A stretch of DNA of 64,000 bases from an uncultured delta proteobacterium (GTDB lineage Bacteria > Desulfobacterota > Syntrophorhabdia > Syntrophorhabdales > WCHB1-27), in contig CAWEPK010000003.1 in the NCBI GenBank assembly GCA_963810935.1, forward strand, positions 111,622-175,621, in the 5' to 3' direction. A program made the translations under genes and the position numbers. Every line of letters starts with the position of its first letter. Position 1 is the first letter of the stretch. Shown here piece after piece: positions 1 through 64,000 of this stretch. The notes under the pieces were generated by a model. It saw only the letters and a list, made by a program, of their open reading frames with translations, made no database searches and was not told the DNA's origin.

Positions 1-2
1 AC

Positions 3-131
3 GTGCAGGTGCCGACCGGGCGGCCGGACGGCCCGCCCGCCGGCCCTCTCAAGACGAACATCCTTCCCAAGACCATATTCAAAGACGACGACATGCTCGA
101 ATTGCTGCCGGGCAGCGGAGGACAAAAATGA
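3..131 (+). CDS. 3' end of an upstream gene (partial, product unknown)
   Basis: Open frame from the window edge (VQVPTGRPDG...LELLPGSGGQK*) whose TGA overlaps the rpe ATG (ATGA coupling). Confidence 0.6.
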   Translation: MQVPTGRPDGPPAGPLKTNILPKTIFKDDDMLELLPGSGGQK

Positions 132-790
132 AAGTGTCTATAGCGCCTTCCATCCTCTCGGCCGATTTTGCAAGGTTAGGAGAGGAGATCAAGGCCGTGG
201 AGGCAGCCGGCGCGGATGTAGTGCACATCGACGTGATGGACGGCCATTTCGTGCCGAACATTACGATAGGACCGGCGGTTGTCGGGGCGGCAAGGAGAGT
301 CACCAGGTTAGCCCTCGACGTCCACCTCATGATCGAGCACCCTGAATCGTTCGTGGACGCCTTCGCGGACGCGGGGGCCGACATCATTACGGTGCACGTC
401 GAGACGGGTTACCACCACCAGAGGACGCTCAGCCTGATACGCTCCCTCGGCAAGAAGGCGGGCCTTGCGCTCAACCCCGGCACCCCCCTTAGCGCAGTCA
501 CGGAGCTTCTGCCCGATATCGACCTCCTGCTCGTGATGTCGGTCAATCCCGGTTTCGGCGGCCAGGCGTATATCCCGTCGTCGACGAAGAAGATAGCGGC
601 GGCCAGGCGCATGCTCAATGCCGCGAAATCGAAAGCCGTCCTCGAGGTTGACGGCGGCATAAAGGTGGACAACGCGCAAGTAGCCGCAAAGGCGGGCGCA
701 ACCATGCTCGTCATGGGAAGCGGCCTCTTCGAGAGCAAAGACTACAAAACGAGGATGCAGGAGGTGCGCAAGGTGCTTAAATGGAAATAG
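128..790 (+). CDS. rpe: Ribulose-phosphate 3-epimerase
   Basis: APSILSADF, HIDVMDGHFVPN, DVHLMI, MSVNPGFGGQ, EVDGG motifs. Confidence 0.97.
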   Translation: MKVSIAPSILSADFARLGEEIKAVEAAGADVVHIDVMDGHFVPNITIGPAVVGAARRVTRLALDVHLMIEHPESFVDAFADAGADIITVHVETGYHHQRTLSLIRSLGKKAGLALNPGTPLSAVTELLPDIDLLLVMSVNPGFGGQAYIPSSTKKIAAARRMLNAAKSKAVLEVDGGIKVDNAQVAAKAGATMLVMGSGLFESKDYKTRMQEVRKVLKWK

Positions 791-1422
791 CGCGGCAGAA
801 GGCGTACCGCAAGACCTTCGACCTTGCATGCGCCACCCTCGCCGGGCTGCCCGTAGAAGAGCAGACGGCGAAGGCCGGCCTTTCCCTTTCCAAACAAGGC
901 GACGCCTATGTCATATCCGTACCCTCTTTCGACGAGACCATAGAGCTTGCAGTGCCCGGTTTCTCGTTCACAAGCACGAAGGGCTCGAACATCACCCTAA
1001 CGGCGAAGATCATTATCCTGCATTACCTGATCAACGCGTCGGGCATGCCCTTAGGGGCAGGGCTCGTGCCGTATGAAGACGTCCGCGGCTGCCGCTCCTA
1101 CCTGCCCGTCTTTGAGCGCAGGGTGGTCAAGCCGCTGCTTAACGCCTTCGGCTTCGCCAGAGACGCGTTCAATGATGCGGGCAGCGCGCTAGGCGGCAAG
1201 CAGGAAGAATACGGCAACGCCTCTTTCACGCTATCAGCCTTCCCAAGGCTCCCGATCACCTTCATCCTATGGGAAGGCGACCAGGACTTCCCACCCGCCA
1301 TAAAAGTACTTTTCGACAAATCGATCGACACCTACGTGCCCCTGGAAGACATAGTAGTGGTCTCGAAAATGGCGGCGACGAGATTGTTGAAGAGTGCGCG
1401 CAAGGTGCTTGAGGCGGAGTAA
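781..1422 (+). CDS. DUF3786 family protein
   Basis: IIILHYL, LVPYEDV, FPRLPITFILWEGDQDFPPAIKVLFD pattern; overlaps the rpe stop. Confidence 0.85.
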   Translation: MEIARQKAYRKTFDLACATLAGLPVEEQTAKAGLSLSKQGDAYVISVPSFDETIELAVPGFSFTSTKGSNITLTAKIIILHYLINASGMPLGAGLVPYEDVRGCRSYLPVFERRVVKPLLNAFGFARDAFNDAGSALGGKQEEYGNASFTLSAFPRLPITFILWEGDQDFPPAIKVLFDKSIDTYVPLEDIVVVSKMAATRLLKSARKVLEAE

Positions 1423-1715
1423 AGTGTAAAAGCGTGCGTGGTGGGTGGCTGGACTGGCCGCATGAAGGATACGTCCCTATGCGGCGCCCTGCTCGCCTTG
1501 CGCCCTCTGACTTACCACCCCCATGCACCGTGGTTCCTTTCAGCACTCCGGGAACGTAGGGGCACCCGGCAAACCTACTTTTAACTGATAGGCCCGGTCA
1601 GCAAGGCTCCCATTGCATCCGCATATGAAGCATCCTCCATGCGGCTCCTCCGGCCACGGCCGCCGCAACCGAATAAAGCGCATTTATAAGGCGGCGGCAA
1701 GAGCGGGCTGTACGA
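1423..1715 (+). repeat. Modular intergenic repeat, copy 1 (module order A-B-C-D)
   Basis: Shares ggctggact, atgcggcgccctgctc, accacccccatgca, ggcacccggcaaacctactt.taactgata and gcggcggcaagagcggg with copies near 2740, 5811, 54355 and 61991. Confidence 0.85.
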
Positions 1716-1957
1716 CATCCATGTTAGATTAGGCACTGCTAACACAAGTCAATTCAATCCGCTGTCCTGAATGATAGCAGATTGCCGATCGAAACAAAGA
1801 GCCGTTTTCCGTGCTTTTTTGTTGTTATTTCTCTTTGATGGGTCTATAGTGACAAAAAGGCCTAAAACCAGTGAACAATAAAAGAAAAAGATAAATGGGG
1901 CCCAGTGTCATCGTCGCAGTTCTTCTTGGTGGTGAAGCCTTCTCGCCATAGTCGCAA

Positions 1958-2590
1958 ATGGAGGGAGGAATGGAAAAGTTCTTACAGCAAATTCTGGGAA
2001 AGCTGCTCAGACTTGAGGACGGCGAGAAGAGAAAGAGACTTGCCGCGCTTTACGCCAATGGTAAGACGTTAGATGTTGGCATGACTCAAAGTCCGAATGA
2101 ACGTTTAACGGGGGATCATGTGGTCGGTTTGGACGTGGTGGTTCCAGCGCACCTCCCCAAAAACTATTCCAGGTTCATACAAGGGGATTGCACACACCTC
2201 AACGCGGTGCTCCAAGGCGAAACGTTTGATACAATAATAGCATTGGAAGTGATTGAACATTTGCCCGATTGGGTCGAGTTTTTTAGGCAAGCGCATGAAT
2301 GTCTTAACCTAAATGGGAAATTCATCGTTTCCACTCCCAGCCCCGTCTTATGGCGAACGGTCTTGGCGAATGGCCTTTTTCCAAAAGGAATATCCTTTAG
2401 CGGAAGGGGGGTTGACGGTAAAATAGCGTGCAAACCGTGGTATGGGCACGTAATATTGCATCAACCGCGTATCTTGAACGCCGTAGCCCAAGAACTGGGA
2501 TTCAAACTTCTGGAAGTACGAAATTCCTCCGAATCCTGCTCGCTTCCGTTCCTTCAAAAGAACCTGTTGTTTGCGTACGTAAAGCATTAA
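1958..2590 (+). CDS. Class I SAM-dependent methyltransferase (AT-richer, probably acquired)
   Basis: TLDVG motif I, GLDV, FDTIIALEVIEHL, LNGKFIVSTP; alternative start 1970. Confidence 0.85.
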   Translation: MEGGMEKFLQQILGKLLRLEDGEKRKRLAALYANGKTLDVGMTQSPNERLTGDHVVGLDVVVPAHLPKNYSRFIQGDCTHLNAVLQGETFDTIIALEVIEHLPDWVEFFRQAHECLNLNGKFIVSTPSPVLWRTVLANGLFPKGISFSGRGVDGKIACKPWYGHVILHQPRILNAVAQELGFKLLEVRNSSESCSLPFLQKNLLFAYVKH

Positions 2591-2739
2591 CCTTTGTTCT
2601 TGTTGAATACGGCTCCAAATCTTCTAATTTTATGTGAAAGGCTATTTCATTTGTTTCAGGAAGGACTTCTTACATGACCCGACATTGTCCAATAGACTGA
2701 ATATCTGCTCTTACGCTTTTAACGCATCACTATGGATAC

Positions 2740-3075
2740 GGTATCCCCTGCTCTTACCGCCGCCAAAGGGATGCGCAACGTAGCTGCTCCGTTAGCGGCG
2801 GTCGCGGCCGGAGGAGCGCCTCAAGGGGTTGCGATATGTGGATGCCATGTGAAGTGCGTCGGCCGGAGGCATACGCATGTACGTCGTAGGGCACGCGCTG
2901 AGCAGGGCGCCGCATCCTTCATATCAGTCGAAAGTAGGTTTGCCGGGTGCCCGCACGGTCGAAAGCGTGTTGAAAAGGTACCACCGTGCATGCGGGTGGT
3001 CCGCAGTAGGCGCGAGTCCAGCCGCCCGCGTTACTCCGCAGTTGCTTTTCGCCTTTTCCGCCGTTTGTCGCTGTC
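2740..3075 (-). repeat. Modular intergenic repeat, copy 2 (module order A-C-B-D)
   Basis: Reverse complement closely matches 54355-54690, but module B (2881-2915) follows module C (2921-3000). Confidence 0.9.
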
Positions 3076-3107
3076 CGCCGTGGGTGTCGCCTGCCCGCCC
3101 GCCCGGC

Positions 3108-3659
3108 TCAGACCGCTGTCACCTCTACCGTGCTCGCTTGCGGGCCTTTCTCCCCCTCTTCTTCTGCAAAGCGGACCTCCGAGCCTGGTTTCAGCTTTTC
3201 GAACCCGCCCCCGAGGACGCTGTTCCTGTGAAAATAGACTTCCCTGCCTTCTCTCGTTACGATGAAGCCGTAGCCCTCCCTTTGGGAGAGGGTGTTCACC
3301 ACGCCGCGCTCCGGCCGCAGATCGCGCTTGACGATCCCCTGGACCTCACGCGAGTATTCGACGAGCCTCCGTTCCATGGCGTCGAAGGCGTCCTCTATAG
3401 CGGCATAGACGTCCTCATGGGCGTGGTCGAGGAGCGGGTCCCGGTTTACGACCAACTCGGCACCTGGCACCGTAATATCGACCTGTGCCTGGAATATCTT
3501 GCCCTTTCTCTGGCGGCGCTGCGGCACGTCGATCACGACGCGGCCGCCTATGATCTCCGGGTGGAGGCGGTCGAGCTTATCTGCGCGCTCCTTGATCTTC
3601 GACTCGACTGAATCGGAATGGTCCGTGTGACGGAACGTTATCTGGAGTGGAACCTTCAT
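3108..3659 (-). CDS. HPF/RaiA ribosome-associated protein fused to a C-terminal cold-shock domain
   Basis: QITFRH...HEDVYAAIEDAFDAMERRL (HPF) followed by GYGFI...EVYFH...GEKGPQAS (CSD RNP motifs). Confidence 0.9.
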   Translation of the reverse strand: MKVPLQITFRHTDHSDSVESKIKERADKLDRLHPEIIGGRVVIDVPQRRQRKGKIFQAQVDITVPGAELVVNRDPLLDHAHEDVYAAIEDAFDAMERRLVEYSREVQGIVKRDLRPERGVVNTLSQREGYGFIVTREGREVYFHRNSVLGGGFEKLKPGSEVRFAEEEGEKGPQASTVEVTAV

Positions 3660-3791
3660 CCTTGTTTACCACCTTTAAGAGATTTTAACTTGTAAGGAAT
3701 ATAATTCGGGGCAGACCGGGCGTCAACGAGGACTTTCGGACGGGTGATTCTGCCGCGCTGTATCTTTAAATACTGCGCTGGAAATGTTAGG

Positions 3792-5777
3792 ATGATGCCC
3801 ATGCCCTTACAACAGGAAGACGAAAGTCTGATACAGCGGGCGCGCCATGTAGTGATCGGCAAGCCCCGCGACATCAGAGATAGCTCCCTTTTCCACAAGC
3901 TGAGCCTCATCCCGCTGCTCGCGTGGATAGGCCTAGGCGCAGACGGCCTTTCTTCATCGTCTTACGGCCCGGAAGAGGCCTTCCGCACGCTCGGGTCTCA
4001 CATCTACCTCGCGGTCTTCCTGGCGCTCGCCACTGCGGTTACCGTCTTCATCATCTCATATGCCTACTCGCGCATCATAGAGCATTTCCCCCACGGCGGC
4101 GGTGGATATATAGTTGCGACCCATACGATCGGCGAGAGGGCGGGCGTCATTTCCGGCTGCGCCCTTCTGGTAGACTACATGCTGACCATCACCGTCTCCC
4201 TCGTCTCCTGCGCGGACGCCTTTTTCAGCTTTCTCCCGATGAGCCTGCATCATTACAAGATAGGCTTCGTCATCTTTCTCATCATCCTTCTCGTCGTGCT
4301 CAACGCGAGGGGCGTCAAGGAGTCGGTCCTTTTCCTCGCCCCCATATTCATGGTTTTCGTGCTCACCCACATCGTGCTGCTCGGTTACGGTATCCTTAGT
4401 CATACGGCGGACATCAAGCCTATTATGGGAGGGATGAGGGGGAGCCTGCACCATGACCTTGGCGCTGTCGGCCTGCTCGGCATCCTCGCTATTGTTTTGA
4501 GGGCCTATTCGATGGGCGCAGGAACGTACACGGGTATCGAAGCCGTCTCGAACGGCCTGCAGATCATGCGGGAGCCCAGGGTGCACACGGGCAAGCGCAC
4601 TATGGCCTACATGGCCTCATCCCTTGCTATAACGGCAGGAGGTCTCTTTGTTTGTTATCTCCTGTGGGGAGTCAAGCCGGAAGAAGGCAGGACGCTCAAC
4701 GCCATCCTCGCCGGCGCCATGTTCGGCAAGTGGCCCCTCGGTAATTTCCTTGCCCTTATCACCATCCTTTCGGAAGGCGCACTGCTCCTCGTAGCAGCGC
4801 AAACGGGTTTTATAGACGGCCCGAGGGTTATGGCGAATATGGCCATCGACTCCTGGCTGCCGAGACGCTTTTCGTCGCTCTCCGAACGATTCACCATGCA
4901 AAACGGGGTCATGCTCATGGGCATAGCGGCCCTGCTTCTCCTTATTTACACGCACGGCTCCATCTCGGCTCTGGTCGTCATGTATTCCATCAACGTGTTC
5001 CTCACATTCTCCCTCTCGGAATTCGGCATGTCCCGCTTCTTTATCCGCAACAGGCGGAGGGAGAAAAAGTGGAAGCAGCACCTTCCCGTCCATATGACGG
5101 GCTTCACGCTCTGCGTTACCATTCTCGGCGTCACCGTTTATGAGAAGTTCAGTGAGGGCGGCTGGGTGACGCTGCTTATCACGACCGCAGTCATCGGGGT
5201 GTGCTACCTGGTCCGCTACCATTACACGAAGGTGCGAAAGAGCATCAGGCAGCTCGACGAGATACTCATGGGGATACCGGCCAACGAGGAGCCGAACATG
5301 GCGCCCCTCGACCCCGGTGCGCCGACGGCCGTCCTGCTCGCCCCTTCCTTCAACAGCTTCGGCCTCCATACCCTGCTGTCGGTAGTCCGCTGCTTCCCGC
5401 ACCTCTACAAGAACTTCATTTTCGTGGGGGTTGCCGAAATCGATTCCGGCTCCTTCAAGGGAGCGGCCGAAGTGGAGGCCCTGAACGAAGCGACGAAGGA
5501 GTCCCTTGAGAAATACGTGAAGGTAACGCGGCGGCACGGCTTCCCGGCGGATTACAGGACGGAGACCTCGACGGACGTTCCGGGGACCGTCGTGGAGCTG
5601 TGCAGGTCAATTGTGCAGGATTATCCCCGTTCCACTGTTTTCACGGGCCAGCTCATGTTCCACAAAGAGACCTGGATCGACAAGGTGCTCCACAACCAGA
5701 CAGCGTTTGCGATCCAGCGGCGCCTTCAGTGGGAAGGCATACCAACGGTGATTATGCCGATCAAGGTTAAGATTTAG
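3792..5777 (+). CDS. APC-family permease (YdaO/KimA-like amino acid or K+ transporter)
   Basis: GADGLSSSSYGPEE, GGGGY, ALLVDYMLTITVS, YTGIEAVSNG; many TM helices and a soluble C-terminal domain; start 3792, 3795 or 3801. Confidence 0.88.
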   Translation: MMPMPLQQEDESLIQRARHVVIGKPRDIRDSSLFHKLSLIPLLAWIGLGADGLSSSSYGPEEAFRTLGSHIYLAVFLALATAVTVFIISYAYSRIIEHFPHGGGGYIVATHTIGERAGVISGCALLVDYMLTITVSLVSCADAFFSFLPMSLHHYKIGFVIFLIILLVVLNARGVKESVLFLAPIFMVFVLTHIVLLGYGILSHTADIKPIMGGMRGSLHHDLGAVGLLGILAIVLRAYSMGAGTYTGIEAVSNGLQIMREPRVHTGKRTMAYMASSLAITAGGLFVCYLLWGVKPEEGRTLNAILAGAMFGKWPLGNFLALITILSEGALLLVAAQTGFIDGPRVMANMAIDSWLPRRFSSLSERFTMQNGVMLMGIAALLLLIYTHGSISALVVMYSINVFLTFSLSEFGMSRFFIRNRRREKKWKQHLPVHMTGFTLCVTILGVTVYEKFSEGGWVTLLITTAVIGVCYLVRYHYTKVRKSIRQLDEILMGIPANEEPNMAPLDPGAPTAVLLAPSFNSFGLHTLLSVVRCFPHLYKNFIFVGVAEIDSGSFKGAAEVEALNEATKESLEKYVKVTRRHGFPADYRTETSTDVPGTVVELCRSIVQDYPRSTVFTGQLMFHKETWIDKVLHNQTAFAIQRRLQWEGIPTVIMPIKVKI

Positions 5778-5810
5778 CGCGCTGCGCTCAAGTCTTGCGG
5801 TCCTCGCGAT

Positions 5811-5975
5811 AATAAAGGCAAAGCGCATGTGTTGTACGGCCGGACTCGCGCCTGTGCTTCAGGACTTTTGTACCGTGGGGCATCCTGCAAACCTACTTTC
5901 AACTGACAAGCACGGTCAGCAAGGTTCCCGTTTCATCGATAATAGCGGGACACCTGCGGCAAGAACGGGCGGTAC
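5811..5975 (+). repeat. Modular intergenic repeat, copy 3 (internally deleted)
   Basis: ggactcgcgcctg (A), caaacctactttcaactga..cggtcagcaagg.tccc (C, copy-1 type) and gcggcaagaacgggcggtacg (end of D). Confidence 0.75.
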
Positions 5976-5984
5976 GTCTACAGT

Positions 5985-6028
5985 TTGACTGTTGCGACAA
6001 TTGGCGCTATAATATAGTCAAATGTCGC
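5985..6028 (+). promoter_or_regulatory. sigma70 promoter with overlapping inverted-repeat operator of the Xre-RES module
   Basis: TTGACT(5985)-N17-TATAAT(6008); gcgacaattg (5994) and caaatgtcgc (6019) form a 9/10 inverted repeat. Confidence 0.7.
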
Positions 6029-6059
6029 CCACACCTTCAAGGAGACCATTATAGCCCAG

Positions 6060-6470
6060 ATGAATGTCGAAAACATTCTCGGTCTGAAAGTCAAGATCGA
6101 GAACCCTCTCGATTTAATCCACCTCGGGGCCAGGGGAGTATCAAAAAAACAGATCGGCAGGCTCTCCGAGGCGATGTGCCTGTCCATGGCAACCATCGCG
6201 AATTTGCTGGTAGTAAGCCTCAGAACGATACAACGGCAACCCAAAGGGAAAGTTTTCGATAAGAATGTGTCCGAACGCGCTATTAAGCTGGCTCAGCTTA
6301 CGGCCCACGGCGTCAGCGTTTTTGGAGCCAGGGAAGAATTCTGCGTCTGGCTTCAGACGCCGGTCGTTGCCCTCGGAAACAAAACTCCCATGAGCATACT
6401 CGACTCCACAATGGGCGTCGAGCTCGTCGACGATATCATCGGCAGGATAGAACACGGCGTCTTCTCGTGA
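6060..6470 (+). CDS. Type II antitoxin, Xre/MbcA/ParS family
   Basis: HTH (VSLRTIQR) plus C-terminal VFG...WLQTPVVALGNKTPMSILDS...GRIEHGVFS. Confidence 0.92.
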   Translation: MNVENILGLKVKIENPLDLIHLGARGVSKKQIGRLSEAMCLSMATIANLLVVSLRTIQRQPKGKVFDKNVSERAIKLAQLTAHGVSVFGAREEFCVWLQTPVVALGNKTPMSILDSTMGVELVDDIIGRIEHGVFS

Positions 6471-6925
6471 TCGTCTATCGAATCAGCTCACGCTTACACG
6501 CTCGAGACCTCTCCGGGGCGGGCGCCGGGCTTCACGGCGGCCGATGGAACCCTAAAGGGGTCAATGTAATATACGCGGCAGAGAGCAGGGCCCTCGCCGC
6601 CCTTGAGCTATATGCAAACCGTGCAAGGGCGACGGCGCTCTCAAACCTCAACCTTGTGTCTCGCGTTGTCCCCGATGGCGTCCCCGTAAAGAAGCTTCTC
6701 CCTGCCGACCTTCCTGCGGGGTGGAATGTCTATCCAGCGCCCGATGTCCTTGCCGACATAGGCGGGAGGTGGGCGATGTCGATGGAGACGCTCCTGTTGT
6801 GTGTTCCGTCAGCGCTCATGGAAAAAGAGTTCAACTACATCATCAACCCCGCCCATGCCGACATGACGAAGTTAACGATTGGAGACATCGAAGAGTACAG
6901 CTTCGACCAACGGCTCCTCGAATAG
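6467..6925 (+). CDS. RES-domain toxin (NAD+-consuming ParT/MbcT-like)
   Basis: VYRI, GGRWN, YAAESRALAALE, VPSA, NYIINPAH; GTGA overlap with the antitoxin. Confidence 0.92.
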   Translation: MIVYRISSRLHARDLSGAGAGLHGGRWNPKGVNVIYAAESRALAALELYANRARATALSNLNLVSRVVPDGVPVKKLLPADLPAGWNVYPAPDVLADIGGRWAMSMETLLLCVPSALMEKEFNYIINPAHADMTKLTIGDIEEYSFDQRLLE

Positions 6926-6974
6926 GGCACGTGGCTGACTAACCTCTCCTGTGACAACAGGCCGCGATACGAGG

Positions 6975-7655
6975 TTAGTCCAGCCTGAACAGCTCGCCGT
7001 CTACCATGTTTAACCGCCGGTCGCCTGCTGCGCCTATCTCCGGGTCGTGGGTGACGAGGACTAGCGCCGAGCCGAGCTTCTTCCTTATTTCAAGGATATA
7101 ACCCAGCACCTCTCTCCCCGTCTTCCTGTCGAGGTTGCCTGTCGGCTCGTCTGCAAGTATCAGCTCCGGCCGGTTGATGAGGGCCCTGGCGATTGCCACC
7201 CTCTGCTGCTCGCCGCCCGAGAGCTCGCCGGGCTTGTGGCCCCTGCGATGGGAAAGCCCCATTATCTCCAAGAATTCCTCTGCGGCAGCCTGGGCGTCGG
7301 CGGGCTTGGTGCGCTTTATCCACAAGGGAACCATGATGTTCTCGATGACGGAGAAGTCCTGCAAAAGGTGGTAGAACTGGAAGACGAAGCCGACCTTTTC
7401 GTTCCTGAAGCGGCATTGCTCGTCGCCGGTGAACAGGCCGATGTCCTTTCCCCTGTAAGCGATCTCGCCTCCCGTCGGATGGTCGAGGGAGCCGACGAGG
7501 TGGAGGAAGGTGCTTTTCCCCGCGCCTGACGGACCCATGATCGTCACGAACTCGCCCTCCGCAACGTCGAAATCTATGCTGCGCAGTACGGTGACCTCGG
7601 CGCCGTCCTTATGGTAGCTCTTCTTCAGTCCCCTGGTCGCCAGCAGGCTACTCAT
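6975..7655 (-). CDS. lolD: Lipoprotein-releasing ABC transporter ATP-binding protein
   Basis: [43 protein letters not shown]; follows a lolC/E gene. Confidence 0.9.
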
Positions 7656-8844
7656 ATCGAAGGGTCTCCACGGGGTCTATAGTGGACGCCTTATAAGAAG
7701 GATAGAGCGTCGAGAGCAGGCACAGAAGTATGGTGACCGCCGCAATCAAAAAGACGTCCAGGTTGTCGATCTTCATGGGGAGCGTGCTGATGTAATAGAC
7801 GTCGCTCGGCAGCTTGATGATTTGGAAATGGGTCTGGATCTCGAGGAGCGTATAGCCCACGATCGTGCCGAGGAGCGCGCCGACTACGCCTATCGCCAGC
7901 CCTTCGGCGACAAAGACGCGCATGATGCTCCTGTTCGTCGCGCCCATCGCCTTGAGTATGGCGATGTCCTTCTTTTTCTCCATCACGGTCATGACGAGGG
8001 CGCTGATAATGTTGAAGCTCGCGACGAGGATTATGAGGGCGAGGATGATGAACATGACGAGCTTCTCCAGCCTGAGCGCGGAAAGGAGGTTCCTGTTCTG
8101 TTCCATCCACGTCCTTCCGTAGAAGCCGGGACCGAGCTTCCTGACGATGCGGTCGCGCACCTCGCCCGCCGCATAGACGTCCTTCACCTTCACCTCGATG
8201 CCGGTGACGCTCGCCCCTAACGCAGACTGCACTTCCGCAAGCGGCATGATCGCAACCAGACTGTCGATATCGAACATGCCCGTCTCGAAGGCCCCGCCCA
8301 TGCGGACGCGCAGGGTCTCCGTCGTTGCGCCTGCCGGGGAAAAGCCGCCGAAGGGGACGATGAGCGTGAACAGGTCGCCGGGCATGAGCCCAAGCTCCCT
8401 GGCAAGCTCTTTGCCGAGAAGGATCGTGTCTTTCCGGTTGAGGGCGTCGATGCTGCCCGTCTTCATCAGGCGGCCGAGATAAGCCGCGTCCTTGGGCTCG
8501 ATGCCCCTTACGAGCACCCCTGCCACGCGGCCCGGCCCCTGGGCCATGGCCTGGAACTCGATGAACGGGGCGGCGCTCGTAACGCCGTCTATGTGCTTCA
8601 GGCGCTCGACTACGGCCTGGGGGTCTCTCATCCCCCAGTCGGGGACGATGACGATATGGGGACGGATGCCTAACAGCCTGTCCCTGATCTCGTCCTGGAA
8701 ACCCGTCATGACGGCGATGACGAGGATGATGGCCATTACGCCTATGGCAATGCCCGCTACCGCGATCCAGGTAGTAAAGGAGATGAACTTGTCCTTCCTC
8801 TTAGACCGAAGGTAGCGCAGGGCTATGGACGTCTCGTAGCGCAT
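7648..8844 (-). CDS. lolE: Lipoprotein-releasing ABC transporter permease, LolC/E family
   Basis: [48 protein letters not shown]. Confidence 0.9.
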   Translation of the reverse strand: MRYETSIALRYLRSKRKDKFISFTTWIAVAGIAIGVMAIILVIAVMTGFQDEIRDRLLGIRPHIVIVPDWGMRDPQAVVERLKHIDGVTSAAPFIEFQAMAQGPGRVAGVLVRGIEPKDAAYLGRLMKTGSIDALNRKDTILLGKELARELGLMPGDLFTLIVPFGGFSPAGATTETLRVRMGGAFETGMFDIDSLVAIMPLAEVQSALGASVTGIEVKVKDVYAAGEVRDRIVRKLGPGFYGRTWMEQNRNLLSALRLEKLVMFIILALIILVASFNIISALVMTVMEKKKDIAILKAMGATNRSIMRVFVAEGLAIGVVGALLGTIVGYTLLEIQTHFQIIKLPSDVYYISTLPMKIDNLDVFLIAAVTILLCLLSTLYPSYKASTIDPVETLRYE

Positions 8845-8859
8845 GGTCTCCTTTTTGAG

Positions 8860-10347
8860 CTATTCCCCATCATCTTTTAATGGCGACGGCCGCAGGAGCG
8901 GGAAGAGAATGACTTCCCTGATCGACTGGCTGTCCGTCAGAAGCATCGTAAGGCGGTCTATGCCGATGCCCTCGCCCGCAGTCGGAGGCAGCCCGTATTC
9001 GAGGGCCATGATGTAGTCCTCGTCCATGGCCGCGCCCTCTTCCTTCTGCTTTATCTGCTCTAAGAACCTTGCCTTCTGGTCTTCCGGGTCGTTAAGCTCG
9101 TTGAAGCCGTTCGCTATCTCCATGCCGCTGACGTAAAGCTCGAAGCGCTCGGTGACCTCCGGCCTTTCCTTGGACCGCTTGGCGAGCGGCGACACCTCGA
9201 CGGGGTAGCCCGTTATGAAAGTGGGCTGCACGAGCTTCTCCTCGCAGAGCTTCTCAAAGACCTCGGTTACGATCTTGCCCTTCGGCATATCCGCTGCGCC
9301 CTCTATGCCCAATTCCTGCCCCAGGGTCCGCAATTTCTCTGCGTCGGCGACTGAGGACGGATCGATGCCTCCGTAATCGACAAGGGCCTGCTCCATCGTG
9401 ACGCGCTTCCAGGGCCTGCCGAAATCGATGTTCTGCCCGTTGTAGACGACGCTCGTGCCGCCCGTAAGCGTCGAGACGAGGGATGAGACCATCTCTTCGG
9501 TCAGGTCCATCAGGTCCTCATATGTTGCATAGGCCTGGTAAAATTCGAGCATCGTGAATTCCGGGTTGTGCCTTACGGAGATACCCTCGTTCCTGAAGTT
9601 CCGGTTGATCTCGAAGACCCGCTCCAACCCTCCCACGATGAGCCTCTTTAAGTAAAGCTCGGGGGCAACCCTCAGGTAAAGGTCGAGACCGAGGGCGTTG
9701 TGGTGGGTTTTGAAGGGCTTCGCCGTCGCGCCGCCGGGCGTTACCTGCATCATCGGCGTCTCGACCTCGACGAAGGAGCGGCCTGTCAGGAAGGCCCGTA
9801 TCAATTCAATGATCCGCGCCCGCCGCAGGAAGATCTCCCGCACGTTCTGATTGACGATAAGGTCTACGTAGCGCCTGCGGTACCGCTCCTCGACGTCGCG
9901 CAGGCCGTGCCATTTCTCGGGCAGGGGGCGCAGCGATTTCGTAAGCAGGCTCATGGTTTCAGCTACAATGGTCAGCTCGCCGGTTTTCGTCCTGAAAACC
10001 TTTCCCTCTACGGCCACTATGTCGCCCACATCGAATTTCTTGAAAAGCTCGTAGTCGGGGGACTTGAGCATATCTTTCCGGACGTACGCCTGGAGGCGCC
10101 CTTCCCGGTCCTGTATGTGAATGAAGCAGCTTTTGCCGAAGTCCCTGAAGGCGATCATGCGCCCCGCGTACGAGACGTGCGCGTTCTTCTCTTCGATCTG
10201 CTCCGCCGAAAGGCCCTCGAATTCCTTATGGAGGGAACCACTGCGGGCATACTCGCCCCTTATCTGCGGGTACGGGTCTATCCCCGCCTGCCTGAGGTGT
10301 TCTTGCTTTTCTTTGCGGACGTTCAACAGCTCATTAATCGGCTCCAT
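8860..10347 (-). CDS. lysS: Lysine--tRNA ligase (class II)
   Basis: [47 protein letters not shown]. Confidence 0.97.
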
Positions 10348-11617
10348 CGGCCCCTCCGAACCTAACGACAACGTCGTAATCGGTCGTCGCGGTTACGACG
10401 CCCTTTTTGATTTCGCCTACAGTGCATGCGCCCTTTATGAATGCGATGCCGTCGATATCGGGCGCCTGCAGGATGAGCCGCCCGGTCATGGAGTCCGCCT
10501 CACGTGCCTCGACCACGACGTCCAGCGTCCGTCCTTTAAGTCTGCCCAGCCGCTTTTTCGATATCTCCTTCTGCATCTCCATGAGCGTCGCGTACCGGTC
10601 CTTCTTTACCCCTTTTCGCACGTGCCCTTTCAGGCGCGCGGCCGGCGTGCCTTCCTCGCGGGAATAGGTGAACGCCCCCAGGTTGTCGAATTCCCACTCC
10701 GAGGCGAATGCGCACAATGCCCGGAAGTCGTCGGGCCCTTCTCCCGGATATCCTACCATAACCGTCGTGCGAAGCACAGAATCGGGCATGAGGCGCCTGA
10801 TCTTTCCGAATATCAGCGCGAGGTCTTTCTTCGTATAGCCCCTGTTCATTGAGGCGAGGATCGCGTCCTCCGAGTGCTGTATCGGAACGTCCAGATACGG
10901 GACGATCCTTTCGTCGCCCGCGATGATGTCGAGGAGCGCGTCGTCGATGCCTTTCGGGTGGAGGTAGAGCAGCCTAAGGAAATAATTGCCTTTCACGCCG
11001 AGAAGACGCCTGAGGAGCGCCTTAGTGTCCGTGCCCGTGTCTTTGCCGTAGGCGGTCGTGTCCTGGCCGATAACGTTGAACTCCCTGTAGCCCGATTCCA
11101 GGAGGCGCTCGAACTCGGCCTCTATCTCGTCTGCCGGCCTGCTTTTGAGCGGCCCCCTGATCGATGGTATCGTGCAGTAGCTGCACCGGTTGTTGCAGCC
11201 GTCCTGTATCCTCAGGTATGTTGTCGGCGCGGGCGTGAGCACCTTCCTCACCGAAGGGTCACATGCGCTGCTGCCGACGCCGAAGAAGCCCTTCCCCGAA
11301 ACGATGCGTTCCGCGTCACCACAAGCGTCCCTGCCGAGGAAAAGATCGACTTCGGGGAGCAGCTCTTTAAGCTTCTCACCGTAGCGGTCTACAAGGCAGC
11401 CCGTCACCACGATTCTTTTCCCGTCTGTCCTTTTTGCCTCGGCCAGTATCGTCTCGATTGATTCGCTGCATGCCTCCGCGATGAAGGCGCACGTGTTGAC
11501 GACTACAAATGGGGCGTCTTCGGAAAGCTCGTGGCCCGCGGATTCGAGCTTGCCTGCGATGTATTCGGAATCGACGAGGTTCTTGGGGCAGCCCAGGCTT
11601 ACGATTCTATATTTCAT
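10334..11617 (-). CDS. rimO: Ribosomal protein S12 methylthiotransferase
   Basis: [30 protein letters not shown] radical-SAM motif, APDIDG. Confidence 0.95.
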
Positions 11618-12386
11618 GGAGCAGGCACCCACTAGTGCATTCCGGTTTTCTCGACCCCGAGCAGTGCGAGCCGATCCCGACTACGTGGCAGAGGAAGAAA
11701 TCGTACCTGAGCGGGTCTTCGGGGCAGAATTTTTTCAGCTCTTCGGTGATGCGGCAGGCCGTCTTCCAGGACTGCGCGTTCCGGTCCGTCCATCCGAGGC
11801 AGCGGCCGATCTTGAAAATGTTCGCATCGAGGGGGATGGTGAGGTCGGCAGGGCGCATGAAATGCCAGAGCCCGAAATCGATATCGTCTTTTCGCACCAT
11901 CCAGCGGGCGTAAAGGCTCCACCGCTTGAAGGGGCTCGTCGGCGCATTGCGGGGGAAAAAGAAGAGCAGGTCGTGGGGGGACTCGATTATGTCATCGTGG
12001 GCCCTCCAGACTGCATGCCTCAAGTCGCCCTCATAGAAGTGCTCGACCATCGCCCCGATGCCGCCCCACCGCTCCACGACTTTTCTCAGCACTGTGAAAA
12101 GCCGTACGATCTCAGCGCCGCTCTGGTAACGGTAGCGCGCGTCACTGAGGCTCGAAAGGTTGCCCGACGCGATGAACGCGTAAGGGCTCGGGGCCATGCG
12201 CGGAAGGAACTCGCCGAGGAAACGCGTTATCTGCTGCACCCGGCCGTATGCGAACTGGGAGGCTATGAAGCCCACCATCTCGATGTCGCGCGGGTCTTCG
12301 TACTTATGCACGAAGGAAACAGGGTCGTTTGCTACGAGCGGCCTGATCCTATCTTTTTCTCTTTGATATATGCGCTCCAGATCGAT
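11607..12386 (-). CDS. TIGR02757/DUF2400 family protein
   Basis: DPVSFVHKY..PRDIE, AYGRV, KRWSLYARWMVRKDDIDFGLW, IPLD, DPLRYDF; family-like N-terminus extends to a possible ATC start at 12386 (GTG alternative 12311). Confidence 0.85.
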   Translation of the reverse strand: MDLERIYQREKDRIRPLVANDPVSFVHKYEDPRDIEMVGFIASQFAYGRVQQITRFLGEFLPRMAPSPYAFIASGNLSSLSDARYRYQSGAEIVRLFTVLRKVVERWGGIGAMVEHFYEGDLRHAVWRAHDDIIESPHDLLFFFPRNAPTSPFKRWSLYARWMVRKDDIDFGLWHFMRPADLTIPLDANIFKIGRCLGWTDRNAQSWKTACRITEELKKFCPEDPLRYDFFLCHVVGIGSHCSGSRKPECTSGCLLHEI

Positions 12387-12429
12387 AACGGTTCCTTTCT
12401 CGCTCTTTTAGTATTGTTTTTCGAAAAAG

Positions 12430-12975
12430 CTATTTGGAGGCGTTTTCAGCCCTGTCTTTCCATTCCCGCAGACGCCTGTCGAGAGAGCGGCCCGTCTCCC
12501 GCACGGCCTCCTTCCACTCGTCCCACTCTTCGATGTTGGGCTCTACGCTGCCTCCCTTTATGCCCATGTCGGAAAGGCGGCCGATAACGGCCTTCCTGAC
12601 GTTGGCCGCGCTTGCGGCAAGCTCCGCGCGGAATACGTCGCCGAGCGCCCTCGCGTCCCGGCCGAGCGTGCCGCCCGCCTGGTCGCCCACGATCTGCATC
12701 AGCTCGAAGAGCCTCTCTTTGTCTGCGGACGAACCGAACTCCTCTATGAGCAAGTCGAGGAGAACGCCTATTTTGTCACGCCGCCCTCCTTGCACGCGCC
12801 CATATTCAGCAAGGAATTCCTCGGGCCCGATGATCCCCTCCAGGAACCTGCGGCCGACCGCCTTGAGCCTTTCGGTAACGCCCCTGCGGGCGAACTCACG
12901 CTTTTCTTCCTCGCCCATTACTAGGTTTTTGGTCCGTTCCATGGCGAGCTCTATAGCGCTTTTTATTTCAGCCAT
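12430..12975 (-). CDS. Conserved hypothetical protein (MAEIKSAIELAMERT N-terminus, DUF6657-like)
   Basis: Operonic position; helical, charged sequence. Confidence 0.75.
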   Translation of the reverse strand: MAEIKSAIELAMERTKNLVMGEEEKREFARRGVTERLKAVGRRFLEGIIGPEEFLAEYGRVQGGRRDKIGVLLDLLIEEFGSSADKERLFELMQIVGDQAGGTLGRDARALGDVFRAELAASAANVRKAVIGRLSDMGIKGGSVEPNIEEWDEWKEAVRETGRSLDRRLREWKDRAENASK

Positions 12976-12984
12976 ATAAAAACC

Positions 12985-13383
12985 TTATTCCGATTCGATG
13001 TCCGGCCGAAAGGCGTCGTTCGTTGCGTAGACCTGAGGACTATATTCTACAACAGATGCTTCTTCTACGCTATAGAAGACATGCCAGCAGCGGGGGCTCA
13101 CGCGCAGCTTGTCGCCCTTGGCGAGCACTGCTTCCAACCGCTCGCCCGTATCCATATCGATAAAGACCGCCCTTATTCTGCCGGCCACAACGTAGAACGT
13201 CTCGTCTTTTTTCTCGTGATAATGCCTGCCCCTCCAGAAACCTTGCCTGATCGTGAAAAAGGCTATGTGGCGGGCCTCCTCCGCGTAGCAGATCTGGGCG
13301 AACTCGCCCTTCTCCTCTGCCCATCGCTTGGCGCGCTCGCCCTCGTTCGTCTCCGGGAGCTTTTCCAGAAAGACCTTGTCCAT
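12985..13383 (-). CDS. Cupin-domain protein
   Basis: RGRHYHEKKDETFYVVAG...GDKLRVSPRCWH cupin motifs. Confidence 0.85.
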   Translation of the reverse strand: MDKVFLEKLPETNEGERAKRWAEEKGEFAQICYAEEARHIAFFTIRQGFWRGRHYHEKKDETFYVVAGRIRAVFIDMDTGERLEAVLAKGDKLRVSPRCWHVFYSVEEASVVEYSPQVYATNDAFRPDIESE

Positions 13384-13385
13384 CG

Positions 13386-13874
13386 CTACCTTGCGCAGTC
13401 GGTGGGATCGCCCTTCACTTTTTCGAGGGCGTGGGGTATGGCCGCCTCTATAAAAGAGAGGCATTCGGATGCCGCTTTCGGGCTGCCCGGCAGGTTGATA
13501 ATGATCGACTGCCCCCTGACGCCGCAGACAGCGCGCGATATCAGGGCGAAGGGCGTGATCGCGAAGCTCTTCATGCGCATCGCCTCCGCGAACCCCGGCA
13601 GCTCCTTATCGATGACCAAGCGCGTCGCCTCAGGGGTAACGTCCCTCGGGCCTACGCCCGTGCCGCCTGTCGTTACGACGAGGTCGAAGCCGTGCCTGTC
13701 GATCTGGTCCTTTATGGTCTGTGAGATCACGGGGGCCTCGTCTGGCACTATTATAACGTCAGCCACGTCGTACGTCTTTGCAAGCATCTGCTTAAGGCCT
13801 GGGCCGCTCGTATCAACCCTCTGGCCAACCGAGCCCTTGTCGCTGATCGTTATGACAACCGCCCTGTACTTCAT
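13386..13874 (-). CDS. mogA: Molybdopterin adenylyltransferase, MogA/MoaB family
   Basis: TISDKG, DTSGP, TTGGTGVGPRDVTPEAT, SRAVCG, NLPGSPKA. Confidence 0.92.
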   Translation of the reverse strand: MKYRAVVITISDKGSVGQRVDTSGPGLKQMLAKTYDVADVIIVPDEAPVISQTIKDQIDRHGFDLVVTTGGTGVGPRDVTPEATRLVIDKELPGFAEAMRMKSFAITPFALISRAVCGVRGQSIIINLPGSPKAASECLSFIEAAIPHALEKVKGDPTDCAR

Positions 13875-14308
13875 TGAAGGACCTCTATCTCGTCCCCGAC
13901 GCGGATTTCGCCGCCTTCGAGGACCTCCGTGAATATCCCTTCCGTCGGCATGACGCAGTCGCCCACCTGTTGGAAAATGGCGCACCGCGCATGGCACTCC
14001 TTGCCTATCTGCGTCACCCGCATGAGCACCCTGCCACCCACGAGGAGCTTCGTCCCGATGGGCAGGACGGGGAGGTCAATGCCTTCTGTCGTAAGGTTCT
14101 CCGCGAAATCGCCCGGCTTCACGTCGAGCCCCATCTTTTTTATCTTATCTATGCTTTCGGCTGCGAGGAGGCTGACCTGCCTGTGCCAGGGGCCCGCATG
14201 GGCGTCCTCTTCGAGGCCGTGCCCTTCGCGCAGCGTGCATTGTCCGATATTGTGCTTCTTTTCGCCTTTCTCGTCGCTGACGTTTACCGAGATTACTTTT
14301 GCTTTCAT
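13871..14308 (-). CDS. MOSC-domain protein
   Basis: DAHAGPWHRQVSLL, PGDFAENLT, TQIGKECH..CAIF...CVMP. Confidence 0.92.
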   Translation of the reverse strand: MKAKVISVNVSDEKGEKKHNIGQCTLREGHGLEEDAHAGPWHRQVSLLAAESIDKIKKMGLDVKPGDFAENLTTEGIDLPVLPIGTKLLVGGRVLMRVTQIGKECHARCAIFQQVGDCVMPTEGIFTEVLEGGEIRVGDEIEVLQ

Positions 14309-14349
14309 CTCACCCTTTGATATGAACACCCTGCTGTTTGCGGCGCATC

Positions 14350-14418
14350 CGTCATACCGGCGAAAGCCGGTATCCAGAGAAGTGCCGAACTGGATGCCGG
14401 ATCAAGTCCGGCATGACG
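14350..14418. repeat. REP/RPE-like palindromic element
   Basis: cgtcataccggcgaaagccggtatcca...tggatgccggatcaagtccggcatgacg: paired hairpins closed by CGTCAT/ATGACG; related copy at 62318. Confidence 0.8.
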
Positions 14419-14450
14419 AAGGGCAGTAATACCCTGCTCCTGCAGCAAGG

Positions 14451-14930
14451 TCATTTATTCTTCCTTTTGAAGATCCCGCTCTTGCCCCCGCTTTTTTCGA
14501 GCAGGTAGAACGGCCCGAGCTCTATCGATTTATCGATGGCCTTGCACATGTCGTATACCGTAAGGGCGGTCACCATCACTGCCGCTATCGCCTCCATCTC
14601 AACGCCTGTCTGCCCCTGCACCCGGACGGTGGAGGTAATCTCTACGACGGGCTCGCCGGCCATGAACGTATATTCGATATCGACGAACGTGATGGGAAGC
14701 GGGTGGCACAGGGGGACGAGCTCGGATGTCTTCTTGGCGGCCATGATGCCCGCGACCTTCGCTACGGTAAAGACGTCGCCTTTCGGCCCCTGCCCCTTGC
14801 GCACGATGTCGTACGCCTCTTCCGACATCCGCACCCGGCCGAAGGCCCGCGCCTCGCGTGCAGTCTCGGTTTTTCCTCCGACATCGACCATCCGCGCCTT
14901 TCCACTTTTATCTACATGGCTTAGCTTCAA
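14451..14930 (-). CDS. moaC: Cyclic pyranopterin monophosphate synthase
   Basis: LSHVD...MVDV, AGIMAAKKT..LVPLCHP, TGVEMEA, YDMCKA, EKSGGKSG. Confidence 0.96.
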   Translation of the reverse strand: MKLSHVDKSGKARMVDVGGKTETAREARAFGRVRMSEEAYDIVRKGQGPKGDVFTVAKVAGIMAAKKTSELVPLCHPLPITFVDIEYTFMAGEPVVEITSTVRVQGQTGVEMEAIAAVMVTALTVYDMCKAIDKSIELGPFYLLEKSGGKSGIFKRKNK

Positions 14931-15905
14931 TTATCCTCCGATACCGCGCATGCTCCTCTGGCACTTCCTTACGGAGCCTTCTTCGACTTTCCTCTCCGGC
15001 TTTGCCTTCACCGTCCCTACCACGAAGTCGGCCAGCTCCTCGTCGCTCGCGCCCCTGCGCAAGAGCGCCTTCACGTCGTATTCGACGTTCGAGAAGAGGC
15101 AGGGCCTGATCTTGCCGTCGGACGTAAGCCTTATCCTGTTGCACTCGTGGCAGATGTGCGTTGACATGGGGCTGATGAAGCCCACCTGGCCCGACCCGCC
15201 GTCGAGGTAGAACATTCTTGCCGGCCCCCTGCCGGGGCCGCCTGCGGGATGCAGGTCATAGACCCGGCGGATCATCTCTTCGAGCCGGGCGGAAGTCAGG
15301 ATGCGCGAGCGGTCCCATAGGCTTTCCCGGCCGAAAGGCATAAACTCGATGAACCTAACCTGCACCGAGCGCTCCCTGGCGAAATCGGCAAAATCGATCG
15401 CCTCGTCATCGTTGAAGCCCTTTATCATGACTGTATTAATCTTAACCGGGTCAAGCCCTGCCGACGAGGCTTTCTCTATGCTCTTCATAACCTTGTCGAA
15501 TGCGTCAACCCCCGTGATATAGGCGAAGCGCTCGGGCTTGAGCGAGTCGAGGCTGATATTGACCCGCCGCAGCCCGCAGGCGCGCAGCTCGTCCACTGCG
15601 TCCGCCAGCTCTACGCCGTTCGTCGTCAGGCTTATGTCCTCTATGAGGCCCAGGGAGTCGATCTCTTTTATAAGGAAGGCAAGCCCCCTTCGCTGTAAGG
15701 GCTCTCCGCCGGTAAGCCTCACTTTGCGTACGCCCAATGAGGCGGCGACGCGCACGAACCTGAGGATTTCCTCGTATCTCAGGATCTCGTCGTGGGGAAT
15801 GAAAGGGACGATGCTCTCCGTGCAGTACCTGCATCGGAGGTTGCACCTGTCCGTGATCGACACCCTCAGGTAGTTGATGACACGGTTGAAATTATCCTTG
15901 AGCAT
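14931..15905 (-). CDS. moaA: GTP 3',8-cyclase
   Basis: YLRVSITDRCNLRCRYC, LTGGEP, CHECNRIRLT...PCL, C-terminal IGG. Confidence 0.96.
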   Translation of the reverse strand: MLKDNFNRVINYLRVSITDRCNLRCRYCTESIVPFIPHDEILRYEEILRFVRVAASLGVRKVRLTGGEPLQRRGLAFLIKEIDSLGLIEDISLTTNGVELADAVDELRACGLRRVNISLDSLKPERFAYITGVDAFDKVMKSIEKASSAGLDPVKINTVMIKGFNDDEAIDFADFARERSVQVRFIEFMPFGRESLWDRSRILTSARLEEMIRRVYDLHPAGGPGRGPARMFYLDGGSGQVGFISPMSTHICHECNRIRLTSDGKIRPCLFSNVEYDVKALLRRGASDEELADFVVGTVKAKPERKVEEGSVRKCQRSMRGIGG

Positions 15906-17802
15906 ACTTGACCTTACCGCTCTCTTCCGTATTGTAGCCGCCCAGCGCCCCGAGTCTCGACGCAAACTCCGGCGAGGCGATGAGCTCGATCAGTATATCG
16001 AACTTCGGGTCCGCCCTGAAATCTTCAGTCACCAGCAGGTCGTATTCCTCTTCCATGATGGGGATGAAATCGAGACCGAACGTGCGGGAGACGGCATGGA
16101 TTGCGAGGCTGGTGTCTGCGATCCCCTCTTTGACTAGGATGGCGGCCGCCGTATGGGTCGCCTCCTCCCGGTCGTACCCGTGGATCGATCTCGGGTCGAT
16201 CCCTTTTTCCTTAAGCATCATGTCGAGCAGTATCCGCGTGCCCGACCCTGACTGCCGGTTGACGAACCTTACATCGCTTCGGTTCAGGTCAGCTACGCCC
16301 GTTATGGCCTTCGGGTTCCCCTTTGCGATGAGAAGCCCCTGCATCCTTCTGGCTACGTGGATGAGGGCAACGGGCCTGCCCGGCAGATACTTCTTTATTG
16401 CAGGTATATTATATACCTTTTCCTGCTCATCGAGTATATGGGTGGTGACCAGGTCCGTCACCCCCTTCTGCATGGCCATGATCCCGCTCAGGCTGCCCAC
16501 GTGCGCGGATACGAGGTCGAGGGCGGGGAAGCGGGTCTTTATCATGTCCCGGAGCACGTCGAGCGAGAGGTCGTGGCTCCCCACGATGTTGATCCTGCGT
16601 CCGAGCTCGTCTTCCGGCCGCAGCAGCTCCGCCCGGACGGTTGCGCCCGCGTTGTAACCTTCCACGTTCTCCGGTATCGTAACCAGCGCATCCGCGCGGG
16701 AAAGCGACGAAAAGACTCCCGCGCCGCGCGGCAGCACGTACGCGTAGTACCGGTTGTCCTTGGCTACGAGCCTTACCCTCAAAATCTCCTCTACGCCTAT
16801 GGCGGACGGCAGGTGGTACGGGGTGGTGCACTCGACGGACCATTGGGACGTGTATGCGCCGCACAGCTTCTCATAGACCGCGCCTAAAAACGTCTTGAAG
16901 CTCACTACTGCGGAGACCGGGTAACCCGGTATGCCGAAAACGGGTTTCCCGCCGATCAGGCCGAACATGGCGGCTTTACCCGGCATCATTGCCACGCCAT
17001 GGAAGACAAGGGTGCCGAACTCGCGGATCAGGGTCTCCGTAAAATCTTCAGTGCCTGCGCTCGAGCCCGCGTTTATGACGAGCACGTCGCTTCCTGGGAG
17101 GTTGGCGTTAAGGATGGCCCGGAGGTGCGCCTTGTCCTTCGCGATCTCCGTCTTCGTCACCTGGAAGCCCATCTCCTCGCCCAGCGCCGTGAGCGTATAG
17201 GAGTTGAAGTCGATCAGCTTGTGGGGCAGGAGTGCGCTTGCATCCTGCGAGTAGATATCGACCAGCTCGTTCCCGGTAGGGATGATAAGGAGCCTTGGCT
17301 TTGTCCTGACGGGCAGCTCTTTTATGCCCGCGGCGAGGAGAAGGCCGATGTCCAGGATGCCGAGCCTGTAATTCACGGGGAAGAGCATGTCGCCTTCGAT
17401 GATGTCTTCGCCGGTCAGCCTTACGTGCTGCCAGAGGGAGGCCGCCTTCCTTATAGTGATCTGCCCGCCTTTTTCCTCGACGTCTTCCACCATGACGACG
17501 GCGTTCGTGCCCTGCGGCATGGGGTCCCCGGTATTGACGAGCACCGCCGATTTGCCCAAATGCAGGCTTACCGGGGTCGTAAGGTCCGCGTCCAGCGTCT
17601 CCTCGAAGGAGACCGCATAGCCGTCCATGGCAGCGGAGGTAAACGGGGGGTTCGACCGGGCCGCTATCACGGGCTCCGATGTCACCCTGCCTGCGGCCGC
17701 AGGCGCCGGGACGTCTTCCTCTGCGGCCATAGGCTTTATTTCGGCCAGGACCCTGCGGAGCGCCTCTTTCTTATCGATGGTCGCGAGATATCTCTTAGCC
17801 AA
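15892..17802 (-). CDS. moeA: Molybdopterin biosynthesis MoeA fused to a PBP/LysR substrate-binding domain
   Basis: AAMDGYA, GSSAGTEDF, PGYPVS, then GSHD...GSLSG...NRQSGSGTR...THTAAA. Confidence 0.92.
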   Translation of the reverse strand: MAKRYLATIDKKEALRRVLAEIKPMAAEEDVPAPAAAGRVTSEPVIAARSNPPFTSAAMDGYAVSFEETLDADLTTPVSLHLGKSAVLVNTGDPMPQGTNAVVMVEDVEEKGGQITIRKAASLWQHVRLTGEDIIEGDMLFPVNYRLGILDIGLLLAAGIKELPVRTKPRLLIIPTGNELVDIYSQDASALLPHKLIDFNSYTLTALGEEMGFQVTKTEIAKDKAHLRAILNANLPGSDVLVINAGSSAGTEDFTETLIREFGTLVFHGVAMMPGKAAMFGLIGGKPVFGIPGYPVSAVVSFKTFLGAVYEKLCGAYTSQWSVECTTPYHLPSAIGVEEILRVRLVAKDNRYYAYVLPRGAGVFSSLSRADALVTIPENVEGYNAGATVRAELLRPEDELGRRINIVGSHDLSLDVLRDMIKTRFPALDLVSAHVGSLSGIMAMQKGVTDLVTTHILDEQEKVYNIPAIKKYLPGRPVALIHVARRMQGLLIAKGNPKAITGVADLNRSDVRFVNRQSGSGTRILLDMMLKEKGIDPRSIHGYDREEATHTAAAILVKEGIADTSLAIHAVSRTFGLDFIPIMEEEYDLLVTEDFRADPKFDILIELIASPEFASRLGALGGYNTEESGKVKYAQG

Positions 17803-19018
17803 AAGGGAGCACCTCTACCTCTTCGCCTACCTCAAGCCCTTCCTTCCCTTCGGGGATTACCACGTAGCCGTCCGCCATCGAAAGGGTCGATATAACGGCG
17901 GATTTCGCGAAGATCGGCTCTACCGTCACGCCGTCCGGCCCGGAAACCACGTTGACCCTCACGTATTCCTCTATGCCATAGGTTGACGGGACGTTGGTCG
18001 CGAGCCGCCCGGTGACGCTCCATCGCGGCCCTCGCGACTTTTCTCCTTTGAGCCGCGAAAGGAAGGGAAGCACGAAGCGGATGACGACCATGGCGCACGA
18101 GACGGGGTGGCCCGGAAGGCCGAAGACTGCTTTGTCCCATAACCGGGCGAAGATCGTCGGCTTACCCGGCCTTACGTTGAGACCGTGGAAGAGTATCGTG
18201 CCGCCCAATTGCTCGACTGCGGCAGTCATGAAATCCGCCTGCCCCTTCGAGCTGCCGCCGGACAGAAGGATGGCGTCGCACTCTTTCAGGGAAGAGAGCT
18301 TCTCCGCGAGAGCATCGACAGTATCTTTCGCGATACCGGCGAACCGCACCAGGCAGCCGCTCGATTGTATCAACCCGGATATCGTATGCGTATTTATGTC
18401 GCGCACCTGGCCCGGACCCGGCGCCTCATCAGCAGCCACGATCTCGTCTCCTGAAGAGATGAGGCCGCATTCCGGCTGCCTGAATACGGGAACGCACGTG
18501 ACCCCCAGGGCGGCCAGAAGACCCAAATCGAAGGGGGAGATTATGCGCCCCTTTTCGAGCACGGCCTGTCCCGCCTTTACGTCCTCCCCGGCGAAGCAGA
18601 CGTTCTCTCCTTTCCGGACTGTGCGGGTAATCTCCACACCGTCGCCTGCTGCCCTGGAATATTCGTCCATGACTACGCCGTCCGAGCCCTCAGGAAGCAT
18701 GGCGCCTGTCGCCACATAGACCGCGTCGCCGTCGCCGACCCGGACGTCGGCCGCCCTGCCGACACCGACCTGCCCGATCATGCGGAAAAACGCGGGCGTG
18801 CCCTCCCGTGCGCCGTAGGTATCCTTGGCTTTTACAGCATAGCCGTCAACGAGGGACCTTCGAAAAGAAGGTATGTCCTCCCCGGCCGTTATATCCGAGG
18901 CGAGCACCCGGCAGACTGCGCGCTCGAAAGGCGCAACCTCGGCTTGCAGCGGGGCAACAGGAAAAGACGCGATAAGCCGTGCAGCTTCCGCTGCTGTAGT
19001 AGAAGTTAGAAATTCCAA
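17795..19018 (-). CDS. moeA: Gephyrin-like molybdotransferase MoeA
   Basis: SLVDGYAV, TGAMLPEGSD, SSGDE, SGGSSKG, RPGKPT, GLPGHPVS. Confidence 0.93.
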   Translation of the reverse strand: MEFLTSTTAAEAARLIASFPVAPLQAEVAPFERAVCRVLASDITAGEDIPSFRRSLVDGYAVKAKDTYGAREGTPAFFRMIGQVGVGRAADVRVGDGDAVYVATGAMLPEGSDGVVMDEYSRAAGDGVEITRTVRKGENVCFAGEDVKAGQAVLEKGRIISPFDLGLLAALGVTCVPVFRQPECGLISSGDEIVAADEAPGPGQVRDINTHTISGLIQSSGCLVRFAGIAKDTVDALAEKLSSLKECDAILLSGGSSKGQADFMTAAVEQLGGTILFHGLNVRPGKPTIFARLWDKAVFGLPGHPVSCAMVVIRFVLPFLSRLKGEKSRGPRWSVTGRLATNVPSTYGIEEYVRVNVVSGPDGVTVEPIFAKSAVISTLSMADGYVVIPEGKEGLEVGEEVEVLPFG

Positions 19019-19047
19019 GGGACAGGATCACCAATAATGGTGAAATA

Positions 19048-19833
19048 TTACAGCCGGGGCCGATTATTGTCAATGATTGGCGTGGGGCCGTGGTCCCCTG
19101 TAACATCGTAGAATAGACCCTTACGGATAGAGCCGACGAGAACGCGGCAGGCCCCCGTCTGCCGGAGGATGGAAACAGCAAGCCCCGGCACGGCCTCTTT
19201 GCTGCGGCAGGCGTCGTACTTGTTGAGGAAAACGACACAGCGGCCTGCGTCGATGCCCTTCATGAGCGCGTCTTTCTCGAAGAGCCGCTGGAAGACGGCA
19301 GGCGTGATCCGGGCCTCGCCGGAGACCCCGGCTGCCTCAATAAAAAGCTGCCACCTGAATACCTGCTCCGCGATTCGCGCACCCAAGGCGTCGAGCCCGG
19401 CAACGACGACGGTAAGGTCGGAGAAGGGGGGGATCACCGGCTCATATTCCGCCGGATACTTGAGGGGGAGCCTTTTTGCGCCGTCCGCCTCTACGAGGAC
19501 ATAATCGTACGTCCGGCCGAGACTTGCCACTTCATCGACGGTAAGGCCCGTGAGCTTTACCCCTTCGACGGACTTGCCGACCCTTGCGAACCGCCCGTCC
19601 GGCGCGCCGGCCGCCGTATTCTGGTCGTCGAAAAGGAGATAGGGTTTTTCCGCCTGTATTTTGGTTGTAGTAGTAAAGACTGCCCGCTTCCCGCTGCCTG
19701 CGGCAGCGCGTCCGAGGAATTCGCAGAGCGACGTTTTTCCGCCGCCCCCCACGAAGCTTATGAACTTACCGCAAAGAAGGAGCGGGAGGGGATCGATCCG
19801 CTCAAGGCTCGGCATGGGGAAGGTTTTTGACAC
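19048..19833 (-). CDS. yqeC: Selenium-dependent molybdenum cofactor biosynthesis protein, YqeC family
   Basis: SFVGGGGKTS, TTTTK, VEADGAKRLPLKYPAEYEPVIP; alternative start 19815. Confidence 0.85.
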   Translation of the reverse strand: MSKTFPMPSLERIDPLPLLLCGKFISFVGGGGKTSLCEFLGRAAAGSGKRAVFTTTTKIQAEKPYLLFDDQNTAAGAPDGRFARVGKSVEGVKLTGLTVDEVASLGRTYDYVLVEADGAKRLPLKYPAEYEPVIPPFSDLTVVVAGLDALGARIAEQVFRWQLFIEAAGVSGEARITPAVFQRLFEKDALMKGIDAGRCVVFLNKYDACRSKEAVPGLAVSILRQTGACRVLVGSIRKGLFYDVTGDHGPTPIIDNNRPRL

Positions 19834-20044
19834 GGGTGACTATGGCCATGACACGCGCCTCATCCTTCTGCCTCACGAACAGAGAGGCATAGCCCTTCTG
19901 GAGGATGAAAAGGCCGTCGTACGCCGTGTCTTTGTGCTCCTTCATCACGTACTCGATCGATTCCCCCCGGAGCGCTTCCTTAAGCAGGTCCATCTCGAAA
20001 ATGTTTTCGACCGTATGGACCTTGACCCACTTATCCGGACTCAT
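19802..20044 (-). CDS. Small DUF2007-like (putative signal-transducing) protein
   Basis: WVKV...FEMDLLKEALRGESI...AYDGLF...LFV; coupled to neighbours. Confidence 0.7.
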   Translation of the reverse strand: MSPDKWVKVHTVENIFEMDLLKEALRGESIEYVMKEHKDTAYDGLFILQKGYASLFVRQKDEARVMAIVTRVKNLPHAEP

Positions 20045-20502
20045 TGGTCCTTATGCTGGGCAGAAGGCGCGGGCTGCACCCGGTCCACCGGGCCTACCCA
20101 TATCTCGACCTGCGTCGTAAAGGCGTCCCTCGACGTCCTGATGTTCGATGCCCGGTCTTCCTTCATAAAGTTCAGGATCATGTCGCCGTATTTGTAGCTG
20201 TTTATGAGGCGCCACCCGTTCTTCGCCATGTTGGTCCTGAAGTATGTCTCCAGCGAAGGAACGTCGACGTTGCCGGAGAGCACGAGCACGCCCGCCTTCA
20301 CGGAAGGCGTCTCATAGACGAAGCTCTTTTCCCTCAGGAGGTTCAGCTCCCTGGGCACAGGGATGTCGGGGAACGTGTAGAAAACAACATTGGGGGCGTC
20401 CTTTTTGGCCGTGGGCGACGGGTCCTGGGCCGCCGGCGGCCGTGCCGAGCATCCCCAAACGAATAGAACCATTGCCGCAAAAACCAACATCCCTTTCTTC
20501 AT
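20041..20502 (-). CDS. Hypothetical lipoprotein
   Basis: Signal peptide ending VWGC lipobox; FPDIPVP motif. Confidence 0.8.
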   Translation of the reverse strand: MKKGMLVFAAMVLFVWGCSARPPAAQDPSPTAKKDAPNVVFYTFPDIPVPRELNLLREKSFVYETPSVKAGVLVLSGNVDVPSLETYFRTNMAKNGWRLINSYKYGDMILNFMKEDRASNIRTSRDAFTTQVEIWVGPVDRVQPAPSAQHKDQ

Positions 20503-21290
20503 ACCTTCCCTCCCTCGTTTTTTCTTTCCAGGTATGCATAGGCGCTGTGGTTGTGAATGCTCTCGAAGTTTTCCGCCTCTACCACAAAATGGGTAACGTT
20601 CGACTCATTGCCCAGCTTCTCGGCAACGTCTCTCGCAACGTCTTCGACGAACTTCGGGTTTTCGAAGGCCTTTTCAGTCACGAATTTCTCGTCCTGCCTT
20701 TTGAGCACGGAGAAGACGTCGCAGCTCGAACAGCCTTCCACTAGGGCTATCAGGTCTTCCAGCCAGAAGAAGCGCTTGAATTGCACAGAGACGGTCACTA
20801 TGCCCCTCTGGTTGTGCGCCCCGTAGTCGCTTATCTCCTTCGAGCAGGGGCAGAGGGTCGTCACGGGCACGGAGACGAACACGGTAAAATCCCTCATCCT
20901 GTTGGCGCTGTCCATGTGGCCCGAGAACCCGCACATATACTCCAGGTAGCCGGGCGTGCCCGTTACAGGGGCGTCCTTCCTGATGAAGTACGGAAAGCGT
21001 ACCTCCATGTGGGCGGTCTCGGCTTTCAGCCTCCCCTTCATCTCCCTCAGGACGCCGGGGAAGTCCCGCATGTTGATCATATTCTTGTGCGCATGGAGGA
21101 TCTCGACGAAGCGGCTCATGTGCGTGCCCTTGAACTCGTGTGGAAGGCTCACGTACATGCTGATCTCGGCAATGGTGTGCTGGGAGCCGTTCACCTTGTC
21201 GAGCACAACGATCGGGTACTTGACCCTTCTCACGCCAACCTTGTCTATCTCGATGTTCCGGGAGTCGTGCATATTCTGTACGTCTTTCAT
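20499..21290 (-). CDS. folE2: GTP cyclohydrolase I, FolE2 type
   Basis: DVQ, KGTHMSRF, TTLCPCSKEIS..GAHNQR, NPKFVED, ESIHNHSAYA. Confidence 0.96.
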   Translation of the reverse strand: MKDVQNMHDSRNIEIDKVGVRRVKYPIVVLDKVNGSQHTIAEISMYVSLPHEFKGTHMSRFVEILHAHKNMINMRDFPGVLREMKGRLKAETAHMEVRFPYFIRKDAPVTGTPGYLEYMCGFSGHMDSANRMRDFTVFVSVPVTTLCPCSKEISDYGAHNQRGIVTVSVQFKRFFWLEDLIALVEGCSSCDVFSVLKRQDEKFVTEKAFENPKFVEDVARDVAEKLGNESNVTHFVVEAENFESIHNHSAYAYLERKNEGGKV

Positions 21291-21296
21291 GCTGTC

Positions 21297-21666
21297 CTAC
21301 TCCCTGTATGCGGCGTAAGCGTTGTCCGATTCCCACACCCGCACTTCTTTGACCGCCACGGCGTGCCCTTCGAGCCTGCTCCTTAAGCCGGCCGTAGAAG
21401 TAGACGGCGAGCCACTCCGAAGAGCTTGCCCTTTCCTTGAAGAAGGGGATGTCGTTTATGTATTTGTGGTCGAGGTCGGCGACTATCGTCCGGAGGTGAG
21501 ATTTGAGGATGGCGAAATCGACCACCATGCCGTCAGCGCCGACCTGCCCGCCCTCGAAAAGCGCCTCAACCCTGAAGTTATGGCCGTGCAAATCCTCGCA
21601 TTTACCATGGTACATCTCGATCCTGTGTGCCGCGGCAAACGTCTCCCGAATGCATAAGGTAAACAT
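21297..21666 (-). pseudogene. queD: 6-carboxytetrahydropterin synthase, frameshifted near 21375 (probably an assembly error)
   Basis: FAAAH...CEDLHGHNF, VDF, LDHKYIN; removing one base restores ...VKEVRVWESDNAYAAYRE*. Confidence 0.88.
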
Positions 21667-21721
21667 GCAGTAATCTATAATGGGGCGGGATTATTGTCAA
21701 TACAGTGATTGGGGCCGGGTG

Positions 21722-21849
21722 GGGGCCGGGATCTTTCCGCGCCTTTCGTGTCGTTTTTCTCGGGCGCGAGTCCTCACATACAAATTACGTATGCTGCGGC
21801 TCGCTTGGTCGAAAAACAACACGAAATCCATCGAAAATCTCCCGGCCCC
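21722..21849. repeat. About 128-bp imperfect palindrome (MITE-like)
   Basis: Nested arms ggggccggga/tcccggcccc, tttcgtgtcgtttttc/gaaaaacaacacgaaa, gcgag..catac/gtatg..ctcgc. Confidence 0.75.
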
Positions 21850-22068
21850 TTTCCTGGGTGTGCTAGGATTCATATGTTTGTAGGATTGGAACCTTAGCTG
21901 TTGGACAGCGTTCGGGCAAGAAAGGCCATACCGGATATTTCTCTGCGTTGACAAATCTGGTTTTTTTTGTTGAAATCACTTCGTCGAAGTGGTAGGTCGT
22001 AATAGGGGCAGGGGATTCACGCGGTAGAGTACAGACAGACCGTTGTCACCAAGCCTTCGGAGGAGAAT

Positions 22069-22836
22069 ATGGCCGACCATGATAAGATGCTCAAGCTTTT
22101 GGCAGGGAAAGATACGCCGACCCCTGATGACTTCAAAGCCTTAGTGACAGGCATTGACAGCCACGAGGTTCTTGCGAAGGTCTTCCTTCTTGAAGGTGTT
22201 CCGTTCGTTTTCAAGGACAGTCCAATGAAATATGTGATTTTCCGTGAACAGGTAGCTGAGCGTTTCGGAGTTGGTTCTCATGACGTCTGCATCGTTGGAA
22301 GCGCGAAACTGGGATTCAGCCCTTCGCCATACAAGTTTGGCACCTCATTTTCGACTACCTCCGACGTTGATGTCGTGGTGGTTTCTGAATCCCTTTTCTA
22401 TAGGGGCTCACGGGAATTGTTGGGTGTTCTCGAACGGCTAGAGCCTGCCCTTTATAAGATAAGAAACCCAGGCCCCACCCCACCCGTCGTTTCTCTTCAA
22501 GATTGGAGGAGCGTTAAGGAAGCTGTGCGCAACTTCGTCTATCGGAATTTCAATCCCGGGCTGTTGCCTTTTGACCACGCCCTAAGGATTGATATCTTTA
22601 GTAAGATCAGCAGTACTGCGGGCCTATTTCTCGCTCTTGAACCGCAGGTCTTTGTTTCAACGATTCGATGTCGAATCTTCTGCGATTGGAAGGCAGCCGA
22701 GGATTACTACGCCAATACCTTACGGCAAGCTAAAGAACAGTTTACCAAGGGTACTCAGAGCGAAGCCGATATCGATGAAGAAGGAGTAACTTTAGAAACG
22801 GCGAGCTCGGTTGAGACAGGCAGAGAGGGCGGGTAA
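22069..22836 (+). CDS. Hypothetical protein with a Pol-beta-superfamily nucleotidyltransferase motif
   Basis: IVGSAKLGFS...SDVDVVVV (hGS...DxD); GGAGGAG RBS; AT-richer than flanks. Confidence 0.75.
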   Translation: MADHDKMLKLLAGKDTPTPDDFKALVTGIDSHEVLAKVFLLEGVPFVFKDSPMKYVIFREQVAERFGVGSHDVCIVGSAKLGFSPSPYKFGTSFSTTSDVDVVVVSESLFYRGSRELLGVLERLEPALYKIRNPGPTPPVVSLQDWRSVKEAVRNFVYRNFNPGLLPFDHALRIDIFSKISSTAGLFLALEPQVFVSTIRCRIFCDWKAAEDYYANTLRQAKEQFTKGTQSEADIDEEGVTLETASSVETGREGG

Positions 22837-23062
22837 CGCTACCTTCCGCCGGAGCGCTTGTAATGTAGGTGAACCCTCTGCTCTTTCGATTGGCAATTGT
22901 CACACTTGAAGACAATCTGTAATGCTGGAGTTGCACGTATTATCACCACCCACCCCGCTTGCTCTCCCAACGCCCCAAATGTCGGGTTCCGGCTTTCACA
23001 AATCATTAATACAAGGCGTCTCTCTGCTCTGAGTACCCCTTCCGTCATAACGGCAGGTTGTC

Positions 23063-23091
23063 TTGACTTCCCCCGGTTATTATGAGATAAT
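23063..23091 (+). promoter_or_regulatory. sigma70 promoter of the cold-shock gene
   Basis: TTGACT-N17-GATAAT, about 110 bp upstream of the ATG (long 5' UTR typical of csp genes). Confidence 0.55.
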
Positions 23092-23203
23092 ACATCTATA
23101 AAGTTTACGTTTTTGCCGTATGAAGGCCGCAAAGACTCTTGAGCTTTGTGGCCCTTTTTATTGCGTTTCGTAACCTTTCAATCTACGAAAGGAGTATCTG
23201 AGC

Positions 23204-23404
23204 ATGACAAAGGGAACTGTTAAATGGTTTAACGAGTCCAAGGGTTTTGGATTCATCGCCCGTGAAGACGGCGAAGACGTTTTTGTCCACCATACGTCGA
23301 TCAGCGGTGGCGGCTTCAAGTCTCTGACCGAAGGTCAGGCTGTCACGTTTGACGTCGAGAAGACGCCAAAAGGCCCCAGGGCCACAAACGTCGTAGCCGG
23401 CTAA
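23204..23404 (+). CDS. cspA: Cold-shock protein, CspA family
   Basis: [28 protein letters not shown]. Confidence 0.96.
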
Positions 23405-23422
23405 CTTATCGGCTGAATACGC

Positions 23423-23450
23423 AAAAAGGCCCCTTTCCGGGGCCTTTTTT
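23423..23450 (+). terminator. Rho-independent terminator
   Basis: aaaaaggcccc-tttcc-ggggcctttttt. Confidence 0.85.
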
Positions 23451-23514
23451 ATTTGTTTCTTCACTACAGGGTTGCGCCCGGACCCTGCCTCAAGTTATAA
23501 ATGAGGTTTCTCCT

Positions 23515-25431
23515 ATGCCGTTACTCCAGCTCAACGATATTTCATTATCCTTTGGCGGCCCACCGCTGCTGGATAACGTCACCCTCCAAATCGAGGCCGG
23601 TGAAAGGATCGGACTCGTCGGGCGAAACGGCTCCGGCAAGTCTACCCTCATCAGCCTGCTCACAGGCGACGTTGCCCCTGATGCAGGCGCCGTTGCGCGA
23701 AACGGCGACGTGGTGGTCGCCGTGCTCCCCCAGGATGTCCCCGACGGTTTGGCGGGAAGGGTCTACGACGTGGTCGCTTCCGGCTGCCGGGAACATACGG
23801 AACTGCTGCGGGAATACCACGAGTTGACTGTTCAAATCGGCAGTAGCGGCGCACCGGGTCTGCTCGAAAGTCTGGGGCAGGTACAGCGGCGGATAGAGAC
23901 ATCGGGCGCATGGCACCATCACCAGCGGATTAAGACGGTGATCGCAAGGACGGACCTGGATGAGAATGCCGAATTCCGCATGCTGTCCGCAGGTATGAAG
24001 CGAAGGGTTTTTTTGGCCAGGGCGCTGGCGAGTGAGCCCGACGTGCTCCTCCTCGACGAGCCGACCAACCATCTCGACATCACGACTATCCTCTGGCTCG
24101 AAAAATTCCTGCTGAAGTATGAAAAGACATTCATGTTCGTGACCCACGACCGCGCGTTTCTCGCGCGCCTGGCAACGCGCATAGTCGAAATCGACAGGGG
24201 ACGCCTCTTTTCCTTTAGCTGTAGTTACGGTACCTATCTCGAGCGACGCCAGGCCCTCCTGGAATCCGAAGAAAGGCAGGCCCAGGAATTCGATAAAAAG
24301 CTCGCCAGGGAAGAGACGTGGATCAGGAAAGGGGTAAGGGCACGCCGTACGCGCAACGAGGGCAGGGCGCGCGCATTGATGCAGATGCGCGAGGAGCGCG
24401 GGCGCAGGCAGGAGCAGGCAGGCGTCTCGCGACTGGTCATCCGGGAAGCGGAACGGAGCGGCCGGATGGTCGTCGATGCGGAGGGGATTTTCTTTTCGCG
24501 GGGCGACAAAAAGATAGTGAAACAGTTCTCTACGACTATCGTCCGGGGAGACAGGGTCGGCATCATAGGACCCAACGGCTGCGGCAAGACGACCCTTCTC
24601 AAGTTACTGCTCGGCGACATCGAGCCTGCCAGGGGAAAGGTCCGCCTGGGCAGCGGGGTCAAAATCGCCTACTTTGACCAGCTCCGCGAACAACTGGACG
24701 AGAACAAGACGCTCAGGGAAAACATTGCCGACGGCAACGATACCATCATCACGGGGGACGGCTCGCTCCACGTGGTAGGTTACCTTCAGGATTTCCTTTT
24801 TTCGCCCAGCCGGATCATGTCGCCCGTCCGTACCCTATCAGGCGGCGAGCGCAATCGCCTGCTGCTCGCGAAGCTCTTCGCCGTCCCATCGAACGTGCTC
24901 GTCCTTGACGAGCCGACGAACGACCTTGACGCGGAAACGCTCGAGCTGCTCGAAGACCGGCTCCTACTCTACAAAGGCACAATCCTGCTGGTCAGTCACG
25001 ACCGTGAGTTTCTCAATAATGTGGTGACCTCTACGATTGTTTTTGAAGGCGACGGGCGGCTGCAGGAGTATGTGGGTGGTTACGACGACTGGCTCAGGCA
25101 GGCCCAGCCCCCGGTTGAGCCGTCGAAACCGCCTGCACCGAAGGACCGGGACGAGAAGAGGGGAAAGCCGCCGAAGGAGAAACAAAAACTATCCTATAAA
25201 GAGAGCCGGGAGCTGGAAGCGCTCCCTGAGACAATCGAATCCATGGAAGAGGAGAAGCGGCGCCTGGTCGCGACCCTGAACTCCTCTGAATTCTATGCGA
25301 GTTACGACGCCGCGAAGTTGAAGGGAGTCAACGACCGGCTTGAGGCGCTGGAAAGGGGGCTGGACGAGGCCTATCACCGGTGGGACGAGCTGGAAACTTT
25401 GGTCGTAAAATTCAGCGAAGACCAGAGATGA
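23515..25431 (+). CDS. uup: ABC-F family ATPase (Uup-like)
   Basis: Two ABC domains (GRNGSGKST, GPNGCGKTT), WIRKGVRARRTRNEGR linker, KLSYKE coiled-coil tail. Confidence 0.92.
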   Translation: MPLLQLNDISLSFGGPPLLDNVTLQIEAGERIGLVGRNGSGKSTLISLLTGDVAPDAGAVARNGDVVVAVLPQDVPDGLAGRVYDVVASGCREHTELLREYHELTVQIGSSGAPGLLESLGQVQRRIETSGAWHHHQRIKTVIARTDLDENAEFRMLSAGMKRRVFLARALASEPDVLLLDEPTNHLDITTILWLEKFLLKYEKTFMFVTHDRAFLARLATRIVEIDRGRLFSFSCSYGTYLERRQALLESEERQAQEFDKKLAREETWIRKGVRARRTRNEGRARALMQMREERGRRQEQAGVSRLVIREAERSGRMVVDAEGIFFSRGDKKIVKQFSTTIVRGDRVGIIGPNGCGKTTLLKLLLGDIEPARGKVRLGSGVKIAYFDQLREQLDENKTLRENIADGNDTIITGDGSLHVVGYLQDFLFSPSRIMSPVRTLSGGERNRLLLAKLFAVPSNVLVLDEPTNDLDAETLELLEDRLLLYKGTILLVSHDREFLNNVVTSTIVFEGDGRLQEYVGGYDDWLRQAQPPVEPSKPPAPKDRDEKRGKPPKEKQKLSYKESRELEALPETIESMEEEKRRLVATLNSSEFYASYDAAKLKGVNDRLEALERGLDEAYHRWDELETLVVKFSEDQR

Positions 25432-25513
25432 TAAAGAGACGCACCCGCGGGAGCCTTAAGAAATCGCTCCGGCAATGGAAGCTTGATATATAATACTGAA
25501 GAAAGGATGCCGC

Positions 25514-26071
25514 TTGATCAACATTTATGTAGATGCCGATTCCAGTCCCGTTAAGAACGAGACCGTCAGGGTGGCCAAACGCTATGGACTTAAGGTCTAT
25601 TTCGTTTCCAACAACCCCAGGATGAGGGTCCCTGAATACAAATTGGGTGAAGTGGTAGCGGTTAATGACGATTTAGACGCAGCGGACGACTGGATCGTAG
25701 AGCATATTACCGCGAACGACGTGGTGATATCGGCTGATATTCCCCTGGTTGCGCGGTGCATCAAAAAGGAAGCACGAGTCCTCGATCCCAGGGGACGCGT
25801 CTTCACCGAAGAGTCGATAGGAGACGTGCTGTCACGCAGGGACATTATGACTTTCCTGCGGGACACGGGGAACCGGGACACGGTCAGCCGGGCGCCTGCC
25901 TACGATAAGAACGACCGCTCCCGTTTCCTGCAACGCCTGGACGATCTGATCCAGGCAATCCGTAGAGAAAGGGGAAACGACACCGGCAACCAACCGTCGG
26001 ATACCCCCAATCAAGAAGTCGGGGAGAACACGTCAAAAGGTAAGGCCGGCAGCGCAGTCGAGGAATGCTGA
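25514..26071 (+). CDS. YaiI/YqxD (DUF188) family protein
   Basis: IYVDADSSPVK, DAADDWI, DVVISADIPL. Confidence 0.9.
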   Translation: MINIYVDADSSPVKNETVRVAKRYGLKVYFVSNNPRMRVPEYKLGEVVAVNDDLDAADDWIVEHITANDVVISADIPLVARCIKKEARVLDPRGRVFTEESIGDVLSRRDIMTFLRDTGNRDTVSRAPAYDKNDRSRFLQRLDDLIQAIRRERGNDTGNQPSDTPNQEVGENTSKGKAGSAVEEC

Positions 26072-26185
26072 TCGGCGCCCTCTTTCAGGTCCCCAAATCA
26101 TTACACAAACCGTGCTTTTGCTCTGCCCCGGCCGCCCGGCCCGATTGCCACTTGTAAACGGTTCCCCTTTTATTTACAATAGCGT

Positions 26186-26797
26186 ATGTTCGTGACCGAC
26201 GGGGAATCGAATTACGATAAGGTCTGCGCGGAGCTGCTCGTTCTGGTCGATAAAGAGGGCGCGGCTGCGAACGCGCCGGCGCTCGACGGGAGCCTGCACG
26301 AAGGCTTTGCCGCCATGCCGCTGTTCGGCCGTGACTGCATCGTCCGTCCGGACGGAGTATACATGAACGGGCAGAAGGTAGACTTTATGGGCGCCATCCT
26401 TATTGCGCGCTACCTGCTGCAGGCAGGCAAAGAGCCCGTCGGCCAAACATGGCTGCCGTATAGGGACTTAAAGGACGGCGGCCAGTTCTCTTCATTCATA
26501 AAGGCTAATATTGAGGACAAGATAGCGCGGATGTTCGGCGGTAACCGAGGGCTCCTGCACGTGCGCCTGAGCGCCCTCGGGGCAGTGGCGGCGCCGGACG
26601 GCATACGCGGAGACATCGCCCTGGTGCTCCATCCTCTGCCCCTTTTGCCCGTGCTCTGCCTGTTCTGGGACTCAGACGAGGAGTTCCCCGCTTCGTTCCA
26701 GTTCCTTTTCGACAAATCCGCCTCGTCGTACCTCGACCTGGAATCGCTCGCAGTAACGCTTCAATATATCTACCTGAAGGTTACCGGGGAAGCATGA
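26186..26797 (+). CDS. DUF3786 family protein (second paralog)
   Basis: ILIARYL, WLPYRDL, LPVLCLFWDSDEEFPASFQFLFD..LDLESL. Confidence 0.85.
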   Translation: MFVTDGESNYDKVCAELLVLVDKEGAAANAPALDGSLHEGFAAMPLFGRDCIVRPDGVYMNGQKVDFMGAILIARYLLQAGKEPVGQTWLPYRDLKDGGQFSSFIKANIEDKIARMFGGNRGLLHVRLSALGAVAAPDGIRGDIALVLHPLPLLPVLCLFWDSDEEFPASFQFLFDKSASSYLDLESLAVTLQYIYLKVTGEA

Positions 26798-28047
26798 TAA
26801 AGGTCCTTATCATCGATGACGAGCATGCCATCCGCGAGAGCCTTTCCTCTATATTGAGCGACGAAGGGTTCGATGTCTTATCGGCCCGCGACGGCAAAGA
26901 GGGACTTGCCCTTTTCGAGAAGGAGAAGCCCCGCGTAGTCCTCCTCGATATCTGGATGCCGGAAATGGACGGGCTTGAGGTGTTGAAGCTCGTCCGCGAG
27001 ATGGACCACGAGGCGGTAGTTATCGTCATATCAGGCCACGGCACGATCTCGACGGCAGTAGAGGCAGTCAAGATGGGCGCCACCGATTTCCTCGAAAAGC
27101 CGCTATCGATCGACAAGGTCCTCGAAGTGATCAACAGGGGCCTTGCAGGAAAAGGGAACGGCAGAGAGAAGACGGGCGGCAAGGTGCGGATCGAGATCGC
27201 AAAGGGCCGCCAGGCATGCAGGCAGAAAACGGTCGGCAAAAGCATCGTCATGTACGGGATGGGCCTCTTCTCCGGCGTAAAGACGGGCATTATCCTCCTT
27301 CCCATGCCGCCGGACACGGGTATTATCTTCGAGCAGGTGCCGGAGGGCGAGCGCATACCTGCCTTCATCGATTACGTCTATTCGTCGGGAAACGCCTCCT
27401 CGATAAGGGGGAAAAGCTGCACCATACGGACCATCGAGCACTTGATGGCTGCCTGTCACATGTACGGCATCACGAACCTCCTCGTCAAGGTGAGTGATGA
27501 AGTGCCCATATTCGACGGGTCTGCCCGCGAGATTTGCACCAATATAGAAGAAGCGGGCATAACGGAGCAGAACCAGGGCATAGAGCCGCTCGTGGTCGGC
27601 GAGCGCGTCGAGCTTCCGAACCTGCCGGGCGACAAGTACCTCTCGATAGAGCCGGCCGAGGAGTTCGAGATCGACTATACCCTGGACCAGCCGCGCCCCA
27701 TAGGCAAGCAGAGGTACGTATTCAAAGGGGGCAAAGAGGCCTTCCTTCGGGAGATAGCGCCTGCCCGCACTTTCGGCTCGATAAAGGATTTCGAGAGGCT
27801 CGAAAAGATGGGCCTTGCGGCGGGGAGCCGCGTCAGCAGCGTCATGAGTAACGTCATTCTCCTCAACAACGAGGAGGTGATCAATACGGAGTCGAGGTTT
27901 GCCGACGAGTTCGTGAGGCACAAGATCCTCGACTTGATCGGAGACCTCTACCTTGCCGCCCGCCCCGTGATAGGCAAGGTAATTGCCCGCCAGACGGGGC
28001 ACCTCGAAAACATCGCCCTCGTAAAACGGCTGAAAGCCGGTTACTGA
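26794..28047 (+). CDS. lpxC: Response-regulator receiver domain fused to UDP-3-O-acyl-GlcNAc deacetylase
   Basis: Receiver IIDDE/LLDIWMP/SGH/EKP, then RQKTV, GLFSG, TIEHLMAA, EIAPARTFG, RHKILDLIGDL, GH. Confidence 0.92.
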   Translation: MIKVLIIDDEHAIRESLSSILSDEGFDVLSARDGKEGLALFEKEKPRVVLLDIWMPEMDGLEVLKLVREMDHEAVVIVISGHGTISTAVEAVKMGATDFLEKPLSIDKVLEVINRGLAGKGNGREKTGGKVRIEIAKGRQACRQKTVGKSIVMYGMGLFSGVKTGIILLPMPPDTGIIFEQVPEGERIPAFIDYVYSSGNASSIRGKSCTIRTIEHLMAACHMYGITNLLVKVSDEVPIFDGSAREICTNIEEAGITEQNQGIEPLVVGERVELPNLPGDKYLSIEPAEEFEIDYTLDQPRPIGKQRYVFKGGKEAFLREIAPARTFGSIKDFERLEKMGLAAGSRVSSVMSNVILLNNEEVINTESRFADEFVRHKILDLIGDLYLAARPVIGKVIARQTGHLENIALVKRLKAGY

Positions 28048-28058
28048 CACTGATTTTT

Positions 28059-28198
28059 TGTCTCGCGCGACGATAAGACCTGTCTCGCGCGAAGAGACAA
28101 ATATCTCTCTTCGCAAGACGGTCACAAAACACCTTTCCCTGTAAAACCCCGTCCTGACTTAAGCGCCCCGCCCGGCAGCCTATGGCACACTTATTGTA
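28059..28198 (+). promoter_or_regulatory. Putative sigma54 promoter with three phased upstream activator sites
   Basis: TGGCAC-acttA-TTGT at 28183; TGTCTC-N7-GAGACA at 28081 with degenerate copies at 28059 and 28102. Confidence 0.55.
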
Positions 28199-28241
28199 AT
28201 ATCCTCAGTTTCAACCACAATCTTTTAATAGAGGTAAGTAC

Positions 28242-28886
28242 ATGAAAAAACGGGTAATTCTTGTCGTCTGTCTTTGCCTGCCGCTGGTGCTTCTCTGCGG
28301 CCGCGTCTTCGGCGACGGGCCGGGGAAGGACGGATGTGGACCCTTCCTGCCGCAAGGGGAGGCGCACAATCTGCTCAAAGGTACACTCAGCGAAATGCGC
28401 CTGACCGCAGGCAAGCCTGCAATGAATGAGACGGCAGGCGCCTACTATCTGGCGGTAATGATCCCCTATTATGAGGCATGCATACGGCTGGAGCAGCAGG
28501 CGGCCCGCTTCAGCGGCGATACCGGCCTCGTAGCCGCTGCCCTCGACAAATCGCTTGCGGACGAGTTGCTCCTCGGGCGCCTGAAGACGTGGGGGCAGGC
28601 GGGTTCGTACGACACGAAACTCAGCGGCAGCTCGGCCGGCTCCTTTATGGACCTGATGAGGGAGATAAGGGAGACTGCGTGGGATGATATGTCTCCCGCC
28701 CTGTCCGACAGGAGCGCCGAGCGCTCCTTTATAACGGTCATGATTGCCTATGCCCAGGGGGCCGCCGATATGGCGAAGGTGGTGATGATCTTCGAGTCCG
28801 ACGACGAGCTGCGCTCAATCGCGCAGCATGCGATCACGCTCCAGCAGGCAGGCGTCCGCTTGATGCAGTCATATCTGAAAAAGTAG
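28242..28886 (+). CDS. Secreted DUF305-like (ferritin-like) protein, degenerate
   Basis: Signal peptide; two repeats YLAVMIPYYEAC and FITVMIAYAQGAADMAK...ELRSIAQ..ITLQQA...MQSYL. Confidence 0.6.
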   Translation: MKKRVILVVCLCLPLVLLCGRVFGDGPGKDGCGPFLPQGEAHNLLKGTLSEMRLTAGKPAMNETAGAYYLAVMIPYYEACIRLEQQAARFSGDTGLVAAALDKSLADELLLGRLKTWGQAGSYDTKLSGSSAGSFMDLMREIRETAWDDMSPALSDRSAERSFITVMIAYAQGAADMAKVVMIFESDDELRSIAQHAITLQQAGVRLMQSYLKK

Positions 28887-28902
28887 GACAGGATCCCATC
28901 CC

Positions 28903-29508
28903 CTAGGACCCTTTTTTTCGCTTCTTTGCCTTTCCCGGCCCTACGTAGGGGTCCATGCCCTGGCAGCCGAGGCATGAATCTCCGTCCGCTGCCGGGTAGC
29001 TCTCGCCGCAGACGGGACAGACGGCGAACGTCCCCCTGTGGTTCTTTTCCAGTAAGCTGACCGGAACTTCTATAGCGCGCACTCCGCAGATATCCCCCGC
29101 CGCCTCGCCGATCTCTTTGAGGAGCAGACCGAAGTCCTGTTCCTTCTTCGACTTGGTCTTGAAGAACCAGCCCTTGATCTCCGGCCACTTATCGAGCCTG
29201 GCCGGGTCTATGAAGACGCGGACGCCAATGCCTGTCGATTTCTCGTACATGCTCAGGGCGTAGCGCCCCAGGTTGATGATGGCGAGCCAGCCGTTCCCGA
29301 TCGTGCAGGGGGTGAGGAGCTGAACGGCGTCGGGCAGGCACTTCGGCGTCTCGCACAGGGCGTTATAAAGTTGCTTATCCGGCAGGTGCCGGTACGCGAG
29401 GTCCACCATGTAGCCGCCGATAAGCACCCCCGGCGCAGGGTAACTATGGAACTCGCGGACACGCTCTATAAATTCGTCATATGTATACGAACGGATTTTC
29501 TCTGTCAT
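28903..29508 (-). CDS. FmdE-family protein with C-terminal zinc finger
   Basis: FHSYPAPG, ETPKCLPDAVQLLTPCTIGNG, CPVCGE...CLGCQG. Confidence 0.9.
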   Translation of the reverse strand: MTEKIRSYTYDEFIERVREFHSYPAPGVLIGGYMVDLAYRHLPDKQLYNALCETPKCLPDAVQLLTPCTIGNGWLAIINLGRYALSMYEKSTGIGVRVFIDPARLDKWPEIKGWFFKTKSKKEQDFGLLLKEIGEAAGDICGVRAIEVPVSLLEKNHRGTFAVCPVCGESYPAADGDSCLGCQGMDPYVGPGKAKKRKKGS

Positions 29509-29574
29509 GGCAGACTATTCTAACGCCGATTGACCACGGGTGCAATAACCCCGCGATAGCAGCCTGACGCAGTC

Positions 29575-32500
29575 CTATCTGCACGAGACGAAGCGGATCT
29601 CGTTGGCGGAAGACGAGAGGACGTCGCCGATCAGTCCCACAGCTTCCGCTATCTGCTCGTCCGTATTGCCTAGCCCTAAGGAGAAGCGCAGCGAGCAGTG
29701 GGCCTCTTCCTCGGTCATGCCCATCGCGACAAGGACGTGGGACGGCTCGGGTGAGCCAGATTTGCATGCCGAGCCGGAGGAGAAGAAGACGCCCCTGGCA
29801 TCGAGGGCAAGTAGGAGCGATTCTCCGCGGACGCCCGGCAGGGTCACGTTAAGCGTATTGGGCAGCCTTCTTTCAGGATGGCCGTTCAGCCTGGCGCCGG
29901 GGACTATCTTTTGGATGCCGTCAAAAAGGGCATCCCGCATCCCGGCTACGCGGCCGCCCATCTGCGAAAGGCGCTCCGATGCAAGCAGCGCCGCCCTACC
30001 GGCGGCCACGATGGCCGGCGTATTCTCGGTCCCTCCCCTCAGTCCGCCCTCCTGTTTGCCTCCGTGGATCAGTGCCTCGCCCCCATCGACCCCTTTCCGC
30101 ACGTAGACCGCCCCGACCCCTTTCGGGCCGTAAAACTTATGGGCCGAAAGGGTGAGGAAGTCGACGCTCCATCGGGCCGCATCGACTTCTATCCTGCCTG
30201 CCGCCTGCACGGCGTCCGTGTGGAAGAGCACGCCCTTTTGGCGGGCTATGCGGGCCAGCTCCGCAATGGGCTGGAGCGTACCCGTCTCGTTGTTCGCCGC
30301 CATGATGCTCACAAGGCACGTCCTTTCGGTGATCGCCCTACTGAGGGCCTCCGGTGCGACCAGGCCGTATGCGTCAACGGGCAGGTACGTTACTTCGAGG
30401 CCGATCTTTTCAAGGAAGCGGCAGGCGGCCAGCACGGAGGGGTGCTCGACCTTTGATGTGATAAGGTGGTTTTTTGCAGGGGCTGACGCGAGGGCAACGC
30501 CCTTGATGACGAAATTATTGGCCTCGGAACCGCCGCTCGTAAAAACGAGTCTTCGGGGCGTGCAGCCCGCGAGAATGGAAAGGCTTCTGCGCGCCTGCTC
30601 GATTGCCCCGTGCGCCTCCCTGCCCGCTGAATAGATGGCCGATGCATTGCCGTAGCGCCCCAGGGCCTCTACCATCACTTCTTTCACGGAGGCGTCCATC
30701 GGGGTCGTCGCATTGTGGTCGAGGTATATCGGCTCGCGCACCTGCGCAGCGGGGCCTGATGCGCCGCCCGTCTCGTATTCCCCGGTCCCGACCGTTTGCC
30801 GCCCGCCTGCGCCTGCGCGTTCCACTTCGCAGAGGAGCGCCTTGTACGCGGGGAAGCCGGAAATAGGGTCGAAGTTGTCGAGGTCCGTCAATTCGTTGAC
30901 ACAAGCGGCACGCCAATCGTCCGAGCCGAGGGCGCCGCCACCTGCCCCGCTCGCCTCGACCGCCCCTTCCACGATATCGTCCGTCACCCGCGCGTACATC
31001 TCAACGCGGCCTCGGCAGGTGCGCAGGACGACCCTCTCCCCGTCGGCTATGCCCCTGCTTGCAGCGTCTTTGCTGTTGATCGCCACGGACGGCGCCCGCA
31101 GCTCCTTGCCGAGGCCGGGGATGGAATGATGGAGGGAGTGGAGGTCCGCATTGTGGTGCGCGCCGGAATTGAAGACAAGGGGGTGGCGGGCCGCGAGGTC
31201 CGGCCTCGATGCCGGACTCTCGGTCGGCTCGACATAGCGCGGCAGGGGGTCGTAGCCGTATTCTTCGAGGAGCGTTGAGGCGATCTCGAACTTGCCCGTA
31301 GGCGTCTCGAAACCGGGTTTGCCGTCTTCCCTGAGCAGGCCCTTTTCCCATTTGCGATACTCCATCATCACGGGGGGCGCCTGAACGCTTCCGCCCGCGT
31401 TCCGCACGGCCCGTGGCGTGAAGCCAGAGCCGTCAAGCACGTAGGCCAACAGGCTTTCCGTATCCTGCGGAAAGAGATGGCCGTATCCCAGACGGGCAGC
31501 AAGCTCCGCGAGGATAAGAAAGTCGTACCGTGCATCGTTGACGGGCGCAGCGAGCTGCTCGCGTATGCGAAACACGGAGTCGTAGACCATGTATGATTCC
31601 GTCTCGTAGTAAGTGCATGCGGGAAGGACTATATCGGCGTAGGCCATATCGGCCGTCCACTGGCGGTCGACGCAGACGAAGAAATCGAGGCCGGCCAGGG
31701 TCTTGCGCCAGACTTGCGATGCCGGCCAGGACGTAATGAGCGACGCGCCGAGGCTGAATAATGCCCGTATGCGGTAAGGGTCCGAGTGGAGCACGGCCTG
31801 CGGCAGGGCTATCGCATGGAACTCGCCCCGATAACGCGTGTAGACAGGGAACCTGTTGTGGCCGGCCGCCTTCGAGGCGTTCGGGTTGGCGAGCAGGCCG
31901 GCGCGGTTTATGGGGAACATCGAGCCATTCATTTTAAAGCACTGTCCGCCCGGCACGTCCAGGTTGCCGGAGAGGGCGAGCAGGGTAAAGACCGCGCGCA
32001 CCGTCTGGACGCCGTTCCCGTTGTATTCAAGGCCCGCGTACATAACGGGCGCTACGCCGTCTGCAGCCGCCAGGCGCCGCGCGCAGGACCTGACCGTCTC
32101 CGCAGATACGCCCGTGATGCCCTCTACGTAGTCGGGCCTGAAGTGCTGCACGTACTCGCTGAACGCATCGAAGCCCGTAGTCCAGTTACGGGCGAACGCC
32201 TCATCGTACAACTCTTCCTCGATGAGGACGTTGCACATGCCGAGGGCCAGCGCGCAATCCGTACCTGGCCTCGGGTGTATCCATGAGGTGCCGGGCCAGC
32301 GTGCTAGGGAGGTCTTCCTGGGGTCGATGACGATTATTTCGGCCCCGCGCCTGCGGGCGGCCTCGATCTTGGGCAAGTCGTCCGGCGGGCAGTGGGCGGC
32401 CGGGTTCTTGCCCCATATCAGGACGAGCCGGGCGCGGTCGATTTCGGCGAACATGTCGATATACATGCGGCCCATCGTTACATGGGGGGCGATCATGGCG

Positions 32501-32964
32501 AAGGCGACGTAGCAGAGGGCGCCGACGCCCAGGGTATTGGGCGAGCCGTAAGGAAAAAGCACGCTCGAGGCCGACGAGACCGCGACTCCGGCAGGCTGGA
32601 AGACGTCGCAGAGCGCCCGGTCGAAGCTGCCGCTGCCCGTATAGACGGCCGCAGCCTCCGGACCCGATTCCTCGCGTATCCGAAAGAGCTTTCCGGCGAT
32701 CTCATCGTACGCCTCGTCCCAGGAGATCTTCTTGAAGTCGTAGGAGCCTTTCGGCCCCACCCTCCTTAACGGATGGGCGATTCTGTGGTCGGAATAGACG
32801 ATCTCGGGCGAGTGCTCCCCGACCTTGCAGATCATGCCGAACGGCGAAGTCTCGTCCGCCCGCACTGCGCTTATCCTGCCCGCCTGATCGTAGGAGACGA
32901 TCACCCCGCAACCTGCCGAGCAGATGCCGCATATGCCTGCTTTCTCGTTCCTGCGCGTTGCCAT
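29575..32964 (-). CDS. Molybdo/tungstopterin oxidoreductase-cysteine desulfurase fusion (metallopterin-dependent ergothioneine synthase-like)
   Basis: N-terminal CGICSAGC...C Fe-S motif and bis-MGD fold (PLRRVG, ADIVLPA); C-terminal YLDHNATT, SAHKFYGPKG, SSGSAC; adjacent to egtD. Confidence 0.88.
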   Translation of the reverse strand: MATRRNEKAGICGICSAGCGVIVSYDQAGRISAVRADETSPFGMICKVGEHSPEIVYSDHRIAHPLRRVGPKGSYDFKKISWDEAYDEIAGKLFRIREESGPEAAAVYTGSGSFDRALCDVFQPAGVAVSSASSVLFPYGSPNTLGVGALCYVAFAMIAPHVTMGRMYIDMFAEIDRARLVLIWGKNPAAHCPPDDLPKIEAARRRGAEIIVIDPRKTSLARWPGTSWIHPRPGTDCALALGMCNVLIEEELYDEAFARNWTTGFDAFSEYVQHFRPDYVEGITGVSAETVRSCARRLAAADGVAPVMYAGLEYNGNGVQTVRAVFTLLALSGNLDVPGGQCFKMNGSMFPINRAGLLANPNASKAAGHNRFPVYTRYRGEFHAIALPQAVLHSDPYRIRALFSLGASLITSWPASQVWRKTLAGLDFFVCVDRQWTADMAYADIVLPACTYYETESYMVYDSVFRIREQLAAPVNDARYDFLILAELAARLGYGHLFPQDTESLLAYVLDGSGFTPRAVRNAGGSVQAPPVMMEYRKWEKGLLREDGKPGFETPTGKFEIASTLLEEYGYDPLPRYVEPTESPASRPDLAARHPLVFNSGAHHNADLHSLHHSIPGLGKELRAPSVAINSKDAASRGIADGERVVLRTCRGRVEMYARVTDDIVEGAVEASGAGGGALGSDDWRAACVNELTDLDNFDPISGFPAYKALLCEVERAGAGGRQTVGTGEYETGGASGPAAQVREPIYLDHNATTPMDASVKEVMVEALGRYGNASAIYSAGREAHGAIEQARRSLSILAGCTPRRLVFTSGGSEANNFVIKGVALASAPAKNHLITSKVEHPSVLAACRFLEKIGLEVTYLPVDAYGLVAPEALSRAITERTCLVSIMAANNETGTLQPIAELARIARQKGVLFHTDAVQAAGRIEVDAARWSVDFLTLSAHKFYGPKGVGAVYVRKGVDGGEALIHGGKQEGGLRGGTENTPAIVAAGRAALLASERLSQMGGRVAGMRDALFDGIQKIVPGARLNGHPERRLPNTLNVTLPGVRGESLLLALDARGVFFSSGSACKSGSPEPSHVLVAMGMTEEEAHCSLRFSLGLGNTDEQIAEAVGLIGDVLSSSANEIRFVSCR

Positions 32965-33034
32965 TGTTCACCTTCTCCTGGGTATTGCGAATCGAAAAAG
33001 CGCCCTGCCTTGCACCAAGGGCGCAAAACAAGCG

Positions 33035-34080
33035 TCAGGGCCCGCCGCCGTTGCGGGGCACGGACGTCCGGTGCGCTCCATCCTTGACATAGAGACCGAC
33101 AGCGAAATAGGATGCCCCGTCCTTCCAGACGTCGAGGGCGCGGAAGCCTGCCCTGCCTGCCGTCTCCGCGAACCCTTCAACCGTGTATTTGTAAGAGTTC
33201 TCAGTGTGCAGCCGCTCAAGGGCATCGAAGAAGACCGCCTCGTTCGCTACCGTAACGCGCTGGGCGGCAAGGCTCTCCAGGTACATCTCCACACGCCCCA
33301 TGCCTTCATTGCAGACGGCCACGTGCCGGAACTTCGCCAGATCGAAGTCGGCGCTCAACTCCCTGTTGAGACGGGCGAGCAGGTTCAGGTTGAAAGAGGC
33401 GGTCACACCTTCGGGATCATCGTAAGCGCGGCTTAGAACGCCGCCGTCCTTCCGGAGGTCGTAGCCGATCAGAAGGCAGTCGCCTTCGTCCAGGAAGTCG
33501 TGGAAGCGGGTGAGGAGCCGGACCGCCTCAAACGGGTCGAGGTTGCCGATGCTTGAGCCGGGGAAGAGGATCAGGCGCCTTCCGGCCGGCGGCACGATGG
33601 GTTTGATCGGGTCGAGCCCCTCCATGAAGTCCATTGCAACCGCGTGAACGGCAACGCCGGGAAAGGTGCGGGCGATATCTGCGGCCCTGTCGCGCAGGTA
33701 TTCGCCGGATATATCCAGCGGGACGAAGGACGACACCCGGCCCGTAGCGAGCAGGGTACGCGGACCTTGGCGCAGGCGCCTGCACCCGGCTCTATAATGC
33801 ACAAGCGGCTCCCCAGCGGCTCCAGCATGGCGGCTGCGTAGCGCTCCAGAATGGACGTCTCGGCGCGGGTAACGTAATAGGCGGGCAGCTCGCAAATGAG
33901 GTCGAAGAGCCTCGACCCCTCAACATCGTAGAGGTATTTCGGCGGGATCGCCTTCGGCGTCTTCCTGAGGCCCTCGAGCACCTCTTCCTCCATGGGCCGC
34001 GTGCCGGCCTCCATCTGCGTGAAGCGCGTGCGCACGCCGCGTCCCACGGCCCCTGTCAGCTCCGCTCGGTTTGCCTCCAT
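33035..34080 (-). pseudogene. egtD: L-histidine N-alpha-trimethyltransferase, frameshifted near 33760 (probably an assembly error)
   Basis: PPKYLYDVEGSRLFDLICELPAYYVTRAE, EPGAG, then PLDIS, FPGSSIGN, AYDDPEGVTASFNLNLL, HTENSYKY in the next frame. Confidence 0.9.
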
Positions 34081-34248
34081 GGCCGGTCCCTCCTTCAAAG
34101 GAGCAATATAATCACTCGGTTCTGCCATGTATACCCGTGCAAGGCTTTATACGCGAAGGCGCCGGCCCTAGCCGCGTTAGCCTGCGCCGCTATTGACTTT
34201 TCCCAACGATCGTCGTATAAATCTAGTCGGCTTAGTAAGGGGAGAGCA

Positions 34249-34536
34249 ATGAACGGGAAAAAGACTTTGAAGACTATCGTCGTACTACTTGGGATAGTCT
34301 TCCTTCTCAGCATCCTGACGGTTGAGTCCCATGCCCGCGAGCAGGGCGGGCTGGCAGCCAAACTGCCCACCATCATCGACGGCACCATCGAGTTTGCGGT
34401 CGCAATTAACGACAAAGTCGAGTTTGACGTATTCAGACCCATAGAGTACCTCCCCCTTTCCCAAGAGATGTTTTTCGTCGTTAAATCCAGTACGCCTCCC
34501 CAGGTGTACAGGGGTCCTCCGCCCCCCGCAATTTAG
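34249..34536 (+). CDS. Small hypothetical protein with N-terminal hydrophobic segment
   Basis: GGGGAG RBS, signal-like N-terminus, C-terminal RGPP motif. Confidence 0.55.
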   Translation: MNGKKTLKTIVVLLGIVFLLSILTVESHAREQGGLAAKLPTIIDGTIEFAVAINDKVEFDVFRPIEYLPLSQEMFFVVKSSTPPQVYRGPPPPAI

Positions 34537-34650
34537 CCCGATCATTTTCCCTGGAAACACAAAATGTTTTGTACATACTTTTGGGTCTCGCCGCTTGATG
34601 TAAAGGCGACAGACGGGGTGTTAACGGCAATCCGTTGGGGGGAACGGAAG

Positions 34651-34944
34651 ATGAAGAAAGCGCTTGCCCTTGCCGCAGTTGTGCTCATTCTCCTCACCGT
34701 GGGGGGGACGGCTTCGGCCCGTGGCGGCCATGGTGGCGGTGGCCACGGCGGCGGGCACGCCCACCACGGCGGCGGCCATTGGGGAGGCCGGGCTTATGCA
34801 GGCGGGACGGCATTCGGCCACCCGTATTACGGTTACTACGGGGCATACCCCTATTCGACGTGGGTGCCCGGATACTGGACGGAAATGTGTACACCGGAAT
34901 ATTGCGAGCGCGTTTGGGTGCCCGGCTACTGGCGGCGCTGGTAA
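34651..34944 (+). CDS. Small secreted Gly/His-rich protein with two WVPGYW (YXWGXW-like) repeats
   Basis: Signal peptide ASA-R, GGHGGGGHGGGHAHH, WVPGYW twice. Confidence 0.75.
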   Translation: MKKALALAAVVLILLTVGGTASARGGHGGGGHGGGHAHHGGGHWGGRAYAGGTAFGHPYYGYYGAYPYSTWVPGYWTEMCTPEYCERVWVPGYWRRW

Positions 34945-35000
34945 AAGGTGTTTTGTGCATAATTCTTGCAAGATGGCTTATCGTGAGTAAGGAGATGCCC

Positions 35001-36272
35001 ATGAAAACAAGGCTTTTTTTGCCCGGCTTTTTTATGATGCTTCTTCTTTTCGGCGTTGCGTCGTTTTCGGAAGCCGCAGGGCCGGTTACCTGGCAGCAGG
35101 TCAGGGACAGGTTCATCAGCACCAACCCAACCCTCCTCGCGGCACGCATGGGCATCGAAGAGGCCAAGGCGCAGGAGATCACCGCCTACATGCGCCCTAA
35201 CCCGCAATTCACGGCCGCGACCGACTACATCCATCCCTTCAGGTCGAACGGCGCCCTCCAGGACGCCCAGCCCTCGATTGCGCTCTCGTATCTCATCGAG
35301 AGGATGAACAAGCGGGGCCTCAGGCTGGAGACGGCGCGGAAGGGGACATCGGTCGCCGTATCACAGCTTGCCGACCAGGAGCGGACGCTCCTGTTCGCAC
35401 TGCGGAGCGCCTTTATACAGGTCTTGCAGCAGAAGGCCATCCTGGCCCTTGCACTGGACAACCTCGCCTATTACGACCATGTGATCGACGTCGGCAATGA
35501 GCGGTTCAGGGTGGGGGACATATCAAGGGTCGAGCTCGACCGCCTCCAGCTCCAGCGGGTCACCTACGAGTCGGATTTACAGACGGCGACCGTCAATCTA
35601 CGGACAGCCAAGATCCAGCTTCTCATGCTCACGAACGACCGGACCCCCGTCGACCAGTTTGACGTGACCGGACCCTTCGATTTCAGCGAGGCGGTCCTGC
35701 CCCTTTCCGATTTGCGGCAGACCGCCCTGGATACGAGGCCGGACCTTAAGGCTGCGGCCCTCTCCATCGAGCAGGCAAAAAGCGCCTACAGCCTCGCAAG
35801 GGCGAATGCATCGACGGACCCGACCGTCTCGCTCGACGGCGGCCGCCTGGGGCAAAACACCGGGGGGGCGTACGGCTACAGCTACGCGGGCTTTTCGATC
35901 AGCATTCCCCTGCGCATCTTCGACCGTAACCAGGGCGAGATACTCCGCACGAAGCTGGACATCACCCGCAGCGAAAGGCTGCTCAACGCGACGGAAGCGC
36001 AGCTTTACGGCGACGTCGATTCGGCTTACGCGATCTTTACGAGCACCATCGCGCTGCTCAAGCCCTATAAGGCCCGGTATCTCCAACAGGCGGCCACGGT
36101 CAGGGAGACGGTGACGTTCTCCTACGAGCGCGGCGGGGCCTCCCTGCTCGAATTTCTGGACGCGACGCGCGATTACAGGTCCGTGCAGACGGCCTATCTC
36201 AACCTGGTCGGCTCTTATTTGGCGGCCGCCGCACAGATGAACCTGGCGGTAGGCCGGGAGGTTATTGAATGA
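35001..36272 (+). CDS. TolC/CzcC-family outer-membrane efflux protein
   Basis: AAGGAG RBS; RPNP, ISIPLRIFDRNQG, YERGGASLLEFLDA. Confidence 0.9.
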   Translation: MKTRLFLPGFFMMLLLFGVASFSEAAGPVTWQQVRDRFISTNPTLLAARMGIEEAKAQEITAYMRPNPQFTAATDYIHPFRSNGALQDAQPSIALSYLIERMNKRGLRLETARKGTSVAVSQLADQERTLLFALRSAFIQVLQQKAILALALDNLAYYDHVIDVGNERFRVGDISRVELDRLQLQRVTYESDLQTATVNLRTAKIQLLMLTNDRTPVDQFDVTGPFDFSEAVLPLSDLRQTALDTRPDLKAAALSIEQAKSAYSLARANASTDPTVSLDGGRLGQNTGGAYGYSYAGFSISIPLRIFDRNQGEILRTKLDITRSERLLNATEAQLYGDVDSAYAIFTSTIALLKPYKARYLQQAATVRETVTFSYERGGASLLEFLDATRDYRSVQTAYLNLVGSYLAAAAQMNLAVGREVIE

Positions 36273-37405
36273 AACGTATGGTTCTCGCGGCATTCCCCTG
36301 CCTGGTTCTGCTCCTTTTCCTCGCCTCGTGCGGCCGGAAAGGGGAAGCAGACCTCGGTGCGCCTCCTCCGGCCCAGGTCGAGCGCGAGCAGGACTCTACT
36401 GTATTCAAGGTGGCCCGTCCGGAGCAGTTCCCCCTTGCTACGGCGGGTGAGCATAAGGCTGCGCCGGAGCTGACCGTCACCGGCGTTGTCACCCCCGACG
36501 TCGCCCGCTCGGTCCCGGCCATATCGCTGGCCTCCGGCCGCGCCCTTGAGGTGAAGGCGCGACTGGGCGACACCGTGCAGAAGGGACAGCTCCTTATGCG
36601 GGTAAAAAGCAACGATGTTGCGGCAGCCTACGCGGCCTACCGGAACGCGACATGCAGCGAGCAGCTCTCCAAGCTCCAGGTCGAGCGCGCGAGGCTGCTT
36701 TTCGAAAAAGGCGCTATTGCAAAAAAGGACCTGGAAATAGCCGAGCAGGTGGAAGAGTCTAACCTCGTCGTCCTCGACGCCGCCGTCCAGGCGTTGCGCA
36801 TCCTCGGCGTGTCTGACCTGAAAAACCACCCGAACGGGGTCGTCGACGTCTACGCGCCCATATCGGGCGTCATCATAGAGCAGAACGTTACAGCAGGCGC
36901 CGGCGTGAAGACGCTCGACAACTCGCCGAACCTCTTCACCATCGCAAACCTGGACAACGTCTGGCTCATGTGCGACGTTTACGAGAACAACCTTTCCTTC
37001 GTCCGCCTCGGCGACTACGCGGACGTCCGCCTCAACGCATTTCCCGACAAGGTTTATAAGGGAAGGGTCAGCAATATAGGGCCCATCCTCGACCCTAACA
37101 TCCGCACGGCGAAGGTCCGGCTGGAGATGCCCAACCCCGTCCGCCAGATGAGTATAGGCATGTTCGTTACGGCCACGTTCTACGGGCAGCAGGAGGAGAC
37201 GTTCACGACGGTCCCCGCGTCCGCAGTCCTCCACCTGCACGACCGCGACTGGGTCTACGTCCCGGCGGAGGCCGGCCAGTTCAGGCGCGTCGAGGTGCGG
37301 GGCAGGAAGATGCTTGCAGGCAACGTGCAGGAAGTGACGGGGATAAGCCCGGGCCAGAAGGTGGTTGTTAACGCGCTGTCGCTCCAGGCGACGGCGGAGC
37401 AGTAA
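36269..37405 (+). CDS. RND efflux periplasmic adaptor (CzcB/CusB-like)
   Basis: LASC lipobox, LGDTVQKGQLL, APISG, VWLMCDVYE, RTAKVR. Confidence 0.9.
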   Translation: MKRMVLAAFPCLVLLLFLASCGRKGEADLGAPPPAQVEREQDSTVFKVARPEQFPLATAGEHKAAPELTVTGVVTPDVARSVPAISLASGRALEVKARLGDTVQKGQLLMRVKSNDVAAAYAAYRNATCSEQLSKLQVERARLLFEKGAIAKKDLEIAEQVEESNLVVLDAAVQALRILGVSDLKNHPNGVVDVYAPISGVIIEQNVTAGAGVKTLDNSPNLFTIANLDNVWLMCDVYENNLSFVRLGDYADVRLNAFPDKVYKGRVSNIGPILDPNIRTAKVRLEMPNPVRQMSIGMFVTATFYGQQEETFTTVPASAVLHLHDRDWVYVPAEAGQFRRVEVRGRKMLAGNVQEVTGISPGQKVVVNALSLQATAEQ

Positions 37406-37407
37406 AG

Positions 37408-40400
37408 ATGATATCGGCTGTAGTCGATTTCGCCCTGAGCACAAGTGGTTCATGGTCCTCGCCTTCGCCGTTTTCCTGTTCTTGGCATAGGGGTCGTGCA
37501 GTTCCAGCACCTCTCCATCGAGGCCTATCCAGACGTGGCCAACAACTATGCCTGGATCATCACGCAGTGGCCCGGCAGAGCCGCCGAGGAGGTGGAACAG
37601 CAGGTAACCATCCCCATTGAAAACACCATGAACGGCATACCCTACCGCACGTACCTGAGGTCCGTGTCGATTGCCGGATTATCGGTCGTCATCATAACGT
37701 TCGAGGATAACTCGGACAATTTCCAGAACCGGCAGAGGGTGCTTGAGCGCATCTCGATGGTGACGCTGCCTTCCGGCCTCCAGCCGAATATCGGTCCCGA
37801 CTTCAGCCCCGTGGGGCAAATCTATTTCTTCACGCTCCGCAGCTCCAACCCGGCTTATGACGCCATGGAGCTGAAGACCCTGATGGACTGGACCCTCGTG
37901 AAGCAGTTCAAGTCGGTGCCGAACGTGGTGGACGTCGCGCCCTTCGGCGCGCCGACGCGCGAGTACCAGGTGCGGGTGGACCCCGATAAGCTCGTCTCCT
38001 ACGGCCTCTCCATCGGCCAGGTGGAGCAGCAGCTCACGAACAACAACGTTAATGCGGGCGGCAGCTTCATCGAGGCGGGCATGCAGCAGATCAACGTGCG
38101 CGTGGTCGGCCTCGTGCACAGCGTACAGGACATCGAGGATACGGTCATCACGGCGAAAAACGGCACTCCGGTGCGCATCAAGGACATCGCCGTAGTGGCG
38201 CAGGGCCCCAAGATCAGGCTGGGCCAGTTCGGCAGGGCAATCCACCGGGCGGACGGCAAGATCATCGACAACGACGACGTCGCCTCCGGCATAGTCCTCA
38301 TGCGGAAAGGGGCGCCTTTCGACGAGACTATCGTCGGTGTCGAGAAAAAGGTCAAGGAGCTGAACAACGGGATACTGCCGCCTGGCGTGAAGGTCGTCCC
38401 CTTCAACGACCGTGGAGACCTCGTCCATTACACGACCCACACGGTGCTACACAACCTGACGGAAGGCTTCATCCTCGTCACGATCGTCCTCCTCCTCTTT
38501 TTGGGGAGCGTCAGGGGTGCTATCGTCGTCGCCTTGACCATCCCATTCGCCCTCTTCTTCGCTGCAAGCTGCCTGCACCTCAGCAGGATACCCGCAAACC
38601 TCCTCTCGCTGGGCGCGCTCGACTTCGGCATGGTGGTAGACGGCGCGATCGTGATGGTAGAGAATATCATCCGCCACATAGGCCATAAGGACCCCGGCGT
38701 CTCGCTGCCCGACAGGATCAGGGCCGCAGCCCACGAGGTGCAAAGGCCCGTCTTCTACGCCATCCTCATCATCATCACCGCCTACCTCCCCATTTACACG
38801 CTCCAGAGCGTCGAGGGGCGTCTTTTCAAGCCGATGGCCCTGACGGTCGGGTTTGCCCTCCTGGGCGCCATGATATTCTCAGTAACGCTCGCCCCCATAC
38901 TGTTGAGCTTCCTGTTCCGCAAAGAGACCCCGGAATGGCATAACCCGGTGGTTACGCACGTCACCCGGCTCTACCGATTATCTCTCACCTGGTCCATCCA
39001 TCACCGCAAAGCGATGATCGCCGTTGCGGTATTGACGCTGTGCGGCAGCGTCTACCTGGTCGAGAGCGGCGTTATCGGCTCCGAGTTCCTGCCCCATCTC
39101 GACGAAGGCTCCATCTGGGTGCGCGGGACGCTCGCGCCCAGCACAGGGCCGAACGAGTCGATTCGGGTGGCAGACCGAACCAGGATCGCGCTTGCCGGTT
39201 TCCCGGAAGCCACCCAGGTGACGAGCCAAGCGGGGCGGGACGACGCCGGGCAGGACTTCACTGGGTTCTTCAACACGGAATACTGTGTTAACCTTAAGCC
39301 CAAGAACAAATGGCGCCCTGTCTTCCACCAGGATAAAGACAAACTGATCTCCGCGATGAACCGGGAGCTGCAAAAGATACCCGGCGTGATCTGGAACTTT
39401 TCCCAGCCGATCCAGGACAACATGGAAGAGGCCGTAAGCGGCGTCAAGGGGCAGCTCGCGACGAAAATCTATGGCGACGACCTCCGGGTGCTGGAGGAAA
39501 AAGGCGAAGAGATCGTAAAGATAATGAGGCAGCGTGAAAGGAATCAAGGACCTGGGCCTTTTCCGGGTCGTCGGCCAGCCGAACCTGAATTTCGTCGTCG
39601 ACCGCGAGCAAGCCGCCCGTTACCAGATAAACGTCGCCGACGTTCAGGACGCTATCCAGACCGCAGCCGGAGGCAACGCACTCACCCAGGTGCTCCAGGG
39701 CGAGCAGCGCTACGATCTCGTTATGCGCTACCTTCCGGCCTACCGCGATACGAAGGAGGCGCTTGAAAAAATCCGCCTCCTCAGCCCTTCCGGCGAGAGG
39801 GTTTCCCTCGCCCAGCTTTGCAAGATCGAGACGAAAGACGGCGCCGCACAGATCTACCGTGAAGGGAACAGGCGCTACGTCGCAGTCAAGTACAGCGTCA
39901 GGGGGCGGGACCTCGGCAGCACGGTCGAGGAGGCGATGGAAAAGGTGCAGAAGCAGGTGAAGCTGCCTTACGGATATACGATAAGCTGGATGGGCGAGTA
40001 CGAGAGCCAGAAGCGCGCCGAGGCACGCCTGCTCATCATCGTGCCCGTCACGATCTTCTTCATATTCATGATTATTTACGGCGCTTTCGGGTCGGCAAAG
40101 TGGGCTTGTCTCCACATGGTCAACGTGGCGGTGGCGCGCATAGGCGGGCTTCTGGCTCTCCTAGTGACGGGCACCCATTTCAGCGTCTCCTCGGGGGTGG
40201 GGTTCATGGCCTTATTTGGCTGCTCCGTCCAGACAGGCGTCGTTATGGTGGAGTATATCAACCAGCTCCGCTCAAGGGGCTATTCGATCACGGATGCGGC
40301 CGTGGAAGGGGCGACACGCCGCTTGAGGCCCATCATGATGACGATGCTCGTGGCGACGCTTGGGCTCCTGCCGGCCGCGATGTCGCATGCCGATAGGGTC

Positions 40401-40547
40401 CGACTCGCAGCGGCCTTTCGCCATAGTCATCGTTGGGGGGCTGATCGCCGACCTTTTTATCGAGCATTTACCTGCTACCCACTTTTTACGTCTGGTGGGC
40501 GCGCCCGACCGACCACCTGCCGAAGAAGGAAGAGTCTATGCCTGTAG
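37408..40547 (+). pseudogene. CusA/CzcA-family heavy-metal RND transporter with multiple frameshifts (about 37441, 37480, 39533, 40392, 40460); end approximate
   Basis: IEAYPD, EVEQQVTIPIE, ANLLSLGALDFGMVVDGA, EFLPHLDEG, RLRPIMMT, QRPFAIVIVGG spread over frames. Confidence 0.88.
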
Positions 40548-40722
40548 ACAAGACCGGACGACGACGCCTAAAAAGGCCGGTCGCGCCACACTGCCCGATT
40601 ATTTCGATTGCTTGTCGTCGGCATATGGACCCTGAAGGCACTAAAAGGGTCATTTGTCTGCCAACGAGACAGATTTCTATTTTAAATATTGCTGCACCGC
40701 TGTAGAATTAGTGCGTGAAAAG

Positions 40723-41313
40723 ATGATCGAGGATGTGCTCTTAGTCATAAGGGCCTGCCTTTCGGCTGACGCCGCCGCCTGGAAGGTTTTTTTCACCGAA
40801 TACGCGCCCGTTGCTATTAACATCCTGAGCAGGGCGATCCCGGATTTGTCCGCCCACGAAAAAGAAGACATAGCTCAGAACACGTTTTCCAAGCTCCTCA
40901 AAGGGGGCCTCCGGAACTTCCGCGGCTCTACCAGATACGAATTCCTCGCCTATCTAAAGCAGATCGTTCTCAATGAGGCGCGCACGTATCTTAAGTCGGA
41001 AAAGGATTGGAGGGGTAGATTATCTTTCGACGAGGAGGCGGACCGCGGCCGGCTGGGCTCCTCCGAGGAAGTAACGGACGGGAATGCGGAGCCCTACAGC
41101 GTGACGAAGCGGGAAGAGCAGATGCAGATAATAAACACAGTGCTCGAAGGCTCGCCCCTCGAAACCAGGCAGGTGCTCCTTATGAAGATGGAGGGATATA
41201 AAGACAGGGAGATCGCGGATATCCTTGGTATCTCCCTGGGCACGGTTGCCTCGCGGTATGCACGCGTAAAAGAAAGGATCAAGGTATACTCGGTAGGGAA
41301 GACGGAACCCTAG
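40723..41313 (+). CDS. ECF-type RNA polymerase sigma-70 factor
   Basis: AAWKVFF, EDIAQNTF, FLAYLKQIVLN (region 2); EIADILGISLGTVASR (region 4). Confidence 0.85.
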   Translation: MIEDVLLVIRACLSADAAAWKVFFTEYAPVAINILSRAIPDLSAHEKEDIAQNTFSKLLKGGLRNFRGSTRYEFLAYLKQIVLNEARTYLKSEKDWRGRLSFDEEADRGRLGSSEEVTDGNAEPYSVTKREEQMQIINTVLEGSPLETRQVLLMKMEGYKDREIADILGISLGTVASRYARVKERIKVYSVGKTEP

Positions 41314-41316
41314 TTC

Positions 41317-42787
41317 TTACCGCCCGATCAGCCGCCGCAACATCTCCGCGGAGCCCGCGTCGAGCGCCTTTAGCCTGTCGTATGCCGCCATCGCCTTCTT
41401 TTTGTTGCCCTGCGCGAGGCTGGGCAAGGCCTATCTGGTACTGGGCCTCGGCGTCCTTCGGGTTCGCGCCTACGATCTTTTCGTATTTCCCGATTGCAGC
41501 GTTGTATTCACCCTTCATTTGCAGGCACATTGCAAAGCTGAAGAGGGCGTCGGCGTTCTCGGGCTCGATTTTCAGCGCCTCCTCATATTCCGCTGCCTCG
41601 AGCTCGGGCAGCCCTTTCTTATAATACGCGTAGGCTAGCTCCATGCGGGCGCCAAAAAGGTTCGGGTTTTGCGAGAGCGCCTTCTTCAGGCAATCGATCG
41701 CCTCGTCCCACAGCTCGGCATCACGCGCCAGGATGCCTTTCATGTAGAGGTCCAAAGCTTCCTGTGAGAATTTCATGTCCTTCAGCTCGGCTACCGGGAT
41801 GGCCCTGCCTTCCGCAGCTATCTGCCCCGCGTCTCCGACCGGTACGGCCAGGTTTATGCTCTTCTCCCCGGTAGTGACGAGGCCCACCAGTCTCCCCTGT
41901 TTGTCTATGATGGCCCCACGCGAGCCCTTCTCACGGAGCGTGACGAGCTGGATATAGCGCATCGGCCGGTCGCTGCGCCTGCCGGGCATGGCGCTGACTG
42001 CGCGCACGGCCGATTCCCGCACCCGCCCGTCCGCCGGGAACCGGTCGGTGACGAGAAACACCGTCTCCCCTACGGCCACCCGGCTTATGTCCGCAACGGG
42101 CATGGAGGGGAGCGATTCGTTGTCTATCTTCATCACGGCGAGGTCCCTGTCCTCGTCCCGCCACACATTCGCGGTTTGAAACGTCCTTCCGTCGCTTAAG
42201 GTGATCCGGATGGTGCTTGCGCCGGCCAGGAAATGGAGGCTTGACGCAATGAGCCCGGCCGGGTTAACTACCACGCCGTTCGTGGCTCCCATTACGCCCC
42301 CTGCATCGTCCAGGGCCTGCACGCGGACGAAGGAGCGGGCATCGATGAGGGGGATGCCGGAAGGGGTGGACGGCTTAAGGAAGACATAAAGGCAGATTAT
42401 AACTACGCATGAGGCGATCAGGCCGACGGCCCCGTACCTCCATCGCCCGGACAGGGTTGCAGCAAGGGCCTTCAGGCTGGCGACGAGCTGTAATCCGCGA
42501 CGGCGTTTCGGCTTCTTCTTCCGCTCCTCCGGGCACAGCCTTTTTAGCCTGCCGTAAAACCTCAGAGGAAGCTTCATCGGGAGCCGCTCGTAATAGAGCA
42601 TCTCCATCATGTCGTTGAGCTGCTTTACGCAGTACGGACATGCGAGCAAATGGCTCGATGCGGCCTGCCTTTCCTGCGGCCGCAGCTTCCCTTCCGCGAA
42701 TAGGCCGAGGGTGGCAGGATCGAGGCAATCCTCTCCCCTGAATCCATCGATCCCCGGTAGTCCTCTCGTTGTCCCGGATGTGGTCAT
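41317..42787 (-). CDS. Zinc-finger anti-sigma / TM / trypsin-like / TPR protein (frameshift near 41420; corrected stop at 41317)
   Basis: HLLACPYC (HxxxCxxC), TM helix, SSLH...DLAVMKI trypsin-like fold, several TPRs. Confidence 0.8.
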
Positions 42788-42964
42788 TTTAGCGCCGATA
42801 CTATATATAAGACTCGGATTTTGCTGTTTTTCTTCCTTGATTTCAAAAAAATTTCATCATTCATCCAATCGGGCGGGGATTAGTGCCTTTTTTGGAAGCG
42901 GGGCGCGGGCAAGGGAAGAATATGGTTACGCCCGGTCGAACGGGATTGATTTGTGCAAAATGGC

Positions 42965-43387
42965 TTACTGCAGCCAGGGCCTTAGTTGACTCAGGTAGGT
43001 CTCGGGGAGGCCGCATTCCTTGGCGGCCGAGAGGATCTGTTCGAGGTAGCCGGGCCTGGGCTTCCCAGGCTTGCTGTCTGCCGCCACGTAAACGAGGGCA
43101 TTCACCTTGTTGCCGTCCGGCATCTGCACGTCGACGTATTCCCGCCGGTAGGCGCCGCTTTCAACGCCCTCGTAACGGTCAAGGGAGCGCTCGTCGCTAT
43201 CGGAGATTTGCCAGAGGAGGCCGAGCACGGCCGAAGACCGGTCCGGCACCACAGTGGCGACACCGTGCGAGTTGATTATAAACTTGTGGAAGGCAAGCGT
43301 AGCGGTGCCGACCGTTGCCGCGCGCTCGCACCGGGTGCTCATCTGCACAAGGTCCATATTCGAGCCGTAAGCGAAGTAGAGGACCAA
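42965..43387 (-). CDS. Gamma-glutamylcyclotransferase (AIG2-like) family protein
   Basis: YFAYGSNM, LDRYEGV, YL..ILSAAKECGLPETY; GGAG before TTG 43387. Confidence 0.88.
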   Translation of the reverse strand: MVLYFAYGSNMDLVQMSTRCERAATVGTATLAFHKFIINSHGVATVVPDRSSAVLGLLWQISDSDERSLDRYEGVESGAYRREYVDVQMPDGNKVNALVYVAADSKPGKPRPGYLEQILSAAKECGLPETYLSQLRPWLQ

Positions 43388-43457
43388 TAGCAGACTCCAG
43401 GATATGCAGGCGCGATTTCCCATCTTATGAGCACGGCCGAACCCGCGCGTCGCGAGC

Positions 43458-43826
43458 TTAGTATTCGGGGGTCTCCTCGTCGACCTCGTCGCCAGGCTCG
43501 ATGTCGCCCTTTAGGACCCCGTCCATCCAGTCGGCCTGCATCTTGCCGAGATACGAATCATCGAGCAAATACCTCGCCTCGTGGTCTGGGTGGGCCTCAC
43601 GCTCCGGGTCGTCCCACATCACCTTGTACGCATTGAAGCGGTTGGCGAAGCGCGCCCAGAACCGGGGCGCGATCTCGTTGTCGATCCGGTCCCTGTCATG
43701 CCGCATGAGCGCCGTCTGGTACTCCTCGCTCAAGAGCGTCAGCAGCTCGTCGTCCGGTCTCTGCTCGTCCGAAACGGGCAGCATCGCGTTTACGTCTAAT
43801 TTGTTTTTGCGGGCTTTTCTTGCCAT
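43458..43826 (-). CDS. Hypothetical protein
   Basis: AGAGG RBS, host-like codon use, acidic C-terminus. Confidence 0.65.
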   Translation of the reverse strand: MARKARKNKLDVNAMLPVSDEQRPDDELLTLLSEEYQTALMRHDRDRIDNEIAPRFWARFANRFNAYKVMWDDPEREAHPDHEARYLLDDSYLGKMQADWMDGVLKGDIEPGDEVDEETPEY

Positions 43827-44416
43827 GTGCCTCTAAATCAAAAGGTAAGATAGACCTAGGGCCATGTCAACGAGCGTTCTAGTCGATACGGGCACGCCCG
43901 GTTTGGAGAACCGGTGAGGAAAGGCACGGAGTCGACCTCGGTGTTGAACTGGGTTGTGTGTCTGCGGTCGACCCCGCACCTTGAGCAAGGGGAAAGACGT
44001 GGGACGCTTGCGAGTTGTTCAGTCCTCTTCTCCATTGCGCGATCTTCCTGATGTCGAAGAGCATCGGGATCGCGAAGAAGAGGGACTGGCGGAATATCCA
44101 AGCCTGCTGCACTTGACACAAAACGTTAAAAATCCTGGCCATTCCGGAGGTGGCGAACAGGTTGATTACCGGGGAATATCTTTTTTCAGTCACAATCACT
44201 TTGCACTCTTCGACTTTAACTAAAGCAATGGCCGTGCCAAAAGCGAAGATATCGTGGAAGAGGCGAAGATTACAGGCGAAACCGGGCCCCCACACCGGGT
44301 GAGGGCCTGTCAGGGCGGGAAAGAAATGTCGAAAGCGACATTTCTTATCGACACTACTGTCGATAACGGTTATCGTGGCATACAGGCATCCCGGCGTTGG
44401 CGAAAAAGACAGGCAG

Positions 44417-45208
44417 CTATTTAATCATCGGCCAATAGCGCCCCTTTTTCTCGATCGACTCGACGGAGACTCCGTACAGGCCTTTCAGGGTTTTGGACGT
44501 GAGGATCGCCCCGGTCTCCCCCCTGGCCGCCACCCTGCCGTCCGACAGGGCCAGGGTATGGGTGAAAATCGGGAGGATTTCCTCGGGGTGGTGGGTTACG
44601 TATACGAGCGCCGGGAGGCTGCTCTTCTTGCCGAGGGACGACAGGGCGGCCAGCAACTTTTCCCTCGCGCCCAGGTCCATGCCCGCGCACGGCTCGTCTA
44701 GTATGAGCAGGTAGGGCCGGGCCATAAGGGAGCGACAGATAAGCACTTTTTGCTGTTCCCCTTGCGATAGGCTGCCGAATGTCTGCCTGGCAAGGCGGAT
44801 GCAGCCGAGCGCCGAAAGGCGCCTGCGTGCCTCGGCCGCATCGCGGGCCGTAGGTTTCTCACCGGGGAGCGCCCAGAGTCCGAGCTGCGCGTATTTGCCC
44901 GAAATGACTGTTTCAAGGACGGTCTCGCGTACCGGTATATCTGCCTGGAGGCTCGACGTTACCCAGCCGATGCTTCTGCGCAAGGCCCCCATGTCGCTCG
45001 ACGATTCCCCGTTCCGGTAGACCTTTCCGCCGGCGTTCGGCCAGAGGTATCCGCAGACGATCTTGAGGAGGGTGGTCTTCCCCGCCCCGTTCGGCCCGAG
45101 GATTGCCCAGTGCTCTCCGCGCTTTACAGCCCACGAGACGTTATCCAGGATCCTTTTCCCGTTGAGCGCGTGGCTCACGTTGCTGACATGCAGTAAAGGG
45201 GCGCCCAT
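44417..45208 (-). CDS. ABC transporter ATP-binding protein (ModF/YlmA-like)
   Basis: GEHWAILGPNGAGKTT, LSQGEQQK, LDEPCAGMD, YVTHHPEEI. Confidence 0.88.
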   Translation of the reverse strand: MGAPLLHVSNVSHALNGKRILDNVSWAVKRGEHWAILGPNGAGKTTLLKIVCGYLWPNAGGKVYRNGESSSDMGALRRSIGWVTSSLQADIPVRETVLETVISGKYAQLGLWALPGEKPTARDAAEARRRLSALGCIRLARQTFGSLSQGEQQKVLICRSLMARPYLLILDEPCAGMDLGAREKLLAALSSLGKKSSLPALVYVTHHPEEILPIFTHTLALSDGRVAARGETGAILTSKTLKGLYGVSVESIEKKGRYWPMIK

Positions 45209-45447
45209 TAACTCTCCGTCTCTCCTGCCCCTGCCTTTTGCGTAACCAGGGGCAGCATGATTTAACACAAAAACCCCGGGTGTTTCAACAGGAGCGCTTC
45301 GAGGCGGGCCGTATAGTTGCAATCGATGGTTCTACAAAAATATACCTCGCCCCCCTGCTTTTGTTCTATAATATAGGTAATCGGCAGCGACGCCCGGCCT
45401 TGTCAGGCGTCCGCAGATCGCATGATTTCTCTTCAGGAGCGCCTTTA

Positions 45448-46797
45448 ATGGGGAAGTTATTCGGCACTGACGGCATAAGGGGAGAAGCGAACCGCTATCC
45501 GATGAAATCGGAGATCGCCTTCGGAGTCGGGCAGGCGGTCGCCCACCTTTTGAGAAAGCAGCACCATCGGACCAGGATAGTCATAGGCAAAGATACGCGC
45601 ATCTCCGGATATATGCTGGAAAGCTCGCTGGAGGCAGGCATAACCTCCATGGGCGGCCACCCCTATCTGGTCGGTGTCCTTCCCACGCCGGGTATCGCGT
45701 TTATCACTCAGAGCATGAGGGCCGATGCGGGCATAGTGATCTCCGCCTCCCACAACCCTTACGAGGACAACGGGATAAAAATATTCAGCGGCAGCGGCTT
45801 CAAGCTGAGCGACGACGAAGAGACCGCCCTGGAGGACCTTATCTTCAGCGGCGAACTCGACCGCATGCTGCCGCCCGCGCAGGAGATGGGGCAGGCATTC
45901 CGTATGGAAGACGTGAACGGCCGCTACATCGTTTTCCTGAAAAACACCTTTCCCCGCGATCTCTCAATGGAGGGGATGAAAATAGTGCTGGACGTCGCCA
46001 ACGGTGCTACCTACAAGGTCGCCCCCATCTCCTTCACGGAGCTGGGCGCGCACGTCGAGGTCATCCATAACAATCCCAACGGCCTGAATATAAACGAGTA
46101 TTGCGGCTCCCAGGACACGCGCGCTTTGAGCAGGAAGGTCATTGAGACGGGCGCCGCCGTGGGGCTGGCCTTCGACGGCGACGGCGACCGCCTGATAGCC
46201 GTGGACGAAAAGGGCGATACCCTGACCGGGGATCAGATACTCTTCATCTGCGGCTTTGTCATGAAGCAGCAGGGCCTGCTGAAGAGTAACCTTATAGTAA
46301 GCACGATTATGAGCAACCTGGGCCTGAAGGCGGCATGCCGCAAGCACGGTATCGACCTTCACGCAGCCAATGTCGGCGACCGGTACGTGCTCGAAGAGAT
46401 GATCCGTCTCGGGGGCGCAGTCGGCGGCGAGGAATCGGGGCATACGATCTTCCTCGACCACCACACGACCGGGGACGGCATCATTACGGCCATGCAGGTG
46501 GTCGCAGCAATGGCGAGGACGGGCAAGCCCCTGTCGGAGCTCGCTGCAATGATGGAAGTTTTCCCTCAGAAGCTGATCAATATAAACGTGAAAAGCAAGC
46601 CGAGCCTCGATTCCGTGCCGGAGATCGGCCGGGCAATCCGGCAGGTCGAAAAGGAGCTTGGCGACGACGGCCGGGTACTCGTACGGTATTCGGGCACGCA
46701 AAACATGTGCCGGGTTATGGTAGAGGGGCCTTCGTCGGAGATGACGGAGAAGTATTGCAGCGGTCTGGCCGAGGTGGTCGAGGCTGCCATTGGCTGA
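45448..46797 (+). CDS. glmM: Phosphoglucosamine mutase
   Basis: LFGTDGIRG, GKDTRISGYMLE, ISASHNP, FDGDGDR, GGEESGH. Confidence 0.96.
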   Translation: MGKLFGTDGIRGEANRYPMKSEIAFGVGQAVAHLLRKQHHRTRIVIGKDTRISGYMLESSLEAGITSMGGHPYLVGVLPTPGIAFITQSMRADAGIVISASHNPYEDNGIKIFSGSGFKLSDDEETALEDLIFSGELDRMLPPAQEMGQAFRMEDVNGRYIVFLKNTFPRDLSMEGMKIVLDVANGATYKVAPISFTELGAHVEVIHNNPNGLNINEYCGSQDTRALSRKVIETGAAVGLAFDGDGDRLIAVDEKGDTLTGDQILFICGFVMKQQGLLKSNLIVSTIMSNLGLKAACRKHGIDLHAANVGDRYVLEEMIRLGGAVGGEESGHTIFLDHHTTGDGIITAMQVVAAMARTGKPLSELAAMMEVFPQKLININVKSKPSLDSVPEIGRAIRQVEKELGDDGRVLVRYSGTQNMCRVMVEGPSSEMTEKYCSGLAEVVEAAIG

Positions 46798-46872
46798 CGG
46801 TGGTTTTCCCCTGGTCGGCCGCCGCTTTTTCCGGGTTGTGACGCTCCCCCTGCATGCCTGATCCTGCCGCTA

Positions 46873-46975
46873 ATTTACGAGCTTGTAAATACTATGACGG
46901 GCCGAGCGGTTTTGTCTTGACATAGTATTCTGTTGCGGATAAAATCTGCTCTTAGTTTTGTTACAATTTTCACAA
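46873..46975 (+). promoter_or_regulatory. sigma70 promoter and palindromic operators of the benzoyl-CoA pathway operon
   Basis: TTGACA(46917)-N17-TAAAAT(46940); TTGTTACAATTTTCACAA (46958-46975); ATTTAC-N6-GTAAAT (46873). Confidence 0.65.
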
Positions 46976-46996
46976 AGTCAAAAAAGAGAGGTTCCC

Positions 46997-47749
46997 ATGA
47001 AGCTGGAAGGTAAGAACGCTGTAGTAACCGGCGGCGGGAGGGGTGTGGGCCGCGCAATCTCTTTGGCGTTTGCGCGGGAAGGCGCAAACGTGGTTGTGAA
47101 TTACGCGGGTAACGAGAAAGCTGCTAAGGAAGTAGTCGGGATGATTGAGGCGATGGGCAGGAAGGCCGTCGCAGTCCAGGGCGACGTGTCTAAGTGGGAG
47201 GATGCACAGAAAATCGTCGATGCATGCGTGCAGAACTTCGGCTCGGTGCACATCGTTATCAACAACGCGGGCATATCGAAGCCGGCCATGCTTCACAAGC
47301 TGTCCGACGAGCTGTGGGACGAGGTAGTCGACATACAGATGAAAGGTCCCTGGCACTGCATCAAGGCAGCGTCCAAGTATTTCATGGAGCAGAAGTACGG
47401 CCGGATCGTCAATGTCACGTCTGTTGCGGGCATCGTCGGGACGACGGGTCAGATCCATTACGCGGCTGCAAAAGGCGGGGTGGTAACGCTCACCAAGTCG
47501 GCCGCGCGGGAGCTTGCCCGCTATAACGTCACGGCGAATGTTATCTCCCTCGGCATCGTTACGACGGAAATGACGAGCACCCTGCAGAGCGACGAGAAGA
47601 TGAAGGAGATCTATATGCGGCGGATCCTCCTGAACAAATACGCGGAGCCTGAAGACGTTGCTCCCGCGTTCGTCTTTCTCGCTTCCGACGACGCGCGGTA
47701 CATCACCGGCCAGCTCCTGTGCGTAGACGGCGGCTACGGGATGACGTAG
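46997..47749 (+). CDS. Short-chain dehydrogenase/reductase (FabG-like), probably an acyl-CoA dehydrogenase/reductase of the benzoate pathway
   Basis: TGGGRGVG, NNAG, YAAAK, YITGQ..VDGG. Confidence 0.88.
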   Translation: MKLEGKNAVVTGGGRGVGRAISLAFAREGANVVVNYAGNEKAAKEVVGMIEAMGRKAVAVQGDVSKWEDAQKIVDACVQNFGSVHIVINNAGISKPAMLHKLSDELWDEVVDIQMKGPWHCIKAASKYFMEQKYGRIVNVTSVAGIVGTTGQIHYAAAKGGVVTLTKSAARELARYNVTANVISLGIVTTEMTSTLQSDEKMKEIYMRRILLNKYAEPEDVAPAFVFLASDDARYITGQLLCVDGGYGMT

Positions 47750-47805
47750 GATTGGGGATCGCGGGGCACACGGAGTCGAAGTAAAAATAATTAGGAGGTG
47801 TTGGA

Positions 47806-48915
47806 ATGGCCGATGTACCAGGTTCAATCAAGACATGGCAAATGGTGAACCCGACCTCTAAGAACAGAGAGACGGGCGAAGTCACTGCCGGCAAGCTGCA
47901 GAAGACCGAGATACCCGTACCGGCCCTGAAAGAAGGCGAGGTGCTGGTGGAAGTCGCCGGCTGCGGGGTCTGCCACACAGACCTCGGCTACTTCTATGAT
48001 GGCGTCCCTACCGTCAACAAGCCGCCGCTGACGCTGGGACACGAGATCAGCGGGACGGTCGTGGCGGGCGACGCCGCGTGGATCGGGAAAGAGGTCATAA
48101 TACCTGCCGTTATGCCGTGCAGGCAGTGCATCCTTTGCAAGACGGGCAGGGGCAACAGGTGCCTCGTCCAGAAAATGCCCGGCAACAGCCTGGGCATCTA
48201 CGGCGGTTTTTCCAGCCACATACCCGTACCATCGATCGACCTTTGCCTGGTCGCCGATAAGATGGGGTACAAGCTGGAGCAGCTTTCCGTTATAGCGGAC
48301 GCAGTGACCACGCCTTACCAGGCGTCGAAGAGGGCCGACCTCCAGTTCGGCGACAACGTCATCGTCATAGGCGCGACGGGCGGCGTAGGCGTCTATATGG
48401 CGCAGACCGTCAAGGCATTGGGCGCGAGGACCGTCGTCGGCATAGCGAGGAACCCCGAGAAGCTGCAGAGGGCCCTCGAGTATGGCTGTGATGCGGTCAT
48501 CAGCACAGTAGACAAGACGAACAAGGACATCGTGGGCGAATGGAGGAACCTCTGCAAGAGCAAGGGCCTCGCCAACACGGGATGGAAGATCTTTGAGGTA
48601 ACGGGGACGAAGGCCGGACAGGACCTCGCGCTCGACCTCCTCTCCTTTGTCGGCAAGCTGATCATGGTCGGGTTCGGCATGGCGAAGAGCGAATACATGA
48701 TGTCGAAGCTTATGGCGTTCGACGCCGAGATCATCGGGACATGGGGCTGCCTGCCCGAGTACTACCCGATAGTCCTCGACATGGTGCTGAAGAAGAAGAT
48801 CGTCATAGACCCGTTCGTCGATGTGCGGCCGATGAGCACAATAGCAGCAACGTTCGACGAGATCCACAAAGCGGGTTCACCGGCAAAAAGGGTCGTCTTG
48901 AAACCGGATTTCTAA
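47806..48915 (+). CDS. had: 6-hydroxycyclohex-1-ene-1-carbonyl-CoA dehydrogenase (Had/BamQ)
   Basis: Zn-ADH GCGVCHTD, GHEISG, C..C.LC......C; KLMAFDA..GTWGCLPEYYP; next to oah and dch. Confidence 0.92.
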   Translation: MADVPGSIKTWQMVNPTSKNRETGEVTAGKLQKTEIPVPALKEGEVLVEVAGCGVCHTDLGYFYDGVPTVNKPPLTLGHEISGTVVAGDAAWIGKEVIIPAVMPCRQCILCKTGRGNRCLVQKMPGNSLGIYGGFSSHIPVPSIDLCLVADKMGYKLEQLSVIADAVTTPYQASKRADLQFGDNVIVIGATGGVGVYMAQTVKALGARTVVGIARNPEKLQRALEYGCDAVISTVDKTNKDIVGEWRNLCKSKGLANTGWKIFEVTGTKAGQDLALDLLSFVGKLIMVGFGMAKSEYMMSKLMAFDAEIIGTWGCLPEYYPIVLDMVLKKKIVIDPFVDVRPMSTIAATFDEIHKAGSPAKRVVLKPDF

Positions 48916-48943
48916 AAATCCACACTAATCAGGAGGGAACCAT

Positions 48944-50092
48944 ATGTCACTGAGCTGGATGCCAAGAGAACATGGACTTAAGGACCACAACAGGCACGGG
49001 AAAGAGAACTGGGGTACGGACGCCCCCTGCACCGTGTACGAAAAGAAGCCCCTGTTAGACCCGAAAGGGAACGTCGTTCCGGGCCTCTACACCGCCTGGA
49101 TACGCCTGAACAACCCTGCCCAGTACAACTCCTACACCACGGAGATGGTGAAGGGTGTTATCGCCGGTTTCGAAAACTCCTCGACGGACCGCGAAGTCGT
49201 CGCAGTAGTCTTCACCGGCACGGGCCCCAACGCGTTCTGCACGGGCGGCAACACGAAGGAATATTCCGAGTACTACAGCATGCGCCCTGAGGAATACGGC
49301 TCCTACATGGAGCTTTTTAACAACATGGTTGACTCCATACTCATGTGCAAGAAGCCGGTTATCTGCCGGGTAAACGGCATGAGGGTAGCGGGCGGCCAGG
49401 AGATCGGTCTTGCCTGCGACATCGCCGTATCTTCTGACCTTGCCATCTACGGTCAGGCCGGTCCTCGTCACGGTTCCGCACCGGTCGGCGGCTCGTCCGA
49501 CTTCCTGCCGTGGTTCCTCTCCGCAGAAGACGCGATGTGGAACTGCGTAAGCTGCGAAATGTGGTCCGCTTACAAGATGAAGGCAAAGAACCTCATCTCC
49601 AAGGCACTCCCCGTCCTGAAGGACGACAAGGGCGCATGGGTCAAGAACCCGCAGATCATTACCGACACCTACGTCAAGAACGGCGACATTGTGTACGGCG
49701 AATACAAGACCGGTGACGAAGCGAAGCAGGCGCGTAACTGGGTAAACGAGAAGCTGAAGAACAACGAATACGATTTCTCTCTGCTCGACGCGGAAGTCGA
49801 TCGCATTGTCTGGATATTCGCGAACCTCTTCCCCGGCTGCCTCATGAAGTCAATCGACGGGATCAGGCAGAAGAAGAAGTCTTTCTGGGATGCGATGAAG
49901 AACGACCACAGGTACTGGCTGGCAACGAACATGATGGGCGAGGCCTTCCTCGGCTTCGGCGCCTTCAACACGAAGAAGATCACGGGCGTCGATACCATCG
50001 ACTTCATCAAGAACCGCCAGCTCCAGGCCAAGGGCGAGATGATCGACGAGAAGTTCATGGAAGAAGTAATGGGCAAACCGCAGGCGAAGTAA
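48944..50092 (+). CDS. oah: 6-oxocyclohex-1-ene-1-carbonyl-CoA hydrolase (Oah/BamA)
   Basis: NPAQYNSYTTEMVK, FCTGGNTKEY, RVNGMRVAGGQEIG, GQAGPRHGSAP. Confidence 0.95.
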   Translation: MSLSWMPREHGLKDHNRHGKENWGTDAPCTVYEKKPLLDPKGNVVPGLYTAWIRLNNPAQYNSYTTEMVKGVIAGFENSSTDREVVAVVFTGTGPNAFCTGGNTKEYSEYYSMRPEEYGSYMELFNNMVDSILMCKKPVICRVNGMRVAGGQEIGLACDIAVSSDLAIYGQAGPRHGSAPVGGSSDFLPWFLSAEDAMWNCVSCEMWSAYKMKAKNLISKALPVLKDDKGAWVKNPQIITDTYVKNGDIVYGEYKTGDEAKQARNWVNEKLKNNEYDFSLLDAEVDRIVWIFANLFPGCLMKSIDGIRQKKKSFWDAMKNDHRYWLATNMMGEAFLGFGAFNTKKITGVDTIDFIKNRQLQAKGEMIDEKFMEEVMGKPQAK

Positions 50093-50106
50093 GCGCGGCA
50101 AAAAGC

Positions 50107-50136
50107 AAAGGGGGGCATAACAGCCCCCCTTTTTTT
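50107..50136 (+). terminator. Rho-independent terminator
   Basis: aaaggggggc-ataaca-gcccccc followed by a T tract. Confidence 0.8.
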
Positions 50137-50254
50137 CGCCCGGCCGCGCCAAAAAAATATGGAACTGACGGCCGCGCCGTGATAAATATTACGGGAACCG
50201 ATACGTAAAATGCGGACACGGCCGCCAATAGACGGACTAACGGGGGGAACTCTG

Positions 50255-51025
50255 ATGGCATATCAATATATAACCTATGAGAAGAAAGATAAGACCGCGA
50301 CGATCACGCTCAACACGCCGCCGCTCAACTGGCTCACGATAGTCATGATGAGGGAGATCAACGACGCACTGGCAGACGTGAAGAAAGACGCGTCGCTCCA
50401 GCTTCTGGTCTTCAACCACGCGGGAGAGAAGGCGTTCTCCAGCGGCGCGGCTGTCGAGGACCACACCGAGGACAAAGCGGCCGAGATGATCAACCAGTTC
50501 CACCGGATGTTCCGCAACATGGTCGAGATCGACGTTCCGTCGGTTGCCCTCGTGAACGGCGTGGCCCTGGGAGGAGGGTGCGAGCTTATCTCTTTTTGCG
50601 ACATGGTTGTCGCCTCCGAGAGGTCCAGGTTCGGCCAGCCGGAGATCGCAGTGGGCGTCTTTCCGCCTGTAGCGGCGGCGTGGTTCCCGAAGATCATCGG
50701 TCTGAAGAAGACTTACGAGCTTCTCCTGACGGGCAAGATCATAAGCGCCAAAGAAGCGGAAGCGATAGGGCTGGTCAACGTGGTTATCCCGACGGAAGGT
50801 TTCGCCGAAGGGGCGGCCAAGTTCCTGGGCGATCTGCTCAAGATGAGCAGGCCGGTTATGATCTGGACGAAGAAGGCGATAAAGGCAGGGTTGAGCCTCG
50901 ATTTCGCGCAGTCGCTCAATGCCGCGGAGGTCATCTACCTGCAGGGCTGCATGACCACGAAGGACGCAAGAGAAGGCATCACGGCATTCCTGGAAAAAAG
51001 AAAGGCCGTGTGGAAGGATGAGTAA
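50255..51025 (+). CDS. dch: Cyclohexa-1,5-dienecarbonyl-CoA hydratase (Dch/BamR), crotonase family
   Basis: PPLNWL, FSSGAAVEDH, ALGGGCEL, GQPEIAVGVFPP; cluster context. Confidence 0.85.
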   Translation: MAYQYITYEKKDKTATITLNTPPLNWLTIVMMREINDALADVKKDASLQLLVFNHAGEKAFSSGAAVEDHTEDKAAEMINQFHRMFRNMVEIDVPSVALVNGVALGGGCELISFCDMVVASERSRFGQPEIAVGVFPPVAAAWFPKIIGLKKTYELLLTGKIISAKEAEAIGLVNVVIPTEGFAEGAAKFLGDLLKMSRPVMIWTKKAIKAGLSLDFAQSLNAAEVIYLQGCMTTKDAREGITAFLEKRKAVWKDE

Positions 51026-52208
51026 ACCGTCTGCGATAGTGCTGACGCCCGCGAGCGAAATTCGGGCGCGGATCAAGAGACTGAAACCGCTTATAGAAAA
51101 AGGCCGCCTGGATGCGGCCTTTTTTCATTACAAGATCGACTACTATTATTTTTCCGGCACCATGCAGGACGGCTTCCTGTTCGTGCCCCTTACGGGTGCG
51201 CCCGTGCTCTTCATAAAAAGGGAGCTGAAAAGGGCCATGCAGGAATCGCCGCTTAATAAGGTGGTGCCCCTGACGTCGCTGGAGGAGATACGCCCGTTCG
51301 TCAAGGGTATGAAGAGGGTCGGCATGCAGTTCGACGTCATGCCCTATAATATGGTTATGAAGTACGAGAGCCTGCTTCCGGACCTGAAGTTTGTCGACGT
51401 CTCGCCGCTGGCCAAAATCGTGCGGAAGAAGAAGTCGCCTTTCGAGATCGGCATAATGGAAAGGGCGGCCGCCATATCGAAGAAGGTCTACGGCATGATA
51501 CCGGAGCTTCTGACCGAGGGGATGAGCGAGATAGAGCTGGGCGGACTGATGGAGGCGTACGCAAAGCCTTTAGGCCACGAGGGCCTGCTGCGCATGCGGT
51601 CCCTCAACTACGAGCCTTACACCTGGCACATCCTTTCGGGCAGCTCGGGCAGCATCGTGAGCCAGTCGGATTCGCCGATGGGCGGCATGGGCCTGTCGCC
51701 TGCCTTCCCGGTCGGGGCAAGCCGCAAGAAGATGCGCAAGGGCGAGCCGATACTGGTCGACTTCGGCATCAACTACCACGGCTACCATATGGACCTGACC
51801 AGGATGTACGCCATCGGCCGGATGCCGGAGCGGTATGTCCGCGCCTACGAGGTGTGCAGGGAGATCGAGTACAAGGTGCTCGACAGGGCCGTGCGGGGGG
51901 CAAGCGCGTCATCGCTCTACGCGTACTCCGTCGAGCTTGCCGAAAAATCGGGCTTAGGCCCTTACTATCTCGGATATAACGGTTACAAGACCCATTTTCT
52001 CGGGCATGGCATAGGCGTGGAGCTTAGCGAGCTGCCCTATCTCGCCCCCAGGCATGATTACCCGATGGAGGCGGGGATGACCTTTGCCATCGAGCCGAAG
52101 ATGGTCTTCCCCAGGGGCGGCGCGAGCGGCATAGAGGACACGGTGCTTTTGGAGAAGAACGGATACCGTATACTATCGGACGTGGATGACCGCATTGTCA
52201 TCGTATAA
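51018..52208 (+). CDS. Xaa-Pro peptidase (M24) family protein
   Basis: VDFG..YHMDLTR, GHGIGVE, AIEPK, GIEDT. Confidence 0.88.
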   Translation: MSKPSAIVLTPASEIRARIKRLKPLIEKGRLDAAFFHYKIDYYYFSGTMQDGFLFVPLTGAPVLFIKRELKRAMQESPLNKVVPLTSLEEIRPFVKGMKRVGMQFDVMPYNMVMKYESLLPDLKFVDVSPLAKIVRKKKSPFEIGIMERAAAISKKVYGMIPELLTEGMSEIELGGLMEAYAKPLGHEGLLRMRSLNYEPYTWHILSGSSGSIVSQSDSPMGGMGLSPAFPVGASRKKMRKGEPILVDFGINYHGYHMDLTRMYAIGRMPERYVRAYEVCREIEYKVLDRAVRGASASSLYAYSVELAEKSGLGPYYLGYNGYKTHFLGHGIGVELSELPYLAPRHDYPMEAGMTFAIEPKMVFPRGGASGIEDTVLLEKNGYRILSDVDDRIVIV

Positions 52209-52986
52209 GGTCCTTTTTTCAACGGGCTCGCTCTCGCATCTTTCTCTGAAAGAGATCTTTACCCTTGCGCGAAAGGCGGGCTTCGACGGCTGCGACCTCG
52301 TAATCCAGCGCCACTTGGACGATGAGGCGTACAGGGAGACGCTGGCCGAGGCGGTTTCCATCTTACCGGCCCTGGCGCTCCACGTGCCGTTCGAACGCTT
52401 GCGGTCCTGGGGCAATCAGGTGCAGGCCTTAGCAAAAAGCGTTGCCCTTGCGGACGAGTTCGATATACCCGTCGTCTGCTTCCACCCGCCGTCATGGTTC
52501 CACTTCGAGATCACCTTCATCCGGTGGTTCCGGAAGGTGAAGGACTTCCAGAAGGAGCTTGGGTGCTGCAAGTCCTGCGTGGCCCTGGAGAATATGCCCC
52601 TCGTGGGCGGGGAGATAAAGCGAAGGCCATACGTGCTCAACGATTTCAAGGACATGATCAAGTTCGGCACGCAGAGGAACCTTTACTTCACGTTCGACAC
52701 CACCCACATCGCAACGTTCGAGCACGATGCGATCGACGCCTTCCGCCACTACGCGAAGACGGGCAGGCTGAAGCACGTGCACCTGAGCGACTACGCCGCA
52801 GAGCGGAGCCACCTTTTTCCGGGGACGGGCCACCTGCCGCTCGAGGGACTGCTCGATGCCATGGTAGATGCCGGATACGACGGCGCGGTGAGCCTGGAGG
52901 TTGCCCCGGACGAGATGCCGGAGGAGCCGGAAGCGCTGGAGGCGATGCTTCGCGAGGCCGTCTCTTTCCTTAAGCGGGCCGGATAA
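52186..52986 (+). CDS. Sugar phosphate isomerase/epimerase (TIM barrel) family
   Basis: ALENMP, FDTTH, HVHLSD, HLFPGTG, SLEV. Confidence 0.85.
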
Positions 52987-52994
52987 GGAAACGG

Positions 52995-54357
52995 ATGGCG
53001 AATAAGCGCAAGACGGTTTTCATGTGCGATTCGTGCGGGCACGAGACGGCCAAATGGGTCGGCAAATGCCCGAGGTGCGACGAATGGGACACGATGCGGG
53101 AGGTCGAGGCGGTGCCGGAAGGCGCAGATGCAGGCGTCGTGGCGACGCCCGGTAATCGTCGAGGACGAGGAGTTCGTTGAAGAGAGGATTACCCTCGGCA
53201 TCGACGAGATGGACCGCGTCCTCGGGGGCGGCCTGACGAAAGGCTCGTCGATATTGCTCGGCGGCGACCCCGGCATAGGCAAGACCACCCTCTCCTTCGC
53301 GGTTGCGGCCAGATTGTCCGACCTCGGGGTGAAGGTGCTCTACGTCTCCGGCGAGGAGTCGCTCAGGCAGCTCGCCGGGAGGAAAAAGCGCCTGGGCCTC
53401 AAATCGCCTTTCTCGCTTCTCGTGACGAACCGGCTCGACGACATCACGCAGGCGGTCGAAAAAGAGGACTACGGGCTGCTCATCATCGATTCGATCCAGT
53501 CGATTTATAATTCCAGGCTTGCCTTCCTGCCGGGCAGCACGAGCCAGATCAGGGACGTAAGCTCCAGGCTTATAAGGGAGCTGAAAAGCCGGGAGATCAC
53601 CCACGTATTCATCGGGCACGTGACGAAGGAAGGGGCCATCGCGGGGCCGAAGATACTTGAGCACATGGTAGACACGGTGCTCTATTTCGAGGGCGACAGG
53701 ACCATGCCCTACCGCATGCTCCGGGCGATCAAGAACAGGTACGGCCCAGTCGACGAGATCGGCCTTTTCCAGATGTCCCAGACGGGCCTCGTCAGCGTCG
53801 AGCCGTCCCTTTATTTTTTATCGGAGAGTGGCCAGGCCGGCCCTGGCAGCACGCTCTTTCCGCACGTAACCGGCTCGCGCCCGCTGGTGATGGAGGTGCA
53901 GGCCATCTGCCCCAAAACCAGCTTTTCCTTCTCTAAGAAATTATCGATAGGCTACGACGTGAACCGCCTATTCATACTTGTGGCGGTATTGGAGAAGTCG
54001 CTCGGCATGCCTTTTTCCGACCGCGACGTCTACGTCAACCTGACCGGCGGCATCAAAGTAGGCGAGCCGGGCATCGACCTCGCCATTGCCGCCTCGATAC
54101 TATCCAGCCAACGCGACGAAACCTGGGGAGAGGCCGCGTTCTTCGGCGAGATAGGGCTGACAGGCGAGGTGAGACGGGTAGTGGCTGCGGAGATGCGGCT
54201 GCGCGAATGCGAAAGGCTGCATATAAAAAAGGTATTTTGCCCGCCGGCAGGGGAGACACCGCCGGGCATAGAGGTAGTCCCGATCAAGCACGTGCGAGAG
54301 TTGTACGGGCATCTGGCGAAGCAGGGCGCGCTGACGGGGACCGGAGCGCGCGGATAA
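52995..54357 (+). pseudogene. radA: DNA repair protein RadA/Sms, frameshifted at about 53110-53150 (probably an assembly error)
   Basis: [17 protein letters not shown] zinc finger; GGDPGIGKTT, YVSGEES, IDSIQ, KNRYG, GEIGLTGE in the next frame. Confidence 0.92.
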
Positions 54358-54690
54358 GACAAAAAGGCGAAAAAGCAAATGCGGAGTACTGCGGGCGGCT
54401 GGACTCGCGCCTGCTGCGGGGCCGCGCTATGCGGCGCCCTGCTCAGCGCGTGCCCTCCGACGTTTACCACCATGCATCGTGGCACCTTTTCAACAGGCTT
54501 GGAACGTGGGGGTACCCGGCAAACCGAGTTTCAACTGATATGGGTTCGCCTCCGGCCGACGCACTTCACATTGCATCCACATATCGCGACCCCTTGAGGC
54601 GCTCCTCCGGCCGCGACCGCCGCTAACGGAGCAGCGATGCTGCGCATCCCTTTGGCGGCGGTAAGAGCGGGTGGTACGATAGGCATGGCG
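54355..54690 (+). repeat. Modular intergenic repeat, copy 4 (full length, A-B-C-D)
   Basis: Close match to copies 2 and 6; starts at the radA stop codon. Confidence 0.92.
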
Positions 54691-54849
54691 ATGCATTCAA
54701 CAGTATAGAAGCAAAAACTAAGCATATCGAACAACGTCATGTGTGAGAATTACTTCTTGAAATATTTACTTTATTTCATTTCTGGTTAATGCAATAGTAC
54801 AAGTGGAGAGCAAAGGACTAAGAAAAACATGTGACCGAGGAGGAGAAAA

Positions 54850-55564
54850 ATGAAGCAACCCTTGGGTCTCCTATTACTTGTTGCCGCCGTTATTTGCGCC
54901 GCTGGTTGTAGTACCACTTCGTCGGGTATCAATCGACAACAGATCGTAAATAACAGTCCGAAATCGTTGCCTTTCAAAGTCATCGTCAGTGAAAAGGGGA
55001 AAGACATAGAATCCGTAGGCACGGCTGAACAAGTGAATTATAAGGAACTGTTGCCTTTGTTTGGTCTTAGCAGCTTTGGTATTGCGCAGGCTCGCAAAAA
55101 ACGAGACGGCCATCGCAGCAATCCAGGGTAGGTTTGCCGCGGGCCAGGCGTTTGAAGAGACGGGAAGGGCAAGGTGCAGCCCTGATTCCGGGGCAAGCAT
55201 GGTCAAGCTCGAACTGCTTCATTTTAAACACTTCGGCTCTGCGAAAAAACCTGGTTATGTAGGAGTGAGCGGATTAATGCAATTCAGCTCAGAACTGATC
55301 GGCTCCCATCAGACGACGATCTCTTCGTACGCCTTTGTCTGGTACACAAAAGGTACTTTCTTCGCGAGCCAGGAAAGGGATATTCTACGCGAAATCATGG
55401 AAAACGCTCTTGAGCATTGGGGCCAGCAATTTGGTGACGTGCCATCAGCCGCAAAAGGTGTTACGGGTTTCCCCGGTCCAGGATCAGGCCAATTCACGGT
55501 TGGCACCGCTGACTACGTTTATGACATCTTCAAGCCGATCCCCGACAAAGTCGGTCCCAGATAG
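54850..55564 (+). CDS. Hypothetical lipoprotein, AT-richer, probably one gene split by a frameshift at the A6 run near 55096
   Basis: GGAGGAG RBS, AAGC lipobox; ORFs 54850-55131 and 55061-55564 join if A6 is read as A5. Confidence 0.6.
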
Positions 55565-55600
55565 GGGATGTAGTTGACTAAGTTGACACGGGCAAGATAG

Positions 55601-55650
55601 CCCGCAGCAGGCGCGAGTCCAGCCGCCCGGAGTACTCCGTCTCCGCTTTC
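55601..55650 (-). repeat. Modular intergenic repeat, copy 5 (module A only)
   Basis: Reverse complement cggagtactccgggcggctggactcgcgcctgctgcggg differs at one base from 54382-54420. Confidence 0.85.
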
Positions 55651-56858
55651 TTAGGATTGGCGATTCTTATAATCCGCGTACCGGAACCGCTTTACGGTTT
55701 CCACCTCACCCCCGCGCCGCAGCACCGCGATGTCGGGTAGGCCTATGCCGTTGAACGTTGTGTTCTTTACTATGCTGTATAGCGCCATGTCTGTAAAGAC
55801 CAGCCTGTCGCCGCGCGCAAGCTGCTCTGTCGAATGAGTAATCGCCCATTACATCGCCCGCGAGGCAGCTTGGTCCGCCTATGCGGTATGTGTGCTTCTT
55901 TTCGCCGGGCGCGCCGGAGCCCAGGACTTGCGGCCTGTAGGGCATTAGAAGCACGTCGGGCATGTGTGTCTCTGCTGAGGCGTCGAGGACTGCTATCTCG
56001 CCGTCGTTCTCGTACTATGTCGATGACCGTTGCTATGAGCACGCCTGCGTTTAATACGCTCGCCTCGCCCGGCTCCAGGTAGACCTGCACGCCGTATTTT
56101 TTCTTGAAGGCGTTTATCAGGCTGACGAGGCGGTCGATGTCGTAATCGTCGCGCGTTATATGGTGGCCGCCGCCGAAATTTACCCATCGCAGACCTTCAA
56201 TATACGGGCCGTACAGCCTTTCGAACGATGCGAGGACCCTTTCCATGACGTCGGAACCCTGCTCGCACATGGCGTGGAAGTGGAGGCCGTCCACCAATCC
56301 GCGCGCGCCGGGGAATTCACGGTCGAATATATCGTGTGTTACCCCAAGGCGCGAGAGGGGTGTGCAGGGGTTGTACATGTCATGTGCGATCTCGCAGTGT
56401 CCCGGGTTTACCCGCAGGCCGATCTCAACGCCTTTCTTCCGCGCGGCCTTTCCGTATTTTTCGAGCTGGTAAAACGAGTTGAATATAACGCAGTCGGAAT
56501 ACCTGAGAACGGCGGCGATCTCTTCTTTTTTATATGCAGGCGAGAAGGTGTGCACCTCGCCCCCGAATTTCTCACGCCCCAGCCTCGCCTCGTTCAGGCC
56601 GCTCGCGCATGTCCCGTCGAGGTACCTGCCCATCATCGGAAAGACAGCGAAGGAGGCGAACGCCTTAAGGGCGTGCAGTATCTTGCAGCCCGTCCGCTCC
56701 TTCACGTATTTAAGGACGCGCATGTTTTCTTCAATGAGGGTTTCGTCGAGGAGGTAAACGGGTGTTTTTATCGCGCCCGCCGCAATGGCGAGGAACCTTT
56801 TGTTTGCCGCTTCGAACCGCTTCTTTTTGGCTTCTTTTATGCCGACGGATGTTTTCAA
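55651..56858 (-). pseudogene. nspC: Carboxy(nor)spermidine decarboxylase, frameshifts near 56010 and 55825 (probably assembly errors)
   Basis: HALKAF (PLP Lys), ASGLNEA, GLHFH, NFGGGH, EPGE, HMPDVL.MPYRP, SCLAGD, YSIVKNTTFNG. Confidence 0.9.
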
Positions 56859-58084
56859 GGAAGGGCTGCGTGCTCGACTACCTGCCACGGAAGGCCGTAC
56901 TTGTTGAGCGCCTCCATGAAGCCGTCCGGGTCGAGCTGCTCTATGTTATATACGCCTATGCCTTGCCAGGCGCCGGTTATGAGCATCATTGCGCCGATCA
57001 TCGCGGGTACTCCTGTTGTGTAAGCGACTGCCTGCGTGCCCGTCTCGGCGAATGCCTGCGCGTGGTCGCACACGTTGTAAATATACCTTGTGAGGGGCCT
57101 TCCGTCTTTTTTGCCGCTCATGATGTTGCCGATGACGGTCTTGCCGCTGTACGTGGGGCCGAGGGAGGCGGGCTCGGGAAGCAGGCTTTTCAGGAACCTG
57201 ACGGGGACCACCTTGCAGCCTTCGTAGTCGACCTCGTCGATCCTCGTCATGCCTACGTTCCGGAGCACCCTGAGGTGATTGAGGTAGTTGTCGGAGAATG
57301 TCATCCAGAACCTTGCCCTCTTGATGCCGGGCATGTGGCGGACAAGCGATTCGAGCTCCTCGTGGTAAAGGAGATAGCTCTCTTTCGGCCCTGCTACAGG
57401 GTAGTCGAATGTGAAATGGACGCTGCTTTCCTCGATTATCGCGGGCGTCTCGGCCCATCCGCCATTATCCCAGTGGCGCACGGGCTGCGTCACCTCGCGG
57501 ATGTTGATCTCCGGGTTGAAGTTCGTCGCGAACGCATGTCCGTGGCTGCCTGCGTTGCAGTCGAGGATGTCCAGGTAATCGATCTCGTCGAAGAGGTGTT
57601 TTTGCGCGTACGCGGTGAAGACGTTCGTCACGCCGGGGTCGAAGCCGGAGCCCAAGAGCGCCATGATCCCTTTTTGCCTGAACCTCTCCTCGTATGCCCA
57701 TTGCCAGCTATATTCGAAATGGGCCTCGTCCGGCGGCTCGTAGTTTGCGGTGTCAACGTAGTCCGTGCCCGTCTCCAGGCAGGCGTCCATGATGTGTAAG
57801 TCCTGATACGGGAGGGCGAGATTCAGGACCAGGTCCGGGCTGAACCGCATGATAAGGCGCGCCAGCTCGGCAGTGTTGTCGGCATCGATTTGCGCGGTCT
57901 CGATCTCCCTGCCGTATTTTGCGCGAATCGCCTCTTTGATCGCCTCGCATTTTCCGATGGTCCTGCTCGCGACCATGATCGCCTTGAAGACGTCCGGGAG
58001 CTGCGCGCATTTGTGCGCGGCAACTGTCGCCACGCCGCCTGCCCCTATAATCAGTATCCTTCCCTTGCGTTCTCTGTTGCTCAT
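56855..58084 (-). CDS. Carboxy(nor)spermidine dehydrogenase (saccharopine dehydrogenase family)
   Basis: IIGAGGVA, NLALPYQDL, YVDTANYEP, GFDPGVT, FATNFNPEINIRE; directly upstream of nspC. Confidence 0.93.
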   Translation of the reverse strand: MSNRERKGRILIIGAGGVATVAAHKCAQLPDVFKAIMVASRTIGKCEAIKEAIRAKYGREIETAQIDADNTAELARLIMRFSPDLVLNLALPYQDLHIMDACLETGTDYVDTANYEPPDEAHFEYSWQWAYEERFRQKGIMALLGSGFDPGVTNVFTAYAQKHLFDEIDYLDILDCNAGSHGHAFATNFNPEINIREVTQPVRHWDNGGWAETPAIIEESSVHFTFDYPVAGPKESYLLYHEELESLVRHMPGIKRARFWMTFSDNYLNHLRVLRNVGMTRIDEVDYEGCKVVPVRFLKSLLPEPASLGPTYSGKTVIGNIMSGKKDGRPLTRYIYNVCDHAQAFAETGTQAVAYTTGVPAMIGAMMLITGAWQGIGVYNIEQLDPDGFMEALNKYGLPWQVVEHAALP

Positions 58085-58104
58085 CGATTAAGTTGTCTCT
58101 CCTG

Positions 58105-58929
58105 TCAGCATAAAAGCATGAGGATCTCACGCGCGACCTTGGCGGCGCAAACGGAAGAAACGAATGACGCGTCGTAGTCGGGCGCAAGCTCCACGATGTC
58201 GGCACCCACGATGTTCAGGCCTTTCAAAGCGAGAAGGTATTCGATTGCCTCGTTGAACGTGATCCCGCCGGGCTCGGGCGTCGTGACTCCGGGGGCCAGC
58301 GACGGGTCGAAGACGTCCAGGTCGAACGTCACGTAGACGGGTAAATCGCGGCGCAGGCGATTCGTCAGGGCGGCGGGCGAATCGATGCACGCGAGGCCCT
58401 CGAATTCTTCCCGCGTACCGGAGCGTATCCCTATGTGCAGCATCTCTTCTATGCCCAGCTCTTTGACGCGCCTCATGACCGTCGCGTGGGAGAGCCTCTG
58501 GCCTTCGTAGTCGTCCCGCAGGTCGCAATGGGCGTCGAAGTGGACTACCTGCACGCTCGCGATACGACCCGTTACGGCCTTCATGATAGGGTATGTGACG
58601 AGGTGCTCGCCGCCGAAAACGAGGACCTTCCCGCCCGCGCTGTATATCTCATCTACTGCTTCTTCTATGACGTCGAGTGAATAGAGAAGGTCCCCGTTGC
58701 GAAGCTCGAGGTTGCCGTCATCGCGGAACGCCATCTCTTCGAGGTCGCGCTTGAAATACGGGCTGTAAGTCTCGAGCGTCCATGACGCCTTTCTTATGCT
58801 GTCGGGGGCAAAGCGCGTGCCCGGCCGGAAAGACGAGGTGGCGTCGAGGGGGCACCCGAGCAGCGTCACCGCAGCGCGGCCGTCGCTCTTCTTCGACCCG
58901 ATGTACATATTGTTGAAGACGCCTTTCAT
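58105..58929 (-). CDS. speB: Agmatinase
   Basis: SFRPGTRF, GGEH, DAHCD, SHAT, DLDVFDP, TPEPGG. Confidence 0.93.
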   Translation of the reverse strand: MKGVFNNMYIGSKKSDGRAAVTLLGCPLDATSSFRPGTRFAPDSIRKASWTLETYSPYFKRDLEEMAFRDDGNLELRNGDLLYSLDVIEEAVDEIYSAGGKVLVFGGEHLVTYPIMKAVTGRIASVQVVHFDAHCDLRDDYEGQRLSHATVMRRVKELGIEEMLHIGIRSGTREEFEGLACIDSPAALTNRLRRDLPVYVTFDLDVFDPSLAPGVTTPEPGGITFNEAIEYLLALKGLNIVGADIVELAPDYDASFVSSVCAAKVAREILMLLC

Positions 58930-59108
58930 GCGATATTTTCCGGGAGATGCCGGGTAAGATGAAGGTCCAGGATGTGCGATGGCCCGGTATCGGTTACTTT
59001 AAGCCGGTACGCCGGTCGGTGCAAACAAATGGCCCTGCTGCAAGCAGCAGGGCATCGCATCCAAAGCAAGCATATGCGCATCTTGCCTTTCCTATGAAGC
59101 GGCCGGGG

Positions 59109-59582
59109 CTAATTCCACAAAACCACGCCCGCGAAAACGGCGCCCACGCTCTCGACTCTGTGCGTCGCCGAAATCGCCATTATCGTCTTATAAGGCCGTT
59201 TCCGGAACTCCATGCCTTTTCTTACCATCTCCTTGACCCGCTCCAGCACTACCTTTTCTTCTGCCCTTGCCGAATATTCCATTATGAGGCCCGCCAGGCT
59301 CGTGTCCTCCGGTATGCCTATTGCGACGGCAGCAGAAATGATTTCCCCAGGTACGTCGCTCGCGAGCGATGCATAGGCAACCGGCACGAGTGCTCCCTGC
59401 GGCATCGGCACGGGCGGCGGATTCAGCTCTTTGCAGCCGGGAGGAAGTATGCTGCTCATTTTCACGAGGTTGGTGTCTCCGACGCCGGAAGCCAGAAGGG
59501 CGCCGTCAAATGCATTGAGTAACGAGAATCCTTCGGAAGAGCCCCGGACAAGAAAAAACGTAGTTGGCGTTTGAATGATCAC
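59109..59582 (-). CDS. pdaD: Pyruvoyl-dependent arginine decarboxylase
   Basis: LNAFDGALL..GVGDTNLVKMSSILPP (Ser-Ser self-cleavage site), GLIMEY; GTG start with GGAGG. Confidence 0.9.
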   Translation of the reverse strand: MIIQTPTTFFLVRGSSEGFSLLNAFDGALLASGVGDTNLVKMSSILPPGCKELNPPPVPMPQGALVPVAYASLASDVPGEIISAAVAIGIPEDTSLAGLIMEYSARAEEKVVLERVKEMVRKGMEFRKRPYKTIMAISATHRVESVGAVFAGVVLWN

Positions 59583-59691
59583 TTTCCCACCTCCCGAATT
59601 CTTTAATGCCTGGCAGCCTCAGCTACGCCCCATCCCCATCTGTCCGGCCGGGTCGGTCCTTTTCCTCTACGCGAAAACCACCCGGCGACAA

Positions 59692-60246
59692 TTAAAAATT
59701 TGGAGGCGAAGATACCCAGAGGACCAATGCCCTCATCTTCCGCCTATTAATGAGGTAATGCTTTTTCGACGCCTTGAAGTAGAAGCATTCCCCCTTTCGC
59801 ACCCTGTAAGTCTTCAGGCCGAGCATCACGTCGATAGTGCCTGACAACACGAAGCCGAACTCTTCTCCTTCGTGCGGCTCCTCCTCGTCCGTCGCCTCGC
59901 CGCTGCGCAGAGTAAGGAGCGCAGGGTCCATAAGCCTGTTCTGCGCGGCCGGGACGAGTATGTCGAACGTTTCGTTGCTCTCCCTCTCCAGCGTTACCCT
60001 GTCGTCCGGCCCGAACACGATCTTCTCGTCGAACCCCTCGTCGAAAAAGACAGACGCCTTCTGGTCGAGGGCGTCGAGTATGCCGAGAAGGCTTTCGACG
60101 GAGAGCGAAGTGAGATTCCTCTCTACCTGCGAGATGAAGCCCTTCGTCAATCCGGCGCGCGACGCGAGCTCCTCCTGGGTAAGCGACTTCGCTTGCCTCA
60201 TCATACGTATCCGCTCGCCTATGCTCGATCCGCCGGTTTTCATCAT
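59692..60246 (-). CDS. XRE-cupin transcriptional regulator (PuuR-like)
   Basis: LTQEELASRAGLTKGFISQVER HTH; PHEGEEFGFVLSG cupin. Confidence 0.92.
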   Translation of the reverse strand: MMKTGGSSIGERIRMMRQAKSLTQEELASRAGLTKGFISQVERNLTSLSVESLLGILDALDQKASVFFDEGFDEKIVFGPDDRVTLERESNETFDILVPAAQNRLMDPALLTLRSGEATDEEEPHEGEEFGFVLSGTIDVMLGLKTYRVRKGECFYFKASKKHYLINRRKMRALVLWVSSPPNF

Positions 60247-60267
60247 GAACAGTAAACGCTCATCAAA

Positions 60268-60285
60268 AGTTTATTGTATTAAACT
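60268..60285. promoter_or_regulatory. Palindromic operator candidate in the divergent regulator/TPP-enzyme gap
   Basis: AGTTTA-ttgtat-TAAACT; a further TAAACT half-site near 60344. Confidence 0.5.
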
Positions 60286-60365
60286 AAACCAAATTGAAAG
60301 CCGTGTCAACCAATTTTTATTTAACTTCCCGATGCAGTATGCTAAACTCATCTAAGGTACTAATT

Positions 60366-61946
60366 ATGCTGGCAAATCAGGCAATAGTGCGCTTCCTGGA
60401 GCAAAGGGGGGCCACCCATCTTTTTCATTTGCCGGGGGTCCATACTCTCCCGCTGAACAGCGCCCTCGAAAACTCGCAGATCAGCGTACTCATGGCGAGG
60501 CACGAGGCGAACATGGCATTCATGGCGGACGGCTTTGCGAGGGCCTCAGGGGAGGCCGGGGTCGTCCTTGTCACGCCCGGGCCGGGCCTCGGCAACATCG
60601 TCACGGCCTGCATGGAGGCCCACGCGGACGACGTCCCAATGGTCTTTATCGTCATCGAGGCGGAGCGAAAGCGGGCAGACAAGGGGGTGCTCCACGGCAT
60701 GAAGGCGCCGGAGGCGCTGCTTGCGGGAATAGCGAAGGCGGTCTTCGTCGTCTCCGAGGCAAAAGACGTGATCGGAAGCCTGGACGCAGCTTTCCGCGCA
60801 GCCACGTCAGGAAGAAAAGGGCCGGTTGCCGTATTTATCCCTTACCCTTTTCTCGAAAAAGAGGTTCCCTATCCGCCTTCCGGCGGGGTTGCCCGCGCGG
60901 AAAAGGCGGCCTCCTTCGATCCGGGCCCGCTTGAGAAAATAGTGCGAGGCAGCAGCAAACCCGTGATCGTCGGCGGGGGCGGCCTGCTCGACAAAGGCAT
61001 AAACAAGCTGCTTGACGGCCTTTGCGGCAAATCGTCGATACCGTTTCTCGCGAGCGCGAGGGGGAAGGGCGCAGTCCGCGAGGACAGGACATACGCCTTC
61101 GGCAGCGTCATGGGCCGGGGCACGGCGAGGCGGATACTCAATGCCTCGGACCTCGTAATCGCGGTCGGCACGAGGCTCAGGGAGGTAGATACCAAACGGA
61201 GGGGCGTGAAGCTGCCCCACCTCGTCCACATAGACGTCGACGACCGATGGATAGGCCGGAATTACAGGCCCGAGGCGTCGATGACGGGCGATATGAAAAG
61301 TGCAGTGGAATCGCTTGCCGCAATCATGAAGGGCAGAAAGTCTTCATGGGACATGGAGGCCCTGGCCGCAGCGCGTGCGAAAGAGGAGGCAGCCCTCGAA
61401 AAAGAGAGCGAAGGTTTCCGCATCGTCAGGCGCATAAGGGGGAGCATCCCGGACGAGACGGTGACCGTCTGGGACCTCACGCTCATCTATTACTGGGCCG
61501 AGTTCCACTTCCCCGTCTACCATCCCCGCACGTTCATAAGCCCGAGGGGCATCTCCACGATCTTCTATGGGTTCCCGGCCGCAGCAGGCGCCTGCCTCGG
61601 AAAACCAGGCGCCCCGTGCCTCTGCGTCACCGGGGACGGGAGTTTCACCGCCCTGGCAGGGGAGCTTGCCACCATCCGGGCCCGTAATCTCCCGGTCGTT
61701 ATTCTCGTTTACAATAATGGCGAGTACGGGCTCCTCGAAGGCTACATGAGAAAGCGCCACGGCATAGAAAAGCAGATGATGCTGGCGAACCCGGACCTTA
61801 TCCGGCTGGCCGGCTCTTTCGGGATAAAGGCGAAGGCGGCGTCAAGCCTCGACGAGCTGGCGGCAGTCTTCCGCCGCGACATCAAATGGAACGAGCCTTA
61901 CCTGATCGACTTCCGCTACCCGGAGATAGCCCCGCCGTGGGATTGA
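60366..61946 (+). CDS. Thiamine-pyrophosphate-binding enzyme (acetolactate synthase-like superfamily)
   Basis: LPGVH, RHEANMAFMADGFAR, TPGPG, GDGSF...YNN. Confidence 0.9.
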   Translation: MLANQAIVRFLEQRGATHLFHLPGVHTLPLNSALENSQISVLMARHEANMAFMADGFARASGEAGVVLVTPGPGLGNIVTACMEAHADDVPMVFIVIEAERKRADKGVLHGMKAPEALLAGIAKAVFVVSEAKDVIGSLDAAFRAATSGRKGPVAVFIPYPFLEKEVPYPPSGGVARAEKAASFDPGPLEKIVRGSSKPVIVGGGGLLDKGINKLLDGLCGKSSIPFLASARGKGAVREDRTYAFGSVMGRGTARRILNASDLVIAVGTRLREVDTKRRGVKLPHLVHIDVDDRWIGRNYRPEASMTGDMKSAVESLAAIMKGRKSSWDMEALAAARAKEEAALEKESEGFRIVRRIRGSIPDETVTVWDLTLIYYWAEFHFPVYHPRTFISPRGISTIFYGFPAAAGACLGKPGAPCLCVTGDGSFTALAGELATIRARNLPVVILVYNNGEYGLLEGYMRKRHGIEKQMMLANPDLIRLAGSFGIKAKAASSLDELAAVFRRDIKWNEPYLIDFRYPEIAPPWD

Positions 61947-61990
61947 TGTGTCGTGTCGCGCGTATGCAACTACTATGCATCCGGTGGTAG

Positions 61991-62245
61991 TGATAAAGAC
62001 AAAGGCGGATGTTGTGGCAAGGTTAGGACTCGCGCCTGAAGGAATCGCGCTATGCGGCGCCCTGCTCAGCGCGTGCCCTCCGACGTTTACCACCCCCATG
62101 CATCGTGGCACCTTTTCAACAGGCTTGGAACGTGGGGGTACCCGGCAAACCTAGTTTCAACTGATATGGGTTGGCCTCCGGCCGACGCGCTTCACATTGC
62201 ATCCGCCTATCGTGATTTCTCCAGGCGCTCCTTAAGACCACGGCA
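61991..62245 (+). repeat. Modular intergenic repeat, copy 6 (A-B-C and part of D)
   Basis: cgcgctatgcggcgccctgctcagcgcgtgccctccgacgtttaccac...caacaggcttggaacgtgggggtacccggcaaacc nearly identical to copy 4. Confidence 0.92.
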
Positions 62246-62317
62246 GCAATTGGGCCGGGGGCCAATTGCTGCAACTGCGGGTGGGATGTAATTGTAAGGG
62301 CTACTGTTCGCTCTCTT

Positions 62318-62388
62318 CCGTCATTCCGGCGTACGCCGGAATCCATGGATCCGAGAGACCTGGCCTCCGGCTTTCGCCGTGGTGACGG
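62318..62388. repeat. REP/RPE-like palindromic element
   Basis: ccgtcattccggcgtacgccggaatcca...tggcctccggctttcgccgtggtgacgg; same family as 14350. Confidence 0.75.
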
Positions 62389-62512
62389 AGAAAGGAAGAA
62401 AAATCTTCGTGAACGATTGCTGCAACTGCGAGTGGTCGGTAATCGGCAAGGTTGATATTAAGAGAATTTGAGGTGAGGTCGGTGGTTACGGCAATACGTG
62501 GGTGACATATTG

Positions 62513-63202
62513 CTAGACCATCAGGTACTTCTTCTTCACTTCCTCGTTGGCTTCGAGCTCCGCTACGGTGCCCTGGAACCTGATGCGGCCGTTGTCGATG
62601 ACATAGGCCCGCTCTATCATCTTCATGGCCGATTTGATGTTTTGCTCGGAGAGAATGATGCTTATCCCCGCGTCTCTCAGTTTCAATATTTGCCGCTCCA
62701 GGTCACGGACGATGAGCGGGGCGAGCCCTTCCGTCGGCTCGTCGAGAAGCAGTATCTCTGGGCTTGTCATGAGGGAGCGCCCTATGGTGAGCATCTGCTG
62801 CTCGCCGCCGCTTAAGTGACCGGCCCTGCGGTCCTTGATCTCCCTGAGGGCAGGGAAGAGACTGTAAATCCGCTCTTTGTTCCATTCGCCGCCGCGCCTG
62901 TACGTGATCTCGAGGTTGTCGTCCACCGAGAGGCCGGCGAATACGCGGCGGTCGTCGGGCACGTATGCTATGCCCTGCCTGACGATGATGTGTGAGTGCT
63001 TGCCGGCAATCGATTGTCCGTGGAAGGTGATCGTCCCCTGTTTCGGCGGCGTAAGGCCGGCTATGCTCCTCATGGTCGTGCTCTTGCCTGCGCCGTTCCT
63101 GCCCAAAAGGCCCACGATCTCGCCTTTCGATATCTCCAGCGACACGTCATAAAGGATGTGGCTCAGGCCGTAATAGGTGTGAATGCCCGTTACCTTCAGC
63201 AT
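62513..63202 (-). CDS. livF: Branched-chain amino acid-type ABC transporter ATP-binding protein
   Basis: GRNGAGKST, LSGGEQQML, LDEPTEGLAP, SEQN. Confidence 0.9.
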   Translation of the reverse strand: MLKVTGIHTYYGLSHILYDVSLEISKGEIVGLLGRNGAGKSTTMRSIAGLTPPKQGTITFHGQSIAGKHSHIIVRQGIAYVPDDRRVFAGLSVDDNLEITYRRGGEWNKERIYSLFPALREIKDRRAGHLSGGEQQMLTIGRSLMTSPEILLLDEPTEGLAPLIVRDLERQILKLRDAGISIILSEQNIKSAMKMIERAYVIDNGRIRFQGTVAELEANEEVKKKYLMV

Positions 63203-63942
63203 GACTCGTCGCTCCCGCCCAGGTACGCGTCCTGCACGGCCTGGTTGCAGCGGACCTCTTCGCAGACGTCCTGCACGATCGTTGCGCCGCGCACCATCAC
63301 CATTATCCTGTTGGCAATCGCGAAGACAAGCTCCATATCATGCTCGCAGAAAAGTATGGTGAGGCCGAACTCTTTAGAAAGCTTCTTTATAAGGTCGATG
63401 CAGTGGGTTGTCTCTTCGGGGGACATGCCTGCCGTCGGCTCGTCGAGGATAAGGAACTCGGGCTTGCCGCCCAAAGCTATGGCGATCTCCAGGACCTTTC
63501 TCTCGCCGTGCGAGAGGGCCGCGCTTGCCCGGTTCTTTCTCGCTTCGAGGCCCACGCTCTTAATGATGTCGCTCGTCTCGTCGGTGGCTATCCTGCTGGC
63601 AGGCGTAAACATGCCCCATGTTTTGTTCTCTCTGGCGAGGACTGAGACGCGGACGTTCTCGAACACGCTAAGCTTCGGAAAGACGTTGACCACCTGGAAG
63701 GAGCGCGAAAGGCCCTTCTTGCACAGGTCGTAAGGAGCCATACCCGTGATGTTCTCGCCCTTGAAGAAAACGTTCCCCGCGTCCGGCTTCAGTATGCCGC
63801 TGATCAGGTTGAACAGCGTCGTTTTACCGGCGCCGTTCGGCCCTATGACGGCAACGATCTCGCCCTTGCCTACGTGCAGGTTGGCGCCGTTTACCGCCTT
63901 GAAGCCGGAAAATGATTTGTGTATGCCTTCTACCTTCAGCAT
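63196..63942 (-). CDS. livG: Branched-chain amino acid-type ABC transporter ATP-binding protein
   Basis: GPNGAGKTTLFN, RSFQ, LDEPTAGMS, EHDM, AYLG. Confidence 0.9.
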   Translation of the reverse strand: MLKVEGIHKSFSGFKAVNGANLHVGKGEIVAVIGPNGAGKTTLFNLISGILKPDAGNVFFKGENITGMAPYDLCKKGLSRSFQVVNVFPKLSVFENVRVSVLARENKTWGMFTPASRIATDETSDIIKSVGLEARKNRASAALSHGERKVLEIAIALGGKPEFLILDEPTAGMSPEETTHCIDLIKKLSKEFGLTILFCEHDMELVFAIANRIMVMVRGATIVQDVCEEVRCNQAVQDAYLGGSDESC

Positions 63943-64000
63943 TACTTGCCTGCCAGCGCGGCCTTCGATTCGGCCGCTGCTTTGCCTTTCTACAATGGTT

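Follow-up and report, generated by a model that had tools for sequence, protein, structure and literature searches.

A strand-polar hairpin repeat behind stop codons in an uncultured deltaproteobacterium and its relatives, a probable end-decayed descendant of a MITE-like family

The 64,000-nt stretch of DNA analysed here (the window) comes from an uncultured deltaproteobacterium and contains six copies of a repeat which, in the host genus, is a real, modular, polar and multicopy hairpin element. Sequence comparison relates its core by homology to a ~130-bp hairpin of many bacteria. We consider it fairly probable that the element descends from a widespread MITE-like family, having become more elaborate while its ends decayed, and that it serves other mobile elements as a landing pad behind stop codons. 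The host genome (G000) measures 4.06 Mb and is 93% complete, while G001, G002 and similar labels denote genomes of relatives. The elaborated version in the host genus is termed the genus form, and the ~130-bp cross-phylum version the simple form. The window copies, with the parts of copy 4 and two low-GC stretches, are listed below.

1423..1720, + strand: copy 1, near full length, 3' of the DUF3786 gene
1761..2700, no strand: low-GC stretch (45.5%) between convergent copies 1 and 2, with a methyltransferase ORF at 1958-2590
2715..3075, - strand: copy 2, near full length, 3' of the HPF-CSD gene, module C at the second site
5811..5985, + strand: copy 3, partial (~170 bp), between the APC permease gene and an xre-RES pair
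54358..54700, + strand: copy 4, full element, immediately 3' of the radA stop codon
54358..54400, + strand: copy 4 leader, A-rich, with a small hairpin; hairpin plus U-run when read antisense
54395..54463, + strand: copy 4 core rod, left arm, with module A, the GCGCCTG stem, the TGCGGCG motif and the left half of the central palindrome
54464..54545, + strand: copy 4 module C, optional and ~80 bp long, inserted into the central loop in this copy
54487, + strand: TTTTCAACAGGC in copy 4 module C, resembling the canonical right end
54546..54612, + strand: copy 4 core rod, right arm
54616..54662, + strand: copy 4 D hairpin, subtype 1, whose 5' arm could instead pair with GGCGGC of the leader
54663..54700, + strand: copy 4 tail, with the conserved pattern GGGYTGTACT-N8-GTGGGAT (35 aligned tails)
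54721..55590, no strand: low-GC stretch (48%) between convergent copies 4 and 5
55590..55651, - strand: copy 5, a ~55-bp fragment (leader and module A) at the other-frame stop of a frameshifted nspC-like gene
61949..62512, + strand: copy 6, subtype 2 (GCAGCAATTG hairpin), near full length, occupying the gap between two convergent stops

All six copies were present at the positions and on the strands reported by the first-pass annotation, which had also named the neighbouring genes (DUF3786, HPF-CSD, APC permease, radA, nspC and TPP enzyme) correctly, the nspC-like ORF being frameshifted. Its claim that every copy is about 300 bp long did not hold, since copies 5 and 3 are much shorter. The D stem at 54616-54662 with its G-C version in copy 1, and the GCAGC/GTTGC pairing in copy 2, read as described there. 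Within copy 4, positions 54546-54553 correspond to the place targeted by IS110 in other copies, and about 54580 lies the place targeted by IS1182 in G001. Copy 6 has a REP-like insert near 62318, and its ends resemble those of a G003 copy that bears terminal inverted repeats (TIRs).

Some features of the neighbouring genes were recorded as well. The nspC-like gene (55651-56888, - strand) has an NCBIfam match covering profile positions 1-255 of 380 only; its C-terminal part ends in another frame at 55651, by either an assembly error or pseudogene formation. The last codons and stop position of radA vary among G000, G001 and G002 (window 54330-54357; L173, L184), and this variation sits exactly at the element start. 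Directly 3' of copy 3 lies an Xre-RES toxin-antitoxin pair (6060-6925, + strand).

A profile search of the 4.06-Mb host genome returned 42 repeat loci, a count that includes two IS110-split copies and one segment occurring on two contigs. The loci are clustered, with 30 of the 42 on contigs C7, C17, C3 and C12 and none on C1, C10 or C16. With copy 4 as the BLAST query the element was found in 12 of 41 genomes, all from the host's family; with a G003 copy as the query it was found in 15 of 22 family genomes, against 0 of the 6 of genus g3. The genus form is non-coding, short, dispersed and multicopy, and ORFs overlapping its copies belong to no Pfam family. Its sites turn over: many element sites of G001 are empty in G000, and copy 6 is inverted in G002.

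Alignment of 34 genus copies revealed an A-rich leader, a ~190-nt rod capped by a GTAC-loop-GTAC palindrome, another hairpin, of which there are two subtypes, and a conserved tail. Optional modules occupy fixed places. Module C is found at either of two sites (both are occupied in G000:C7:303404), a small hairpin can occur on the left or the right arm, and there are also unrelated repeats and, in G001, a module of ~85 bp. In the same alignment, the G001 copies have lineage-specific changes in common. Modular build is a known feature of BOX repeats.

The stems of the genus form covary, in agreement with the earlier claim that they are kept despite divergence. Compensatory changes were found at 11 of 29 consensus pairs among the 34 copies, and the covariation score was 0.217 against 0.119 for shuffled alignments, above all 500 shuffles of a control that ignores relatedness. 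The first-pass annotation had further stated that the G-U pairs work on the sense strand only, and here the polarity proved to be reversed. The core folds better antisense to the upstream gene in 34/34 copies, by a mean of 19 kcal/mol, and whole copies do so in 30/34; the D hairpin alone leans slightly to the sense strand (21/34). Copy 4 itself folds weakly on both strands (z -1.7 antisense, -0.7 sense).

The placement on the same strand 3' of stop codons, claimed for the window, extends genome-wide. Convergent gene pairs are uninformative on orientation, and thus the sides of each copy were counted instead, with gene calls for G000 taken from a codon model made for this analysis. Among the 42 G000 loci, 23 have a same-strand stop near the 5' side only and 4 an opposite-strand stop near the 3' side only, while 4 have both and 11 neither; the 23:4 split gives a binomial p of 3e-4. 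For 47 hits in G001 and G002, some of them at sites orthologous to those of G000, the split was 22:2, with 6 both and 17 neither. By local GC skew the G000 copies showed no replication-strand bias (23 vs 19). A likely cause of the orientation bias is selection against having the strongly folding strand in the host mRNA; that strand would face antisense traffic instead. According to the available text of Delihas 2011 (PMC3184786), ERIC, Correia and BOX-type repeats at gene 3' ends are co-transcribed and can affect mRNA stability. Compared by description, the present element is like them a long imperfect palindrome at gene 3' ends and, unlike them, has a better-folding strand that is not the mRNA strand.

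The simple form is distributed far more widely. A core pattern scan found at least 121 loci, and 106 of the 121 listed also have the expected downstream motif; record titles among the matches listed name deltaproteobacterial groups, NC10, Nitrospirota, Acidobacteriota, Planctomycetota and Firmicutes. A second core pattern matched 92 of the 401 genomes of the host's phylum, with 0 matches for a backward control, and the strict canonical pattern has no match in G000 itself. The simple form is a ~130-bp rod with A-tract and T-tract ends. A cross-phylum covariance model built from other lineages only matches 10 of 17 genus loci and 7 of 9 other loci of the family; it finds six places in G000, two of which are the element under study, and in the window it detects copy 2 only, weakly (E 0.018). 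The genus form exceeds the simple core two- to threefold in length and has a longer stem, extra stems, the D hairpin and the optional modules. Between lineages the outer arms vary freely and the inner core is kept. At least three more core subfamilies with other arms were noticed (G000 C3:42632, C5:166603, C8:229756, C8:479049, C8:273772 and C7:664), and one of these is often inverted just 3' of the genus element.

The polarity and pairing of the simple form raise the question of function. Simple-form sequences fold better on the same strand as the genus form in 82 of 88 cases, and in the cross-phylum alignment, whose structure was predicted on the antisense strand, 134 G-U cells fall on that strand against 14 on the other. 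Compensatory changes affect 13 of 23 pairs (58 sequences), and the central stem covaries as GTAC/GTAC, GTAG/CTAC and GTAT/ATAC. Together with the 34/34 polarity in the genus and a leader that reads as a hairpin plus U-run on the antisense strand, these data would suit a functional structured RNA or cis element on that strand, maintained by selection and simply carried by MITE ends, such as a binding site of a conserved host protein, or a terminator or insulator that would counter convergent transcription. We regard this explanation as rather unlikely. It is at odds with the patchy presence and copy numbers that run from 0 to more than 100 across the 401 phylum genomes, as well as with frequent truncation and disruption by insertion sequences (IS), and some of the invariant bases of the cross-phylum core were fixed by the search patterns. 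A terminator search gave a single terminator-like match, at chance level, and a consensus scan picked up no outward promoter in the element tail.

The element had been described as unrecognised, and with respect to Rfam this was borne out. The window gave no match at gathering score, with only sub-threshold miRNA hits in 54300-55800, and 20 canonical loci likewise gave only sub-threshold miRNA hits besides one unrelated tRNA. Because the better-folding strand is antisense, a 3'-UTR RNA role is weakened. The earlier proposal of a structured, non-autonomous element at transcript ends is supported, but not as an isolated new class, since the core shares homology with a MITE-like hairpin that occurs widely.

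The core has a precedent in Geobacter metallireducens. The Gmet_R1 family, with 24 copies, is listed among "predicted short RNA" elements by Aklujkar et al. 2009 (PMC2700814) and, in the available parts of that paper, resembles the present element in being multicopy and intergenic with the central palindrome GRCGTAGCGCTGCTACGCC. Judged by this published motif, the GRCGTAS-loop-STACGCC palindrome in a multicopy intergenic element places the core with Gmet_R1. The cross-phylum model that also matches the genus element matched 8 of 9 loci with the Gmet_R1 palindrome motif; hence the core had already been noticed, but without characterisation. Gmet_R1 is described without a mechanism in the parts of PMC2700814 at hand, and the genus form differs in being longer, with extra stems, the D hairpin and optional modules. 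Across the open-access papers covered, no report on the cross-phylum family was found beyond this Geobacter note.

The marks of a MITE are found in the simple form. It has inverted ends of IS5/IS1182 type, and in G041, with 694 end-motif matches, 7 of 11 copies are flanked by an exact 4-bp duplication, so that ends and duplication together agree with those of a MITE. Of 41 canonical left ends, 28 come immediately after a stop triplet (TAG 13, TGA 9 and TAA 6). It should be pointed out that TGA does not fit a YTAR target, and its presence before 9 of the 41 left ends therefore counts against the MITE reading. As far as the accessible text of PMC3189936 goes, the IS5-type MITEPsy1 of Pseudomonas syringae duplicates CTAG or YTAA and is like the simple form short and gene-less, with an A-run in its inverted ends and a 4-nt duplication. 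Unlike MITEPsy1 as described there, the genus form mostly lacks ends, no partner IS was found for it, and its interior is strand-polar and conserved across phyla.

For the genus form, an automated end-against-end test found a TIR in 0 of 33 copies; thus, it is not an intact MITE member and works like a decayed one. Flanking direct repeats longer than 9 bp were absent from 41 genus loci, at which the true ends are uncertain and 4-bp duplications cannot be scored. The first-pass annotation had seen no terminal inverted repeats or target site duplications (TSDs), which is correct for the window copies and does not apply to one G003 copy, which has CTAG on both sides, a 9/11 inverted repeat and a right end resembling that of window copy 6. 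A relic of the ends also persists in genus copies: YTGTTGB, a remnant of the canonical left end, occurs in 10 of 34 G001 leaders, with ~1 expected.

No cognate transposase for the repeat was found. A DUF772 transposase was present in 3 of 5 genomes in one search and 2 of 5 in another, and was not found in the repeat-rich G041, G042, G396, G358 and G084, draft genomes of a kind that may lose IS copies. At a DUF772 transposase locus of G044 (L219), the end begins with the same 11 bases as the outer end in G041, so the best transposase end match lies in a genome other than G041. A search for an autonomous IS with the G003-type end gave 32 matches in viral contigs, all of them lacking both a second end and an evident transposase, and in genomes just 9 matches to this end in 5 genomes, some of them coding. 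As a separate observation, L226:1064-2155 of G002 contains two inverted 157-bp MITE-like hairpins with A-tract ends around a DDE transposase fragment.

Enzymes of the HUH/RAYT, IS110 and reverse transcriptase (RT) types had been proposed as mobilisers, and none of them fits. The repeat lies beside 1 of 28 Y1/RAYT loci in five carrier genomes and 0 of 7 Y1 loci of its own genome, and the sole adjacent locus carries it on one side only and has its own inverted ends. (At L182:3377-4293 of G001, a RAYT-like gene with its own short inverted ends was noticed 40 bp behind an element copy.) REP or REPIN identity was also rejected: a REP unit is a 20-40-bp stem-loop tagged GTAG or CGTC (PMC3733652), the unit here is a 130-250-nt rod, and CGTC REPs occur separately, as inserts. 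CGTC-type REP doublets were seen at window 14348-14420 and near 62318, with 25 genome loci by one pattern. Mobilisation by RT was not supported, as no RVT_1 was found in G000 (93% complete) or G002 and neither long duplications nor transduced genes were seen; RVT_1 is present in G001, G003 and G004. An IS91/ISCR-type Y2 transposase was found in 0 of 5 genomes by a search that was likewise silent on its control set.

These data also bear on the idea that the core is the ssDNA substrate of an HUH-type or other hairpin-reading recombinase, inserting with polarity 3' of stop-like sites and causing no duplication. The strand-polar fold with fixed bulges, the fixed orientation to the stop triplet (TGA included) and the missing TSDs of the genus form would suit such a process. 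We nevertheless judge it quite improbable, given the adjacency to just 1 of 35 Y1 loci, the even 23 vs 19 distribution between replication strands, the 4-bp TSDs in G041, and the neighbour genes at 80 cross-phylum loci, none of which recur beyond common metabolic and regulatory families.

IS110 elements insert into the repeat, not moving it, and are therefore unfit as mobilisers. G000 has four IS110 copies (NF033542), three inserted at the base of the central hairpin and one at a matching site outside the repeat. In their long right end the left target recurs unchanged, together with the complement of the right target, in bridge-RNA order, the order of guides being that given in the accessible description of IS621 (PMC11208160). 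A DEDD recombinase, a CT core, the long right end and the guide text place them in the IS110/IS1111 group, with guide function predicted from the letters of the DNA. Homologues occur in 12 of 22 family genomes. As judged by eye, 17 of 24 IS110 loci with a readable end lie in the hairpin family, of which a narrow script motif flagged 6; five of the seven ends outside the repeat come from genus g3, where they have another common target.

The predicted guide loops differ among G000, G004, G012 (two), G014 and G019; they are directed to the stem foot, to the loop from the other side, or to the right arm. Guide text matches each target, some right guides imperfectly. At least five predicted guide loops directed at the hairpin thus seem to be present within a single IS110 clade. 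REP-targeting IS110 elements are known in IS621 (PMC11208160), ISPpu10 (bioRxiv 10.64898/2026.03.19.712850) and ISPpu9; going by the accessible parts of these sources, the present clade is similar in placing a CT-core bridge-RNA recombinase in a repeated intergenic hairpin, with the short left and long right ends of the IS1111 group. It differs from IS621 and ISPpu10, as these are there described, in that a single clade has at least five predicted guide loops, whose targets lie at different positions within one repeat family and in either orientation of it. Such apparent natural guide programs offer a ready series for studies of bridge-RNA evolution and tests of target structure. IS1182 (NF033551) occupies one right-arm position in 4/4 G001 copies, in both orientations. 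The data suggest that IS110 and IS1182 parasitise the repeat, and nothing suggests that they move it. At G000 C7:15745-17505, the element halves around an IS110 are of different subtypes, which suggests recombination between IS copies that shuffles element halves.

We thus return to descent from a MITE-like family as the preferred explanation. The repeat would have spread by transposition in trans, through an IS5/IS1182-type DDE transposase, into stop-codon-like YTRR sites, and would have survived mostly where the stop codon stayed intact. Most copies would since have been left without usable ends, and further change in the decayed copies may come from nested insertions, from deletions and from recombination of one copy with another. 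The central hairpin is abundant, intergenic and conserved, and for this reason repeated reprogramming of IS110 bridge RNAs towards it is predicted, comparable to that of IS621 towards REP sequences. If the element is merely a decayed MITE, it still accounts for much of the intergenic DNA of these anaerobes and cautions against naming such repeats new ncRNAs.

Descent from a plain MITE does not explain everything. The lack of a cognate transposase, the missing match of G000 to the strict canonical pattern and the detection of a single window copy by the covariance model weigh against the preferred explanation. Varying outer arms around a conserved inner core are the reverse of what a plain MITE would lead one to expect. 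The strand-polar inner fold kept across phyla remains beyond such an account and leaves room for a functional RNA or an ssDNA substrate. Furthermore, most genus copies are without TIR or TSD, yet the G001 copies have lineage-specific changes in common, and hence some process still spreads or homogenises them. An inner fold conserved across phyla with varying ends suggests a reader protein. A bolder view, which we hold as a tentative possibility, is that the core is a cross-phylum, strand-polar, structured nucleic-acid module read opposite the upstream gene by a conserved protein of the host or of a mobile element; it would ride in unrelated MITE ends and form a universal safe harbour tracked by bridge-RNA recombinases through repeated guide reprogramming.

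The DNA enclosed by neighbouring copies was considered as well. Five of the six close pairs not split by IS110 are convergent, and low-GC DNA is frequent between convergent copies. Between radA and nspC, each of three genomes has a different, unrelated cargo, the G001 and G002 orthologues of 54721..55590 containing unrelated DNA. Counted per copy, a 3' flank of 900 bp or more free of native-type genes was seen in 12 of 38, compared with 76 of 560 control gene ends (p=0.007), and two other repeats gave 1/83 and 1/25 in the same test. These observations could mean that inverted element pairs act as composite units in the manner of IMU-type elements, taking up or swapping accessory genes, a reading which we nonetheless find highly improbable. 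Per intergenic gap, the link to foreign DNA is not significant (10/32 vs 122/668, p=0.10), and for convergent gaps the counts are 3/12 vs 26/79. Non-orthologous copies have no cargo gene in common, their common 3' flanks being other repeats or unassigned short segments, and no 3' transduction of cargo was seen. A cupin gene between two G001 copies has no recognisable copy beside it in G000. With no per-gap significance and no common cargo gene, the pairs are therefore read as tolerant junctions in which each gene end has a copy of its own.

Two other repeat arrangements deserve mention. A second repeat family in G000, a GGAGGCTCC..GAGGGGGCG hairpin, has 84 loci by a loose pattern (examples are C8:693694, C5:303332, C1:60715, C10:27182 and C8:747578). 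Of its 39 strict-pattern copies, 9 have direct duplications of 23-66 bp of the adjoining sequence on their flanks, sometimes in tandem arrays, and one duplicated segment resembles a piece of a tRNA gene; duplications of such length are uncommon at gene ends. IS200-like Y1 copies lie beside repeats of this second family at C8:661833-662409, C8:732035-732593 and C16:101189-101748 of G000. In G002, divergent pairs of the element under study occur at L170:3984-10802 and L171:2812-9529, each by a duplicated gene 3' end, which we take to be a C-terminal sorting domain, and may mark an invertible or duplicated region.
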